A DNA stretch of 64,000 nt from Candidatus Eiseniibacteriota bacterium (GCA_965224245.1 OZ245046.1:4352001-4416000), one strand, 5' to 3'. Shown: positions 1 through 64,000, counted from the first letter of the stretch. The notes: a model not told the origin generated them from the letters alone. Made by a program: numbers and translations.

Positions 1-152
1 CCGGGCCGAGGAGGTGCTCATGGCCAGGCACTCTAGCCCAAGGGGGTCGGCTCGGCGACCCCCACGACGCGGATTGGCCACGCATCACGCCTCGACACCG
101 TGGGCCGACCGGTCGTCGGCCCGATTGGAATCCGTCGAGGCGAGCGCCGTTC

Positions 153-3100
153 TCACCAGTGATCCGACCCGCCGCTCGACTTGTCGGGAAACGGCGGCGG
201 GGTCGGCCGCGGTACCGGCGCCTCGGCGATCTTCCCCTCGAGGTAGGCGATCGCGGCGTCGAGCTGGGGATCCCGCCCCTTCATGAGCTCGGCGGGGTCG
301 TCCTCGACGATCATGTCGGGCTCGACGCCGACGCCCTCGATGATCCACTCGCCCTCCGGTATCCACGCCGCGTAGTTCGGTATGTACACCGCGCCACCGT
401 CCACCAGGCGGTAGCCGCCGCCGCTTCCCACCTCACCTCCCCAGGTCCGCGTTCCGATCAACGGACCGATCCCGCGTCGCTGGAAGGCGTCGCTGAACTC
501 CTCGGCGTTGGACCCGCTCTGGTCGTTGCAGAGCGCGGCCGCGTGCCCGGTGAACGCCCAGTCCTGCCGGCTCCAGGACGCGCCGTAGCGCGGCTTGAAG
601 TACGAGTACCGGGGCGAGGACATCTGGAGGATGAGCATGGCGTGGATGTAGCCGCCGCCGTTGAACCGGACGTCGTAGATCAGACCGTCTCGGTCGAGAC
701 TCGCGTAGTAGTGCTTGCCGAACTCCTGAAAGCCGCGGCCGCTCATGTTCGGGATGTGCACGTAGCCGAGGTCGGGGCCTCCGTGCTCGAGCACGTACCG
801 CCGCCGTCCCTCCACCCAGTCGAAGTAGCGTGCGCGTCGCTCGCTCCGCATCGGCTCGACGAACACCTCGCGCGCTCCGTCGAACGACGCGCGATCGTTC
901 ACCGTCAACGTGACGGCCCGGCCCGCCGTTCCGACCAGGAGCGCCTGGAGCTCCTGGTCCGCGCGCACGGGAGCGCCACTCACCGCGACGATCACGTCCC
1001 CGACCGACACCTCGACTCCCGGGGTCAACAGCGGCGACCGAGCATCGAGATCGAAGCCGTCGCCGGCCAGGATCCGCGTGATCCGGTACCCCGGCACGTC
1101 GTCGTTGACCGGCTCCACGTCGATCCCGAGGTAGCCCATCGGAATCAGGGGCGCGCGCTGCTCGTCGCCGCCGACGATGTACGCGTGGCCGCAGTTCAGC
1201 TCGGCGACCATCTCGCGCTGGAGGAAGCTGAGATCGCTCCGCACCGCGACCGCCTCCAGCAGCGGCTCGTACTTGTCCCGGACCGCCGGCCAGTCGACGC
1301 CGTGCATGCCGGGGTCGTAGAAGAAGTCGCGCGCGACCCGCCAGGTCTCGGCGAACATCTGCCGCCACTCGGCGACCGGATCGATCGTGAGCGTCCAGCC
1401 GTCCGTCTCGACCTGGCCGTCGTCCTCGGGCATCTCGCCGGCGCCGGCATCCAGCAGCGTGAAGCGCTTCCCACGCCGGACGAGGAGCTTCTTCCGGTCC
1501 GCGGAGAGGTCGAACTCGTCGAGCGCCTCCACGAGCACCTTCGCCTTCTTCTCCTCGAGATCGAAGGTGTGGAGCCGGCGGGGTCCGGACATCTCTCCGT
1601 CGTCCCCCTCGGCGCCCTCGTACGTCTCCAGGAGCAGCTTCTTCTCGATGGGAACCACGCGCGTGTACCGATCGGCGGGAACCGGGACCTCGACGACACG
1701 GGTTGCGATCCCGTCCACGTCGACGGTCATGTCGGGCAGCTCCCGCTCGTCGTCGTTGTCATCCTCGTCGTCGTTGTCGTCCTCGTCGTCCTCGTTGCTC
1801 GCATCGTCGTCGGTCGCGCCCTCGCGGTCGTTCTCGTCGAGGAATGGAGACCGCGTCTCGGCGGCGAGCGTGACCAGCGTGACCTTCGTCATCTTCTGGT
1901 CGTAGGTGAAGTACCGGTTGATCGGCGAGTAACGCGGGTCGAGCTCGCGATCGGCCAGGAAGTACAGGAGCTCGCCGTCGGGATCGAACGCCGGCGCGTA
2001 GCACGACATCGCGGGATCGGTGATCCGCGTGGTCTCGCCGGTCGCGATCTCGTACAGGTGGACGCTCCAGGCCCATCTCGGCTCCAGATGCGTGAAGGCG
2101 ACCCACTTGCCGTCGGGGCTGAACGCGTACTGGCTCAGCACGATGTCGTACGATCCCCCGCGATCGGACTGGTCCACCACGGTCATGGCCCCGGAGGCCA
2201 CGTCGACGAGCAACGTGCGCATCTCGCGATCGCTGGTCAGGAGCCGCTCGCCGTCGGGTGACCAGACGATCGGGCCCAGGGGGCCGGTGTGGCCGGACGT
2301 CACCTGTCGAGCCTCGCCGCCCGAGGCGGGCACGATCCAGATCTCCTCCTCACCCGAGACGTCGGACACGTACGCGACCTCGGCTCCGTCGGGAGACCAC
2401 TCGGGGTACTGGCACCGGGCCGCGGCATCCGCCGCGACGACCCGCACGTCGCCGTGCTCGGCCGGCGCGCTCAGGATCTGTCCCCTCGCCGAGACGAGGA
2501 TCCGCTTGCCGGTGGGACCCAGCTCGAAGCCGAAGAGCTGATCGTGCGCCGAGACGCGGCGCTCCCGCGCGTGAATCCGGTCGGAGCGAAGATCCAGGTG
2601 GATCGAGCGCGTCTGGCCGGTGGCCACGTCGTAGAGTCCGATGCCGTCGCCGTACTCGTACACGACGACCCGTCCGTCCGACTGCGGGTAGCGCACCTCG
2701 AAGTCGGTGTAGGACGTGGCCGGCGTCACGTCGCCCGAGCCGGGATCCAGCGCGTGGAGGTTGGCCACGCCGTCGCGCTCGGACACGAAGTAGATCACGT
2801 CCCCGGCCCAGACCGGCTGGGTGTCCACGCCGAGATCGTCGGTCAGGCGCCGGAAGTCGGGCACCGCGTCCGCGTCGGGTGAGGGTGTCGCGAGCCACAC
2901 GTCGTCGGCGAATCCGCCCCGGTAGCGCTTCCAGTTCTGCCACTCGCCGCTGATCGGCACGTACGCGATCCGTCCATCCGGGTGCAGCGTGGCGAACTCG
3001 CCGTACGGGACCGGCAGGCGGGTCGCGGCGCCGCCCGCGAGGGGAACCTGCCAGATGCGTGTGCGCATGGTCGTCCCGCGACGCGATCGGAACACGACGT

Positions 3101-3503
3101 GCGTCCCGTCGGGGCTCCAGCCGAGCACGGTCACGCCACGGGGATCCCAGGTCAGGCGTCGCGGCACGCCGCCGGCGACGTCCATCACGTAGACCTCGCG
3201 AGCCCCGTCATAGCTCGCGGCGAACGCCAGCGTTCGCCCGTCCGGGGAGAAGAACGCCGGCCCCTCCGATCCCTCGTCGGACGTGATCCGCATCGCGGTG
3301 CCGCGCTCGATCGAGCCGAGCCACAGATCACCTTCGCTGGTGAAGACGATCTGATCTCCCGAGACGTCGGGACGGCGGAGAAACTGAGCGGCGGCCCCGG
3401 CCGGTGACGCGGTCGCGAGCGCCAGGGTCAACCCGCCGCCGAGACACGCCACGACGAGCCGACGGGAAAGGCGACGGAAAGGGGAGTGGACACGCGAGCG
3501 CAC
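153..3503 (-). CDS. Tricorn-like S41 family protease (beta-propellers + PDZ + S41 catalytic domain), exported
   Basis: Signal peptide, then FLRRPDVSGDQIVFTSEGDLW, PD40-like repeats (FSPDG/WSPDG), PDZ-like segment, GYVHIPNM, DVRFNGGG, catalytic-region SGSNAEEF, GTRTWGG, IEGVGVEPD. Start moved to GTG 3503 behind AGGAGG. Confidence 0.93.
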   Translation of the reverse strand: MRSRVHSPFRRLSRRLVVACLGGGLTLALATASPAGAAAQFLRRPDVSGDQIVFTSEGDLWLGSIERGTAMRITSDEGSEGPAFFSPDGRTLAFAASYDGAREVYVMDVAGGVPRRLTWDPRGVTVLGWSPDGTHVVFRSRRGTTMRTRIWQVPLAGGAATRLPVPYGEFATLHPDGRIAYVPISGEWQNWKRYRGGFADDVWLATPSPDADAVPDFRRLTDDLGVDTQPVWAGDVIYFVSERDGVANLHALDPGSGDVTPATSYTDFEVRYPQSDGRVVVYEYGDGIGLYDVATGQTRSIHLDLRSDRIHARERRVSAHDQLFGFELGPTGKRILVSARGQILSAPAEHGDVRVVAADAAARCQYPEWSPDGAEVAYVSDVSGEEEIWIVPASGGEARQVTSGHTGPLGPIVWSPDGERLLTSDREMRTLLVDVASGAMTVVDQSDRGGSYDIVLSQYAFSPDGKWVAFTHLEPRWAWSVHLYEIATGETTRITDPAMSCYAPAFDPDGELLYFLADRELDPRYSPINRYFTYDQKMTKVTLVTLAAETRSPFLDENDREGATDDDASNEDDEDDNDDEDDNDDERELPDMTVDVDGIATRVVEVPVPADRYTRVVPIEKKLLLETYEGAEGDDGEMSGPRRLHTFDLEEKKAKVLVEALDEFDLSADRKKLLVRRGKRFTLLDAGAGEMPEDDGQVETDGWTLTIDPVAEWRQMFAETWRVARDFFYDPGMHGVDWPAVRDKYEPLLEAVAVRSDLSFLQREMVAELNCGHAYIVGGDEQRAPLIPMGYLGIDVEPVNDDVPGYRITRILAGDGFDLDARSPLLTPGVEVSVGDVIVAVSGAPVRADQELQALLVGTAGRAVTLTVNDRASFDGAREVFVEPMRSERRARYFDWVEGRRRYVLEHGGPDLGYVHIPNMSGRGFQEFGKHYYASLDRDGLIYDVRFNGGGYIHAMLILQMSSPRYSYFKPRYGASWSRQDWAFTGHAAALCNDQSGSNAEEFSDAFQRRGIGPLIGTRTWGGEVGSGGGYRLVDGGAVYIPNYAAWIPEGEWIIEGVGVEPDMIVEDDPAELMKGRDPQLDAAIAYLEGKIAEAPVPRPTPPPFPDKSSGGSDHW
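1747..1782. repeat. Two near-identical 18-bp tandem units encoding an acidic linker (DDEDDNDDEDDNDDE) inside the tricorn gene
   Basis: tcgtcgtcgttgtcatcc followed by tcgtcgtcgttgtcgtcc. Confidence 0.7.
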
Positions 3504-3669
3504 GCGGCACCTCCTGAATCGATGGAGACGAGAAGCGAACGCGTGACGATACCACGCCGCACGGGTCTCGGGATCGGAACTCTGAACGGCTGGATACAAG
3601 ACCGCCCGCTCGTGGCCGGGTGCCTCGGCGGGCGGGTCGGGATCCGACCTCCCGGCGGAGTCCGCCGGC

Positions 3670-4413
3670 CTATTCCGTGACCACCGCCTCGGAGCGACCG
3701 ACCTCGTCTCCCGGTGCGCTCCGCCAGTCGGTCAGGAACAGCTCCGCGGCCAGCGCGTGCCAGCGATCGCCGCCGATGTGGCGCCCGAAGCCGTAGATCG
3801 GCAGCCCGCCGTCCTGCATCACGACGCCGAGCTCCCGGCCCATCAACCCGCTGATCCGGTCCGACGTCTCCTTCATCCACGAGCGCGCCAGAGAGTACGG
3901 CAGCAGGTTCTTCAGCGAGCGCTCGGCCTCGCGCGGGCGCACCTCGAGCAGCCAGCCCTTCCCGTACGGATCGGCGCTGGCGGTCTGGGGTGCCTCGGCC
4001 GCGTCGTCGTTGATTCCCACGACGACGCCGTCCACCGGCGACAGCATGTCGATGACGTGGCCGTCCACCCGGAGATGGAAGCCCGGCTTTCCCTGTTCGA
4101 GCACGGTCCCCTCGGCCGGGAGCATGACCGCGCTCGGGCTTCCCAGGAAGTGATACGCGAAGTCGTCCACCCCCACGCGTACGGTGTCGGCCTCGTCCGG
4201 TCGCGCCCAGGTGTGCCCCCGGTGATAGAAGAATCCCTCGGGAAGCCGGAACCACTCGACCGGAGCCGAGTCGGCCGCCCCGGCGACCGCGCCCCGGACC
4301 CGCGCCGGCGACGCCGACCAGATCCGCGCCGCGAGACGTGTCAAGGGAACGAGCAGCGCCAGGTACCCGATGGCCAGGATGTACTCGATGCCCTTGGTCG
4401 GCATGAAATCCAT
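3670..4413 (-). CDS. GcvH-like (lipoyl-domain fold) protein with N-terminal membrane anchor, lacking the lipoyl lysine
   Basis: YHRGHTWAR..VRVGVDDFA..LSPVDGVVVGIN..DPYGKGWLLEV. The position of the canonical ESVK reads RVDGH. N-terminal hydrophobic helix; C-terminal MQDGG motif. Confidence 0.85.
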   Translation of the reverse strand: MDFMPTKGIEYILAIGYLALLVPLTRLAARIWSASPARVRGAVAGAADSAPVEWFRLPEGFFYHRGHTWARPDEADTVRVGVDDFAYHFLGSPSAVMLPAEGTVLEQGKPGFHLRVDGHVIDMLSPVDGVVVGINDDAAEAPQTASADPYGKGWLLEVRPREAERSLKNLLPYSLARSWMKETSDRISGLMGRELGVVMQDGGLPIYGFGRHIGGDRWHALAAELFLTDWRSAPGDEVGRSEAVVTE

Positions 4414-4427
4414 GACTCACTCCCCCT

Positions 4428-5690
4428 TCACGCCACCGACGACTGGATCCGGGGCGTCGAGGCATCCCGGGAAGTCCGGGACTCGGTCGACGCGCCGAGT
4501 ACGGCCATGCGATTGATCACCCACCGGAACACCCAGATCTCGGCGCTGACGACACCCATCACCACGACGATCTCCATCCAGGTGGGGACGTAGTGGTGCA
4601 CGGCGTCGTAGCGGAACGCGATCACCGACACGTTCAGGCGATTCAGGACCACGCCGGCCAGCGTCAGGACGGACGCGACCCGGATGACCTTCTGCCGCCG
4701 CGTCGCCGCTCCGTACGCGAACAGCACCATCGGCACCGCAACCAGACCCAGGATCTCGAGCGTCCACCAGCCCGCGTAGAACCCCGAGAGATCACGCCAG
4801 TGCTGTCCGTGCAGGAAGTTGAGCGCCAGCAGGAACAGATACGCGAACATCGCACCGGCGCAGATTCGCGCCAGCCCGACGACGATGTCGCGATGGGCCG
4901 AGATCAGCTTCAGGCTCATCCGGTGAAAGAACGCTCGGTGGGTCAGCGTGCCCTCGAGGATCACCATCGAGAGACCGGCGAACACGCTCGAGACCACGAA
5001 CAGCACGGGCAGGAACTCCGAGTACCAGAGCGGATGGAGCTTCTGCTTCGCCATCAGATAGAGGGCGCCCAGGCCGGACTGGTGCAGGAGCGACAGCGTG
5101 ATCCCGAGGATCACGGCGCCCACCGTCATCCGGGCCAGGACCCGGCGTGCGCGCTCGGCGCCGAACCACTCGGCGATCGCGGGCGAGAACTCCACCAGCT
5201 CGGCCAGCATGTACAGAAGGAAGTGCCATGCGACCAGGAACAGGACCGACGTCATCCCGAACGAGTTTCCGATGATCGGGTTGACGACGTGCCACGGCCG
5301 GCCGAGGTCCAGAACGAGCGCTCCGGCATAGAACACGTACGCCAGGAAGCCGTTCAGCACCGTGACCCGGACGATCGGCTTGTACGCCTCGAGGCGCAGG
5401 ATGTAGACGAGGAACGTCACCATGTACGCGCCACCGGCCAGCGCCACGCCGGCCATGACGTCGAAACCGATCCAGAGGCCCCACGGAACGTCCTGGGACA
5501 GGTTCGTCACCGCCCCCAGACCGTAGGCGAAGCGGATCGCGATGATCACCGCCGCCGCGAGCATGAGGACGGCGGTGATCAGATTGAACGGCGTCAGCAC
5601 ACGCCCCTTCGGACGCAGCTCTCGTCTCAGGAACGCACGTGTTCCCAGACGCTGACGCGGATGAACGGGCATCGGCACGACGGCGCTCAT
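4428..5690 (-). CDS. NrfD/PsrC family membrane subunit (HybB/HmcC-like)
   Basis: GLGAVTNLSQDVPWGLWIGFDVMAGVALAGGAY, LDLGRPW, LHQSGLG, LHPLW, LNRLNV, YVPTWMEI; about 10 TM helices. Start set at MSAVVP. Confidence 0.9.
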   Translation of the reverse strand: MSAVVPMPVHPRQRLGTRAFLRRELRPKGRVLTPFNLITAVLMLAAAVIIAIRFAYGLGAVTNLSQDVPWGLWIGFDVMAGVALAGGAYMVTFLVYILRLEAYKPIVRVTVLNGFLAYVFYAGALVLDLGRPWHVVNPIIGNSFGMTSVLFLVAWHFLLYMLAELVEFSPAIAEWFGAERARRVLARMTVGAVILGITLSLLHQSGLGALYLMAKQKLHPLWYSEFLPVLFVVSSVFAGLSMVILEGTLTHRAFFHRMSLKLISAHRDIVVGLARICAGAMFAYLFLLALNFLHGQHWRDLSGFYAGWWTLEILGLVAVPMVLFAYGAATRRQKVIRVASVLTLAGVVLNRLNVSVIAFRYDAVHHYVPTWMEIVVVMGVVSAEIWVFRWVINRMAVLGASTESRTSRDASTPRIQSSVA

Positions 5691-5691
5691 G

Positions 5692-6606
5692 TCAGGCCTC
5701 CCCCGAGGGATCGGTCCACTCGGTCGTCGAGTTCGTTCCGCCGGACGCGCTCGCGTGCGAGTCGCTCGCGACCCGCGATCCGGTCGCACCGCGCAGTCCC
5801 AGGAGCGCCATCGGCACCAGTCCGATCACCACGGGCACCGCCGTGAGGAAGTCCCGCGTCAGCTCCGGGTAGGACGTGTCGTCGAGATCCGTGGGGAAGC
5901 CGAGCTCCGCGAAGTCCACCTTCGAGATGTAGAGCCAGCCGGTTCCCCCGGCCTCGTGCTCACCGTAGATGTGCGGGACGTACTCGTCGTCCTCGGCCAG
6001 CCGTGCGCGCGCGATCCGGAGCAGCCCGGACCGGCGACCGAAGGTCAGCGCCTCGGCCGGGCACTCCTCCACACAGGCCGGCTGCTCCCCCTCCTTCAAG
6101 CGTTCCCAGCACATCGTGCACTTCTCGATCCGGGGGTTCCGGCTGTGGTACTCGAACTTCGGCACGTCGAACGGGCACGAGATCATGCAGTAGCGGCACC
6201 CCATGCACTTGTCGCCGTTCCACACCACCGGTCCGTCCGGTGTCCTGGACAGCGCCTTGGTCAGGCAGCCGGCCGCGCAAGCGGGCTGGAGACAGTGCAT
6301 GCACTGACGCCGGACGTAGACGTCACCCTTGCTCGTCTGGAACCGGGAGACCGCCACCCGTCGCCGGTCGCTGGTCGTGCGGAATCCCACCTCGTCGAGG
6401 TCGACGTCCTCCGGCTCGGGGAGGCCGTTGGCCTCGGCGCAGGCGTACTCGCAGCTCCGGCAACCCTCGCAGAGGCTGAGATCCACGAGGACACCCCAGC
6501 CGTCGACGTCGACTCCATCATCCGCGCTCGCTCGTGACGCCCCCGGGCGGGCAATGGACGCGCTGCCCATCACCGCGAGCGTCTGAAGAAAGCTACGCCG
6601 CTTCAT
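5692..6606 (-). CDS. Tat-exported 4x[4Fe-4S] ferredoxin subunit (HybA/HmcB-like) with C-terminal TM
   Basis: MKRRSFL twin-arginine signal; CEGCRSCEYAC, CMHCLQPACAAGC, CMGCRYCMISCP, CTMC..PACVEECP; YGEHEAGGT. Confidence 0.92.
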   Translation of the reverse strand: MKRRSFLQTLAVMGSASIARPGASRASADDGVDVDGWGVLVDLSLCEGCRSCEYACAEANGLPEPEDVDLDEVGFRTTSDRRRVAVSRFQTSKGDVYVRRQCMHCLQPACAAGCLTKALSRTPDGPVVWNGDKCMGCRYCMISCPFDVPKFEYHSRNPRIEKCTMCWERLKEGEQPACVEECPAEALTFGRRSGLLRIARARLAEDDEYVPHIYGEHEAGGTGWLYISKVDFAELGFPTDLDDTSYPELTRDFLTAVPVVIGLVPMALLGLRGATGSRVASDSHASASGGTNSTTEWTDPSGEA

Positions 6607-7369
6607 GCTCACCCCCAAAGAAGCTCGTGCGTACGTGCTCCCACTGGGCGTCTCCGATCAGTCGGTGCAGCTCGTCCACGAGCGCACCGCCGTCGGCGAC
6701 GACCGGCGAGTGCTCGTCCCCCGAGAGGACGGCGATGAGACGATCGACCTCTCCCTTGAACCAGTCCCGCGCGCGGCGACCCAGGAGGAGATCGCAGCGC
6801 GGCTCGCTCGCGTCGTCGCACGCGACCCGGAGGGCCCAGCCTCTCGCGTAGGGATCCCGGTTGACCAGTCCGGCGTCGGACCGGAGCGCGTCGTTCACGA
6901 ACTCCACGCGCCCGGAGATCGGTGATGTCAGCTCGATCCAGCGAGATCGGGCACGGAGACGGATCGCGGGCTTTCCGCGCTCGACGCGATCCCCGGGAAC
7001 GGGGAGCTCGATGCCGTGGAGCGGCCCCAGGAGACGCGGTGCCAGATCGTCGGATCCCACGATCGCGGTGCCGGGCAGGAACCGGACCCAGGCGTGTCCG
7101 CGATCGAGCGCCACGTCGGTCCCCAGACGAAGTCCCTTGTGGAGGATCTCCGCGGCCGACATCGCACCGAAGCGCTCGCGGAAACCCGGGCTCACGGCGT
7201 ACGCGACCGCCACCGCCACCAATGCACTGGCGAACGCGACCAGGAGCGCGACGCGGACTGCCACGACGAGAAACGCGAGCAGCGGTAGGGCGAGCAGCAC
7301 GAGAACCGCCCCGGTGATCACGACCGTCGTGAGGATCGCGTGCCGGCTTCGGCTGCTAGTGCGTGACAT
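6593..7369 (-). CDS. Second GcvH-like protein with N-terminal TM hairpin, lacking the lipoyl lysine
   Basis: DRGHAWVR..IVGSDDLA..LTSPISGRVEFVN..DPYARGWALRV. The lipoyl loop reads RARSRW. C-terminal VADGG motif; GGGAGG RBS before ATG 7369. Confidence 0.82.
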   Translation of the reverse strand: MSRTSSRSRHAILTTVVITGAVLVLLALPLLAFLVVAVRVALLVAFASALVAVAVAYAVSPGFRERFGAMSAAEILHKGLRLGTDVALDRGHAWVRFLPGTAIVGSDDLAPRLLGPLHGIELPVPGDRVERGKPAIRLRARSRWIELTSPISGRVEFVNDALRSDAGLVNRDPYARGWALRVACDDASEPRCDLLLGRRARDWFKGEVDRLIAVLSGDEHSPVVADGGALVDELHRLIGDAQWEHVRTSFFGGEHEAA

Positions 7370-7417
7370 GACGCCTCCCTTCCCCCGCATGTCGGGGAAC
7401 GACCGCCCTCACCTCTT

Positions 7418-7434
7418 CGCATGTGGCGCGCCAG
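7418..7434 (-). promoter_or_regulatory. Putative sigma54 (-24/-12) promoter for the GcvH-like/HybAB-like operon
   Basis: Minus strand CTGGCGCGCCACATGCG is GG-N10-GC, about 50 nt upstream of the first start codon. A sigma54 activator gene lies nearby. Confidence 0.7.
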
Positions 7435-7543
7435 TCCGCCCGGGAGAGCCCCACGGATCGTGCAACCGGCCATCACGCGAACGCTTGCGTTCGATCGTCC
7501 GGAGATCGGGGAGGACGCCCGCTGGCGGGAGGCGGCCCCGGGC

Positions 7544-7579
7544 GTCGAGAATCTCGACACCGGTGTGGAGGATCTCCAC
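7544..7579. promoter_or_regulatory. Tandem palindromic upstream activator sites (putative bEBP binding)
   Basis: GTCGAGAATCTCGAC (7544-7558) and GTGGAGGATCTCCAC (7565-7579), centres 21 bp apart, 110-145 bp upstream of the -24 box. Confidence 0.7.
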
Positions 7580-7687
7580 GACCACGCGGTGGCGCGGCGT
7601 CGGGGCTCGGGATTCCCCTATACCCGCGTTTGCCGGAAAGGTCTTTCCTGAACGCGGGGTGTGCCTTCTCGAGTCGGCGAGGATGTC

Positions 7688-9370
7688 ATGCGATCTCCCA
7701 TCGGCGTCCGGGCCTCGCGGCTGGGTGCCCGGCTGTTTCTGCCTCTGGTCGCGATCGTGGCCGTCACGTTCGCGATGCACGCAGTGGTGAACTACCGGAC
7801 CTCGCGCAACGAGCTTCTCGGCTTCCTCCGATCGAACGCCGATCAGTCGAGCGATCTGATCCGGCGCGCCACCCACGACGGAATGCTCCTGAACCGGCTG
7901 GACGACGTGCAGGACACGATCACGCGCATCGTCGAGGGTCCGGGCATGGCGGCCATCCGCGTATACGACAAGGCCGGCGCCGTCGTCCTGTCGGCCCATC
8001 GGGACGAGATCGGCCAGCGGGCACCGATCACGTCGGACACGTGCGAGAGCTGTCACCAGCCCAATCACACGACCGAGGTCGGGCGCCTCGAGCGAAGCGG
8101 TCTGGCGCGGCTCTCGCGAGGCGAGGAGGTACTTCGCCACCTGTCGGTGATCCCGAACGAGCCCGCCTGTGCCGCCCCGGGCTGTCACGCGTCGCCCGAC
8201 GAGGCGCCGATCCTCGGCGTCCTCGACATCGAGATGTCGATGCAGCCGGTAGAGTCCACTTTGCGCGCGGCGCAGGCCCGGATCGCCCTGACCACGTTCG
8301 CGCTGATCGTGCTGATCGGATGGGCGTGCTGGGTGTTCATCGACCGGTTCGTGCATCGACCGGTCGCGGCGCTCACCGAGGGCACGCGACGGATCGCGAG
8401 CGGCGACCTCGAGACGCGGATCCGCGTGGAGGGCGGCCACGAGTTCGCCGACCTCGCGGGGTCCTTCAACGCGATGTCCGAGGATCTCCTGGCCGCCAAG
8501 CGCGAGCTCGAGACGTGGTCGCGCACGCTGGAGGAGAAGGTGCTGGACAAGTCGGCCGAGCTCCAGCGCGCGCACCGTCAGGTGCTCCACATGGAGAAGA
8601 TGGCGTCGCTCGGCAAGCTGTCGGCCACGGTGGCTCACGAGCTCAACAACCCGATCACGGGGATGGTGAACTACACGCGTCTGATCGAGCGCGAGCTCGG
8701 ACGGCAGCCGCTGGCGATGACCACGAAGGACGAGCTACTGCGCTACCTCGGTTTTCTCCACCGCGAGTGCCTCCGGTGCGGGAAGATCGTGTCGAACCTG
8801 TTGCTCTTCGCCAGGCGAACCGGCACCGAGATGGCCCCGGTGGATCTCCGCGTCGTGCTGGACCAGAGCCTGATGCTGATCGATCACCATCTGCACGTCA
8901 GCGGCGTCCAGCTGGAGAAGAAGCTGCCCGACCGCGACCTCACGGTCATCGCCGACGCGGGAGAGCTCCAGCAGGCGCTCGTGGCCTTGTTGATCAACGC
9001 GGTGGAGTCGATGGCGGGTCCGGACGCGGTCGACGAGCGGCTGACCGTCGAGGTCGTGGTCGAGGACGACGCGGTGCGAGTGGACATCCGCGACACCGGG
9101 GCCGGGATCGCCGCCGACGTGCTGCCGCACATCTTCGAGCCCTTCTACTCGACGAAGGACGAGGAGGGCGGCGTCGGGCTCGGGCTGGCGGTGGTCTACG
9201 GGATCGTCCAGCGTCACGGAGGCCGCATCGACGTCGAGTCGGAGACGGGGAGCGGCACCACGTTCCACCTGTGGATCCCGAGGGGCATCGAGTCGTTCGA
9301 ACCGCGGCCGGGGCCCGACGACCGGCTGTCGGTGGTGGGTGGACCTCGCCGGGGAGGAGCGACGTCATGA
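7688..9370 (+). CDS. Sensor histidine kinase with periplasmic heme-c-type motifs, HAMP, HisKA, HATPase
   Basis: Two TMs flank a domain with CESCH and CAAPGCH; H-box VAHELNNP; INAVES, DTGAGI, FEPFYSTK, GVGLGL. Confidence 0.93.
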   Translation: MRSPIGVRASRLGARLFLPLVAIVAVTFAMHAVVNYRTSRNELLGFLRSNADQSSDLIRRATHDGMLLNRLDDVQDTITRIVEGPGMAAIRVYDKAGAVVLSAHRDEIGQRAPITSDTCESCHQPNHTTEVGRLERSGLARLSRGEEVLRHLSVIPNEPACAAPGCHASPDEAPILGVLDIEMSMQPVESTLRAAQARIALTTFALIVLIGWACWVFIDRFVHRPVAALTEGTRRIASGDLETRIRVEGGHEFADLAGSFNAMSEDLLAAKRELETWSRTLEEKVLDKSAELQRAHRQVLHMEKMASLGKLSATVAHELNNPITGMVNYTRLIERELGRQPLAMTTKDELLRYLGFLHRECLRCGKIVSNLLLFARRTGTEMAPVDLRVVLDQSLMLIDHHLHVSGVQLEKKLPDRDLTVIADAGELQQALVALLINAVESMAGPDAVDERLTVEVVVEDDAVRVDIRDTGAGIAADVLPHIFEPFYSTKDEEGGVGLGLAVVYGIVQRHGGRIDVESETGSGTTFHLWIPRGIESFEPRPGPDDRLSVVGGPRRGGATS

Positions 9371-10734
9371 GCGCGTCCGAGGGACGCATCCTGATCGTGG
9401 ACGACGAGTTCTCGGTCCGGGATTCCCTGACGAACTGGTTCGGAAAAGACGGCTACGACGTGACCGCGGCGGAGAACGCGGCGGAGGCGCTCCGATCCCT
9501 GGAGGGCGGCTCGTACGACGTCGTGCTCCTCGACATCAAGATGCCGGGGATGGACGGCATGGCGCTCCTGGAGCGTGTCCGCGAGATCGACCCGAGCATG
9601 GCGGTGATCATGATGACCGCATTCGCATCGGTGGAGACCGCGGTACGCGCGCTGAAGGAAGGTGCGTTCGACTACGTCACCAAGCCCATCGATCCGGACG
9701 AGCTCTCCCATCTCGTGCGCCGCGCGATCGATCAGCGCCGCCTGCGCGACGAGAACCTCCGGCTCCGCGAGACCCTGGACGAGGTCACCGGCGTCCCGCC
9801 CATCATCGGCGACAGCCCGGCCATCCGCGAGGTGATGCGCCTCGTGGACCAGGTGGCCGGGACCGACGCCACGGTCCTCGTCCTCGGCGAGAGCGGCACC
9901 GGCAAGGAGCTCATCGCGCGGGCGATTCACGCCGCGAGCCCCCGCCGCTACTTCCCCCTGGTCCCGGTGAACTGCGGCGCGCTCCCGGCGGAGCTCCTGG
10001 AGAGCGAGCTCTTCGGCCACGAGAAAGGCGCGTTCACCGGGGCCCAGCAACGTCGCAAGGGACGCATCGAGATGGCCGGCGGGGGCACGCTGTTCCTGGA
10101 CGAGGTGGGGGCCATTCCACCCCGGATGCAGGTCGATCTCCTTCGGGTGCTCGAGACCCACGAGTTCACCCGTCTCGGCAGCTCACAGCCGATCCACGCC
10201 GACTTCCGCGTGATCTGTGCGACCAACGAGGACCTGGAGAAGGCGGTCGCGGACGGTCGGTTCCGCGAGGACTTCTTCTACCGCATCAACGTGTTCACGA
10301 TCCTGGCGCCGCCGCTCAGGAGCCGTCGCTCGGACATCCGCCTCCTCGCCGAGCACTTCCTCGACGAGCTCGGCCGCAAGATGAACAAGCGCTTCACCGG
10401 CTTCGCGCCAGACGCCATGGAGCTTCTGACCAGCTACCACTGGCCGGGCAACGTGCGCGAGCTGTACAACGCGATCGAGCGGGCGATGGTCGTGGGCCGG
10501 CCGCCGACGATCCGGTCGGACGACATGCCGGTGTGGCGCTCGCGCGCCGGGGTCGAGACACACAGCGCCCGCCTCGCCGACATCGAGCGGCGGCACATCG
10601 GCAAGGTGCTCGACGAGACCGGATGGAACATCACCCGGGCGGCCGAGCTGCTCGACATCGACCGGGCCACCGTCTACAGCAAGATCAAGAAGTATGATCT
10701 GGAGCCGCCTCAGGCGCGCACGAACGGCACATGA
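9367..10734 (+). CDS. Sigma54-dependent response regulator (NtrC/AtoC family)
   Basis: Receiver (ILIVDDE, LLDIKMPG, KP), GESGTGKE, ESELFGHEKGAFTGA, LFLDE, WPGNVREL, Fis-type HTH; ATGA overlap with the kinase stop. Confidence 0.96.
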   Translation: MSASEGRILIVDDEFSVRDSLTNWFGKDGYDVTAAENAAEALRSLEGGSYDVVLLDIKMPGMDGMALLERVREIDPSMAVIMMTAFASVETAVRALKEGAFDYVTKPIDPDELSHLVRRAIDQRRLRDENLRLRETLDEVTGVPPIIGDSPAIREVMRLVDQVAGTDATVLVLGESGTGKELIARAIHAASPRRYFPLVPVNCGALPAELLESELFGHEKGAFTGAQQRRKGRIEMAGGGTLFLDEVGAIPPRMQVDLLRVLETHEFTRLGSSQPIHADFRVICATNEDLEKAVADGRFREDFFYRINVFTILAPPLRSRRSDIRLLAEHFLDELGRKMNKRFTGFAPDAMELLTSYHWPGNVRELYNAIERAMVVGRPPTIRSDDMPVWRSRAGVETHSARLADIERRHIGKVLDETGWNITRAAELLDIDRATVYSKIKKYDLEPPQARTNGT

Positions 10735-10804
10735 TCGCGCATCCGCCGACCGCGGCGACCGCGCCGCGCCCGCGTCGCGCACGCGTGAACGCCCCCGGGG
10801 AGAC

Positions 10805-11347
10805 GTGCAGCCCTCCGCTCCTCTGCGGCTGGTGCCGTTCTACCTCGGCTCCCACGCAGGGCTCGTCTCCCGGCTCTCGGACGGCCTGACACACGCGTTC
10901 GGGCTTCGCGTGGAGCAGCACCCACCGGCGTTCGATCCCGAGATCGCCTACGACGCGTCGCGGGGGCAGTACAACTCGCGGGCCCTCCTCGCCCAGCTTC
11001 TCGCCGAGGCGCCGGACGAGGAGGGGCACATCCTCGGCGTCACGGGACTGGATCTCTTCATCCCCGTGCTCACGTTCGTGTTCGGGGAGGCGCAGCTCGG
11101 GGGCCGGGTTGCCGTCGTGTCGACCTATCGGCTCGACGACGTCGTCTACGGGCTGCCGGCGGCGCCGGAGCTACTTCTCGATCGCCTGGTGAAAGAGGCC
11201 GTTCACGAGCTGGGACACACGTTCGGGCTCGTGCACTGTCACGATCCCACGTGCGTGATGACCAGCTCGACTCAGGTGGACGGGATCGATCTCAAGACGA
11301 ACCGGTTCTGCTCCGCCTGCCAGGACCGCGTGCTGGCGCGCCCGTGA
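10805..11347 (+). CDS. Archaemetzincin (M54) zinc metalloprotease
   Basis: AYDASRGQYNS, DLFIPVLTFVFGEAQLGG, KEAVHELGHTFGLVHCHDPTCVM, FCSAC. Confidence 0.92.
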   Translation: MQPSAPLRLVPFYLGSHAGLVSRLSDGLTHAFGLRVEQHPPAFDPEIAYDASRGQYNSRALLAQLLAEAPDEEGHILGVTGLDLFIPVLTFVFGEAQLGGRVAVVSTYRLDDVVYGLPAAPELLLDRLVKEAVHELGHTFGLVHCHDPTCVMTSSTQVDGIDLKTNRFCSACQDRVLARP

Positions 11348-11489
11348 TCCGTCGATCTCGACCCGGCTGGCGCGTGCGACCACGGGCATCGATCTCGAGA
11401 GGGTTCGGTCCTGCGCGGCCTGCCCGGGGCCGCGTGACCGTGCGACCGGCATCCCCGCTCGGCGGCGACTCCTCCGGACGGGCCCGGAA

Positions 11490-12365
11490 TCAGCCCTGGG
11501 CTCCCCGGTCGCCGCTGCCGCGTCGCTTGCGCCAGTCCCCCCGAGGCTCGCCCTGCCAGGCGAGCATCGCCTGGAGGCTGGTCGCGAAGCCGTCGATGCC
11601 CGGGAACAAGCTCAGGCGGTTCACGTTCAGGCGGTTCAGCCACGCGAGCAGGTACCACTGATTGTCGAGGGTGATGGGGATCTCGATCTTGATCACACGC
11701 GTCCGCAGCACGGTGGGCGTGCCGAGCGACCGGAGGTTGCTCATGAACGACTTGCCCGGATTCATGGGGACCAGGAACACGCCTTGCTGCACGGCCAGCC
11801 GCTCGTTGACGTAGTACGGCACCAGCGGAACCACGAGGGTCGGCTCCTCCTCCAGGAGCACCGTGACCGCCGCGGGACTCTTGAGCTTCGGATCGATCCG
11901 GAGGGCCTCCCGCACGGCCGGCACCTTGCTGCGCCGGAGCCGATCGAACATCCACTGCTGGTCGATGGCCCAGACCGCGCACGTGTCACCGGGGTTGGCC
12001 TGCTCGATCGCGAAGAAGAGCGCGATGTGAAACGAGTACGTCCAGTCGAGCAGTCGCGTGGGCGCGCCGTGATGCTGCATGAGCGCGTACCACTCCATGA
12101 AGTCGTCCGCACGCGGGACGCGTCCCGTGAACCGATGGAGGTGTCTGACGAAGTGGCGGAAGACGCGCCACTCGAGATACGCCTGATGTGAGAGCGGCCT
12201 GCCGAAGCGGTCGGTCGCGATCCGCTCCAGGCTCGGCTTGAGATCCCAGCTCGAACTCCCCTGGCCGCGAAACACCCACTGGATGCTCGGATCGGAGAAG
12301 CGCGCCTCGATCAGATCCTGAACCGACTGCCACGAGTCGCAGCTCTCGACGTGATACCAGGTCAT
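11490..12365 (-). CDS. FRG domain protein
   Basis: WVFRGQ..W.LKPSLER, ALMQHHGAPTRLLDWT..IALFFA, NERLAVQQGVF, LFPGIDG; AGGAGG RBS. Confidence 0.9.
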   Translation of the reverse strand: MTWYHVESCDSWQSVQDLIEARFSDPSIQWVFRGQGSSSWDLKPSLERIATDRFGRPLSHQAYLEWRVFRHFVRHLHRFTGRVPRADDFMEWYALMQHHGAPTRLLDWTYSFHIALFFAIEQANPGDTCAVWAIDQQWMFDRLRRSKVPAVREALRIDPKLKSPAAVTVLLEEEPTLVVPLVPYYVNERLAVQQGVFLVPMNPGKSFMSNLRSLGTPTVLRTRVIKIEIPITLDNQWYLLAWLNRLNVNRLSLFPGIDGFATSLQAMLAWQGEPRGDWRKRRGSGDRGAQG

Positions 12366-12634
12366 CCGCACACCTCCTGTGCCGGTCGAACCCGGACCAT
12401 ACACCGGGCAGGGCGACCGTTCGACGGTCGTGAGACGCCCCCGGCCGGGGGGGGGCACCCGGCCGGGGCCGATGCCGACCGGACCGCATGCCGTGCCCCA
12501 CAGATCGCTTCGTTCAGCGGGGACGTCCGTCCGTGTGATTCCGGTACCCCCCACGCGCCCAATCCGAGCGACCACCCGGGCGTGCCGGCGGAGGCCGCCC
12601 GCACTGACGGCATCCACGTTACAGGAGGCACGAC

Positions 12635-15100
12635 ATGCTCCGCTGGAACGCCGGCGCGCGCCGCGGGCGCGCGTTCACGGCGGCGCTCGCGTGCGCGCTC
12701 GTCTGGCTCGGGATCGCAGCCGCCGGCTCGTCCGCCGCCACGTACTTCGTCGACGCCGCACGGCCCGACGACGCGGGTAGCGGAACGAGCTGGGACGACG
12801 CCAAGAGGACGATCGACGCCGCCATCGCCGCCTCGGCCGCCGGAGACGCCATCCTCGTCAAGTACGGCGCCTACGCGATCGACGACGACATCGTGCTCGT
12901 CTCGCATCGTCGCATCACGTCCGACGACGGCACGCACCTCGACTGGAGCTCGGCCGATCCCGATTCGAGTCTCTGCGTCGTCGACGCCGGCCAGGGCTCT
13001 CGTGTGCTCACCATCCACGGCGCCGCGATGACCGGACCGACTCACGTTCGAGGCCTCGAGCTGACCGGCGGCGACGGCACGTACAGCTCCGCCGACCCGT
13101 CCGCCGCCTATGGAGGCGGCGTCTACGTCGATGGGGGCGCCGACGTCACGCTCGAGCGCTGCTGGATCTCGGGCAACGTCGGCGGTACCAGCTACAACGG
13201 ATTCGGCGGTGGGGTCGCGTGTCTGGGGACAGGGACCGACGTCTCGATCGAGGACTGCCGGATCTCGGGAAACACCGCGGCCACACCCCATCACGGGTAC
13301 GGCGGCGGCATCTACTGCGACGGCGTCACCGCCACGATCGTCGGGAACGTGATCGAGGGCAACCTCGGATCCGTCCACCGGACCGGGGTCGGCGGCGGCA
13401 TCTACGCCGCGAACAGCGACGTCGTCGTCCAGTCGAACACGATCACGGACAACGTCGCGGCCGGACCCAGCTCGGGCGCGGGCGGCAACGGCGGCGGCGT
13501 CTATCTCTTCTCGGGCACCGCCGACGTCGGGCTGAACACGATCACCGGCAACAGCGCCGCCGAGGCGACGTCGAGAAGCGGTGCCGGCGGCGGGATCTAC
13601 TGCAGCACCGCCGAGACGTACATCTGGGAGAACGTGGTCGGCGAGAACGTCGCCTCTCGGGGGGGACGGGGCAACGGTGGCGGGATCTACTGCCGGGGAT
13701 CCGATTCGGTCGTACGCGACAACGAGGTGTACGACAACGTGGCCAGCACGTCCACCACAGGAGGCTACTACGCGTACGGCGCCGGGGGCGGCATCGTCGC
13801 CGGCGAGGGCAGCGGCATTCACGTGCTCCGCAACCGTGTGTACGGGAACGTCGCCTCTCGCTACGGAACGGGCAACGGAGGCGGGATCTGGATCAACAAC
13901 ATCGCGCAGATCGTGGAGCGGAATCTCATCTACGACAACGTCGCGTCGGAGGGGGCGCCCGGCGCCGGTGGCGGCGTCTTCATCAACGGCACGACGCGCG
14001 CCGAGGTCGTCAACAACACCCTGTACCACAACGCGAGCCAGACCGGCGGCGACGGGGGAACCGGCAGCGGGATCTATCACACCTCGGGCGGCACCCCGAC
14101 GATCCGCAACAACGCCATCGCCGCTCACGACGTGCCCGGCAGCGACATGGTGGGGATCTACGAGACCTCCGCCCTGACCGTCGAGTACAACTGCTATCAC
14201 GACAATCCGGGCGGGCACTACAACGAGCACGTGGTCTCGCTGAACGAGGGCATCGGCGAGCCCCGCTTCACCGACGCCGCGGTCCGCGACTTCGAGCTGC
14301 TGTACGACTCACCCCTGATCGAGGCCGGGCATCCCGACACGGAGGTGCCCGAGAACGGCGGCTGGCGCGTCGACGTGGGCGCGATCGAGTACACGGGGAT
14401 CCGCCACGCCCGCGCCGTCCCGGGCCCCGGTGAGTACCTGTTCGGCGGACAGGTCCGCGCAAAGGTGACCGTCACCACGTTGGGCACGCTGTCCGAGATC
14501 GACATGACCGTACATCCCGGCGAACGGCATCCCGATGCGGTGAGCGTCGTCGATCGCTGGTTCGACATCCAGGCGGACGAAGGAGGTGGAACCACGTTCG
14601 AGCTCACGCTCAGCTATCTCGACGAGGAGCTGAACGGGCACCGGGAGAGCGACCTCACCCTCTGGCGGCGGGACGGATCGTCGTGGGAGGGACCCAAGGT
14701 CCCCACGGACGCCGATGCCGACGACGACTGGCTGACCGTCAGCGGGGAGACCGCGTTCAGCGACTGGGTGATCAGCGGCTTCGACGTGATGCTCGACGTC
14801 CCTGGCGAGACCGTGCTCGGGCCCGCCGTCGCCCTCGGAGCCCCGGCGCCGAACCCGTTCCGCGTCGTGAGCAGGCTGCGGTTCGACCTGGCCGACCGGG
14901 GCCGGACCACGCTGGCGGTCTATCGAACCGACGGGCGGCGGGTTCGCACGCTGATCGACGCGGTGCTCCCGGTCGGCGTGCACGAGATCACCTGGGATGG
15001 TCGCGACGACGCGGGGCACGCGGTCGCGTCCGGTACCTATTTCTGCCGGCTGTCGACGGCACGGGGTCGAGTCGACCGTCGACTGACCCTCGTGCGATGA
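12635..15100 (+). CDS. Secreted right-handed beta-helix protein with C-terminal FlgD-Ig/T9SS-CTD-like domain
   Basis: Signal peptide, YFVDA..GSGTSWDDA, about 11 GGG(I/V)x repeats with Asn ladders, SPLIEAG..DVGAIEY, PNPF..GRRVRTL..WDGRDDAGHAVASGTYF. Confidence 0.85.
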   Translation: MLRWNAGARRGRAFTAALACALVWLGIAAAGSSAATYFVDAARPDDAGSGTSWDDAKRTIDAAIAASAAGDAILVKYGAYAIDDDIVLVSHRRITSDDGTHLDWSSADPDSSLCVVDAGQGSRVLTIHGAAMTGPTHVRGLELTGGDGTYSSADPSAAYGGGVYVDGGADVTLERCWISGNVGGTSYNGFGGGVACLGTGTDVSIEDCRISGNTAATPHHGYGGGIYCDGVTATIVGNVIEGNLGSVHRTGVGGGIYAANSDVVVQSNTITDNVAAGPSSGAGGNGGGVYLFSGTADVGLNTITGNSAAEATSRSGAGGGIYCSTAETYIWENVVGENVASRGGRGNGGGIYCRGSDSVVRDNEVYDNVASTSTTGGYYAYGAGGGIVAGEGSGIHVLRNRVYGNVASRYGTGNGGGIWINNIAQIVERNLIYDNVASEGAPGAGGGVFINGTTRAEVVNNTLYHNASQTGGDGGTGSGIYHTSGGTPTIRNNAIAAHDVPGSDMVGIYETSALTVEYNCYHDNPGGHYNEHVVSLNEGIGEPRFTDAAVRDFELLYDSPLIEAGHPDTEVPENGGWRVDVGAIEYTGIRHARAVPGPGEYLFGGQVRAKVTVTTLGTLSEIDMTVHPGERHPDAVSVVDRWFDIQADEGGGTTFELTLSYLDEELNGHRESDLTLWRRDGSSWEGPKVPTDADADDDWLTVSGETAFSDWVISGFDVMLDVPGETVLGPAVALGAPAPNPFRVVSRLRFDLADRGRTTLAVYRTDGRRVRTLIDAVLPVGVHEITWDGRDDAGHAVASGTYFCRLSTARGRVDRRLTLVR

Positions 15101-15239
15101 GCTGACGAGGGCCGAGGGTGCCCCCGCGGAGAGCACGCGAGCGCACGATCTCCCTGGTCGCGCGCTCGCTTTCGTCTAGCGCCGTCGGGGCACGCCGTGC
15201 GTGACGAACGTGTCGGGCCGGGATGCGGCGGTGAGACGC

Positions 15240-15950
15240 TCACGGCATCCGGAACGTGCCGACCCGTGAACGCGCGATCTCGTCTCGGTTTCGGTAGGCG
15301 ACCACACACCACGCTACCGCGGCGCCGGATGGCGGCGGATCGGGGACGCGCGTGGGCTGGAAGACCAGGAGCGTGTCGGGGCCACCGTCCACGATCGCGT
15401 GAACCGTGCCGTCGTCGTCGAGAAGGTGCAGCTCGTAGCGGTTCGCTCCGTCGACCGGACGCCAGGTCAGACGCACCCGTCCGCCCGCCATCCTCTCGGG
15501 CTCCTCGGCGATCGAGACCACGTCCGTGCCGGCCCGGTCACCGCGGAGGCGGAGCTCGGGCTCCCGGTCGTCACGAGCGAGCAACGTCATGGCCGACACC
15601 ACGACGACGAACGCGGCGCCGGCACCGAACGCGGGCCTCCAGCGCGGGCCGAGGAACGCGTCGAAGAGGCGGTCCAGTCGGCTCGGGCGGGTCGACCGGG
15701 CGGCGGCCGCCGACCGCCGGGTCGCGCTCGCTCCGGTGAGGATCTCCCGTTCGAGCACGTCCGAGAGGCGCGCCGCGGCGTCGGTCGGGTCCGCACCCGC
15801 GGGGACATCGGCGGGATCGAGAAACGACCGATACGACGCCAGCCGCGCCCGGCAACGCGGGCAGTCATGCAGGTGGTCGAGCGCGCGGTCACCCGGAGCG
15901 AGCCCGGCGATCGTCTCCAGCTCGTCGATTCGGTAGCAGGCGTCGCTCAT
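15240..15950 (-). CDS. Putative zinc-binding (ZAS/zf-HC2) anti-sigma factor, single TM
   Basis: HLHDCPRC motif, TM FGAGAAFVVVVSAMTLLA, extracytoplasmic beta domain; 4-nt overlap with the ECF sigma gene. Confidence 0.78.
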   Translation of the reverse strand: MSDACYRIDELETIAGLAPGDRALDHLHDCPRCRARLASYRSFLDPADVPAGADPTDAAARLSDVLEREILTGASATRRSAAAARSTRPSRLDRLFDAFLGPRWRPAFGAGAAFVVVVSAMTLLARDDREPELRLRGDRAGTDVVSIAEEPERMAGGRVRLTWRPVDGANRYELHLLDDDGTVHAIVDGGPDTLLVFQPTRVPDPPPSGAAVAWCVVAYRNRDEIARSRVGTFRMP

Positions 15951-16576
15951 GGTGATGATCCCCAGCGGTGCGCGTCGTCGTCTCGTGCTCTCGCTGCGAG
16001 TGCGCTGCGAAGCTTTCGCCGCGCGCTCTGCAGCACCCCACGGGCCCCCGACGCGGACCCGATCTTCAGGATCACGGTGATGTCGTCCACGGCGACCCGC
16101 TCGAAGCAGCGGAGCCAGATCGCCTCCTGCTCGACGGGCTCGAGCGTCCGCCGGATCAGCGCGAGCGACGCCTCCTCGTCGAGACGCTCTTCGAGCTCAC
16201 GATCGGGACCGATGCCGTCGTCCATCACGGCATCGGGATCGGCGTGCTCGTCGGTCATGAGCGCCGGTCGACGGAGCTGACTCAAGCAACGATTCCGCGC
16301 GATCGCGAAGAGCCACGACGAGAAGCGCGCCCGCCCCTCGAACGTGCCGAGATCCCGGTATGCCGCCAAGAGCGTCTCCTGGGCCAGATCCAGCGCCCGC
16401 TCGTGGTCGCGGACGTGGCGAACGCACCACAGATACACGCGCCCCTGGTACCTGGCGAACAGGTCGGCGACGTCGCGTCGCACGCCGTCGGCCTCCGGCT
16501 CGGTCTGGAACCGGAGCACGATCTCCTCGTCCGTTCGGTCGGGCGCATTCAATCGGTTCATCGAGCTTGGGCGCAC
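15947..16576 (-). CDS. ECF RNA polymerase sigma factor
   Basis: TDEEIV, LFARYQGRVY, ALDLAQETLL, FEGRARFSSWLFAIARNRC, region 4 LQSARRKLR. Start is GTG 16576 or ATG 16561. Confidence 0.9.
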   Translation of the reverse strand: MRPSSMNRLNAPDRTDEEIVLRFQTEPEADGVRRDVADLFARYQGRVYLWCVRHVRDHERALDLAQETLLAAYRDLGTFEGRARFSSWLFAIARNRCLSQLRRPALMTDEHADPDAVMDDGIGPDRELEERLDEEASLALIRRTLEPVEQEAIWLRCFERVAVDDITVILKIGSASGARGVLQSARRKLRSALAARARDDDAHRWGSSP

Positions 16577-16590
16577 GACCACCTCCGGAA

Positions 16591-19461
16591 TCACACCGAT
16601 CGGGGCGCCGGCCGGGTCGAACGGTCGATCGATCCGGCGCGACGCCGCCACCACACCGCGGTCACCCCGAGACCGATCCCCAGCCCGATCAGGGCGCGGC
16701 CGGGCCAGGAGTGGCGACGCTCGAGGGCGATGGTGGCTCGACCGTCCCCCATGACCGTGAAGCCGGCCCAGTAAAAGGGATGTGTCGTCTCGGGATCCTC
16801 TCTCATCCGACGCTGCGCCGTCCCGAGCGCGCCCGCCACCGAGCGTCCGCGCTCGAGGGCTCGATAGAAGACGTCCATGAAGCGCGCGGTCTGTGCGTCG
16901 TCGACGGGCCAGAGCGTCGAGACCACGCACCGCGTGCCGGCCACGAGGAATGCCGTACCGAGCCCCAGCATGCCCTCTCCGGAGACGATTCGCCCACCCG
17001 CGCTCTCGCATCCGGAGAGCACCGCCAGGCGCGCATCGAGATCCAGCGACACGATCGCCTCGGCCCGCAGCATCGAGTCCGCCTCGGCACTGCCGGCACC
17101 GCCGGGTCCGCTGACGTCGGCCGAGTCGGCCGATCCCGAGCCCCCGGCGCCGAGGGCGATTCCCGATCGCCAGGGCCGCTCGTCGTCCACGGTGATGTGT
17201 CCCGCGAGGTGGACGACGTCGTAGCCGACCAGGTCGGCGCCGCGGAGCGATCCCGCCTCGTCGTCCCTCCACAGATGCACGTGACGATAGCGTCCGGCGA
17301 GCTGCCGGACTTCGCCCCGCGCGCCGGCCAGATCCCCTCCGACCGACGGGCCGGCGGCCGCATAGGCGAGCGTGGACGGCGCCCCGGCTGCCGTCGAAGG
17401 CGCAACGTCGCGAAGAAGCGCGAGCACGGCACAAGACGGCACGCGCAGAACCGTCGCGTCGACGTCGCCGGCCAGCAGCGGGCGCAGCGGAATCCGATGG
17501 AGCGCGCCGTCGGGAACGTAGACGATACCGCTCGCGGCGGCGATGAGATCGGACACGCCCGCGAGCAGCGCGCTGGCCAGCGTGGCCGTGGTACGGGCCA
17601 GGAGCTCGAGGTCGGCGTCGCCCGATGCGCTCGACGGGGGCGCGGCGAGGAGACCCCGGCAGATCCCGACGTTGCGGGCGAGCCTCGTCTCGGTCATTCC
17701 CACGCGAACCACCCGACAGGAGTCCGTCGTCACCGCGAACACCAGTGTCTGATCGGATGCCGCGTGAATGTCGAGTAGTAGCTCTCCGGGCACGAGCACC
17801 CGGGTCTGGATCGCCGAGAGCGTCAACGCGTCCGTCGGCGCCCGTGCTCCCGCATCCTCGCCCAGCATGCGCTCGATCAGCGCGCGCGATCGAAAGCGCT
17901 GCAAGAACGCGAACGCGCGCTCTCGCCGCGCGGCCACCGGCAGCTGGGCGGGATGCTCGAGCAGCAGATCGGCGAGCGCGCCGTGAATCGCCGACCCGAG
18001 CTCCGCGCGCTGCTCCCGCCACATCGGATCGTCGGGCCGACTCCGCATGGCCTCCCAGGAGTCCGCGGCCTGTCGCAGATACACGTATGCGCTGTCGGGG
18101 TACCCGAGCCCTCGATGGGCCGCCGCCGCGATGCGGCGAATGTGGAGGTCGACCTTCACCGGCAGCGGCTCGTCGTCGGCCTCGGCCGCGATCGCCCGCG
18201 CCAACGGAAGCACCTCGGCGTAGCGGCCGGCGTGGAGCAGGAGCTGTGCGAGCTCGCCCTCGATCACGACCCGCTTCTCGCGCCCGAGCCGGGGGACGAT
18301 CTGGGGGAGGTGTTCCTCCATCAGGGTGACGGCGGCGGCCAGCGAGTCGGCGTCGTCGAGCGTGCGCGCGAGCCCCTTCAGGGCATCGGCCTCGAGGGCG
18401 GGCAGGTCGGTCTCCTGAAGCAGGTGAAGGGCGGCCCTGTAGTGCCCGACCGCCTCACCGGATCGGAGCCGGTCCCGCGCGATCTCCCCGAGCGCGATGC
18501 GCGCGGAGGCCTCGTGATCGCGAAACCCGAACTCCCGGGCGATCGCGAGCTGCTCGTTCAACAGGCGCTCGGCGTCCTCGTACCGGCCCAGCTCTCGAAA
18601 CGCCAGCGCCGCGTTGGAGGCCGGCGCGATGGCGGCGCGCAGCCGGTTCTGCGCGCGCAGAACCGCGTACGCCTCGTCCCAGTGGACGGCGGCGCGATCG
18701 GGGCGGCCGGCGTTCGCCTCGAGGAGCCCCAGGTTGGTCAGGCAGTTCCCCTCGAGCGACGCCTGATCGTGCTCGCGCGCGTAGCGAAGCGCGTCCGTCC
18801 AGCTCCGTCGCGCCGCGTCGACGTCTCCCGCGCGGTGCTGGCAGATCCCGAGAAACAGCTTCGCCCCGTTCTCGTCGAGGGCGAGGTCGAGCCGCTGGAA
18901 GAGGGCGATCGCGCGCTCCAGCCGACGGGCCGCGCTCTCGAGCTGCCCGGCGCCGATCTCGCGACGACCGAGGTACAGATCCCCGCGCCCCACGAACTCG
19001 TCGAGGCCGGCGCGCTCGGCCAGCTCGATCACCCGCTCGTACATCGCGATCGCGCGTGGCGGCCGCCCCTGGGCATCGGCGGCCTGGGCCTGGCGGAAGA
19101 GGCTCCGGCACCACAGGAGCGTGTCGGCCACCTGCGCCGAGAGCGAGGCCGCCTCGGCCAGTGCCGACTCCGCCTCGGCCGGGCGGTTCATGAACCGGAG
19201 CACGCGTCCGATCCGGAACGCGGCGCGTGCCTCGTCACCGGCGGCTCCGGCCCGGTGACGCTCGTCTCGCAGGGCGCCGAGGACGACCAGCGCCGAGTCG
19301 AGACGGCCTTCGGCCCGCAGCGAGTCGGCGTGGGAGAACGCGGCATCCACGTCGGCCGCGCCCGCCGGTCCGGTCGTCTCGGCGGTGGCGAAGGGCGCAC
19401 GCCCGTGCGCCCAGAGGATCGCCGTGAGGCACAGCAGTGCCGTCGTCAGAGAGGCCCGCAC
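16591..19461 (-). CDS. TPR + CHAT (caspase HetF-associated) protease with signal peptide and C-terminal TM anchor
   Basis: TPR-like helices, YVPDGALHRIP, catalytic VHLAGH and VLSGCES, GEGMLGLGTAFLVAG, STLWPVDD, HPFYWAGF; ends ALIGLGIGLGVTAVWWRRR. Start set at GTG 19461. Confidence 0.9.
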   Translation of the reverse strand: MRASLTTALLCLTAILWAHGRAPFATAETTGPAGAADVDAAFSHADSLRAEGRLDSALVVLGALRDERHRAGAAGDEARAAFRIGRVLRFMNRPAEAESALAEAASLSAQVADTLLWCRSLFRQAQAADAQGRPPRAIAMYERVIELAERAGLDEFVGRGDLYLGRREIGAGQLESAARRLERAIALFQRLDLALDENGAKLFLGICQHRAGDVDAARRSWTDALRYAREHDQASLEGNCLTNLGLLEANAGRPDRAAVHWDEAYAVLRAQNRLRAAIAPASNAALAFRELGRYEDAERLLNEQLAIAREFGFRDHEASARIALGEIARDRLRSGEAVGHYRAALHLLQETDLPALEADALKGLARTLDDADSLAAAVTLMEEHLPQIVPRLGREKRVVIEGELAQLLLHAGRYAEVLPLARAIAAEADDEPLPVKVDLHIRRIAAAAHRGLGYPDSAYVYLRQAADSWEAMRSRPDDPMWREQRAELGSAIHGALADLLLEHPAQLPVAARRERAFAFLQRFRSRALIERMLGEDAGARAPTDALTLSAIQTRVLVPGELLLDIHAASDQTLVFAVTTDSCRVVRVGMTETRLARNVGICRGLLAAPPSSASGDADLELLARTTATLASALLAGVSDLIAAASGIVYVPDGALHRIPLRPLLAGDVDATVLRVPSCAVLALLRDVAPSTAAGAPSTLAYAAAGPSVGGDLAGARGEVRQLAGRYRHVHLWRDDEAGSLRGADLVGYDVVHLAGHITVDDERPWRSGIALGAGGSGSADSADVSGPGGAGSAEADSMLRAEAIVSLDLDARLAVLSGCESAGGRIVSGEGMLGLGTAFLVAGTRCVVSTLWPVDDAQTARFMDVFYRALERGRSVAGALGTAQRRMREDPETTHPFYWAGFTVMGDGRATIALERRHSWPGRALIGLGIGLGVTAVWWRRRAGSIDRSTRPAPRSV

Positions 19462-19728
19462 GCTGCTCTCCCCCGACTCCACGCGCTCACGCGCGTGCTC
19501 CAAGGCTCGATCGCCACCGGGCGAGCCATTCGTGTGCTCGCCGAACGAGCGCGTGCGGCGAATCGCGAGACCGCGAATCGCTGGTCGCATTGTACTCCCG
19601 CCGGGCGGTGTCCGGAATCAGCCGTCGAACGAAAAGGCAGCGTGATCGGGACCAGTGGGAGAGTCCGAGCGGAGGGATGGAGGCGACCCCCTCACGGGAG
19701 CGGGTCGCCTCTCGACGTGATCAGCGCA

Positions 19729-22077
19729 CTAGCGCAGGATGAACAGCTTGCTGTGGAAACTGCCGAAGCGGGTGTCGAACCGGATGAAGTATGCCCCGGA
19801 CGCGAGCAGGCTCCCGTCGTCGGAGCGCGCGTCGAACGCATACTCGTGCCGGCCCGCCTCGAACGCGCCCTCGGCGATCGTGCGCACGAGCTGACCCTTG
19901 ACGCTGAACAGCCGCAGCGATCCCTCGGTCGGGCGATCCAGCTCGTAGTGGATCTTGGTGCTCGACTTGTACGGGTTCGGCGACGCACCCAGCGCCACGA
20001 ACGGGAACGGGTTGGTCGGCGGCTCCAGCGGCTCGACGGCCACGACGATCCCGCCCTCGACGAGGGTCCGCGTGTGCAGCACGAGCGCCGACCCGTCGAC
20101 CTCGACGGACGCGGTGTGGTCGAGCTCCTGGGCGCCGGTGAACGTGCCCGCGATGCCGTTCAGCGACATCGTGCCCGACACGGCGAACACGTAGTCGGAA
20201 ACGCCGTCGGTCAGCGTCATGTCGCCCGCGATCTCCACCGTGCCCGGGCCGGTGGACGTCAGACCGATGAGCCCGCTCCAGGAGTCGGTGAACGCGATGC
20301 CGCCGAGGGCGGCGTCGGACTCCGCGGTGAAGTCGAAGTCGATGTCCGAGGTGCCGGTGCGGACGATCGCGAACGTCCCCGTCACCGTGCCCTCGGTGGC
20401 GGTCAGCGTGACGGCGCCGCTGATGTCCTCGCCCCCGATCTGGAAGACGCCCGGATCCTCGGCCGGCGTGGCCAGGAATCCGAGCGCGAGGCCACCCACC
20501 GCCAGCTGCGCGTTGGAGTCGACCGCCGGCGGCGGATCCATGCGGATCTCCGCCTCGTTGGGGATGAACCACGCCGTGCCCGACGCGGCGAATGGGGCCA
20601 CGGACGCAATGTCGCCCGTCACCGAGAGCGTGTGCACGTCGTCGAAGCGCGAGAAGATGACGTCGGGGTTGCCCTCGCGCGCGTCGGACCACGCCGCGAA
20701 CACCGACCGCTCGTCGCTGTCCATGTCGTTGTAGTCGCCGAAGTTCGGAATGGCGTCGGCGGGCACGCCGCACCAGGCCACCGACATGTCGGACATGCGC
20801 CGGTTCGGGCCGAACGTGACGCCGCCGTCGACCGACTGGGTCACGTAGAAGTCGCAGAGGCTCGTTCCGCCCGCGTCGTTGCGGCGATCGTACCAGCCCA
20901 CGGTGACGCGGCCGTCGGGGCCTACCGACAACGTCGGGAAGAACTGCTCGGTGTCGTCGGAGGGTGTGTTGTCGTTGAGCTGCTTGAACCCCTGGAAGCT
21001 CGCACCGTGGTTGTCGGAGTACTTGTAGTAGATGTTGAACTCGCCGCCCGCGCCGTTCACGTAAGACGCGTGCAGGCGCCCGCGGTTTTGACCGTCGCTG
21101 CGATCCACCTCGACCGACGGCCAGCGCAGGTTGCGGTCGCGGTTGAAGCACTGCGGATTCTCGCCCGAGAAGAACCCCATCGTCGCGATCTGGTTGATCC
21201 CGGTCGACCAGCTCGAGCCGCCGTTGGAGGAGTACCGCACGAACGCGGTGCCGCTGGCCGCCGGATCACCCTCGGCCCACGAGACGTACACCCCGCCGTC
21301 GATGCCGACCACGGGATACGGTCCACTCGAGCCGAACCCGTCGACCACGAGCCGCGGGGACGCCCACGCGAGCCCGTCGGTGTCCGACCACGTGAGCTCG
21401 GTGTTTCCGGTGTTGATGTTGTTGTACGCCATGTAGATCCGGTCGATGGTGGGATCGTAGTCGAGATACTCCTTGTCGAGGAAGGCGGCCCCGTACCGGA
21501 TCGGTGGATTCCAGGTGAGCACGTCCGAGATGAACTCGCCGCGGTTGACGGCGAGGCCACTGGGATCTCCGAGGCTGTTCAGGCCGATCGACGCGTAGAC
21601 CCACGTGCCGGCGTTGGTCTTCACGATCGTCGGGTCGCCGAGGACCCCGATGGTGGCCGTCTCGGGCATGCTGCCGCCATCGGTCCAGGTCTCGCCGCGG
21701 TCGCGGGAGTAGCCGACGCCGCTGTTGCTGCCCACCCCGGCGAACCCCCGCGAATCGTTCCAGCCGATGACGACGTCGTCACCGTCGACCCAGATGCCGA
21801 CCTCGGACTGAACCGAGGCGCCGGGCTCGCCGGTCCGGTCGTTGACCAGCTTGTTGTCCGGAGGTACCGCGCGCCCGGGAGGCACGGGCTGGGTCTGAGG
21901 CGGATCGTAGTCGCCAACCGGCGGCTCGATCGGCTCGGGAAACGCGGAGCGGAACGCCGTCCCGGTCGTGGAGTCGGCGCCCGGGGCGTCCGACGTGGCT
22001 CGCTCGCGTGCTATGAATCCTCCGGCGACGACCAGGATGCTCACCAGAGCGATGGCCGCGGTGCGATGCGCTGTCAT
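19729..22077 (-). CDS. Secreted BNR/Asp-box (sialidase-like) beta-propeller protein with FlgD-Ig/T9SS-CTD-like tail
   Basis: Asp-boxes SRDRGETW, SDTDGLAW, SSNGGSSW, SDNHGASF, SVDGGVTF; WYDRR, FGDY, WSDAR; PNPY..GQLVRTI..LASGAYF; GGAGG RBS. Confidence 0.82.
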   Translation of the reverse strand: MTAHRTAAIALVSILVVAGGFIARERATSDAPGADSTTGTAFRSAFPEPIEPPVGDYDPPQTQPVPPGRAVPPDNKLVNDRTGEPGASVQSEVGIWVDGDDVVIGWNDSRGFAGVGSNSGVGYSRDRGETWTDGGSMPETATIGVLGDPTIVKTNAGTWVYASIGLNSLGDPSGLAVNRGEFISDVLTWNPPIRYGAAFLDKEYLDYDPTIDRIYMAYNNINTGNTELTWSDTDGLAWASPRLVVDGFGSSGPYPVVGIDGGVYVSWAEGDPAASGTAFVRYSSNGGSSWSTGINQIATMGFFSGENPQCFNRDRNLRWPSVEVDRSDGQNRGRLHASYVNGAGGEFNIYYKYSDNHGASFQGFKQLNDNTPSDDTEQFFPTLSVGPDGRVTVGWYDRRNDAGGTSLCDFYVTQSVDGGVTFGPNRRMSDMSVAWCGVPADAIPNFGDYNDMDSDERSVFAAWSDAREGNPDVIFSRFDDVHTLSVTGDIASVAPFAASGTAWFIPNEAEIRMDPPPAVDSNAQLAVGGLALGFLATPAEDPGVFQIGGEDISGAVTLTATEGTVTGTFAIVRTGTSDIDFDFTAESDAALGGIAFTDSWSGLIGLTSTGPGTVEIAGDMTLTDGVSDYVFAVSGTMSLNGIAGTFTGAQELDHTASVEVDGSALVLHTRTLVEGGIVVAVEPLEPPTNPFPFVALGASPNPYKSSTKIHYELDRPTEGSLRLFSVKGQLVRTIAEGAFEAGRHEYAFDARSDDGSLLASGAYFIRFDTRFGSFHSKLFILR

Positions 22078-22150
22078 GCGACACCTCCGTGTGTGGGTGG
22101 AGGGAGATGGCCGGAAAGTGAAATTGTAGCGCGTCCCGGCGCTCCGGTGG

Positions 22151-22711
22151 TCACCGGCCGAGAAACTTTCGGTGCAGGATGTGCGGCTCCTCGTTGCTGA
22201 ACGGCGGCGGCAGCGGCAGGGCCAGCCCGCGGGCGACCTCGACGAACCCGAAGGCCCAGTGCAGGTCGATCGACGGCCGGTTTCCCTCGCCGGTGAAGTA
22301 GTAGACGACGTCCGTGCGCTCACGGAGCCATTCGAGGCGGCGTGCGGTCAGCGCGCGGCCGATCCCCATGCGCCGGTGGCTGCGATCGACCTCCACGCCC
22401 GTCAGATACCAGCCGTCGGGCACGACGGAGGACCCGCCCGCGTCCTTCCAGGTTTTGTAGGCGCACTTGCCGTACCCCGCGATCCGACCGCCGACCACCC
22501 CCACGCACGTGAACGCGCGTTCATCGCGGGCGGCGCGCTCCAGCGCGGCCCGGACCAGGGGGGCGAGCTCCGCGGGTGGCCGGTCCTCCCGCTCGACGTC
22601 CACGTGCGCGATCGCGAGCGCGTCGTCGGGAAGGGCGTCACGAACGACGATCGGCGCCGGGCGTCCGTGCCGCTCCGGCTCGTACGGCGATCGGGTGTTG
22701 CGCCTGGGCAT
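22151..22711 (-). CDS. GNAT family N-acetyltransferase
   Basis: VDRSHRRMGIGRAL motif A; NRPSIDLHWAFGF motif B. Confidence 0.85.
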   Translation of the reverse strand: MPRRNTRSPYEPERHGRPAPIVVRDALPDDALAIAHVDVEREDRPPAELAPLVRAALERAARDERAFTCVGVVGGRIAGYGKCAYKTWKDAGGSSVVPDGWYLTGVEVDRSHRRMGIGRALTARRLEWLRERTDVVYYFTGEGNRPSIDLHWAFGFVEVARGLALPLPPPFSNEEPHILHRKFLGR

Positions 22712-22847
22712 GTCCGGTGTCCCCCGGCGGTCACGCTCGGCGGCGCGGATCCCCGTTGCGAGGCCGCGATCGGCCGATCCGCTCGCCCGAGCAGAGGGTC
22801 GTCACCACCTTAGTGCGGATCGCCGGTGGGGTCCAAGACCTTCGCGG

Positions 22848-23789
22848 CTACGCGGACGCGCGCGACGCCGTGCGGACGCGCGGGGGCTCGGGGCCCAGCC
22901 GATGGCCGGCGAGGAAGGCCGCGCGGACCGGAACGCTGAAGATCGGCTTCAGCCGCGCGCCGAGCTCCGGCCCCGCGTGTTCGAACCGTCGTCCGAGGGG
23001 TCGCAACGCGGCGGCCATGACCGCCCAGGCGAGCGCGGCCACCGCGACGCCGCCGGGGATCCGCTCGATGGGCTTTCGCGCCTCCGGGCACATCTCGACG
23101 AACAGCTTTCGAGCCCGGCCGGCGGCCCACCGCTTGCGGGAGAAGTCCTCGAACCCTTCCTCGGCGAGGTGGTAGCCCACGGCGTCGGGATCGTAGTAGA
23201 GCGTCATCCCGCGCGCTCTCTCCAGCCGGTAGCCGAGCTCGAGATCCTCGTAGAACGTCAGCGTCTCGTCGAGCGGCATGCCCTCGACGAGCGACGGCCG
23301 GAACGAGATGTTGCACGTGTAGAGGAAGTCCGGCGAGATCGGCACGTGCGCCGGCATGTGTGCGTAGCCGAACTGCGGACCCCAGACGTCGAGCCACGCC
23401 CGAAACGCGTTCAACGTGATGTCCGGATGACGCTTGACCTGGCCCAGCACCATCGCCGCGGGGTCGGGGTGCCGCTCGAGGTGGTCGGCGACGTGACGGG
23501 CCACGAGGTCGGGCGCGGGCACGACGTCGTCGTCCAGGAGAAGGATCAGATCACCCTCGACCGATCGGATGCCCACGTTGCGCGTGTTGCCCTTCCCGCC
23601 TCCCGAGAGCTTCATCCGCACCGGCAGTCGATCGCGGAACCGCTCCAGGATCGGCTCGATCGTGGCGACGGTCTCGTCCTCGACCACGATCACCTCGAAC
23701 GGGGGCGTCACCTGTGCGCAGAGCCCCTCGAGGCACCGCGTGAGCATGTCGTGCCGGCGATGCGTGGGGATGACGACCGATACGCGCAC
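22848..23789 (-). CDS. Glycosyltransferase family 2
   Basis: VSVVIPTHRR, FEVIVVED, RNVGI, LLLDDD, YEDLELGYRL. Confidence 0.92.
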   Translation of the reverse strand: MRVSVVIPTHRRHDMLTRCLEGLCAQVTPPFEVIVVEDETVATIEPILERFRDRLPVRMKLSGGGKGNTRNVGIRSVEGDLILLLDDDVVPAPDLVARHVADHLERHPDPAAMVLGQVKRHPDITLNAFRAWLDVWGPQFGYAHMPAHVPISPDFLYTCNISFRPSLVEGMPLDETLTFYEDLELGYRLERARGMTLYYDPDAVGYHLAEEGFEDFSRKRWAAGRARKLFVEMCPEARKPIERIPGGVAVAALAWAVMAAALRPLGRRFEHAGPELGARLKPIFSVPVRAAFLAGHRLGPEPPRVRTASRASA

Positions 23790-23948
23790 GCACGGGCCTC
23801 CAGGACCTGGGATGGACGTCGAGAACCGGCGGCCGGCGGCTCACGCGCGCCACCGGGCCGGCAGCCGGCGCCGTCGGTTGCCCGCCGCCGATCGAGGGAC
23901 GTACAATCCTACCTCATTTGATTCACCTCGGACAAAAGGCCCGATCTC

Positions 23949-25067
23949 ATGCGTGTCGCGGTTCTCGGAGACATGGACTCGGTTCATACGCCCCGCTGGT
24001 GCGAGGCGCTGATCGCGCGCGGCCTGGACGTGCGCTGCTTCTCCCTGGAGCCGTTCACGATCGGCGCGCCGTACGCGACGTTCGTCGAGCCGAGGCTCGG
24101 ACCACAGAAGCTCCGGTACGTGAGCTCGTTCGACCGGGTCGGGCGCGCGGTGAAGGCGTTCGATCCCGACGTGGTCAACCCCGTTCACTTCCCGAACTAC
24201 GGGCTCGTGAACTGGCTGATGGGGCACCGCCTCCCGGTGTATCTCGTGGGGTGGGGATCGGACATCCTCCACTCGGCGGAGAAGACGCCGCTGCACAAGA
24301 TGATCATGCGGCGCATCATCGCCCGCGCCGAGCGCATCAACGTGGACGCCGAGATCATGCGCACGTACCTGATCGATCGGTACGGCTATCGGGGCGAGGA
24401 CGTCGACTTCATCACCTGGGGCCTGCCCGAGTCCTGGTACGCCGACCCGCTGCCGGATCCCATTCCGGAAGGACCGCCGTGGAAGATCCTCTGCCACCGG
24501 CGCCTCGACTACGACATGGATCCCCTGATGCTGCTCAAGAGCTTCAAGCTGGCGCGCGAGCGCGGGCTCGATGCGATCCTGTCGGTGAAGGGGCACGGCG
24601 CGTGGGAGGACAAGGTCAAGGCCTGGGTCACCGAGCTCGGTCTCGACGCACACGTCGAGTACATCCCGTGGTTCGACTACGAGGACCTGCGCCCGTACAT
24701 CGCCAAGCACCACATGTACACGTCATCGGCCTGGGTGGACTCGACGTCGGTCTCGATTCTCGAGGTCATGAACCAGGGCGTGCTCCCCATCGTCACCGAC
24801 ATTCCCGCCAACCGGGAGTGGGTGATCCATGGGCACAACGGGTACCTGTTCCACCCGAAGTCGATGAACGCGATGGCGCAGTGCCTGATCGACGCGGCCG
24901 CGAACGTCGAGCTGCGGCAGCGCGCGCGGGCGATCAACCGGAAGATCGTCGAGGACAAGGCCCGCTGGGAGGTCCACATGGACACCTCGGCCGACGCGAT
25001 GCGCGAGCTCGTGCGGGCGGCGAAGGAAGGTCGCGCGGTCACGCGACCGGCGCGCGCCAGCTCCTAG
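23949..25067 (+). CDS. Glycosyltransferase family 4 (GT-B)
   Basis: SVHTPRW, WGSDIL, DSTSVSILEVMNQGVLPIVTDIPANREWV..NGYLF. Confidence 0.88.
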   Translation: MRVAVLGDMDSVHTPRWCEALIARGLDVRCFSLEPFTIGAPYATFVEPRLGPQKLRYVSSFDRVGRAVKAFDPDVVNPVHFPNYGLVNWLMGHRLPVYLVGWGSDILHSAEKTPLHKMIMRRIIARAERINVDAEIMRTYLIDRYGYRGEDVDFITWGLPESWYADPLPDPIPEGPPWKILCHRRLDYDMDPLMLLKSFKLARERGLDAILSVKGHGAWEDKVKAWVTELGLDAHVEYIPWFDYEDLRPYIAKHHMYTSSAWVDSTSVSILEVMNQGVLPIVTDIPANREWVIHGHNGYLFHPKSMNAMAQCLIDAAANVELRQRARAINRKIVEDKARWEVHMDTSADAMRELVRAAKEGRAVTRPARASS

Positions 25068-25231
25068 CCGGGTCGGGACGTCAAGGCTCGGCGGCGCTTC
25101 AGGTATCTCCCCTCAATCAACGATCGACATCGACATCACCACGTTGTAGTATTAGACAATTAGTCGGCTTTGATTGCTCGATATTTACGATATAGAGTCA
25201 AATTGACCGGCACAGGTCGGGGAAACACGAC

Positions 25232-26980
25232 ATGGCAAGAGATTGGGGATCACCGGCACGCCAGATCTGGTGGTCTGTGGTCGGAAGCCTCGTCGCGAGC
25301 GCTGCGTTCTACCTCACAAACCAAGTTCCGCTCTTTCGGCTGTACGCGATCGATCCGCCCGACTCAACGTTCGATCCATGGGAGAAGGCGATCTTCGTTC
25401 TCCAGGCCGCCGTGGTCGGGGGGCTGACGATACGCTTGGCGCGTGCTGCACCGCTCAGACCAGACGAGGACAGTATCGGCGCCAGGACGTTTCGACAGTT
25501 CTACACAGGCTGGTTCTGGGTCTGGGTAACGTGGTGCGCGTTGTATTGCTGGCTCACGGTAGTCGCGCTACTAGGGGAACAGATTGCGACGCAGATCGGC
25601 AACGGTGCGTTCTGGTCGACGGTGGCCTGGAGCACAGCGGATGCGCTCAACTTGGCGAACGGCCTCGCCTTCTTCTGGTGCTTCTTGGTTCTCGACAAAC
25701 CGAGCGTGAGCCGCTCGCCAGGTTCAACCGACACCGCGACCGCGAACCGTGATGACGCATTCAAGCGAGCCTACCAGCTGGCATTCCTAGTCGGGTGCGG
25801 GTGCTTCCTGCTGTCGATGGCCGATCACTTCGGTCAGCCTCTCTTTCTGAACCACATCGGCAACTTCTCGCTCGTGCTCTTCGTTGCGCTCGGGATGGCC
25901 TTCTTGTTCGGGCGGTTGGACGGGATCCAGTTGCGAATACCAAGGTCGCAGCTGGCCATACTGTACCTTTACGCACTCCTCCAGCTCCCCTATGCACTGT
26001 TCCCGTCCTGGTCGCGTGATCCCGAGTTCATGCGTCCCGCCTTGTTTCTGGCCGCCCTCGCGTTCAAAGTCTTTCTCTATCAACTCCTGAAACAACGCAT
26101 CGAAGATGGGTCACTCAAGGACTACATCGAGATCGAGGCCGAGCAGTGGTTCACCACGCACCCACGGGATCCGGTGTCTCGATTGAACGCCGGGCCCGTG
26201 TCTGCAACACATGGACATCGCTGGATCCTCCGGGGGCCCGGTCGACTCGTCCTGTTACTGCTGTCGATCGGTGTCGCCTCTCTACTTTTGCTCGCCTTGG
26301 TGGTCGGACTTGGTCCGGTCGAGAACGAGGACCTCGAGATCGCTCGCACGGACCTGGTCGTCGACTTTCAGCAATGGAGGACCGTGCCGGACGGAGCCGT
26401 CGAAACTCGGGTCAGTCCAATGTTTCTCGACATTACCGTTGCAGCAACGCGCGCCTCTAGCAACGTCGATCTCTACGAGCATGAGTTCGCCAGTAGCTCG
26501 GATCTCGTGGACATAAGCTGCCTCACGCATCCATTCACAGTCCACCGAATCGGCAATCCGGTGGGCGCACGAGACGTGAAAAGCCGGATCGTTCGAATCG
26601 ACATTTCTCGAGAAGTCGTGGGAAGACCTTTCGAGATAGAGCTGCGAGCCATCATCTGGAACACGGATCAGGTACGAGGCTGGGCGGGACGACTCGTCCG
26701 GCATACCGAGGACGAGTTCGAGCTACGGATCGTGCTTCCGTGCGACGTCGAACAGTTTGACCACCACGTCGAGCGAGTCGGGGGCTTCGGTGGTCATGCG
26801 AAGATCCCCGACGCGAAGCCCAGGCGAGTCGGAGTGCGTGAGATCGTCTGGAACGTGGGGACGCCGGGCCGAGATCACCTGTACACGATCGAGTGGGACT
26901 GGCCACGAACCTACCGCGAGAAGACACACCTTCAGCAGTCTGTTGCGATCCGTCCTCACCCGGCCAGCCGGATCCACTGA
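25232..26980 (+). CDS. Hypothetical polytopic membrane protein (about 8 TM + further TM + soluble beta domain), atypical composition
   Basis: Long ORF with many hydrophobic helices; visibly more A/T-ending codons than flanking genes; AT-rich upstream region. Confidence 0.7.
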   Translation: MARDWGSPARQIWWSVVGSLVASAAFYLTNQVPLFRLYAIDPPDSTFDPWEKAIFVLQAAVVGGLTIRLARAAPLRPDEDSIGARTFRQFYTGWFWVWVTWCALYCWLTVVALLGEQIATQIGNGAFWSTVAWSTADALNLANGLAFFWCFLVLDKPSVSRSPGSTDTATANRDDAFKRAYQLAFLVGCGCFLLSMADHFGQPLFLNHIGNFSLVLFVALGMAFLFGRLDGIQLRIPRSQLAILYLYALLQLPYALFPSWSRDPEFMRPALFLAALAFKVFLYQLLKQRIEDGSLKDYIEIEAEQWFTTHPRDPVSRLNAGPVSATHGHRWILRGPGRLVLLLLSIGVASLLLLALVVGLGPVENEDLEIARTDLVVDFQQWRTVPDGAVETRVSPMFLDITVAATRASSNVDLYEHEFASSSDLVDISCLTHPFTVHRIGNPVGARDVKSRIVRIDISREVVGRPFEIELRAIIWNTDQVRGWAGRLVRHTEDEFELRIVLPCDVEQFDHHVERVGGFGGHAKIPDAKPRRVGVREIVWNVGTPGRDHLYTIEWDWPRTYREKTHLQQSVAIRPHPASRIH

Positions 26981-27103
26981 CCGGAGCACTGCTGCTGCGA
27001 CCAAGACGCTGCGCTGATTCGAGCGCATGCTCCGCAGAGCAAACATGGCTTCACTCGGCCCAAGCGGGAGCAAGAGGTTTGCGGGTTTCCACGCGTCGGA
27101 GTC

Positions 27104-30444
<3,341 letters not shown>

Positions 30445-30448
<4 letters not shown>

Positions 30449-31044
30449 GCCACCTCGACGCGCTCCAGCTCCCCGCGGATCTCGCGGATTCGCTGGAGCG
30501 CCCGGTGCTTGGCGTTGTAGATCGACTTGACGTCCACGCCGAGCTCCTCGGCCACCTCACCGGGCTTCCGCTCGGCGAGCACGACCATCTCGAAGGCTCG
30601 AAACGCATCGGCGCTCAGCTCGGTCCGGACGCGAGCGACGCACGTCTCGGCCACGAAGATCTCCCACGAGCGCTCCCAGAGCTCTTCTGGGTCGGCATCG
30701 GCGACGCCGTCGGGATCGCGGCCCTCGTTCGGCAGGATGCGGTGGCGACGCGCCTCGCGCTTCTGATGATCGAGGATCTTCATCCGCGCGATCCCGAACA
30801 GCCAGTGGCTGAGTCGGCCGCGGTCCCGATCGTAGCGGCCGTCACGGAGCAGGCGGGCGAACGTGGTCAACGTCTCCTGCGCCACGTCCTCGGCATCGAA
30901 CGGGCCCAGTCGCATCGCCCTGGCGAAGGCGAGGATCGGCTCGCGAAAGCGGTCCACCAGCCGCTCCCACGCATCCTCGTCCTCGAACAAGCGCAGCTTC
31001 TCGAGAATGGTGGACGTGGTGACCCATGTCGTGGGTCCGCTCAT
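30445..31044 (-). CDS. ECF sigma factor (kinase-associated type)
   Basis: TTSTILEKL..DEDAWERLVDRF, DAEDVAQE, YDRDRGRLSHWLFGIA, IYNAKHRAL; overlaps the kinase start. Confidence 0.9.
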
Positions 31045-31277
31045 GGGCACTCCCGTCATGGCGCGTGCGGCAACGGCGCCGCCGCCGGTCCGGCGCGAGG
31101 CGCGGCCGGCCACCATTCTACGCCAAGCGGCGCGTCCGACGGCAGCGAGCCGCTCCAGCGCCGGCATCGTCCGGCGGCGAGCGCCTGGCCGGGCGTGAGT
31201 GGGCCTCATCATCCGCCGCGCTCGGCCGAACGTTCTCGGTGATGGACACGGACGACACCATCCCGGAGGGCGCGACC

Positions 31278-31481
31278 ATGGAACGCACGTTCGACTCGAC
31301 GGAGCTGGCCCGGTGGCTACGGATCTCGACGCGTGACGTGATGCTGCTGGTTCGGCGGGAGGCGCTGCCGTCTCGCCGCGTCCGGGGTCGCCTGCTCTTC
31401 CGGCGCTCGGAGGTGATCCGGTGGAGCCGGACCCGCATGGGCGACGACCTCGTCGCCGCGTCGCGCCGCGCGACCGGGTGA
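31278..31481 (+). CDS. Small excisionase-like HTH_17 DNA-binding protein
   Basis: FDSTELARWLRISTRDVMLLVRREALPSRRVRGRLLFRRSEVIRW; GGAGG RBS. Confidence 0.7.
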   Translation: MERTFDSTELARWLRISTRDVMLLVRREALPSRRVRGRLLFRRSEVIRWSRTRMGDDLVAASRRATG

Positions 31482-31502
31482 CCGGTCGCGACGTCGCGCG
31501 AC

Positions 31503-32972
31503 TCACCGCTTCCGCCCCGCCTCGTCCAGATGCCGGTGGACGAGCTCCCCGAGCCTCGCGATCGCGATGGGGACGTCGTCGGTCCAGTCCACCGCGCAGT
31601 TCAGGCGCAGGAACTGCCGGTAGCGCCGGTTGGCCGAGAAGATCGGCCCGGGCGCGATGCTGACCCCGATGGCAAGCGCGGCATCGTGCAGGTCCAGCGC
31701 GTCCGCGCCGGGCGGCAGCTCCACCCACAGCACGTGTCCGCCCTGGGGCCGCGAGATGCGGGTTCCCTCGGGAAAGTGCTCCGTGATCGCATCCTGAAAG
31801 CGGCGCGTGAGGTCGGCGTACGTGCGGCGCAGCCGACGCAGATGACGATCGAAGCCGCCTGAGGCCAGGAAGCTCGCGATCGCCAGCTGCTGCGTGGTCG
31901 CGGTCGCCACCGACGAGCTGAACTTCAGGCGCTCGACGATCTGGCGATACCGGCCGGGGGCCGTCCATCCCACGCGGAGCCCCGGTGCGAGCGTCTTCGA
32001 GAACGACGAGCACCACAGCACGCGGCCGGTCGTGTCGAACGCCTTGACCGCTTTCGGACGGGTTCCCTCGAACGAGAGGTCGCCGTTGATGTCGTCCTCG
32101 ATCAGGGGCACGTCGTACCGGACGAGCAGGTCCGCGAGCGCGCGCTTCGCGTCGTCCGGCATGCGGTGCCCGAGCGGGTTTCCGAAGTTCGGGACGAGCG
32201 CGCACGCGCGCACGTGCCCGCCCGCGAGGGCCGCCTCGAGCTCGCTGAGGCAGATCCCGTCGCGCGGGTGGGTCGCGATCTCGAGCGCCTTGAGCTGAAG
32301 CAGCTCCATCGCCTCCAGGAGTCCGTAGTACGTCGGCGACTCGATCGCGACCGTGTCGCCCGGACGGGTGACCGCGCGCAGGCACAGATGCAGCGCCATC
32401 TGGCAGCCCGCGGTGGCGACGACGTCGGTGGGCGCGAGCGAGCATCCCGCCTCCAGAGCCCGCCGCGCGATCTCCTTGCGAAACGTGTCGGCCCCGGAGA
32501 CCGGTCCGTACCGCGCGGCGGTATCCGGGTTCTCCCGCGCCACCCGGGCGACCAGCCGGCCGAGGCGGGTTGCCGGGAAGAATCGAGAGCTCCCGGTTGC
32601 CGCGCCGAGGGGAACGATGCCCGGCTGGTTGGCCTCGCGCACGATGCGCAGGATGAGGTCGCCGATCGCGAGCTCGGTGGGGGCGGCCCCCTCGGTCCGC
32701 CGGGGCTCGGCCGGTAGCTGGCGCCGGGGACGCACGTAGTAGCCGGACTGCGGCCGTGCCTCGACCACGCCGCGGTCCTCGAGGACGCGGTACGCCTCGA
32801 GCACGGTCGACACGCTGACCGACAGCTGGGTGCTGAGCTTCCGGATCGACGGAATGCGATCGCCGGGCTGCAACGTACCGGCCGCGACGAGTCCCTCGAT
32901 CCGCGCGGCCACGCGCCGGTACAGCGGCTCCCGCTCCCGCGTCGGTGGCTCGGGTGGTGTCGTCTGGGCCAT
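31503..32972 (-). CDS. MocR/GntR family regulator with PLP-dependent aminotransferase domain
   Basis: GDRIPSIRKL..VSTVLEAY..LEDRG, IESPTY, IEDD, SSFSKTLAPGLRVGW. Confidence 0.94.
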   Translation of the reverse strand: MAQTTPPEPPTREREPLYRRVAARIEGLVAAGTLQPGDRIPSIRKLSTQLSVSVSTVLEAYRVLEDRGVVEARPQSGYYVRPRRQLPAEPRRTEGAAPTELAIGDLILRIVREANQPGIVPLGAATGSSRFFPATRLGRLVARVARENPDTAARYGPVSGADTFRKEIARRALEAGCSLAPTDVVATAGCQMALHLCLRAVTRPGDTVAIESPTYYGLLEAMELLQLKALEIATHPRDGICLSELEAALAGGHVRACALVPNFGNPLGHRMPDDAKRALADLLVRYDVPLIEDDINGDLSFEGTRPKAVKAFDTTGRVLWCSSFSKTLAPGLRVGWTAPGRYRQIVERLKFSSSVATATTQQLAIASFLASGGFDRHLRRLRRTYADLTRRFQDAITEHFPEGTRISRPQGGHVLWVELPPGADALDLHDAALAIGVSIAPGPIFSANRRYRQFLRLNCAVDWTDDVPIAIARLGELVHRHLDEAGRKR

Positions 32973-33200
32973 GGGGCGCCTCCGGGGTCCCGATTCGACT
33001 CCTCGAACCGTATCGACGGGCCGCGTCCGGCACCAGACACAGGTCACGGCCGACTCGAGGATAACAGTTTCCGTAGACCGAATTGTTAGGGGCTCAATTT
33101 ATCACAACTGCATCTGGTTGGCTCCCGGCAGTTGCGCGATCATCCGGCGCGTCGACTCCGAGGGACGAGGCACCCGCTTCTCCAACGCGCGAGACGTCGC

Positions 33201-34301
33201 ATGAGCCGGTTCGGGTCACATCGACTGCAGCTGATCGCCGCCTTTGCCGCGGTGTACCTGATCTGGGGCTCGACGTACCTGGCCATCCGGGTCGGGATCG
33301 AGTCTCTGCCGCCATTCGTCATGGCGGGCTTCCGGTTCCTCCTGGCCGGGGCGATCCTCCTGGCCTGGGAGCGGCATCGGGGCACGCCCCTGCCCACGCG
33401 ATCCGAGTGGCGAAACGCGGCGCTCGTGGGAGGCCTGCTGCTCGTCGGCGGCAACGGCATCGTGACCTGGGCCGAGCTGCGCGTCCCGTCCGGACTGGCG
33501 GCCGTGCTCGTGGCCGCCGTCCCGATCTGCGTCGTCGTGCTGGATCGCGTCTTCTTCGGTGGACCGCGCCTGACGGCTCGCGTGGGCGCCGGGCTCGTGC
33601 TGGGCATGGCCGGCGTCGTGATGCTGGTCAAGCCCGATGCCGAGGGCGTCCGAGCGGTGGATCCCATCGGCGCCGTCGCGATTCTCCTCGCCGCGCTCTT
33701 CTGGGCGCTCGGATCGCTGCGCTCGCGCGGCGGGGGGCTTCCGCCCGCGCCGTCGATGTCGACGGCCGCCCAGATGCTGGCAGGCGGCGCGCTGAACGTG
33801 TTCGCGGGAACCCTGCTCGGTGAGTGGGCGCGACTCGACGTCGCGGCGATCGGCGGGCGGTCGGTGATCGCGTTCGGGTACCTGGTCACGCTCGGGTCGA
33901 TCGTCGCGTTCCGCGCCTACATCTGGCTGCTCCGCGCAACACGGCCGGCGGCGGTCGCCACCTACGCCTTCGTCAACCCGGTGGTGGCCTTGGTGCTGGG
34001 GTGGGCCCTCGGACACGAGCATCTCACCGCGAACGCGATGCTCGCCAGCGGTCTGATCGTGGCAGCGGTGCTGGCTCTCCAGCTGACGCGCGCGGCGACC
34101 CTCCCGCATCGTCGTCGCCGGCCCGTGCCGGCGGCCACGCCTCCTGTGGTCGCGATGCCCCCACACGACGGACGCCCGGCGGAGGATGTCCCCCACCGGG
34201 CGTCGCCGTCAGTCTCGGCGACCGAGGTCGCCGCGGCCTATCGGATCAACCTCGCGAGCGACACCTCGCGCTGCCCACCGGCCTCCACGACCACCGAGTA
34301 G
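33201..34301 (+). CDS. EamA/DMT family transporter (YedA-like)
   Basis: VYLIWGSTYLAIR, LPPF..RFLLAG, LLVGGNG, TYAFVNPVVA; divergent from MocR. Confidence 0.92.
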   Translation: MSRFGSHRLQLIAAFAAVYLIWGSTYLAIRVGIESLPPFVMAGFRFLLAGAILLAWERHRGTPLPTRSEWRNAALVGGLLLVGGNGIVTWAELRVPSGLAAVLVAAVPICVVVLDRVFFGGPRLTARVGAGLVLGMAGVVMLVKPDAEGVRAVDPIGAVAILLAALFWALGSLRSRGGGLPPAPSMSTAAQMLAGGALNVFAGTLLGEWARLDVAAIGGRSVIAFGYLVTLGSIVAFRAYIWLLRATRPAAVATYAFVNPVVALVLGWALGHEHLTANAMLASGLIVAAVLALQLTRAATLPHRRRRPVPAATPPVVAMPPHDGRPAEDVPHRASPSVSATEVAAAYRINLASDTSRCPPASTTTE

Positions 34302-35467
34302 ACACCGCTGGCGAGCCGGCTGCCGTCGAGCGGAATCTCGTACGTGCCGCCGGTGCGGGTCTCGTCGAGCAGCGTGCTGATGCGACGACCGACGAGGTCG
34401 TACACCGTCACGCGGACGTGCGACTCGGCGGCCAGCTCGAAGCGCACTGTCGCCGACGGGTTGAACGGGTTCGGGGCGACCCGTGCGTGGAGGATCGTGC
34501 CCGCCGCGATCTGCGGCAACGCCTCGCGCCACTCGGGCGTGATCACGTCGCCGGCCATCCGGCCGAGGCTCGGCCGGTACAGCGCGACCTGTGCGTTCAT
34601 CCGCGTGGCCTGATCGGACGTGAAGTGGTCCATGCAGGCGTCGTCCGTGTAGTCCATGAAGTTGAAGATGGGATCCAGTCCCGCGCTCGGACACGTGTCG
34701 CGACCGATCGGGCAGCCGAAGGCCGCCGAGGCCTCGTACGGCGTGTCGTCGATGTAGTCGCCCGGGGCCGAGCAGCCCCCCTGGAACGTGTGATAGAGCC
34801 CGAGATAGTGACCGACCTCGTGCGTGGCCGTGTCGCCCTCGTCGTACGGCACGGCGCCACCGCCGGGAAGCGACGACCAGAGCAGCACGCATCCGTGCCA
34901 GTAGCTGTCCTCGGGGAAGTCCGACGGGAAGTACGCCCATCCGAGGAGATTCTGACCCGGCTCGCAGGTGTAGATGTTCAGGTTGTTGGCCGGATCGATG
35001 GCCAGCGCCTGCTTCATCTGCTGCTCCTTGCGACCCCCGGGCGTCATCGAGAACCACCTCTTGCTATCGGTGCGGTCGATCGACGCCAGCGTGAACGAGA
35101 AGCCCGTGCCGGCGTAGGCGGCGTTCAGCACCGAGATCTGGTCGTTGATCATCGACGTTGGGACGTTGCCGACGTCGCTGCCCCGATGACGCTTGTAGAT
35201 GACGTGGAACCGAACCGGGATGCTGACCGCCGCGCGATCGGTGCTCCCATGCTGGGCGATCCACTGGTCGATCTGGAGCCGCTGTGCATCGGACAGCTGA
35301 CCGTCGGCGGTGCCGCAGCGGACGCCGTCGACGAGCTGACCATCGGATCCCTGGAACGTGATGTCGGGGGTGACGCCGAGCTCGACGTCGATGGCGAGGG
35401 TGGGTGCCGTCACGACGAGCGACGCGACGACGATCGATAGAAACGGACGAATTGCACGCTGCACCAT
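34238..35467 (-). CDS. M43 (pappalysin/ulilysin-like) zinc metalloprotease with FlgD-Ig/T9SS-CTD-like tail
   Basis: Signal peptide, propeptide RCGT, HEVGHYLGLYHTF, NFMDYTDD, PNPFNP..YDLVGR..LASGVY. Confidence 0.93.
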   Translation of the reverse strand: MVQRAIRPFLSIVVASLVVTAPTLAIDVELGVTPDITFQGSDGQLVDGVRCGTADGQLSDAQRLQIDQWIAQHGSTDRAAVSIPVRFHVIYKRHRGSDVGNVPTSMINDQISVLNAAYAGTGFSFTLASIDRTDSKRWFSMTPGGRKEQQMKQALAIDPANNLNIYTCEPGQNLLGWAYFPSDFPEDSYWHGCVLLWSSLPGGGAVPYDEGDTATHEVGHYLGLYHTFQGGCSAPGDYIDDTPYEASAAFGCPIGRDTCPSAGLDPIFNFMDYTDDACMDHFTSDQATRMNAQVALYRPSLGRMAGDVITPEWREALPQIAAGTILHARVAPNPFNPSATVRFELAAESHVRVTVYDLVGRRISTLLDETRTGGTYEIPLDGSRLASGVYSVVVEAGGQREVSLARLIR

Positions 35468-35735
35468 GTGCCCTCCAGCGTGGAAGATCGGCGACGCGTG
35501 CCGGCAAGGGGTTGGTTGCCTCGAATCCTGCGGGCAAGCCGACGTGTTCGCCGATCATGTCCCAACCCCGGCGAGATTGTCGCGGCGATGGGCCGGGCTG
35601 ACAAGCGCCGACTCGTCCCGATCCGATCCCGCGCGGCGACGGTGGCCGGAATGGAACCCGCGTTCGGCTCGACGCCGGGAGATCGATCGACACGACCGGC
35701 GAGCGGCCGCCACACGGCTGAGGTAGGATGGATCG

Positions 35736-38120
35736 ATGCGATCTCTTGCCTGTCGGCTGGCGTGGGCCGGCCTGATGGCGTGGTGCATGACCACGACGCC
35801 GCGCGCCGGTGAGGTGCCCGAGGGCTATCTCGGCCTCCGCCTGCGCGACATCCCCGGTGACCACACGATCGTGAGCTGGATCCTGCCCGGTCCGCTCGAC
35901 GGTGAAGGCATCACCTCGCCGGAGCTCTGCCGTCCCGATCTCGTCGTCGCGGTGGACGGGACGCCCATGAACGCCGACGCGTTCGATGCGTACGTGTCGT
36001 CGCGGCCACCCGGCTCGACGGTGGAGATCACCTGGCGCCGCTCGAACGCCCGGGGCGGGGCGATCCCGACCGAGCTCGATCACGAGACCGAGCGACGCAC
36101 CTCCACGTTCACGGTCGTCGCACGCGACGAGTGGACCGGCACCATCGGGCGCTCCGAACGCGTTCCGGCCCTGGCGCTCGGCGCCGAGCGCCTCCTGGAT
36201 CCCCGGGACGCCGCGTCCCCGCTCGGCGGGGCGATCGCCGAAGCGGACCTCGGCGCGCCCGTCGACACGCTCGTCGGCGTACTCCGCGCGCGGGCGGCCC
36301 GCGATGCCGACGTGAACGGACTCATCCGCGTGTGGGCCGGGTTCGACGCGCCGTTCCGACTGCCGGAGATCCAGTCGCGCGTGGTGGCCGCCGCGGTCGA
36401 GGCGATCGACGACACCCTCGACGTGCGACCGATCGATCTCGCCCTGCGCCTGGCCGCCGAGAACCTCGACACGGCCCAGCCGGCTCCACGCCCGGGACGC
36501 GGCGACGGAAACCCATCTCCCACCGTCGGAACGGACGCGACACGCGCAATCGCCAGCGCCCCCGACGCGGCGTGCCGGGACCTCGCTCGCGCGATGGACG
36601 CGAGCGACGCCCGCGTCGCCACGGCTCTCGGCGCGATGGCCGGCGACGAGACCTTCGCCGGGGACGTGCTCGCGTTTCTCGGCGTGCCCGGCGAGACGTT
36701 CTACATCGCGGGTGCGGATGCCAAGCCCCACATCGACGTGATCCGGCGCTCGATGGACGTCGACTTCGATGCGCTCGTGGCTGCGCTCGCCTCGCTCGCC
36801 GATCCGATCGGACCGGACACCCGCTCGGCCGGAACCGGCGGTGCCGCGGTCGACGCGGTGGCCGGCTCGGAGGTGGTCATCGACACCGCCGGCGTGGCGG
36901 TTCCCGACGCGCTCGCGGATGCCGTTGACGGCGTGCTCCTGGCCGCCATCGAGCGCGGGAACGGCACGTGGGTGGTCGTGGGCGGCCCGAGCGCGAATCG
37001 CTACGACCTCTGCCGCGTCGCCGGCGTGATCGACCTCGGTGGAGACGATCGCTACGAGGCCTCGGGAACGCGGCTCGGGAGCCGCGTGGTCCACGACCTC
37101 GGGGGGGACGACCTCTACGGCGGCTCGGCCACACAAGGGCCGGCCTCGGCGCTGCTCGGCGTCTCGCTCGTGGACGATCGAGCCGGCGACGACCGCTACG
37201 AGGGCGAGCGGCTCTCGGCGGCGGCCGCCGCGTTCGGCGTATCGGTGCTCGTGGACCGGGCCGGCCACGACGAGTACGTCGGCACGGACTGGTCGATCGG
37301 CGCGGCCTGCTACGGCGCGGGAATCCTGATCGATCTGGCCGGCCAGGACGTGTACCGCTCGGTGTTTCTCTCGCAGGGAGCCGGGGGTCCACGGGGTCTC
37401 GGGATGATCGTCGACGCGGCGGGGCGCGACCTCTATCGCGCGAACGGCCCCATGCCTTCGGCGTACGGGACGCCCGCGGTGTACCAGTCGTTCAGCCAGG
37501 CCATCGGCTTCGGCTACCGGAGCTACGCGGCGGGCGGCATCGGCGCGATCTGTGATCTCGATGGAGACGACCGGTACGAGGCCGGCGAGTTCGCCCAGGG
37601 TGGTGCGTACTACTACGGCCTCGGCGTGCTCTACGACCGGCGGGGCCGGGACCTCTACTACGGAAACCGATACGGACAGGGCTTCGGCGTCCATCAGGCG
37701 ATCGGTGCGCTCGTGGACGACGCGGGAGACGACACCTACTGGTCGATGACGGCGGCGAGCCAGGGCGCGGCCTGGGACATGGGCGTGGGGCTCCTTCTCG
37801 ACCGGGCGGGAGACGACACGTACCAGTGCGATGGGCTGGGACAGGGCGGTGCGGCGCACCAGGCCATCGCGATGCTCGTCGACCTCGCGGGTACCGATCG
37901 CTACTCCGCGCGCGGCGGCGCCACGCAGGGCCAGTCCGGACAGGATCACTACCACTACGACGTGACCGGCGTGTACTCGTTCAGCCTGCTTCTGGACACC
38001 GGGGGAACGATCGACACGTACTCGCGCGCGCGCCCCCAGGATGCGGTGACCCCGACCGGCGAGCTCGACGGCGACAGACCGGCCAGCGCGAGCCTTCACG
38101 GACTCGTCGTGGATCGGTGA
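35736..38120 (+). CDS. Exported protein with N-terminal PDZ-like domain and about 12 DxxGxDxY repeats
   Basis: GYLGLRL..DLVVAVDG..PGSTVEITWRR; repeats DLGGDDRY, DRAGDDRY, DLAGQDVY, DDAGDDTY and others separated by GQG/AQG turns. Confidence 0.72.
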   Translation: MRSLACRLAWAGLMAWCMTTTPRAGEVPEGYLGLRLRDIPGDHTIVSWILPGPLDGEGITSPELCRPDLVVAVDGTPMNADAFDAYVSSRPPGSTVEITWRRSNARGGAIPTELDHETERRTSTFTVVARDEWTGTIGRSERVPALALGAERLLDPRDAASPLGGAIAEADLGAPVDTLVGVLRARAARDADVNGLIRVWAGFDAPFRLPEIQSRVVAAAVEAIDDTLDVRPIDLALRLAAENLDTAQPAPRPGRGDGNPSPTVGTDATRAIASAPDAACRDLARAMDASDARVATALGAMAGDETFAGDVLAFLGVPGETFYIAGADAKPHIDVIRRSMDVDFDALVAALASLADPIGPDTRSAGTGGAAVDAVAGSEVVIDTAGVAVPDALADAVDGVLLAAIERGNGTWVVVGGPSANRYDLCRVAGVIDLGGDDRYEASGTRLGSRVVHDLGGDDLYGGSATQGPASALLGVSLVDDRAGDDRYEGERLSAAAAAFGVSVLVDRAGHDEYVGTDWSIGAACYGAGILIDLAGQDVYRSVFLSQGAGGPRGLGMIVDAAGRDLYRANGPMPSAYGTPAVYQSFSQAIGFGYRSYAAGGIGAICDLDGDDRYEAGEFAQGGAYYYGLGVLYDRRGRDLYYGNRYGQGFGVHQAIGALVDDAGDDTYWSMTAASQGAAWDMGVGLLLDRAGDDTYQCDGLGQGGAAHQAIAMLVDLAGTDRYSARGGATQGQSGQDHYHYDVTGVYSFSLLLDTGGTIDTYSRARPQDAVTPTGELDGDRPASASLHGLVVDR

Positions 38121-38282
38121 TGCGGACGGCCCGATGGGCAACCTTTGCCGCGCGGGTTCGTACCTGATCGGGTCAGCCCCCCAACCCAGCCCATCCGTAT
38201 GTCCGGTCGGCAGGATTGTATGCAGTGGCCGTGTGCGCGGGCCGGTGCACGCGACGAGACCTGAACCCGAAAGGGGTCGTGC

Positions 38283-40655
38283 GTGAAGAATCAGCCGCTC
38301 CCTCGTCCGGCGTCCCCGGGAGTGCCGCTCTTTCGTGCGGAAGCCGGCACGGGAGCCTCGTGCGCTCGGCGCCTCGCCGGCATCCTCGCCGTCGTGAGCG
38401 GTTCCCTGAGCCTCGCCGGCGTGGCCGCCGCCCAGCCGGACGGGGACTTCGAGCCGCAGTGGAAGCCCCACCTCGACGTCACCAAACGCAGCGGCTCGAT
38501 CCGGATCGACGGCGACCTCGGTGACGCCGGGTGGCGCACCGCGGCCCGGGCCTCCGGCTTCGCCGAGGTCAATCCCGGGGATCAGGTGCAGCCCGACGTC
38601 GAGTCGGAGGCCTGGATCACCTATGACGCCCAGACGCTCTACGTCGCGCTGATCGCGTACGACGATCCGAGCGAGGTGCGCGCGTCGTTTCGCGAGCGGG
38701 ACGCGATCTTCCGGGACGACTACTTCGGCGTGATGCTCGACACCTACGGCGACTTCTCGTGGGGCTACGAGCTGTTCGTGAATCCGCTGGGGATCCAGGG
38801 GGATCTCCGCATGCTCTCGGACGGCAACGAGGACATGACGTTCGACATCGTGTTCGACTCGGTGGGCAAGGTGACCGAGACGGGGTACCAGGTCGAGCTC
38901 GCAATTCCCTTCGCCAGCCTGCGCTTTCCGGAGCGTGCCGAGCACGTGTGGAACCTCAACTTCTGGCGTGACCGGCAGCGCGAGATCCGGCGGCGGTACG
39001 CGTGGGCCGCGATCGATCGCGACGACTCGTGCTTCATGTGCAACTTCGGCACGCTGCACGGCATCGAGGGCATCGCGCCCGCGAGCAACATGGACGTGAT
39101 CGTCAGTGCGCTCGGCACGCAGGCCGGGGCGCTCGAGGACCGCGACGATCCGACCTCACGGTTCGACAACCAGAATGCCGACTTCGACGCGTCGTTGAGC
39201 CTGCGCTACGGCGTCACGTCGAGCTCGTCGGCCGAGCTGACGCTGAACCCCGACTTCAGCCAGATCGAGTCGGATGCGGGCCAGATCGACGTCAACACGA
39301 CGTTCGCGCTCTCGTTTCCCGAGCGCCGGCCGTTCTTCCAGGAGGGCTCGGACCTCTACCAGACGTGGATCTCGACGATCTACACCCGCTCCATCAACAA
39401 TCCCGACGTGGCCGGCAAGGTGACCGGTCAGACCGGCAGCACGAGCTATCTGTACTTCGTCGCCCGCGACGACAACGCGGGGCTGATCGTCCCCGGCGAG
39501 GAGGGGAGCGACTTCTACGAGGCCGACAACGCCGTCTCGAACATCGCCCGCGTCCGGCAGGCCTACGGGACGGGCTCGTTCGTCGGCGCGCTCGGCACCG
39601 ACCGGCGCATGACCGGCGACCTCGAGGGATCGGGCTCGGTGGTCAGCGTGGACGGGCGGCATCGCTTCGACGACAAGTGGCAGATCGAGTACCAGCTGGC
39701 GGGGAGTCACGTCGACGAGCCGGATCTCCACGAGGCCGAGACCGACCCCACGTTCGTGGCCACACCGATCGATCGGGACGGCCACACCCGCGAGCTGGAC
39801 GGGGAGTCGTTCACGGGACACGCGCTCTACACGAGCCTCGAGCGCAACGGCCGGACGTGGAGCCACGACATCGACTACTGGGAGTACAGCCCCCGCTTTC
39901 GCACCGACAACGGCTTCACGACGCGCGTCAACTACCGCGTGGTCTCGATCAACGAGCAGCTCTGGTTCCGGCCGAACGGGCGCATCCTTCAGGGATGGGG
40001 CCCGTGGATGAACGTCGGCCGGGAGTGGAACTACAACACCGACCTGTTCGAGGACGAGTGGTTCCGGATCGGGGCCAGCGCGAACCTGACCGGACAGTCG
40101 AACCTGTGGTCCAACGTGCTCTGGAGCAACGAGCGCTTCGGGGGCCGCGTCCACGAGGGAATCCGGGCCGTGCTCGTGGGCGCCGAGACGCAGCCGTCCG
40201 AGACCTTCTCGATCGGATCCGAGCACCGCTTCGGAAGGCTGATCGGCCGGACCGACGACCCGTTCCTGGGCGACTCCTATACCGCGAGCGTCTGGGGCAC
40301 GTGGAAGCCCTCGTCACGACTGGTGATCGCACCCAGCTGGAACTACGGCGAGCTCGGGTTCGCGTCGCGCGAGGGCAAGCTCTTCGCCGGATACATCCTC
40401 CGGACCCGGGCCACGTACCAGTTCTCGCGCGAGCTCTCGGCACGTTTCGTGACCCAGTACAACAGCTTCGCGGAGCGGCTGGACCTCGAGCCGCTGGTCA
40501 CCTACCGCGTGAACCCGTTCACGGTGTTCTTCGTCGGCGCGACCAGCAATCACCGGCACTACACCGAGGACGCGTTCGATGCCGTGGACCGCTCGGAGTG
40601 GGAGATGACCGATCGCCAGTTCTTCGCGAAGGTGCAGTACCTGTTCCGGCGCTGA
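38283..40655 (+). CDS. CBM9-like/DUF5916-type outer-membrane protein
   Basis: IRIDGDLGDAGW, YDAQTLYV, VNPLGIQGD, ELAIPFASLRF, LTLNPDFSQIESD, PERRPFFQEG, terminal FAKVQYLFRR. Confidence 0.85.
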   Translation: MKNQPLPRPASPGVPLFRAEAGTGASCARRLAGILAVVSGSLSLAGVAAAQPDGDFEPQWKPHLDVTKRSGSIRIDGDLGDAGWRTAARASGFAEVNPGDQVQPDVESEAWITYDAQTLYVALIAYDDPSEVRASFRERDAIFRDDYFGVMLDTYGDFSWGYELFVNPLGIQGDLRMLSDGNEDMTFDIVFDSVGKVTETGYQVELAIPFASLRFPERAEHVWNLNFWRDRQREIRRRYAWAAIDRDDSCFMCNFGTLHGIEGIAPASNMDVIVSALGTQAGALEDRDDPTSRFDNQNADFDASLSLRYGVTSSSSAELTLNPDFSQIESDAGQIDVNTTFALSFPERRPFFQEGSDLYQTWISTIYTRSINNPDVAGKVTGQTGSTSYLYFVARDDNAGLIVPGEEGSDFYEADNAVSNIARVRQAYGTGSFVGALGTDRRMTGDLEGSGSVVSVDGRHRFDDKWQIEYQLAGSHVDEPDLHEAETDPTFVATPIDRDGHTRELDGESFTGHALYTSLERNGRTWSHDIDYWEYSPRFRTDNGFTTRVNYRVVSINEQLWFRPNGRILQGWGPWMNVGREWNYNTDLFEDEWFRIGASANLTGQSNLWSNVLWSNERFGGRVHEGIRAVLVGAETQPSETFSIGSEHRFGRLIGRTDDPFLGDSYTASVWGTWKPSSRLVIAPSWNYGELGFASREGKLFAGYILRTRATYQFSRELSARFVTQYNSFAERLDLEPLVTYRVNPFTVFFVGATSNHRHYTEDAFDAVDRSEWEMTDRQFFAKVQYLFRR

Positions 40656-40688
40656 GCGGTCGATCCCGACCCGTGCGGAGGAGAGCCG

Positions 40689-40717
40689 GTGACGTGGTGT
40701 GAGGCATGAGCTAGACT
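40689..40717 (+). promoter_or_regulatory. Putative sigma70-type promoter for a leaderless transcript
   Basis: GTGACG-N17-TAGACT, 7 nt before ATG 40725; no SD. Confidence 0.5.
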
Positions 40718-40724
40718 CGGTCGC

Positions 40725-41264
40725 ATGTCGACTCCACTCGAGCGCCGTCACGACGCCACGCTGAGGTTCCTCACCACCCACGTGCCCTCGTCGGCCCGGA
40801 TCCTCGACCTCGGCGCGGACAATCCGTTCGCGGCCCGAATGAGAGCGGCGGGCTACACGGTGTTCAACACCGACGGCGACCTGGACCTCGTGCCGTCGGC
40901 TGCCGCCCGCGACGACGTCGACGTGGTCACCGCGTTCGAGATCCTCGAGCACCTGGTGGCGCCGTTCAACGTCCTGAGCTCGATTCGCACCGGCCGGCTG
41001 GTCGCCTCGATTCCGATGCGGCTCTGGTTCGCGTCCGCCTATCGAAACCCGCGCGATCGGTGGGACCAGCACTTCCACGAGTTCGAGGTCTGGCAGTTCG
41101 ACTGGTTGCTGGAGAAGACGGGCTGGCGCATCGACGCCTCGGAGAAGTGGACGAGCGTCGCGGGCGGAATCGGCTTCCGCCCCTTCCTCAGGCGCATCGT
41201 GCCCCGCTACTACGCGGTGGTTGCCACGCGTACGTCCCCACCGCGCGTGGTCACGGTGGACTGA
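40725..41264 (+). CDS. Class I SAM-dependent methyltransferase-like protein
   Basis: RILDLGADN, DVVTAFEILEHL, HFHEF. Confidence 0.8.
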   Translation: MSTPLERRHDATLRFLTTHVPSSARILDLGADNPFAARMRAAGYTVFNTDGDLDLVPSAAARDDVDVVTAFEILEHLVAPFNVLSSIRTGRLVASIPMRLWFASAYRNPRDRWDQHFHEFEVWQFDWLLEKTGWRIDASEKWTSVAGGIGFRPFLRRIVPRYYAVVATRTSPPRVVTVD

Positions 41265-41316
41265 GGGCACGGACCCCCGGCCTTCGGCAACCGCAGTGGA
41301 TCGCCGCGGCGTCGCT

Positions 41317-41814
41317 CTACAGCTTCGAGAGCGCCGCGTCGTAGTCCGGCTCCTGACCGATCGCCGGCACCTGCTCGGTGTGAATCACCGTCCCGTCGGG
41401 ATCGATCACGACGACCGCACGGGACATCAGGCCCTTCCACGGACCGTCGACCATGATCACGCCGTAGCGCTCGCCGAACTCCGGATGGCGAAACGTGGAC
41501 AGGCTGACCACGCCGTCGATCCCCTCGGCGGCGCAGAACTGCTTGTGCGCGAACGGCAGATCGGCCGAGACGCACAGCACGACCGTATCGTCGTGTCCGG
41601 CCGCGCGCTCGTTGAACTGGCGAACGCTGTTCTGGCACACGCCGGTGCCGAGGCTCGGGAAGACGTTCATCAGGATGTTCTTGTCCGAGAAGTCGGACAT
41701 CGAGACGTCCGCGAGGTCGGTGCCGGTCAGCGTGAAGTCGGGGGCCGCGCTCTCCACGCGTGGAAGATCCCCGAAGGTGTTGACCGGAATGTCCCTGAAG
41801 AGAATCCGCGCCAT
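41317..41814 (-). CDS. tpx: Thiol peroxidase (atypical 2-Cys peroxiredoxin)
   Basis: APDFTL, NVFPSLGTGVC, VSADLPFAHKQFC, EPDYDAAL. Confidence 0.95.
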   Translation of the reverse strand: MARILFRDIPVNTFGDLPRVESAAPDFTLTGTDLADVSMSDFSDKNILMNVFPSLGTGVCQNSVRQFNERAAGHDDTVVLCVSADLPFAHKQFCAAEGIDGVVSLSTFRHPEFGERYGVIMVDGPWKGLMSRAVVVIDPDGTVIHTEQVPAIGQEPDYDAALSKL

Positions 41815-41898
41815 GGCTTTCGTCTCCTGTCGATCGACGTGCGTAGCCCGGACCGGGCATCGTCGGTGTGGATCGTTGCGAGTTGCGAGCCCGGAATG

Positions 41899-42639
41899 CT
41901 ACTCGCCGTCGGCCGCCGGCACAACGGTCGGGTCGAGTGTCCAGATTCCGCGCCGCGTCTCGCTCTCCAGGGCCTCGGCCAGCAACGCCGTGAACGCCGC
42001 ACGAGAACGCGGCGTGGCGCCGAGGCTGGCCAGGTGCGCCGTCGGCAGCTGGCAGTCGACCAGCGTGAACCCCCACGCGTCGAGCTGCCGGGCCAGCGTG
42101 ACGAATGCCATCTTCGATGCGTCGGCGCGATGCGTGAACATGGACTCTCCGAAGAACGCGCCTCCCAGCGATACGCCGTAGAGCCCGCCGACCAGCTCTC
42201 CCGGGGCATCTCCCGGTGCGCCGGGAGCGGCCGCCCACACCTCGATCGAGTGCGCGAACCCGAGCCGGTGCAGCCGTCCGTAGGCCTCGATCATGTCCGA
42301 GGTGATCCACGTGCCATGCTGGCTCTCGCGTGGCGTGGACGCGCACGCCCGCACCACGCGATCGAACGCGACGTCGGCGGTCATGCGGAACGTCCCGCCG
42401 CGCAGGCGGCGGCGGAGCGACCGGCTGACCCGCGCGCGGCAGGGCGCGAGCACCATGCGCGGGGCCGGCGAGAACCAGAGGATCGGCTCGCCCTCGGAGT
42501 ACCACGGGAAGATGCCGCTGGCGTACGCCAGGAGCAGCCGATCGGGCGACAGATCACCCCCCACGGCCAGGAGGCCGTCGGGCTCGGCGTGCACGGCCGG
42601 CGGAAACACGAGCTCGCTCGTCAGACGGTAGACGGGCAT
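41899..42639 (-). CDS. aat: Leucyl/phenylalanyl-tRNA--protein transferase
   Basis: GLLAVGGDL..RLLLAYASGIFPW, TWIT, AHSIEVW, LVGGLYGV, FFGESMF, DASK, DCQ. Confidence 0.96.
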   Translation of the reverse strand: MPVYRLTSELVFPPAVHAEPDGLLAVGGDLSPDRLLLAYASGIFPWYSEGEPILWFSPAPRMVLAPCRARVSRSLRRRLRGGTFRMTADVAFDRVVRACASTPRESQHGTWITSDMIEAYGRLHRLGFAHSIEVWAAAPGAPGDAPGELVGGLYGVSLGGAFFGESMFTHRADASKMAFVTLARQLDAWGFTLVDCQLPTAHLASLGATPRSRAAFTALLAEALESETRRGIWTLDPTVVPAADGE

Positions 42640-42965
42640 GTGGATCCTCGACCTCGGTTGAAACGAGCCGTTGCATGCACGGACCCCCGGGCGCGGCTCC
42701 GGTGATCGTGGACGCGATCGAGCCCGACGCCGCGCCCGTGCTCCGCAGCGGGTCCGGGTCGGCGCCCGCCGACCCACTCGCCCCCCGCTCTCGTCCGATG
42801 ATATACTCGGCCGCGTGCGAATGCGCGGCGTGCCTCTCACGTGCATGCGACGCGCGCCGGGATCCGTGCGTTCGCTGGCCGTCTTCCCCCACGGCGCGAC
42901 GACTTTCGCGAGTCGACACACTCACAAAACCGCCACCGGTCGGCCGGCAGCCGGAAGGGTATGTC

Positions 42966-45284
42966 ATGTCTCCACGTCCGCACGCGTGCTTCGCCGTCCG
43001 CCGGCCGTCCCGTCTCCGGGCCGTGCTCCCCGTCCTCGTCACCGGCCTCGCCACGACGCACGCGCTGGCCGGCGCCGGAGATCCGGTGGTCACGGTCCAC
43101 TTTCCGAACGGCGGCGAGTCCCTGAACGGCGGCGACACCACCAACATCGTGTGGACCGCGACCGACGACACGGCGGTGACGCTGGTCAACGTGTACTACC
43201 GTGACGGTGCGGCCGAGGAATGGACCCCCATTGCCCTCGGGCTGGCCGACTCCGGCGCGCTCCCGTGGTCCGTGCACAACACGCCGACCTCCGAGGCACG
43301 CGTGCGCGTGGTCGCCGAGGATCCGTTCGGCAACACGGGCGAGGATCAGAGCGACACCGACTTCACGATCAACGCCCAGACGGGATCTCGCGTGTCGACG
43401 ACGCTTCGCGACTTCGAGCAGCCGGGCACGCAACCGTTCGAGGCGGGCTTTCTGCATCCGAACTCGAACTGTCTCTCGTGCCACAGCGGATACGCCGACC
43501 ACTCCCCTGGAAGCAGCTACCTGGGCTCGATGATGGCCAACGCGGCCCGCGATCCGCTCTTCTACGCGGCGCTCGCCATCGCCGAGCAGGACGCCGCGTC
43601 GTCGGGCGACCTGTGCATCCGCTGTCACTCGCCCTATGCCTGGGTCAACGGCCGCAGCAATCCCACCGACGCCGGTGCGTTCACGACCGAGGATCGCGAG
43701 GGCATCACGTGTCACTTCTGCCACAAGCTCGTCGATCCGGTGTACACGGGCGAGAACCCCGCCGACGACGTCGCGGTGCTGGACGCCCTCGACGAGGTCC
43801 CGACCGAGTTCGGGTCCGGGCGCTACGTCGTCGACCCCGAGGACCGACGCCGCGGCCCGTACTCGAGCGTCTCGCCGCCGCATCAGTGGCGATACTCGCC
43901 GTTCCACAACTCGAGCGACCTCTGCGCGACGTGCCACGACGTCTCCAATCCCGCGTTCGAGCGCGTGGGCCCGATGGACTACGCGCTCGGGAGCATCGAC
44001 GCGCCGCCCGCCGACTTCGGCGCCGGGCACCTGTTCCCGGTCGAGCGCACGTACAGCGAGTGGCTGGCGTCGGACTTCGTGTCCGGTGTGTTCGCGCCCG
44101 AGTTCGCCGGCAACCGTCCCGACGGCATCGTGTCGACCTGTCAGGACTGCCACATGGCCGACGTGCTGGGTAAGGGCTGTGGCTTCGAGTCCGCTCCCGA
44201 GCGCTCGGATCTGGGCGTGCACGACCTGACCGGCGGCAACACGTGGATGCCGCAGGTGATCAAGAAGGCATTCGCGAGCGAGATCGTTCCCGAGTACATG
44301 GACGCCGCCACCCTGCGCGCGCAGGCGATGCTCGAGAAGGCGGCGGTGCTCTCGATCGCCATCACGGCCGAGGCCGATTCGTTCCGCGCGCACGTGACGG
44401 TGACCAACCGCTCCGGTCATCGGCTGCCCACCGGGTACCCCGAGGGACGCCGGATGTGGGTGAATCTCGCCGCGTACGACGGCGTCGGCACCAAGGTGTA
44501 CGAGTCGGGCGCCTACGACGTCGCGACCGCCGAGCTCACGTACGACTCCGACCTGGCCATCTACGAGGCCGAGCTGGGTCTGTCGCCGTCGCTCGCCGCG
44601 TCGCTGGGTCTGCCGGCGGGTCCATCGTTCCATTTCGTGCTCAACGACACGCTCTACAAGGACACGCGCATCCCGCCGCTCGGATTCACGAACGCCGCCT
44701 TCGAGGACTTCGGGATGCCACCGGTCGATCCCGATCACGAGGGTCCCGGCCCTCGGTACGAGGACGGCCAGAACTGGGACACGCCCACCTACGCGCTGCC
44801 GGCCTCCGCCGCCGAGGTGATCGCCACGCTCTACTATCAGACCACGTCCAAGGAATACGTCGAGTTCCTGCGCGACGAGAACGTGACCAGCTCGGCCGGG
44901 TCGGACATGTACGACCTGTGGGTGGCCAATGGTCGCGCGGCCCCCGTCGTGATGGCCGCCGACACGACGTCCACCGACGTCATCGGCGTGCCCGGCCACG
45001 ACGTCGCCGCGGGGATCGGCCTCGACGCGATCGCGAACCCGTTCCGGGGTCCTCTGGCGCTCCGGCTGGATCTCGCCGCGAGCGCCGACGTCTCGCTCGA
45101 GGTGTACGACGTTCACGGCCGGCGGATCGCGAGGGAGCGCTTCGGCGAGATCGGCGGCGGCGCGCACCGTCTGGTCTGGGACGGCACGACCGCCGGCGGA
45201 CACGACGCCGGCCCCGGCGTGTACTTCGCGCGTGTCCGCGTCGGTGACCGCGTTCTCTCCCGGCGAGCCGTGCGACTCGACTGA
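42966..45284 (+). CDS. Secreted pentaheme c-type cytochrome with N-terminal Ig-like domain and FlgD-Ig/T9SS-CTD-like tail
   Basis: CLSCH, CIRCH, CHFCH, CATCH, CQDCH; PNGGE Ig domain; GHRLPTGYPEGRRMW; NPF..YDVHGRRI..WDG..PGVYF. Confidence 0.88.
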   Translation: MSPRPHACFAVRRPSRLRAVLPVLVTGLATTHALAGAGDPVVTVHFPNGGESLNGGDTTNIVWTATDDTAVTLVNVYYRDGAAEEWTPIALGLADSGALPWSVHNTPTSEARVRVVAEDPFGNTGEDQSDTDFTINAQTGSRVSTTLRDFEQPGTQPFEAGFLHPNSNCLSCHSGYADHSPGSSYLGSMMANAARDPLFYAALAIAEQDAASSGDLCIRCHSPYAWVNGRSNPTDAGAFTTEDREGITCHFCHKLVDPVYTGENPADDVAVLDALDEVPTEFGSGRYVVDPEDRRRGPYSSVSPPHQWRYSPFHNSSDLCATCHDVSNPAFERVGPMDYALGSIDAPPADFGAGHLFPVERTYSEWLASDFVSGVFAPEFAGNRPDGIVSTCQDCHMADVLGKGCGFESAPERSDLGVHDLTGGNTWMPQVIKKAFASEIVPEYMDAATLRAQAMLEKAAVLSIAITAEADSFRAHVTVTNRSGHRLPTGYPEGRRMWVNLAAYDGVGTKVYESGAYDVATAELTYDSDLAIYEAELGLSPSLAASLGLPAGPSFHFVLNDTLYKDTRIPPLGFTNAAFEDFGMPPVDPDHEGPGPRYEDGQNWDTPTYALPASAAEVIATLYYQTTSKEYVEFLRDENVTSSAGSDMYDLWVANGRAAPVVMAADTTSTDVIGVPGHDVAAGIGLDAIANPFRGPLALRLDLAASADVSLEVYDVHGRRIARERFGEIGGGAHRLVWDGTTAGGHDAGPGVYFARVRVGDRVLSRRAVRLD

Positions 45285-45480
45285 GGCGTCCCCCATCTCG
45301 TCTCACGGCGCCGGGCGTCCCTCGTGAAGGCGTGTACCGGCGTCGTCGTATTCGACTCCTTCGTCGTCTCTGGTCATTCGATGCTGTTCTCGGGGCGCCG
45401 GCGATGTGACCATCGTGCGCGGGCATGAGTCCAAGCTCCCGCCATTGCGGATCTCGTCGGCTCCGAGAAAGGAACGTCAC

Positions 45481-46308
45481 ATGGACGGAGACAACGTTCA
45501 GCAGGCACTCGACGCGGTGATTCCGGTGGTGACCCACTACGGTCTTCAGATCATCGGGGCGGTGCTGATCCTGATCGTGGGACGGATCGCCGCGAGCGGG
45601 GTCGGCTCCTTCGTCGACCGGGCACTCGTCCGGGCCAAGGTCGACGACTCGCTCCGGAAGTTCCTGGTGAGTCTGGTCCGGATCGCCGTCATCGCGTTCG
45701 CCGTGATCGCGGCACTCGCGAAGTTCGGCGTACAGACGACGTCGTTCGTCGCGGTCCTCGGAGCCGCCGGCTTCGCGATCGGCTTCGCGCTCCAGGGTTC
45801 GCTCGGGAACTTCGCGTCCGGCGTCATGCTCCTGATCTTCCGCCCCATCAAGGTCGGTGATCTGATCGAGGCCGCCGGCTACCTGGGCGTCGTGGAAGAG
45901 GTCGGCCTCTTCGTGACCACGATCAACACGCTCGACAACCAGCGCGTGATCATCCCCAACAGCACCCTCACGCGCGGTGTCATCAACAACGTCAACGGAA
46001 ACGGGCTGCGTCGCGTGGACATGACCGCGGGCATCTCGTACGCCGACGACATGGACAAGGCCAAGACGCTGTGCATGGAGGTTCTCCGGTCGCATCCGAA
46101 AGTGCTGGCCGATCCGGAGCCGACGGTCGCGGTGTTCGAGATGGCCGACTCCTCGGTGAATCTCGTGGTCCGACCCTGGTGCAACGGCGACGACTACTGG
46201 ACCGTCTGGTTCGAGTGCACGCAGCGGGTGAAGGAGGCGTTCGACGCCAACGGGATCACGATCCCGTTCCCGCAGCGGGACGTTCACCTTTTGCAGCCCA
46301 GGACCTGA
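45481..46308 (+). CDS. mscS: Small-conductance mechanosensitive channel
   Basis: GVQTTSFVAVLGAAGFAIGFALQGSLGNFASG, IIPNS, ITIPFPQRDVH. Confidence 0.93.
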   Translation: MDGDNVQQALDAVIPVVTHYGLQIIGAVLILIVGRIAASGVGSFVDRALVRAKVDDSLRKFLVSLVRIAVIAFAVIAALAKFGVQTTSFVAVLGAAGFAIGFALQGSLGNFASGVMLLIFRPIKVGDLIEAAGYLGVVEEVGLFVTTINTLDNQRVIIPNSTLTRGVINNVNGNGLRRVDMTAGISYADDMDKAKTLCMEVLRSHPKVLADPEPTVAVFEMADSSVNLVVRPWCNGDDYWTVWFECTQRVKEAFDANGITIPFPQRDVHLLQPRT

Positions 46309-46392
46309 CTCGGGTCGCGTCGTTGCGCCGGCGCGGCCTCGATCGCTCGACTCGCGCTCGACGGCGAGGGACCCGCTGACGGGTTCCTGCCG

Positions 46393-46422
46393 TTGTCGCC
46401 GGCCCCGCGCGACGGGTAGACT
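46393..46422 (+). promoter_or_regulatory. Putative sigma70-type promoter for a leaderless maf transcript
   Basis: TTGTCG-N18-TAGACT, 6 nt before ATG 46429; no SD. Confidence 0.55.
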
Positions 46423-46428
46423 CGCGCC

Positions 46429-47010
46429 ATGTCGCGAACGCTGCTTCTCGCCTCGACGTCCCGCTATCGGCGGGAGCTCATGGACCGACTCGGCGTCGCC
46501 TACCAGGCGATCGCCCCGAGCTACGTGGAGGCGCCGATGCCCGGAAGCGCCCCCGACGTCGTCACGTCGCACCATGCGCTCGAGAAGGCCCTCAGCGTCG
46601 CACGGGAGCACCCCGACGCGTACGTGATCGGGTCGGATCAGGTCGCGTACTTCGAGGGAGAGGCGCTGGGAAAGCCCGGCACCCCGGAGCGGGCTCGAGC
46701 CCAGCTCCGGCGCCTGAGCGGGCGCGAGCACGTGCTCGTCACGTCGGTGGCTCTCGTTCGTCTCTCCGACGGACACACGCGGACGCACGTCGATCAGACG
46801 ACGATCGGGATTCGTCCGCTCGACGACGCGGAGATCGCACGGTACGTGGAGCGCGACGACCCGAGCGACTGCACCGGCTCGTACAAGTCCGAGGGGCTCG
46901 GGGTCACGCTGCTCGACCATCAGACGGGGCGTGATCCGTCCGCCGTGGTCGGGCTGCCGTTGATGGCGGTGGCGTCGATGCTGCGCGAGGTCGGCTTCGA
47001 CGTGCCGTGA
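46429..47010 (+). CDS. maf: Maf family nucleoside triphosphate pyrophosphatase (YceF-like)
   Basis: LLLASTSRYRREL, KA, VIGSDQV, GKP, GSYKSEGLG, VGLPL. Confidence 0.92.
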   Translation: MSRTLLLASTSRYRRELMDRLGVAYQAIAPSYVEAPMPGSAPDVVTSHHALEKALSVAREHPDAYVIGSDQVAYFEGEALGKPGTPERARAQLRRLSGREHVLVTSVALVRLSDGHTRTHVDQTTIGIRPLDDAEIARYVERDDPSDCTGSYKSEGLGVTLLDHQTGRDPSAVVGLPLMAVASMLREVGFDVP

Positions 47011-47043
47011 GGCCGCGCCCCGGGCCTCGACGGCTCGCGGACC

Positions 47044-47847
47044 CTATGCGAGCAGCGACGGGATCGACGCGACCGACTTCACGACGGCATCGGGCGTGAC
47101 GCACGCCTCCGTCGCGTCGCCGGGACGGAACTTCCCGGTCCGCACGAGGACGCCGCGCATGCCGGCCGCCTGCGCCCCCCCGACGTCCGAGACGACGTCG
47201 TCACCGACCATCACCGCCTCGGTCGCCTCGACCCCGGCGTCGGCCAGGGCAAGGCGAAAGAAGTCCTCCGACGGCTTCCCCAGGACGAGTGCGCGTGTGC
47301 CCGTGGCGTACTCCAGCGCGGCGACGAAGGCACCGATGTCGATGCGAGGACCGTCGGGCTCCTGCCAGTAGCGACCCTTGTGGAGCGCGACCACCTCGGC
47401 ACCATCGAGAACGGTCCGGAACAGCTCGTTGATCAGGTCGTAGGTCCACGATCCTCCGATGTCGCCGATCACGACGACGTCCGCCGGCGATCGCGGCGTC
47501 GCGACGATCGCGCCGGCGAACTCCGATTGCACGTCGTCGGCCACCACGAGTCGGACCCGATCGCCCGATCTCGCCGACACGTGGAGCACGCCGGCGGACA
47601 GCGCGCTCAGGACCTCGTGTGGCTCGATCGACAGCCCCAGCGAGCGTAGCCGTCGGTGCAGGCCTTCTCGGCTCACGCGCGTGGTGTTCGTGACGAAGCG
47701 AAGCGTCAGGCCGCGGTCCCGGAGCGAGGCGATCGTCTCGTTGCCGCCCGGGACGAGCGCATCCCCGACGTAGAACACTCCGTCCAGATCGAAGAAGACG
47801 GCGCGGACGTTCGAGAGGGAAGCCGTCGCGTCAGGCATGGGGCTCAT
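47044..47847 (-). CDS. HAD-IIA hydrolase, TIGR01458/LHPP-like
   Basis: FDLDGV, FVTNTT, ALHKGRYW, ALEYATG, GKPS..FF, MVGDDVVSDVGGAQAAGMRGVLVRTGKF. Confidence 0.92.
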   Translation of the reverse strand: MSPMPDATASLSNVRAVFFDLDGVFYVGDALVPGGNETIASLRDRGLTLRFVTNTTRVSREGLHRRLRSLGLSIEPHEVLSALSAGVLHVSARSGDRVRLVVADDVQSEFAGAIVATPRSPADVVVIGDIGGSWTYDLINELFRTVLDGAEVVALHKGRYWQEPDGPRIDIGAFVAALEYATGTRALVLGKPSEDFFRLALADAGVEATEAVMVGDDVVSDVGGAQAAGMRGVLVRTGKFRPGDATEACVTPDAVVKSVASIPSLLA

Positions 47848-47909
47848 CCACGTAGCAGGTCGACCTCAGTCCATCCTCCCGAGCTCGCCGGCTCCGGGAG
47901 TCGAGTGCG

Positions 47910-49541
47910 CTATTGCCCCGGTGCGTTGTCGGAGTCCTCCGCCCTCCTGCTGGACGGAACGAAGGCGAGGACGAGCCGCGCCAGGGCAAATCCGATGACG
48001 AAACCCACGACGCCACCCTGGGCTCCACCGGGCACCGCACCGCCCGTCGTCCAGTTCAGAACGACGAACACACCTCCGCCCACGAAACCGGCGGCCATCG
48101 CGATCTTGTTCTTGTCGATCGACTCCCGTCGAGCCGTCTCGATGACCGGACTTTCGCTCCTCTCGGCGCTACCCAGGAGCCCGTACTGCCTCCCCACACG
48201 GAGCGCCAGTACCAGCCAGATGACGACGAGGATGACGTTGAAGATCGCGAATCCCCGCGTCCCGAGCCCCAGAAACGTCGTGCCCAGAAACACCGTGAGG
48301 GCCTGGAGCGCGTCCCCGGCCCGCACGAAGATCGTGTCGATCGCCTGCTTGGCCATGTACTTCTGCTCACGCGTGGTGGGCAGGAAGAGGACGCCCCTGA
48401 GCGTGTTCTGAAGCGAGTAGTCGGTCGCGTTCTCGGCCGTCTTGATCCACCGGACGTAGGCCAGCACCGGGACCACCGCCGCCATCAGGTAGCCGCCGAG
48501 TGCGATGACGGGGAGGATCATCAACGCCACGCGGACGCCGAGGTACTTGAGTACGCGCGAGACGAGGAACAGCTGGATGACCACGCCGGCGATGTTCACC
48601 CACTTGAAGAACCCCGAGTAGAAGCGTCCGATCCACTCCCCCTGGGAGAGCCCGCCTGCGGTCCCGTCCGCGACCGCGGCCGAGGCGGCGTCGGACACGA
48701 GGCGACTCAGGATGTACTCACCGGTGGTGTTGACCCAGTTCAGCACCAGGATCAGAAGCGCGATCATCAGAAGGTACCGCTCGCCGATCACGAGCTGGAA
48801 CGCGCGCAGCGGTCCCCCGGTCGTGATCGGCTCGTCCTCCCGGGTGGCGACCGTTCCCGTGCCCTCGCGGCGGCGCTCGCGCGCGTCCACGACGTTCGTG
48901 ATCCCCATCGCGATCGTCAGGAGCACCGCCGACAGGATCAGGAGCTGGTAGACGTTCAGCGGCGCGACGGCGACGCCGGCCAGCGGCACCGTGAACCCGT
49001 CCAGGAGCTTCTCGGTGATCGCGCTTCCCAGGACGGCGCCGATGGACGCGCCGAAACCCACGATGGCGAACAGGCGCTTTCCCTGATCCTCGGTGTAGAC
49101 GTCGTTCGCGAAGGCCCAGAACTGCGCGATGACCATCAGGTTGAAGATGCCGACCCAGAGGTAGAACACGACGCCGAGCGGCAGCCCGGTCCGCGACAGC
49201 ACGAAAAACGCGACCAGACACGCGGCGAAGAAGACCGTGACCACGTTGATGAGGCGCCGGCGGGACATCTTCCGCGCCAGCATGCCGTACAACGGAACCA
49301 CCACGAGCAGGAGCAATCCCTGGAAGAAGGACATGTACGCCTTCAGCTCGGGGCCGCCCTCGGTCGCGAGGATCAGCGCCTCGCGCACGGGCTTGATGAT
49401 GTAGTAGCACGTCAGCAGCAGGAAGACGTTCAGCATCAAGAGCAGCGCCGTCCCGGGCTCGCCCGGGCGCACGTCCGCGAAGAGGCTCAGGAATCGCTCG
49501 AGGGGACCCTTGCGACCGGCGTGCGCGCTGTCGGACGTCAT
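47910..49541 (-). CDS. NTT/Npt1 (TLC, ATP/ADP translocase family) nucleotide transporter
   Basis: YYIIKPVREALIL, FYLWVGIFNLMVIAQFWAFANDVY..QGKRLF, KTAENATDYSLQNT, KYMAKQAIDTIFVRAGD; about 12 TM plus two extra C-terminal TMs; no HEAT/cNMP extension. Confidence 0.85.
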   Translation of the reverse strand: MTSDSAHAGRKGPLERFLSLFADVRPGEPGTALLLMLNVFLLLTCYYIIKPVREALILATEGGPELKAYMSFFQGLLLLVVVPLYGMLARKMSRRRLINVVTVFFAACLVAFFVLSRTGLPLGVVFYLWVGIFNLMVIAQFWAFANDVYTEDQGKRLFAIVGFGASIGAVLGSAITEKLLDGFTVPLAGVAVAPLNVYQLLILSAVLLTIAMGITNVVDARERRREGTGTVATREDEPITTGGPLRAFQLVIGERYLLMIALLILVLNWVNTTGEYILSRLVSDAASAAVADGTAGGLSQGEWIGRFYSGFFKWVNIAGVVIQLFLVSRVLKYLGVRVALMILPVIALGGYLMAAVVPVLAYVRWIKTAENATDYSLQNTLRGVLFLPTTREQKYMAKQAIDTIFVRAGDALQALTVFLGTTFLGLGTRGFAIFNVILVVIWLVLALRVGRQYGLLGSAERSESPVIETARRESIDKNKIAMAAGFVGGGVFVVLNWTTGGAVPGGAQGGVVGFVIGFALARLVLAFVPSSRRAEDSDNAPGQ

Positions 49542-49563
49542 GCGTGCTCCCTTCCGAGGGACG

Positions 49564-51354
49564 TCAGCGATCGATGGCGACCACTCGGCCCGACGCGCGC
49601 GAGACGTAGGCGACGACCGATCCGCTCCAGCCGTCGCCGCGGTCCACCTGGTAGTCGAGGGCCACGAACGGACGGTCGTCGGCCGGAGCGGCGTCGATGG
49701 CGTGTCCGATGCGCGGGTCGGCGAGGTCCACCCTCAGCTCGGAGAGATCGAACCAGCGCGACCACGACGCCGCGTTGCGGTCGGCGTTCACGGCCGCCAC
49801 CCGGACGCGGTACCGCGTGGTCTCGCCGTCCGCGAGGCCACGTTCGACGGCGAGGTCGTGTCCGACCACCTCCGAGCCGTGAACCTGGAAGAACTCGAGC
49901 GGGGGGATCTTCGCGAACCAGGTGCGCGCGATCGCGTCTCGCCGCTCTCCGATCACCCGAGCCAGGTACCGGGTGGCCTCGGGATTCTGGTAGTGGGCCT
50001 CGCGGCACGCGGCCATGATGTGCGCGTCGGTGAAGGCCGAGATGATCTTGGCCGCCCAGTACGCGTCGTCCGTGGTCTGGTTTGCGAACGCGGGATTGGG
50101 CTGCAGCGGCTTGTACTCGCGCGGGTCGTACGGATCGCTCACGTACGCGCCCACCTCGGCGAGCCCCTCCGGTGGATGCACGCGCCGCCAGGCGTCCTCG
50201 TGGATGCCCAGAGCGAGGATCCGTCCGCCGACGGGCATCACGTCAACTGTGTACTCGTAGCCCCAGCGCTGGGTCGGGCCGTGCGCGCCCGTCCCCAGGG
50301 TGCTGGCGAAGTCGATCAGATGGTGCCGGATGAACCGACGCCCATCCTCCTCGACGAGCATGTCGAGCGAGTTGTGCTGCTTGGTGTCGAAGTGCGCGAT
50401 CCACGCCGCGAACGTGTAGAGGCCCCGGAGCTCCCGGCGATGCTCGTGATCGATGCGATCGTTGGGGTCGTCATCGCGCCGACCGATGTAGTCGAACGGA
50501 CCCACCGGTCGGCCGTCCAGGAACTTGCTGGCGATGGCGCGCCAGGAACCTCCGTCGCTGTGCACGTCGGCCAGGATGGCGTCGATGTCGGCCACCGTCA
50601 TCGGTCGCTTCTTGCCGTCCTTCTCGCTGATCTTCACGTCGTCACCGAGGCGCAGCTGATCCCGCCGGAAGTACACGATGTTGTCGTCGGGGACGAAGTA
50701 ACCCGCGGCGTACAGGAGACGCGCCGAGATCACGCCCGCGCCGCTCGCCATCGACGGATGGTCGGGGGGATCGAACTTGATCAGATACAGCTCGCCGTTC
50801 CCGTCGCGGACCGTGAAGCCCGGCGTGACACCCTCGGTCTTCGCGCGCACGATCGTCCACGGCTCATGGGTCGATGGACCCCGCGAGCCGTCCCCGGGGC
50901 CGGCGGCGACCTCCTCGGGCGTCATCGGGAACAGTCCGATGCGATTGGTGAACCAGGACGAGTTCGGGACCTCGTCGAGCGCGTTCACGTTCGCCGCGTG
51001 GGGCACGTGGTCCCCGCCGAACAGCACGCCGACGTGACGGATCAGGCGGCTCGGCTTCGTCCACCGCCCGAACGGGCGCACGACCGATTCTCGAGGACCA
51101 TCCCAAAGAAGATTGGGCTCGCGCTCCTCGGGCGGCTCGATGTCGTGACGATCGTCGTCGTACCAGACGATCGGCGCGTCCACGAGCGGGGCCTCGGCGC
51201 GAGCGACCCGAGACTCGAGAACAACGACCGTGCCCGCCACGGCCAGTGCGAGTACCGATGCGGCGCCGGCGCCGCTTGCCCCCGCCAGAGCGGCCCTCAC
51301 CGCCCGCCCCGCGCGCCGCGCCGCGTCAGCGCGACGGGACCGGATTGCGACCAT
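49564..51354 (-). CDS. Exported hypothetical protein with atypical protein-kinase-like motifs
   Basis: Signal-like N-terminus (..ARA/EAP); KTEGVTPGF, YLIKFD, HFDTKQHN, LIDFAS in kinase order. Start uncertain (51354 or GTG 51300). Confidence 0.7.
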   Translation of the reverse strand: MVAIRSRRADAARRAGRAVRAALAGASGAGAASVLALAVAGTVVVLESRVARAEAPLVDAPIVWYDDDRHDIEPPEEREPNLLWDGPRESVVRPFGRWTKPSRLIRHVGVLFGGDHVPHAANVNALDEVPNSSWFTNRIGLFPMTPEEVAAGPGDGSRGPSTHEPWTIVRAKTEGVTPGFTVRDGNGELYLIKFDPPDHPSMASGAGVISARLLYAAGYFVPDDNIVYFRRDQLRLGDDVKISEKDGKKRPMTVADIDAILADVHSDGGSWRAIASKFLDGRPVGPFDYIGRRDDDPNDRIDHEHRRELRGLYTFAAWIAHFDTKQHNSLDMLVEEDGRRFIRHHLIDFASTLGTGAHGPTQRWGYEYTVDVMPVGGRILALGIHEDAWRRVHPPEGLAEVGAYVSDPYDPREYKPLQPNPAFANQTTDDAYWAAKIISAFTDAHIMAACREAHYQNPEATRYLARVIGERRDAIARTWFAKIPPLEFFQVHGSEVVGHDLAVERGLADGETTRYRVRVAAVNADRNAASWSRWFDLSELRVDLADPRIGHAIDAAPADDRPFVALDYQVDRGDGWSGSVVAYVSRASGRVVAIDR

Positions 51355-52771
51355 GAAAGAGCCCGCCCTTCGCGAACTGGAAGACCTGATCCGCCCGGAT
51401 CCGGAACACGGTGTCGTCCTCGCTCTTCGCGTACTCGATGCGCCCCACGAAGCCCCACCGTCCGACCAGGCGCAGCCCTCCGCCGTATGACGTGGTCGCG
51501 TTGTCGGCGCTGATCTCCTCGTTGTCGCCGAAGACCTGTCCGACGTCGGTAAAGAGGTAGGCGTCGAGCCCGATGTCGTCGGCGTGGGAGGCCGCCCAGA
51601 CCGGCCAGCGATACTCGGCGGTGAACGCCGTCATGCCGCGATCGCGCCAGCGGTAGTCCTCATAGCCACGCAGGAGATCGGGGTCGTCGTTCGTCATCAG
51701 ACGCTGGAACGGCACGCGGCTCGTGCCGCCACCGGCCACGGGATCGATCCACGAGTAGTACGCGCGGAAAGCGAGGACTCGCTTGTCCCGCCACAGGCGC
51801 ACGAACTGCTGGAGCTCCACGCGATACGACCAGAAGTTCAGATCCGGAAGCTCGGACCCGGTCTCGGTGAAGTACGACGCCGTGACCCGGCGGGACCCCG
51901 ACGACACGGGACGGCCGGTCTCGGTGGTGGTGTCGTGGATGAGCGAGGCACCGGCGGTCACGCCGTCCGAACGCGCGCCGTACCCGAACGGCACGTCGTA
52001 CACCTCCGGCAGCGTCGGCGAGTCCTCACGGCGTGGACCCCGCGCGCCGACCGTCGTGTAGCGGACGTCCAGCTCGGAGCTGACCGAGTGCGTGAGCTCC
52101 CGCTCCAGCGTCGCCCCCACCCATGACATCTCGCGGCGGAAGAACGACTCCTCCGCCGACTCGGTGCGGTCGGTCGGTCCGAAGCCGAAGTAGCGCGCGT
52201 TCGGCGTCATCCGGTAGCCGGCACCGACCTGCAGCGCGGTGGGGCGGCCGAGGCCCAGATAGATGCCGAGGTTCACCTTGTGGTGTCCGTTCACCGACGT
52301 CATCCCACCGAGCCGAAAGCGATTGTCGGGTCCGAAGAACGCGTCGTGCACGAGCGTGGCGCCGCCACCGAAGCCGGTCAGGCCACCCGCCGAGAAGCTC
52401 ACGGTCGCGCCGTACGGAAGCTCACGGGGGCCGACCAGCTCGGAGATCCGGTAGACCACGTTGGACTCGTCGAGTGCGATGACGCCGCTGCCGACCGCGC
52501 TGGAGAACAGGCGCAACGGCGCGCCGATGACGTGGTACGGCACGTCCACGGCCGCCTGCCAGGCCGGCGCCCCGGGCTGCTCGAGGGGGGTTCGGACCGA
52601 GTCGTGCTCGGCCGGGATCGGCCCCCAGTAGCTCTCGCCGACTCCGTCGGTGTTGTCGGCGTGCGCGGCCGTCGTGGCCGCGATCATGAACGCGACCACC
52701 GACAGCGCGGTCGGGAGCGCTCCGCTACCGCGCGAACGTCGTCGTACCTCGCGGATCGGACAAACGGGCAT
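51326..52771 (-). CDS. Omp85/BamA-TamA family outer-membrane beta-barrel without obvious POTRA domains
   Basis: Signal peptide (AHA/D), RYFGFG, alternating beta strands, L6-type LLRGY..RWRD, AEYRWP, FTDVGQVF, SYGGGLR. Confidence 0.8.
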   Translation of the reverse strand: MPVCPIREVRRRSRGSGALPTALSVVAFMIAATTAAHADNTDGVGESYWGPIPAEHDSVRTPLEQPGAPAWQAAVDVPYHVIGAPLRLFSSAVGSGVIALDESNVVYRISELVGPRELPYGATVSFSAGGLTGFGGGATLVHDAFFGPDNRFRLGGMTSVNGHHKVNLGIYLGLGRPTALQVGAGYRMTPNARYFGFGPTDRTESAEESFFRREMSWVGATLERELTHSVSSELDVRYTTVGARGPRREDSPTLPEVYDVPFGYGARSDGVTAGASLIHDTTTETGRPVSSGSRRVTASYFTETGSELPDLNFWSYRVELQQFVRLWRDKRVLAFRAYYSWIDPVAGGGTSRVPFQRLMTNDDPDLLRGYEDYRWRDRGMTAFTAEYRWPVWAASHADDIGLDAYLFTDVGQVFGDNEEISADNATTSYGGGLRLVGRWGFVGRIEYAKSEDDTVFRIRADQVFQFAKGGLFHGRNPVPSR

Positions 52772-52825
52772 GAACGGGCTCCGTGGGCTGGGTGTCCGCA
52801 TGCGAACGGTGGCCGGAGATGGCGG

Positions 52826-52854
52826 AGTGTTTCCGACGCCCCCCGTGATGTCAA
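52826..52854 (-). promoter_or_regulatory. Putative sigma70 promoter for the Omp85-kinase-NTT operon
   Basis: Minus strand TTGACA-N17-AACACT, about 55 nt upstream of ATG 52771. Confidence 0.55.
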
Positions 52855-52857
52855 CCT

Positions 52858-52886
52858 TTGGCATCCCGCGAGGAACCCCATAGACT
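52858..52886 (+). promoter_or_regulatory. Putative sigma70 promoter for a leaderless moeA transcript
   Basis: TTGGCA-N17-TAGACT, 7 nt before ATG 52894. Confidence 0.6.
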
Positions 52887-52893
52887 TCTCGAC

Positions 52894-54102
52894 ATGACAC
52901 TCACGACGCTGGCCGACGCTCGGCGGCGGCTCGCCGAGCGCACGGAGCCGCTCCAGACGATCGACGTGCCGCTGGCCGACGCCCACGGGCTCCGCCTCGC
53001 GGAAGACGTCGACGCCGACATGGACATGCCGCCACTCGACGTCTCGGCGATGGACGGGTACGCGGTGCGCGCCGCCGACTCGAACCGGGCCGACGCCCTC
53101 CGCGTCGCGTTCGAGATCCAGGCCGGATGGGTGCCCGAGGCGTTGCCCCCGGGGACCGCTGCGCGCATCTTCACCGGCGCCCCGCTTCCATCGGGCGCGG
53201 ACGCGGTCGTGCCACAGGAGAAGGCCACCCGCCTCGACTCCGGCGCGGTCCGGCTCGCGCCCTCGGAGCCGGGAGATCACGTTCGCCGGCGGGGCGAGCT
53301 GTACCGCCGCGGACGCCGCATCCTCTGCGCCGGGACGCGTCTGACCGCGGCCGCGACCGGGCTCGCCGCCGGGGCCGGGGGCCACCGACTGCGGTGTATC
53401 CGCCGCCCGACACTGGCCATTCTCGCCACGGGCAGCGAGCTGGTCCCGTTCGACGTCACGCCGCCTCCCGGCTCGATCCGCGACTCCAACACCCCGACGC
53501 TCCGATCGCTGGCCACCGAGTCCCGGGTCGACGTGGTCTCGGCGCTCCACTCGACCGACGACGCGTCCGAGCTCGAGGGGCTCCTCGCCTCGTCCCTCGC
53601 GACGGCCGACGTCGTGGTGACGTCCGGCGGGGTGTCGGTCGGAGACTTCGATCTCGTCCCCGGCGCCGTCGAGCGCGCAGGTGGCGAGATCCTCGTCCAT
53701 CGGGTGGCGATGCGACCCGGCAAGCCGATCCTCGTGGCGCGCGTCGGCACGACCTGGTTCGTCGGGCTGCCCGGGAATCCGATGGCCGTCGTGGTGGGGT
53801 GGCGACTGTTCGTCAGGCCGCTCATCGAGGCGCTGGCCGGAGACGAGACCGCGTTCGACGAGGCCCCCGTCGAGGTCGCACTCGACCGAGACATGTCGAA
53901 CCCGACCGACCGACCCGTGTTTCATCCGGTGCGACTGGGTGTGGGCGCCGGTGGACGACCGGTCGCGTCCCCACTCGCGTGGCTCGGCTCCCACGATGTG
54001 GGCGGCGCCGCCACCGCCAACGCCCTCGGTCGCGTCGAGCCCGGAGCCGGTCTCGAGCCGGGAGCGACGATCGCCTGTCTTCCGTTGCCGTGGAGGTGGT
54101 GA
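52894..54102 (+). CDS. moeA: Molybdopterin molybdenumtransferase
   Basis: SAMDGYAV, RIFTGAPLPSGADAVV.QE, TGSEL, DSN, TSGGVSVGDFD, MRPGKP, GLPGNP. Confidence 0.96.
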   Translation: MTLTTLADARRRLAERTEPLQTIDVPLADAHGLRLAEDVDADMDMPPLDVSAMDGYAVRAADSNRADALRVAFEIQAGWVPEALPPGTAARIFTGAPLPSGADAVVPQEKATRLDSGAVRLAPSEPGDHVRRRGELYRRGRRILCAGTRLTAAATGLAAGAGGHRLRCIRRPTLAILATGSELVPFDVTPPPGSIRDSNTPTLRSLATESRVDVVSALHSTDDASELEGLLASSLATADVVVTSGGVSVGDFDLVPGAVERAGGEILVHRVAMRPGKPILVARVGTTWFVGLPGNPMAVVVGWRLFVRPLIEALAGDETAFDEAPVEVALDRDMSNPTDRPVFHPVRLGVGAGGRPVASPLAWLGSHDVGGAATANALGRVEPGAGLEPGATIACLPLPWRW

Positions 54103-54106
54103 GCCG

Positions 54107-54595
54107 ATGAGCACGGACGAGCTGTCACACCTGGACGCCGCCGGTCGCGTGCGGATGGTCGACGTCTCCGGGAAGGCGAGCACTGCACGCCATGCCGCCG
54201 CCCGCGGCGAGCTGATCGTGGGCGCCACGATCATGCGCGACCTCGCCGGCGGAGACTCCCCCAAGGGCAACGTGTACGAGACGGCGCGCCTCGCCGGCAT
54301 CCAGGCCGCGAAGCAGACCTCGACGCTGATCCCTCTCTGCCACGCGCTCGCGCTCACGCACGTGGAGATCACGTTCGAGCCCCGAGACGATCGGATCGGC
54401 ATCCGGGCCGACGTAAAGACGCACGGTCAGACGGGTGTCGAGATGGAGGCGCTGACCGCGGTGGCGGTGGCGGGGCTCACGCTGTACGACATGCTGAAGG
54501 CGAAGAGCCACGACATGGTGCTGACCCGCGTGCGCCTGGTGGAGAAGTCCGGCGGCCGGAGCGGCCACTACACACGCGACGAGTCCCATCCATGA
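54107..54595 (+). CDS. moaC: Cyclic pyranopterin monophosphate synthase
   Basis: LSHLDAAGRVRMVDVSGK, KG, ARLAGIQAAK, LIPLCH, TGVEMEAL, LYDMLKA, KSGGRSG. Confidence 0.96.
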   Translation: MSTDELSHLDAAGRVRMVDVSGKASTARHAAARGELIVGATIMRDLAGGDSPKGNVYETARLAGIQAAKQTSTLIPLCHALALTHVEITFEPRDDRIGIRADVKTHGQTGVEMEALTAVAVAGLTLYDMLKAKSHDMVLTRVRLVEKSGGRSGHYTRDESHP

Positions 54596-55104
54596 GCCGG
54601 TCCCGCGCGCGCGCACTCGTGGTCACGGTGTCCGACCGATCGGCGGCCGGCGTCGCCCGCGACCTCTCCGGTCCCGCCCTTCGTCGGAAGCTGATCGACC
54701 TCTACGACATGGAGTGCCCCGAGCCCGTCGTGGTGGCCGACGACGTCGAGGCGATCCAGCAGGTGCTCCACGACGCGGTGGCCGCCGGCGTGGAGCTCGT
54801 GGTGACCACCGGCGGCACCGGCATCGGCGCGCGGGACGCCACCCCCGAGGCCCTTCGGCGGGTCACGCGCGAGACGATACCGGGGTTCGGCGAGCTGATG
54901 CGCCTCCGATCGTCGGAGACGACGCCGATGGCGTGGCTGTCGCGCTGCACGGCCGGCGCGGCGGGTCGCACGCTGATCGTGTGCGTCCCGGGTAGCCCCT
55001 CGGGCGCCGTGGAGAGCATCGAGCACGTGCGCGAGCTGATCCCGCACGCGCTGCGGATCCTCTCCGGAGAGGTCGCGCACCCGGAGACCGACGCGGACCG
55101 CTGA
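54592..55104 (+). CDS. MogA/MoaB family molybdopterin adenylyltransferase
   Basis: VTVSDR, DLSGP, TTGGTGIGARDATPEA, IPGFGE, LSR, VPGSP. Confidence 0.93.
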   Translation: MSRSRARALVVTVSDRSAAGVARDLSGPALRRKLIDLYDMECPEPVVVADDVEAIQQVLHDAVAAGVELVVTTGGTGIGARDATPEALRRVTRETIPGFGELMRLRSSETTPMAWLSRCTAGAAGRTLIVCVPGSPSGAVESIEHVRELIPHALRILSGEVAHPETDADR

Positions 55105-55145
55105 CCGCCGGCCCCACCGCCACTCGATCCCCCGCTCGGCTCGGC

Positions 55146-56219
55146 CTAGAGGTGCGCCGCCGGCTCGCCGTGCGGCGATCGAGCGGCCGCTCGCTCGCGC
55201 GCGATCACGAGATCCAGCCCCACGAGGATCAGAAGGTTGAACGCCAGACCGACCGAGGCCGAGAGCTGCTCCTCGTAGAAGATGAACGGCTGCGCCAGGA
55301 GCAGCGTCACGATCAGCGATCGCCGGAACTGACGATAGGCCGCGAGCCGGCTGCGACCCAGCTGCACCACGCCCGCGGCCACGAAGACGCCGGACAGCAC
55401 CACGAACGCGAGGCGCGCCCAGTCCACGAAGGCGAAGTCCGAGATCATGCGCACGTGCTGCTCGAGCCCGATCCACGACACGTCCACCAGCGTGCCGCCC
55501 CACCACGTCACTGCCGCGACGTGCACGAGGCGCAGGATGAACTGACCGATGAAGAAGATCTCGACCGCGAGCACGAAGCGGGGGTGCCGGGAGATTCGTG
55601 CGTAGCCCATCCGGAAGTCCCGACGGAGGCGATCCCAGATCGGCGGCGTGGTCGACGGTACGATCTCGGCCGTTTCCAGGATCCGGGTCAGCGGACGCGT
55701 GAGCGGGTGCTGGGGATCGCTCCGCGAGAGGTACTCGAGCGCCCGTGTTCGCTCCTCGAGATCGAGGTCGCACCTCGCCACCTCCTCCAGCTCCCGAACC
55801 GCGTTCAGCAGGTACTCGACCCGCCGATACGCCCTCGACGACTGGATGTGGCGGACCCAGAGAAACGTCAGCACGAACACGACGTAGATGATCGCGATCG
55901 CGGGCTCGTAGAAGTAGTCGTTGTCGTGGGTGACGAACTTCCCCACCTCGTCGATGAACGTCCCGAACCCGATGCCGCCCAGCGCGGCGGCCACGTGAAC
56001 CGATGCACGACTCAGGAACGAGAACGAGATCACGAGCGCGGCGAGCATGACGAGGCCGCCCCACAGCATGTGCGCCACATGGAGCGCATCGCCGCCCAGC
56101 GTCGGATACCCGGTCAGCTTCAGAAACGCGCGGATTCCGAGGATCGCGGCGACCGCGGCCACGATGAACGTCTCGAGATGCTGTCCCGCATCCAGGCTCC
56201 GGATGAAGCGATCTCGCAC
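55146..56219 (-). CDS. Hypothetical membrane protein
   Basis: LHVAHMLWGG, GIGFGTFIDEVGKFVTHDNDYFY; multiple TMs. Confidence 0.75.
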   Translation of the reverse strand: MRDRFIRSLDAGQHLETFIVAAVAAILGIRAFLKLTGYPTLGGDALHVAHMLWGGLVMLAALVISFSFLSRASVHVAAALGGIGFGTFIDEVGKFVTHDNDYFYEPAIAIIYVVFVLTFLWVRHIQSSRAYRRVEYLLNAVRELEEVARCDLDLEERTRALEYLSRSDPQHPLTRPLTRILETAEIVPSTTPPIWDRLRRDFRMGYARISRHPRFVLAVEIFFIGQFILRLVHVAAVTWWGGTLVDVSWIGLEQHVRMISDFAFVDWARLAFVVLSGVFVAAGVVQLGRSRLAAYRQFRRSLIVTLLLAQPFIFYEEQLSASVGLAFNLLILVGLDLVIARERAAARSPHGEPAAHL

Positions 56220-56330
56220 CGCGTTGCTCCTCGACGTCGTAATTCCGCGACCGGAAGCACTTTAGACTAAAACGGCCCCGGGCGTACTGGTATCGTTCCG
56301 CGTCGTCCCTCGTAAAGGAGTCCCGGTCCG

Positions 56331-56816
56331 ATGAGCATCACGATCGAGCGCGCCGATGAGGGATGGCTGCTGTCGACGTCGGTCCTCGTCGCGCGGCCGC
56401 GCGACGAGGTCTTTCCGTTCTTCGCCGATGCGCGAAACCTCGAGCGACTGACGCCGCCGTTCCTCAAGTTCGACGTGCTGACCGAGGGGGAGATCCCGAT
56501 GCACGCGGGTACGCTGATCGACTACCGGCTCTCGCTGCACGGCATCCCGATCCGCTGGCGAACCGAGATCCAGGACTGGGACCCGCCGGAGCGGTTCGTG
56601 GATCGACAGGTGAAGGGGCCCTACCGCTGGTGGATCCACGAGCACACGTTCGACGAGCACGCCGGGGGTGCGCTCTGTGGCGACCGGGTGCGCTACGGGG
56701 TTCCCGGGGGCGCGCTCGTGCATCGGCTCGCGGTGGCGCGCGACGTGACCCGTGTGTTCGAGTATCGCCGTGCGAGGTTGCTGGAGCTCTTCGGCGCCGG
56801 ACGGGCCGCCGTGTGA
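56331..56816 (+). CDS. SRPBCC family protein
   Basis: VFPFFADARNLERLTPP, IDYRL, FVDRQVKGPYRWWIHEHTF, FEYR; AAGGAG RBS. Confidence 0.9.
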   Translation: MSITIERADEGWLLSTSVLVARPRDEVFPFFADARNLERLTPPFLKFDVLTEGEIPMHAGTLIDYRLSLHGIPIRWRTEIQDWDPPERFVDRQVKGPYRWWIHEHTFDEHAGGALCGDRVRYGVPGGALVHRLAVARDVTRVFEYRRARLLELFGAGRAAV

Positions 56817-56823
56817 ACACGTC

Positions 56824-58134
56824 ATGCTGAACCGCGCGCTCGACTTCCTGACCAATCACATCTGGCGGATCGAGTTCGAGGAGCTCCCGACCCACCAGCG
56901 AGTGCTGCTGCGTCCGCTTCGCGTGCTCGTTCTCGCCGTCCGGGGCTTCGACGAGGATCGGATCCAGCTTCGCGCATCGGCCCTCACGTTCTACTCGCTT
57001 CTGGCCATGGTGCCCGCACTCGCGGTGGCATTCGGCATCGCGAAGGGCTTCGGGCTGCAGGAGGCGCTGGAAGGCGCGATCACGAACTGGGCGCTCGGGC
57101 AGGAGCCGGCCTTCGGTCAGATGGTCGAGTGGGCCAAGAACCTTCTCGGACGCACGCGCGGGGGGGTCCTCGCCGGCGTCGGTGTGGCGTTCCTGTTCTG
57201 GGCGGTGATCCGGCTTCTCTCCACGATCGAGCTGTCGCTGAACGACATCTGGGGCCTGCCGAAAGGACGCGCGTTCGGCCGTCGCGTCGCCGACTACCTC
57301 GCGGTCGCGCTGATCGGGCCGTTGCTCCTGACCACGACGGCCGCGGTCATGGGCGCGTTCTCGGGCTTTCTCGACACCCAGGTGACCGCCACCGCGCCCC
57401 TTCAGTGGACCGGGCAGATCCTCCGCTCGGGACTGCCCTACGTCGCGCTGATGCTGTTCCTGACCGGGCTCTTCCGCTACATGCCGAACACGCACGTGAC
57501 GCTCCGCGCGGCCGTGCTCGCGGGGGTGGTCGGGGGCACGATCTATCAGATCACGCAGCTCATCTACGTCAGGGTGCAGGTGTACGTGGCCGATCAGAAT
57601 GCGATCTACGGCACGTTCGCGGCCGTTCCGCTCTTCCTGATCTGGCTGCAGGTGAGCTGGCTCGTCGTGCTCTTCGGCGCCGAGATCGCGTACGCGGTGG
57701 ACAACGAGGAGACGTACGCCGCGGACCGCGACTGGGCCCACGTCAGCATCCACTTCCAGCGACTCCTGGCGCTCCGGTTCGTGGAGCGGGCCTGCAAGCA
57801 GTTTCAGGAGGGCGAAGAGCCGCTGAGCGCGGCGGACCTCGCACACGAGCTGGAGCTTCCGGTGCGCCACGTCCGGAGAGTTCTCTACGATCTGGTCACC
57901 GCCGGGGCGCTCGTGGAGATGGACCGCGGGCGCGCCCACGAGTCCACGTTTCAGCCGGCCAGGGACATCTCGGGACTCACGATCAAGTGGGTGCTCGACG
58001 CGCTGAACCACGCGGGCCAGGAGCCCGGCATCGACCTGGATCGCGCCCAGCTCAGCACCCTCGCCGATCGACTCCGGCACTTCGACTCGCTGATCGAAGA
58101 GTCCCCCGACAACGTACCCCTTCACGAGATCTAG
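56824..58134 (+). CDS. YihY/virulence factor BrkB family membrane protein with C-terminal HTH
   Basis: RASALTFYSLLAMVP, IELSLNDIW, YMPN, IYGTFAAVPLFLIWLQVSWLVVLFGAE; C-terminal winged-helix-like segment. Confidence 0.9.
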   Translation: MLNRALDFLTNHIWRIEFEELPTHQRVLLRPLRVLVLAVRGFDEDRIQLRASALTFYSLLAMVPALAVAFGIAKGFGLQEALEGAITNWALGQEPAFGQMVEWAKNLLGRTRGGVLAGVGVAFLFWAVIRLLSTIELSLNDIWGLPKGRAFGRRVADYLAVALIGPLLLTTTAAVMGAFSGFLDTQVTATAPLQWTGQILRSGLPYVALMLFLTGLFRYMPNTHVTLRAAVLAGVVGGTIYQITQLIYVRVQVYVADQNAIYGTFAAVPLFLIWLQVSWLVVLFGAEIAYAVDNEETYAADRDWAHVSIHFQRLLALRFVERACKQFQEGEEPLSAADLAHELELPVRHVRRVLYDLVTAGALVEMDRGRAHESTFQPARDISGLTIKWVLDALNHAGQEPGIDLDRAQLSTLADRLRHFDSLIEESPDNVPLHEI

Positions 58135-58137
58135 CAC

Positions 58138-59100
58138 ATGAACGCGACCCCCCCGCCGACGCTCGACACGCTCCGCCATCGACGCATCGTGGTCACCGGG
58201 GCCACCGGGTTCATCGGGCACGCTCTGGTCGATGCGCTCGCGGACGCGGGTGCGGAGGTCATCGCCCTCTCCCGCAACGCGGTGGCCGCCCAGGCCGCGC
58301 TGCCGAGGCTGACCGACGCCGTGACCTGGCAGGCCACCGAGGAGCTCGTTCCCCCCGAGGCGCTGGCCGGCGCGTTCGGCGTGGTGAACCTGATCGGCGA
58401 GTCGGTGGCGAGCGGTCCCTGGACCGACGGCCGCCGCGAGCGAATCCGGGACAGCCGCGTCGTCTCGACCGAGAACCTGGTGTCCGCGATGCGCGCGATG
58501 CCCTCGCCTCCGAAGGTGCTCGTGAGCGCGAGTGCCGTCGGGTACTACGGCGATCGCGGTGACGTTCCGCTGGCCGAGGACGTGCCTCCGGCGAGCGACT
58601 TCCTGGCCGAGCTCTGTCGCGAGTGGGAGAACGAGGCGGCGGCGGCCTCGGAGTTCGGGGTTCGCGTGACGACGCTCCGCATCGGCCTGGTGATCGGTCC
58701 CGACGGGGGCACGCTGTCGGCCATGCTGACCCCGTTCCGGCTCGGACTCGGCGGACGGCTCGGGAGCGGCCGGCAGTGGTGGTCGTGGATCCACCGGTCC
58801 GATCTCGCGCGCCTCATCCGTTTCGCGCTGACCACCGAGGTCCGGGGCGCCATGAACGCGACGTCGCCCGAGCCCGTGCGGCAGGACGAGTTCGCCAGGA
58901 CGCTGGCGCGCGTGCTGGGCCGACCGGCGCTCGTGTCGGTGCCGGCCTTCGCGCTTCGAGTCGTGCTCGGAGGACTCGCCACGGAGCTCCTGTCGAGCAA
59001 GCGCGTCGTGCCACAGAAGGCTCTCGGCGCCGGCTTCCACTTCGAGCATCCCGATCTGGAGGGCGCGCTCCGGGACGCGCTGGGGTCGTCCACCGCATGA
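58138..59100 (+). CDS. TIGR01777 family NAD-dependent epimerase/oxidoreductase (YfcH-like)
   Basis: VTGATGFIG, VNLIGE, SASAVGYYG, CREWE, GLGGRLGSGRQWWSWIH. Confidence 0.93.
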   Translation: MNATPPPTLDTLRHRRIVVTGATGFIGHALVDALADAGAEVIALSRNAVAAQAALPRLTDAVTWQATEELVPPEALAGAFGVVNLIGESVASGPWTDGRRERIRDSRVVSTENLVSAMRAMPSPPKVLVSASAVGYYGDRGDVPLAEDVPPASDFLAELCREWENEAAAASEFGVRVTTLRIGLVIGPDGGTLSAMLTPFRLGLGGRLGSGRQWWSWIHRSDLARLIRFALTTEVRGAMNATSPEPVRQDEFARTLARVLGRPALVSVPAFALRVVLGGLATELLSSKRVVPQKALGAGFHFEHPDLEGALRDALGSSTA

Positions 59101-59723
59101 GTGAGCGCGCGGACACCTCGCAGGAGCCGACCGCACGCGTCGTTCCTCGGGTCGGGGTCAGTCGCTGCCTGCTCGGCGAGCGGGTCCGCTACGACGGGGG
59201 ACACAAGCGGAACGCGTTCGTCGTCGAGGATCTAGCCGGCGTGGTCGAGCTGATTCCGGTATGCCCCGAGGTCGAGATGGGCATGCCGGTCCCCCGCGAG
59301 CCCATTCACCTGGTGCGCGGGCGCGCGGACCGGAGCGCGCTCCGGCTCGTCGGGCGCGAGAGCGGCACCGACTACACCGCGCGCGCGCGGCGTCACGCGG
59401 AGGCTCGCGTTCGTGACCTCGTGGAATCCGGCCTGTCGGGCTTCGTTCTGAAGTCTCGCTCGCCGTCTTGCGGTCTGTCGACGACACCGATCGCCGTGGA
59501 GCCCGAGGACGCGACGGGTACGGGGATCGACACCGGCGCGACCGGAGGGGATCCAGAGACCGTCGAGATCGGGAGCGGCATGTTCGCGCACGTGCTCCGG
59601 AAGGCGCTCCCGGGAATCCCCATCGTGGACGAGACGACGCTCGCGGATCCGTGCGCCCGGCACGCGTTCCTGGTCGAGGTGGCGACGCACGCACGCCTCC
59701 GCGCGGAGAGCCCGGAGTCGTGA
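59097..59723 (+). CDS. DUF523 / 2-thiouracil desulfurase-like Fe-S protein
   Basis: GVSRCLLGERVRYDGGH, VCPEVEMGMPVPRE, LKSRSPSCG, GSGMFA. Confidence 0.88.
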   Translation: MSERADTSQEPTARVVPRVGVSRCLLGERVRYDGGHKRNAFVVEDLAGVVELIPVCPEVEMGMPVPREPIHLVRGRADRSALRLVGRESGTDYTARARRHAEARVRDLVESGLSGFVLKSRSPSCGLSTTPIAVEPEDATGTGIDTGATGGDPETVEIGSGMFAHVLRKALPGIPIVDETTLADPCARHAFLVEVATHARLRAESPES

Positions 59724-59775
59724 CACGAGTGGCCCCGCGACGGCTGCCGCCGCGCGGGGCCGGGGCGGGTCGACT

Positions 59776-60426
59776 CTACTTCGCGTACTTCACCGAGCAG
59801 CCGTACGACTTCGTGGCCGCGACCTCGACCGGCTTCCCGGCCATCGAGGCGTCCAGCGCCGCGACGACGTAGTTCGTCGTCTTGGACGCATCCGCGCCGC
59901 GCGGCTGATCGTCGATCGCACCGTCGTAGATCAGCGTTCCCTCGGGATCGATCACGAACATGTGCGGCGTGGTCTTCGCGCCGTACATGCGTCCGACGTC
60001 TCCATCCGGATCCTGCAGATAGGCGGTCGCGTGCAGATGGGCCTTGGTGATGCGCACCTTCAGGGCGTCGCCGGTGAAATGGCCCTGCTGTCCCGGCGCC
60101 GACGAGCAGATCGTCAGCCACACGACGTCCTTCTTCGTGTACCGCTCCTGGAGCGACTGCATGCCGTGGCTTCCGTAGTGTCGCTTGACGAACGGGCAGT
60201 CGAAGTTGATCCACTCCAGGACGACGTACTTGCCCTCGAAGTCCGAGAGCGAGTGCTCGGCGCCGGCGGCATCGGTCAACGTGAAGCCCGGCGCCGCCGC
60301 GCCGATCTTGGCCGTCGGGGCCGACGCGGCCTCGTGATGCTCCGCGTGAAGCGGCGCCACGTTCAGCAGCATGACTCCGGCTGCGACGAGTGCGCTCGTC
60401 GCAAGGAAACCGGTACGAACTCTCAT
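59776..60426 (-). CDS. Exported thioredoxin-fold redoxin (AhpC/TSA family)
   Basis: Signal peptide, APGFTL, VVLEWINFDCPFVKRHY, YGAKTTPHMFVI, GAIDD, YGCSVKY. Confidence 0.9.
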   Translation of the reverse strand: MRVRTGFLATSALVAAGVMLLNVAPLHAEHHEAASAPTAKIGAAAPGFTLTDAAGAEHSLSDFEGKYVVLEWINFDCPFVKRHYGSHGMQSLQERYTKKDVVWLTICSSAPGQQGHFTGDALKVRITKAHLHATAYLQDPDGDVGRMYGAKTTPHMFVIDPEGTLIYDGAIDDQPRGADASKTTNYVVAALDASMAGKPVEVAATKSYGCSVKYAK

Positions 60427-60428
60427 GA

Positions 60429-62768
60429 TCACCTTCCCTTCGGGTGTGTCGGATCGACGCGATCGAGGGCGTCGAGCACGATGTCCGACGTCAACAGTTC
60501 GGGCAGAACGATCGGCTCCGACCCGGGGTCGGACCCGAACAACACGTACAACGGCACGCTGTGGCGGTCGAACGACGCGAGCGCCTCGGTGATGACCGGG
60601 TCGCGCGAGGTCCAGTCCGCCTTGACCGGCACCACGCCGAGCTCGGCGAAGCGGCGACGAACCGCGTCCGTCTCGAGCGCGACGCGCTCGTTGACCTGAC
60701 AGCTCAGGCACCAGGCTGCGGTGAAGTCGATGAACGTCGGCGTCCCAGCGCGGGCGGCTCCGAGGGTCTCGGCGTCGAACGCGCGCCACGCGATGCCGCC
60801 CCCGGCTCCGCCGTCACCGGTGAGGGCGGCCGGGGGTTCCAGCGCCCGCGCGGAGAACGCGGCGGTCGCCACGACGCCGACCACAAGGAGCGTGGTTCCA
60901 GCGTGAGCGACACGTTGCCGGGTGGCGAACCGCCCCTCGGTCAGGCGCAGGATCCAGGCACCGAGACCCAGCAGGACCAGAGTCGCCGCCAGGATCAGGA
61001 CGCCCTCGGCGCCCGCTTGCAGGCTCAGCACCCACGCGAGCCAGACGACGGTCCCGAACAGCACGAACCCCAGGATGCCCCTGAGCACGTCCATCCACGG
61101 GCCGGGGCGCGGCACGAGGCGGAGCCAGCCGGGCATGGCGACCAGGGCGACGTACGGAAGCGCCATCCCGAGCCCCAGCATCGTGAACACGAGGAACGAC
61201 ACGATACCCGGCGCGGTGAGCGTGTAGCCCAGCGCCGATCCCATGAACGGGGCCGTACACGGCGTGGCGACCACGGTGGTCATGATCCCGGACGCGAACG
61301 TACCGACCCCGTCGCCGCGCGCGTCCAGCGTCGTCGAGGCGCGCGTGAACGAGGTCCCGATCTCGAACACCCCCAGCAGATTGAGACCGAGCAGGAAGAA
61401 CACGGCCGCCAGCACCATGACGAACGGGGCGGACTGGAGCTGAAACCCCCAGCCGAGGCGCTCGCCACTCGCCTCGAGTAGCGCCATCACCGCGGCCAGT
61501 GCCCAGAATGCGACCAGCACCCCTCCCGAGAACAGCGCCCCGTGCCTGAGCCGCGAGCGCCGGTGCGCCTCGGCCCCCTGGATAAGACCGAGCACCTTGA
61601 CCGAGAGCACCGGCAGCACGCACGGCATCAGGTTCAGGATGAGCCCTCCCAGAAACGCGAACGCCAGCACCCGGACGAGTCCGACCGAGGCTCCGGTACC
61701 GTCTCGATCGGCGCCCTGGACGCCGGTGACGCCGTCGACTCCGGTCGCATCGGACGTGCCGGAGACCGAGAGTCGGGAGACCTCGATCAGGTCCGCGGCA
61801 TCGAGGGGCTCCACCGGCACGTCGAACGTCAGCGCGGTCGTCGTCTGCGCCTCGAGCGCCCACGGGACGTCGGCGACGAGCAGACCCGAGACACGCTCGG
61901 GCGCCGCCAGCGAGAGTCTGGATCGCGAAACGCGGAGCATCCATCCGGCCGGCGTCCGCGACCACGTCTGCGCGCTCGCGTGCTCGATCAGCGTGTCGGA
62001 ACGGGGAAAGAACGTTGCGGTCGACGGCGCGTCGTGTCCGGCGGGACCGTCGACGAGCAGCACCACCACCTCGTCCTCGACGGTGGCCCTCACGCGCCAG
62101 CGCACCGGCGTCACCGGCTCGGCGCCGAGAACGGCGCGGATCGTGGGCGCCCACTGGTCGTCCGTGCGGGAGCGCTCGGCGATCGGAAGCGTCAGCGACA
62201 GACGCGCGTCCCCGGGAAGGCACGCCACGCGGCAGACCAGCCAAGACGCGACCGCCTCCAGGGTCAGGTCGGTCCCGGGCTCCAGCGTCTCGGGGACCCG
62301 TACCTCGAGCGGGAGGATCACGTCGCCCTCCAGACCGAAGCTCGTGAGCGGCGGCACCTGGATGCGCGAGGGAACCGGCCAGCGGATCTCGCCGATCTCC
62401 ACCCCGTCGGGCAGCGTCCAGTCGATCGCCGGGGGAAGACCCGAGTCACCCGGGTTCTCCCAGTAGACGTGCCAGTGCTGATCGAGCGAGATCCTGAGCG
62501 CCACGTGGAACGAGGCACCCGGCTCGACCGCGCTCAGCTCCGAGACCAGAGACGCCGCCGCGGGCTGCGGTTCGGACGTGCCGCCGGCCGTGTCCGAGGC
62601 CGACGACGACGCGGCGGGAGTCTCGGCGGGTACCGACGCGCCCGACGCACCGAGCCCCACCAGGGCGAGGAGAGCCGGGAGCGCGCGCGCCGCGCGGCGT
62701 CGGGCTCGCGCGATCGGCGAAAGCCCGGTGCGTCGAAGCTGTCTCGTTCGCGTCGTGTTGAGTACCAT
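60429..62768 (-). CDS. DsbD/ScsB family protein-disulfide reductase
   Basis: WHVYWENPGDSG, WLVCRVACLPG, GLILNLMPCVLPVL, ATPCTAPFMG, DFTAAWCLSCQVNE. Confidence 0.93.
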   Translation of the reverse strand: MVLNTTRTRQLRRTGLSPIARARRRAARALPALLALVGLGASGASVPAETPAASSSASDTAGGTSEPQPAAASLVSELSAVEPGASFHVALRISLDQHWHVYWENPGDSGLPPAIDWTLPDGVEIGEIRWPVPSRIQVPPLTSFGLEGDVILPLEVRVPETLEPGTDLTLEAVASWLVCRVACLPGDARLSLTLPIAERSRTDDQWAPTIRAVLGAEPVTPVRWRVRATVEDEVVVLLVDGPAGHDAPSTATFFPRSDTLIEHASAQTWSRTPAGWMLRVSRSRLSLAAPERVSGLLVADVPWALEAQTTTALTFDVPVEPLDAADLIEVSRLSVSGTSDATGVDGVTGVQGADRDGTGASVGLVRVLAFAFLGGLILNLMPCVLPVLSVKVLGLIQGAEAHRRSRLRHGALFSGGVLVAFWALAAVMALLEASGERLGWGFQLQSAPFVMVLAAVFFLLGLNLLGVFEIGTSFTRASTTLDARGDGVGTFASGIMTTVVATPCTAPFMGSALGYTLTAPGIVSFLVFTMLGLGMALPYVALVAMPGWLRLVPRPGPWMDVLRGILGFVLFGTVVWLAWVLSLQAGAEGVLILAATLVLLGLGAWILRLTEGRFATRQRVAHAGTTLLVVGVVATAAFSARALEPPAALTGDGGAGGGIAWRAFDAETLGAARAGTPTFIDFTAAWCLSCQVNERVALETDAVRRRFAELGVVPVKADWTSRDPVITEALASFDRHSVPLYVLFGSDPGSEPIVLPELLTSDIVLDALDRVDPTHPKGR

Positions 62769-63013
62769 GGTCGCGGTTCGGTCCGGGTGGATGTCGAGTC
62801 CCGACGGAGATCGGACGCGACCGGCGTCGTCGCGCTCGATCTCGCGGGTCCGGCGGGGTAGCGGTCACTACCGAGGGCGAGGAGTATGATGAATCCAGGA
62901 TCCGGTCGCCATCGCGTCGTGCGGAAACACCCCGGTGGGAGTCAAACCACCGGCGTCGCGGGGAGTTCCTGGAATCGCCGCGGCGTGGGACGCCGCGGCC
63001 GCCGGGCACGTCG

Positions 63014-64000
63014 ATGACCCCACGCGACTGGCGCGAGCTCTGGATGCTCGATCCCGAGATCGTGTTCCTGAACCACGGGTCCTTCGGCGCCACACCCCGG
63101 GCCATTCTCGAGTTCCAGCGCGAGATCCGCGACCGCATCGAGCGCGAGCCCGTCCGGTTCTTCGTGCATCACCTGGAGGGCCTGATGGACGCGGTCCGGC
63201 ATGACCTGGCCGCGTTTCTCCATGCCGATGCGTCGGACCTGGCGTTCGTCAGCAACGCCACCGGTGGCGTGAACGCGGTGCTCCGGTCGCTCGCGCTCGG
63301 CCCGTCCGACGAGCTGATCGTGACCGACCACGCCTACAACGCCTGTCGTAACGCGCTCGACTTCGTCTCGGAGCGCTCGGGCGCCACCGTGGTGGTGGCG
63401 ACGCTCGGCTATCCGATCGCGTCTCCCGAAGCCGTCATCGACGGCATTCTCGAACGCGTGACGCCCCGCACGCGACTCGCGCTGGTCGAGCACATCACGA
63501 GCCAGACCGGCGTGGTGTTTCCGATCGTCGAGCTGGTCCGGGCTCTCGATGCGCGGGGCGTGGACGCGCTGGTCGACGGCGCACACGGCCCGGGCATGGT
63601 GCCGGTCGACCTGGAGGCGATCGGCGCGGCGTACTACACCGGCAACTGCCACAAGTGGATCTGCGCGCCGAAGGGCGCCGGGTTCCTCCACGTCCGTCGC
63701 GACCGGCAGGCCGGCGTGCGTCCCACGGTGATCAGTCACGGCGCGAACACGCCCCGGCCCGGACGCTCCCGGTTCCTGGTCGAGTTCGACTGGACCGGCA
63801 CGGACGACCCGTCGGCCGTCCTGTGCATCGGGGAGTGCATACGGTTCCTGGGCGGTCTCCTGCCCGGCGGATGGCCAGAGCTCATGGCGCACAACCGCGA
63901 CCGGCTGATCGACGCGCGTCGCCTCCTGATCGCGCGAACCGGCCTCGAGCCGGCGGCCCCCGAGCACATGCTGGGAACGCTGGCCAGCTTCCGCCTGCCC
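63014..64000 (+). CDS. Class V aminotransferase (isopenicillin-N epimerase / cysteine desulfhydrase-like), truncated at window end
   Basis: Read directly from the sequence: MTPRDWRELWMLDPEIVFLNHGSFGATP, SNATGGVN, HITSQTG, VDGAHGPG, GNCHKWICAPKG; no stop before 64000. Confidence 0.88.
   Translation, partial: MTPRDWRELWMLDPEIVFLNHGSFGATPRAILEFQREIRDRIEREPVRFFVHHLEGLMDAVRHDLAAFLHADASDLAFVSNATGGVNAVLRSLALGPSDELIVTDHAYNACRNALDFVSERSGATVVVATLGYPIASPEAVIDGILERVTPRTRLALVEHITSQTGVVFPIVELVRALDARGVDALVDGAHGPGMVPVDLEAIGAAYYTGNCHKWICAPKGAGFLHVRRDRQAGVRPTVISHGANTPRPGRSRFLVEFDWTGTDDPSAVLCIGECIRFLGGLLPGGWPELMAHNRDRLIDARRLLIARTGLEPAAPEHMLGTLASFRLP

Follow-up and report, generated by a model that had tools for sequence, protein, structure and literature searches.

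A candidate envelope phosphorylation module in a free-living member of the Eisenbacteria: a POTRA-less Omp85 barrel, an exported kinase-fold protein, and an NTT-family carrier

Why should genes for an outer membrane barrel, an exported protein of kinase fold, and a nucleotide carrier stand side by side, when the periplasm is normally considered ATP-free? This question is raised by three tightly packed minus-strand open reading frames (ORFs) in the window, by which we mean the whole 64,000-nucleotide stretch of DNA analyzed here, from Candidatus Eiseniibacteriota bacterium, a free-living host with a genome of 6.9 Mb. The ORFs follow the order barrel, kinase-fold gene, NTT-like gene (Table 1). 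A sequence-only reading of the region had proposed that the carrier exports ATP and takes back ADP, fueling an exported kinase that works with, or is displayed by, the barrel. The layout that it described was borne out: the end of the barrel gene overlaps the start of the kinase gene, and the kinase and NTT genes are separated by 22 nt (49542-49563). The longest ORF of the barrel extends to 52900; its start was set at the ATG given in Table 1 because a normal signal peptide results. The overlap likely represents translational coupling, and an in-frame ATG or GTG occurs at the same 29-nt offset in 41 of the 73 related loci in which both ORFs are complete. A promoter had also been claimed. The TTGACA-N17-AACACT sequence is present; its -10 hexamer agrees with TATAAT in only 3 of 6 positions, and a consensus promoter scan left it below threshold and unlisted, the one promoter-like site found in the region lying on the plus strand (0.3 expected). 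Given the weak -10 hexamer and the absence from the scan, this part of the reading is a fact of sequence that is unsupported as a feature.

Table 1. Features of the three-gene locus, in coordinates of the window
Feature	Coordinates	Strand	Details
Barrel gene	51326..52771	-	Start ATG at 52771; 481 aa
Exported kinase-fold gene	49564..51354	-	596 aa: signal peptide, conserved N-terminal (predicted docking) region, atypical kinase domain, FN3-like C-terminal domain
NTT-like carrier gene	47910..49541	-	Divergent NTT/TLC family (MFS type), 543 aa
Barrel/kinase gene overlap	51326..51354	-	29 nt, barrel gene end over kinase gene start
Promoter-like TTGACA-N17-AACACT	52826..52854	-	Upstream of barrel gene; -35 perfect
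Barrel residues 40-106, SYWGPIP motif (Y48, W49) and long helix	52454..52654	-	Predicted kinase-docking segment
16-stranded beta-barrel domain, barrel residues 120-459	51395..52414	-	DSSP of AF2 model
Loop-6 RGY motif of barrel, R368-G369-Y370 (LRGY)	51662..51670	-	Alignment of 32 homologues
Kinase signal peptide region, residues 1-54	51193..51354	-	Hydropathy: core at about 33-45; ARA/EAP cleavage-like site
Kinase residues 126-144 (LDEVPNSSWFTNRIGLFPM)	50923..50979	-	Invariant columns; predicted contact with barrel N-terminal motif
Atypical protein-kinase-like domain, residues about 150-485	49900..50907	-	VIA-align of AF2 model
Catalytic-loop-like HFDTKQHN (H321, D323, K325, N328)	50371..50394	-	Invariant in 23 sequences
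DFG-like motif D348-F349-A350	50305..50313	-	DFA in window copy; family consensus DFG
FN3/Ig-like beta-sandwich C-terminal domain, kinase residues 486-596	49567..49899	-	VIA-align; part of predicted interface
Carrier C-terminal extension, residues 460-543	47913..48164	-	Non-conserved; two extra Gly-rich hydrophobic segments (hydropathy)

The first gene encodes an Omp85-family protein. Its product matched Pfam Omp85 (PF01103) over residues 240-509, as numbered in the longest ORF, with an E value of 6e-10 and a score of 39.6 bits (cut-off 24), and it reached 68 bits against NCBIfam NF047779, under the subfamily cut-off of 200. The signal peptide has its cleavage site at about AHA/D, after residue 38. 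The AF2 model (pLDDT 80.8) has 16 strands at residues 120-459, and the top Foldseek matches were the barrels of BamA and TamA (E ~1e-12). R368 and G369 of the loop-6 RG(Y/F) motif are invariant in 32 aligned sequences. No POTRA domain was matched in Pfam, and N-terminal to the strands the model contains the signal peptide followed only by helices at 70-102 and 105-113. The protein therefore fits the noNterm class of Omp85, whose 16-stranded, POTRA-less barrel and loop-6 RG(Y/F) it shares, and the earlier description of an Omp85-type barrel with an RGY loop and no obvious POTRA domains holds. In the available text of Heinz and Lithgow (2014; PMC4104836), a role of noNterm proteins in membrane-protein biogenesis is offered only as speculation; compared with the proteins described there, the barrel of the window differs in its conserved N-terminal segment, predicted to dock the kinase, and in its obligate kinase-fold partner gene. 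Membership of the BamA, TamA, or TpsB subfamilies was considered and rejected, the N-terminal POTRA domains being missing. Two-partner secretion was likewise set aside as a classification: the partner has no TPS domain and no Pfam family, and its 23 homologues gave only scattered weak matches.

The middle gene encodes a protein for which no sequence match was found in Pfam, NCBIfam, or the PDB. A sequence and profile search of the PDB returned nothing at E <= 10, and the Fam20, CotH, HipA, and PI3_PI4 kinase families of Pfam gave no match to the window protein. When the 23 homologues were compared with Pfam at E <= 1, the matches were single and weak, including one to HipA_2 (E 0.064). The nearest named clusters in the Atlas, Fam20C (0.81) and HipA_2 (0.79), serve as leads only. 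The family counts 2402 homologues at E <= 0.001 among 8000 scored and 2849 clusters at 50% identity, and none of its members bears a name more specific than "hypothetical protein." Export of the middle protein had been proposed, and its N-terminal signal peptide agrees with this: homologues show equivalent N termini in the alignment, and among 135 representatives of the family, taken from clusters at <=50% identity, 130 carry an N-terminal hydrophobic export segment. A lipobox-like motif is present in 44 of the 135, and different clades therefore use two different export signals.

The kinase-order motifs reported for this protein are present and conserved. A lysine, HxDx[KR]xxN, and the DFG aspartate occur in that order, and K193, D195, H321, D323, K325, N328, and D348 are invariant in the 23 homologues. 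The catalytic residues are retained in about 95% of the 135 diverse relatives: K193 (the beta3 lysine) in 128, D323 in 130, N328 in 128, and D348 in 131. K or R occurs at position 325 in 116, F349 in 118, and glycine at position 350 in 104. The motifs were mapped to kinase elements by their order and by the fold, not by residue-level superposition, and no alpha-C glutamate partner of K193 was identified. We compared the AF2 model (pLDDT 78.5, pTM 0.80) with 48,161 chains using VIA-align. The top 14 matches were all kinases, with Z scores of 9.1-13.2 over model residues of about 150-485. The best was Helicobacter pylori CtkA (Z 13.2, rmsd 4.3, 229 residues aligned); others were Fam20 structures (13.0, 12.9, and 11.6), PI4KII-alpha (12.2), Bacillus CotH (11.5), actin-fragmin kinase (11.1), HipA (10.7), and MavQ (10.4). 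Agreement from Foldseek was weak (CtkA, E 3e-4; Fam20C, 6e-4). The C-terminal domain matched FN3 domains with Z 7-8 and rmsd 2.4-2.9 over about 82-90 residues. The kinase fold foreseen for the middle protein is thus seen in its model, best matched by atypical kinases. By its modeled bilobal fold and its ordered motifs, the protein is a member of the PKL-fold superfamily, with putative kinase activity. CtkA and CotH are likewise bacterial kinases outside the cytoplasm; the family described here differs from them in lacking sequence-level membership and in adding the conserved N-terminal region, predicted to dock, and the FN3-like domain. Neither CtkA nor CotH is known to have a nucleotide carrier or an Omp85 barrel as a partner.

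The sequence-only reading predicted that the three families would be neighbors elsewhere, and for the barrel and the kinase this adjacency is near universal. In 79 of 80 related loci, a same-strand barrel match lies directly upstream of the kinase; in the exception, L091, the locus sequence begins 13 nt before the kinase match. The record titles of the 80 loci name Eisenbacteria, Krumholzibacteriota, Gemmatimonadota, Latescibacterota, Zixiibacteriota, Acidobacteriota, and Ignavibacteria. The predicted complex of barrel and kinase passed its controls, with an ipSAE of 0.82 against 0.01 for the best of three controls. The ipSAE expresses model confidence and is no measurement; among solved complexes 58 of 80 reach that mark, and among mismatched pairs 2 of 110, counts that hold only roughly here because custom alignments were used. 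Three runs agreed in at least 94% of contacts, with a partner pLDDT of at least 87. As modeled, the kinase sits against the barrel's periplasmic face, in contact with the barrel's periplasmic turns, and in both proteins the predicted interface draws on the non-catalytic motifs that are best conserved. The SYWGPIP/helix segment of the barrel would contact the WFTNRIG motif of the kinase, a loop, and the FN3-like domain. The barrel segment is conserved within the close clade, its interface residues being taken from the complex model; residues 126-144 are the most conserved non-catalytic motif of the kinase, with W134 in 96% and R138 in 99% of the 135 representatives. The predicted periplasmic-face placement favors a kinase working with the barrel over one displayed by it, and we hold with good confidence that a barrel-docked periplasmic kinase module is real. 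The pairing resembles two-partner secretion (TpsB/TpsA) and BamA-lipoprotein complexes in that an Omp85-family barrel is encoded beside an exported partner, and the barrels of BamA and TamA are the best fold matches. It differs from them in the absence of POTRA and TPS domains and in a partner whose predicted place, as a folded protein, is the periplasmic face of the barrel.

The third gene had been called a stand-alone NTT transporter, an assignment that we can uphold, though the protein is divergent. It matched Pfam TLC (PF03219) partially (E 2.5e-13; 50.1 bits, cut-off 21), the best stretch covering only profile positions 151-297 of 491, and it also matched MFS_1. Against TIGR00769 it reached 51.4 bits, far under the cut-off of 387.2. 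The carrier thus falls in the NTT superfamily, outside the characterized clade. By phmmer, it matched the solved "ADP,ATP carrier protein 1" chains 9j3n and 9j3j (E 1e-6 to 4e-6), with which it has the motifs FW(A/G)FAN and KR(L/F)(F/Y) in common. Among the source names are "AAA family ATP:ADP antiporter" and "Npt1/Npt2 family nucleotide transporter." A crude hydropathy scan gave overlapping hydrophobic segments, consistent with about 11-12 helices and two extra C-terminal ones, and homologues span only 80-86% of the query. Characterized NTTs are importers in parasites and plastids, and their substrates vary: PamNTT4 carries NAD, and assays with Simkania negevensis NTT4 detected no nucleotide transport (Major et al. 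2017; PMC5381601). The words kinase, export, and periplasm are absent from the main text of that paper. Given this variety and the distance of the carrier, ATP as its substrate and the direction of transport are therefore assumptions. Like the NTT/TLC proteins of Chlamydiae, Rickettsiales, and plastids and the uncharacterized free-living NTT and NTT-HEAT clades, the carrier matches TLC, and it has signature motifs in common with 9j3n/9j3j; it differs in its score far below TIGR00769, its free-living host, and the proposed direction, export.

The carrier is strongly linked to the kinase. In 32 of the 80 loci an NTT ortholog stands directly downstream of the kinase gene (<400 nt), and in a further 7 one is found on the same strand at a downstream distance of 1.7-3.5 kb. 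NTT-HEAT paralogues stand near the module in many loci, and when any NTT-family ORF is counted, these long paralogues included, the number rises to 52 of 80. Antisense shadow ORFs aside, no other gene family was common to more than 18 loci. Conservation as neighbors extends, in this looser form, to all three families, and it is accompanied by genome-wide co-occurrence: among 153 of the phylum's genomes, each at least 85% complete, tallied by hand with orthologs taken at E <= 1e-40, 67 have the kinase and the NTT ortholog, 13 the kinase only, 3 the NTT only, and 70 neither, a table that overstates the association because related genomes are non-independent. Eleven of the 13 kinase-only genomes (of 80 kinase-positive) belong to a single family, f16. 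In another, f9, the kinase is found in 24 of 61 genomes and the NTT ortholog in 25 of 61, with 24 shared. The two also co-occur where they are unlinked (G020, G026, G005, and G019). In 24 of the 80 loci, at least 2 kb of downstream sequence is available and no NTT is present. The NTT is not obligatory for the kinase module and is dispensable in many family members.

We propose that the POTRA-less barrel sits in the outer membrane and that the Sec-exported enzyme, with its atypical kinase-like fold, docks on the barrel's periplasmic face. The inner-membrane carrier would act as an exchanger, passing a cytoplasmic nucleoside triphosphate, most likely ATP, out to the periplasm and the diphosphate back, and would thereby supply the kinase with a phosphate donor in a compartment otherwise without one. 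Phosphorylation by the kinase would then take place at the inner face of the outer membrane, on a target that is most likely a protein, with a lipid or glycan possible. Small solutes pass outer membranes, and exported ATP could therefore leak or be hydrolyzed. We assign the whole three-part module, with an ATP-exporting NTT and an active kinase, a rough probability of 0.45; that the NTT supplies the nucleotide of the kinase falls just short of an even chance. The arrangement recalls the Golgi casein kinase Fam20C and lumenal ATP/ADP exchange, in which a signal-peptide-bearing atypical kinase acts outside the cytosol and a membrane exchanger supplies ATP, as proposed here. The lumenal ATP/ADP exchanger of the eukaryotic secretory pathway is AXER/SLC35B1. 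Fam20 structures are among the best fold matches of our protein, yet no sequence similarity is detectable (no PF06702 match); moreover, the carrier is of NTT/MFS type and unrelated to SLC35, and the bacterial kinase has an Omp85 barrel as its partner, in a compartment open to the medium through the outer membrane. LpxT, as presented in the available text of PMC2229476, also phosphorylates an envelope target outside the cytoplasm, but it is an inner-membrane enzyme whose donor is undecaprenyl pyrophosphate; the kinase fold here, unlike LpxT, implies a nucleotide donor.

The barrel and its docked partner may instead cooperate without ATP export, the NTT importing or exchanging some different solute, be it NAD, a nucleotide other than ATP, or something that the module itself produces, or the enzyme using an extracytoplasmic donor such as polyphosphate or, like LpxT, a lipid-linked pyrophosphate. 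This would agree with the diversity of NTT substrates and the members that carry no nucleotide (PMC5381601), with the distance of the carrier from the characterized clade, with the lack of an NTT ortholog beside the kinase in 24 of 80 loci and its absence from 13 of 80 kinase-positive genomes, and with periplasmic lipid A phosphorylation, which in the account of PMC2229476 draws on undecaprenyl pyrophosphate and not ATP. However, the fold and the conserved Lys, HxDx[KR]xxN, and DFG set are those of nucleotide-dependent phosphotransferases, and besides the barrel the NTT is the sole gene family widely linked to the kinase, co-occurring with it even when unlinked. Such linkage demands an explanation, of which nucleotide supply is the simplest, and we regard a module without ATP export as unlikely. 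A catalytically dead protein, serving as a structural periplasmic subunit in place of POTRA domains or lipoprotein partners, would account for the predicted position under the barrel, the site otherwise occupied by POTRA domains or BamD-like partners, for the lack of an identified alpha-C Glu, and for the DFA of the window copy. That about 95% of the 135 diverse members retain the beta3 Lys, the catalytic-loop Asp and Asn, and the DFG Asp would be unusual for pseudokinases, though, and a scaffold leaves the NTT linkage unexplained, which makes this quite improbable.

Secretion or surface display is the reading suggested by the TpsB/TpsA-like layout: the barrel would be a dedicated translocator, and the kinase-fold protein would act on external targets, as CtkA of H. 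pylori or the spore-coat protein CotH do. The closest folds include the secreted kinases CtkA, Fam20, and CotH, and many family members are lipoproteins by their lipobox-like motif, a class that some systems expose at the surface. Against this, the barrel has no POTRA domains, the partner has neither a TPS domain nor any Pfam match, and the complex model places the folded kinase on the periplasmic turns, neither inside the lumen nor past it. Nor would an inner-membrane nucleotide carrier be of any use to a kinase at the surface or in the medium, yet the carrier is tightly linked; we consider such display improbable. In nucleotide scavenging, the barrel would admit nucleotides or fragments of nucleic acid from outside, periplasmic enzymes (the kinase-fold protein and, in some clades, a metallophosphoesterase) would process them, and the NTT would import the resulting nucleotides. 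Periplasmic nucleotidases of the metallophosphoesterase superfamily include UshA and CpdB, and a lipoprotein of that superfamily is encoded in the cluster of a distant clade; import is also what characterized NTTs perform in parasites and plastids (PMC5381601). But Omp85 barrels, which act as insertases and translocators, are not known to serve as nutrient pores, the relatives by fold phosphorylate proteins, lipids, and glycans and not nucleotides, the kinase step would still need a donor, and the hosts are free-living with large genomes, so that we find scavenging highly improbable.

A literature search found no published description of a module of barrel, kinase, and NTT. If the preferred reading, ATP export to a barrel-docked kinase, extends across the family, many free-living diderms, among them Eisenbacteria, Krumholzibacteria, Gemmatimonadota, Zixibacteria, Latescibacteria, Acidobacteriota, and Ignavibacteria, would deliver ATP to the periplasm through NTT carriers and so power a kinase docked under a POTRA-less Omp85 barrel; we offer this joint reading tentatively, with the odds somewhat against it. 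It would give the NTT genes of free-living bacteria their long-missing function, and it would mean reversible, ATP-driven phosphorylation at the outer membrane, with an exported phosphatase in some clades. In the more distant clade, a lipoprotein metallophosphoesterase is encoded between the kinase and the NTT (L071 and L010), a position that fits a kinase/phosphatase pair outside the cytoplasm.

The three genes lie on the minus strand of the window, whose G+C content is about 69%. As listed in the table below, the ORF coordinates agree with the tightly packed layout that the sequence-only reading had given: the barrel and kinase genes overlap, and a gap of 22 nt separates the kinase gene from the NTT gene. 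The promoter proposed in the same reading, TTGACA-N17-AACACT, stood only in part. The sequence is present; only 3 of the 6 positions in its -10 hexamer agree with the consensus, and it is missing from the list returned by a consensus promoter scan. Terminator-like sites near the module occurred at chance level (2 found versus 1.8 expected), and both lie within genes.

Coordinates of the module, its flanking genes, and features of related loci (L-numbers)
Feature	Position	Strand	Remarks
Barrel gene	window 51326..52771	-	481 aa from the ATG at 52771; longest ORF extends to 52900
Middle (kinase) gene	window 49564..51354	-	596 aa
NTT-like gene	window 47910..49541	-	543 aa
Barrel/kinase overlap	window 51326-51354	-	29 nt
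TTGACA-N17-AACACT	window 52854..52826	-	
Charged block of kinase	window 50443-50496	-	residues 287-304, onward to 310
Carrier C-terminal extension	window 47913-48164	-	last ~84 residues
MoeA and second molybdopterin-biosynthesis gene	upstream	divergent	unrelated housekeeping
NagD-type HAD phosphatase gene	window 47044-47847	-	62 nt downstream of NTT gene; unrelated housekeeping
Maf nucleotide pyrophosphatase gene	window 46429-47010	+	after NagD-type HAD gene; unrelated housekeeping
MscS gene	downstream		unrelated housekeeping
869-aa protein gene	window 42675-45284	+	CxxCH motifs
HtrA/DegP-like protease	L031 5092-6513	+	
HtrA/DegP-like protease	L040 5096-6529	+	10 more loci
Long NTT paralogue	L024 5010-7280	-	
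Long NTT paralogue	L027 13031-15313	-	
Long NTT paralogue	L046 11303-14608	-	
Long NTT paralogue	L076 10784-13609	+	others in further loci
Hanks-type Ser/Thr kinase	L027 9738-11588	-	
Metallophosphoesterase	L071 9518-10858	+	lipobox
Metallophosphoesterase	L010 2-1336	-	

With each species represented by one genome, a scan returned at least 567 stretches encoding relatives of the kinase, and the best 80 of these loci, each with up to 8 kb of flank, were used for the gene-neighbourhood check that had been proposed for the three families. By record title, the 80 loci belong to Eisenbacteria, Krumholzibacteriota, Gemmatimonadota, Latescibacterota, Zixiibacteriota, Acidobacteriota, Ignavibacteria, and others. 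The families do occur as neighbours. In 79 of the 80 loci, the kinase is immediately preceded by a barrel match in the same orientation, and in the exception the sequence begins 13 nt before the kinase match. An NTT ortholog is found less than 400 nt downstream of the kinase gene in 32 loci, 1.7 to 3.5 kb downstream on the same strand in 7 (with 2 additional weak matches), and elsewhere in the locus in 1 (with 3 additional weak matches); it is absent from 24 loci with at least 2 kb of downstream sequence and from 11 with a shorter flank. All-against-all clustering of the ORFs gave only three widely common families, namely, the kinase (80 loci), the barrel (78), and the NTT family (52), the last of which takes in paralogues of 690 to 1100 aa with TLC and HEAT matches. 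Further conserved neighbours were sought and rejected, as the largest remaining ORF cluster covers 18 loci and resembles shadow ORFs. The largest annotated one is an HtrA-like protease, found in 12 of the 80 loci, where this HtrA/DegP-like protein (Trypsin_2 plus PDZ) is encoded just upstream of the barrel gene. Among the 73 loci in which both ORFs are complete, 41 have the 29-nt barrel/kinase overlap with an in-frame start; both frames are conserved there, the barrel tail reading ...GRNP(V/I)P.R and the kinase start M.AIR.R.

Some lineages carry a further gene between the kinase and NTT genes. In loci from Gemmatimonadota, this gene runs on the opposite strand and encodes a Ser/Thr protein kinase of the Hanks type with a membrane anchor. 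In a more distant clade, the intervening gene codes for a calcineurin-like metallophosphoesterase, with a lipobox in one of the two copies listed, and the sequences of this clade suggest a kinase/phosphatase pair outside the cytoplasm. As a candidate partner in the window genome, such an enzyme was rejected: the sole match was weak, partial, and far off (E 2e-5).

Whether searched singly or as a 23-sequence profile, the middle protein gave no match to Pfam, NCBIfam, or PDB sequences, and no Pfam family was found in its 23 aligned homologues. Its family comprises at least 2402 proteins at E <= 0.001 (8000 candidates scored) and spans 2849 clusters at 50% identity; identity is mostly 54 to 64% among the 120 matches listed, and no family member bears a name that says more than "hypothetical protein." The AF2 model (pLDDT 78.5, pTM 0.80) was aligned structurally to 48,161 representative PDB chains. 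The top 14 chains were all atypical kinases, aligned over model residues ~150 to 485, and the matches included CtkA (Z 13.2), Fam20 (Z 13.0, 12.9, and 11.6), PI4KII-alpha (Z 12.2), CotH (Z 11.5), actin-fragmin kinase (Z 11.1), HipA (Z 10.7 to 9.1), and MavQ (Z 10.4). Foldseek recovered the same kinase families weakly, and a protein atlas placed the middle protein near unnamed clusters only, with Fam20C and HipA_2 as distant leads. Residues 484 to 590 match FN3 domains (Z ~7 to 8). The kinase-order motifs noted in the sequence-only reading agree with the fold of the model and are conserved. K193, D195, H321-x-D323-x-K325-x-x-N328, and D348-F are invariant in the 23-row alignment; in 135 representatives of at least 500 aa, drawn from the 50%-identity clusters, K193 is kept in 128, D195 in 130, D323 in 130, N328 in 128, D348 in 131, and the Gly after DF in 104. 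Assigned by motif order and predicted fold, this pattern of conservation is that of an active phosphotransferase. A charged block directly precedes the catalytic loop and is conserved at least as strongly as the catalytic residues (R293, D296, D299, H303, R306, R307, and R310, each in at least 97% of the 135 representatives); a substrate or metal site is one possible role.

Export of the middle protein, also claimed from the sequence, is backed by signals both in the window copy, where a hydrophobic core at about residues 33 to 45 is followed by ARA/EAP, and in the family, where a hydrophobic stretch is present at the N terminus of 130 of the 135 representatives and a lipobox-like motif in 44. 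Depending on the clade, the export signal is thus a Sec signal peptide or a lipoprotein signal, a strong argument that the kinase-fold protein is extracytoplasmic. Tat export was considered and rejected: the one SRR in the window copy is distant from the hydrophobic core, and homologues do not conserve it.

The protein encoded upstream exceeds the Pfam cut-off for Omp85. In its AF2 model (32-row alignment without L018, a locus with an internal stop in this ORF; pLDDT 80.8), a signal peptide is followed by a long helix (residues 70 to 102), a short helix (105 to 113), and 16 strands, and the best Foldseek matches are the barrels of BamA and TamA (E ~1e-12). The loop-6 RG(Y/F) motif is invariant in the barrel alignment. 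Neither profiles nor the model revealed a POTRA domain, which upholds the initial description and places the protein with the POTRA-less "noNterm" kind of Omp85 protein listed by Heinz and Lithgow (2014; PMC4104836). Barrels of the close clade share a SYWGPIP motif a few residues past the predicted signal-peptide cleavage site and a C-terminal tail that extends past the last strand.

We modelled the barrel-kinase complex, as had been suggested, from barrel residues 40 to 481 and kinase residues 56 to 596, with a separate alignment for each and three runs. The median ipSAE was 0.82 versus 0.01 in the best of three controls; the mark used for this score is attained by 58 of 80 solved complexes and by 2 of 110 mismatched pairs, a calibration that is rough here, as our own alignments were supplied. 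At least 94% of contacts are common to the runs, and partner pLDDT is 87 or higher. Recall of a known complex is unlikely because the kinase has no solved relative by sequence. On the barrel side, the interface consists of Y48/W49 of SYWGPIP, the N-terminal helix, and periplasmic turns at ~328/331 and 387 to 406; on the kinase side, it consists of residues 61 to 69, the invariant WFTNRIG block at 126 to 144, the 356-to-390 loop, for which the monomer model shows disorder, and the FN3 domain. In the complex model, the two proteins thus meet on the periplasmic side through their most conserved noncatalytic motifs. The model supports the predicted binding of the kinase by the barrel.

The carrier exceeds the Pfam TLC cut-off with a partial match and scores 51 bits against a cut-off of 387 for TIGR00769. 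By phmmer, it matches the solved "ADP,ATP carrier protein 1" chains 9j3n and 9j3j (E 1e-6 to 4e-6), with which it has in common FW(A/G)FAN, KR(L/F)(F/Y)..G.GA, and a later Y(S/A)L...P...(Q/T)K..(A/G)K.AID block. Close homologues are named automatically as "AAA family ATP:ADP antiporter," "Npt1/Npt2 family nucleotide transporter," or "MFS transporter." They are mostly 440 to 470 aa long and cover only 80 to 86% of the query, whose C-terminal end is a nonconserved extension with two extra Gly-rich hydrophobic segments (~480 to 528). Free-living bacteria, among them Gemmatimonadetes, Latescibacteria, and Acidobacteria, have NTT genes according to Major et al. (2017; PMC5381601), who also describe a wide NTT-HEAT clade and give the function of both as unknown; the words kinase, export, and periplasm are absent from the main text of that paper. 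Long NTT paralogues (690 to 1100 aa) lie a few kilobases from the barrel-kinase pair in many loci, with TLC matches and, in 3 of 4 tested, HEAT matches; loci with such a paralogue and no short NTT include L024 and L052.

Kinase and carrier also go together across genomes. Among 41 relatives, the kinase occurs in 13 genomes, an NTT ortholog (at least 47% identity) in 13, and both in 12; the one kinase genome left over, G002, carries a pair of distant NTT paralogues, 4 to 8 kb from the kinase. A phylum sample of 153 genomes with completeness of at least 85% was then scored for the kinase by alignment (E <= 0.001) and for the NTT by a single protein (E <= 1e-40, a cut-off set after the 41-relative comparison to keep out NTT-HEAT paralogues). 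By hand tally, 67 genomes have both (66 of 152 without the unpublished genome G072), 13 have the kinase only, 11 of them in family f16, 3 have the NTT only (G021, G129, and G149), and 70 have neither, counts that represent a strong pattern rather than a probability, since the relatives are not independent. Within family f9 (61 genomes), the kinase is present in 24, the NTT in 25, and both in 24.

The best-supported reading is an envelope module in which an exported, probably active atypical kinase would be held under a POTRA-less Omp85 barrel, and to which an NTT-family exchanger appears to have been recruited in most lineages. The simplest reason for this recruitment would be that the exchanger supplies a nucleotide phosphate donor to the periplasm and returns the diphosphate; an exchanger suits donor supply because it works down gradients, and these would be set up by the consumption of ATP in the periplasm. 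The most probable alternative retains the module and has the carrier move something else or the enzyme use another donor; PamNTT4 carries NAD, and NTT4 of S. negevensis carried nothing in assays (PMC5381601). Next in probability is that the barrel secretes or displays the kinase, to be read beside the predicted periplasmic interface, followed by a pseudokinase scaffold, on which the retention of the catalytic residues bears. Nucleotide scavenging has the lowest odds of the four.

In the textbook view, the periplasm is free of ATP, and envelope processes are explained through inner-membrane energy coupling or ATP-independent chemistry. Full-text literature searches, which covered the trio, periplasmic ATP, periplasmic or exported kinases, bacterial Fam20/CotH-like secreted kinases, and NTT export, turned up neither an Omp85-kinase-NTT system nor an ATP-fed periplasmic kinase. 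Each part belongs to a known superfamily; on computational evidence, the whole system is of a kind not described before. If true, the kinase-barrel-exchanger reading would overturn the picture of an ATP-free periplasm across a large part of the bacterial tree, and the module lets this question be tested directly by ordinary assays. The reading would likewise assign a testable function to NTT genes in free-living bacteria, a point that Major et al. (2017) leave open in their main text. Phosphorylation of the Fam20C type in the secretory pathway would then have a counterpart in bacteria, and a large kinase family (>2800 clusters at 50% identity), without a Pfam model and outside the profile libraries searched, would be defined.

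Downstream of the module, the NagD-type HAD gene was considered as a fourth member and rejected; its product lacks a signal peptide, and it has no match in any of the 80 related loci. This gene is probably outside the module. Farther along, the 869-aa protein has several CxxCH haem-binding motifs, weak MtrC/MtrF-like and cytochrome c3 matches, and a C-terminal FlgD Ig-like domain, and it may be an exported multihaem cytochrome.
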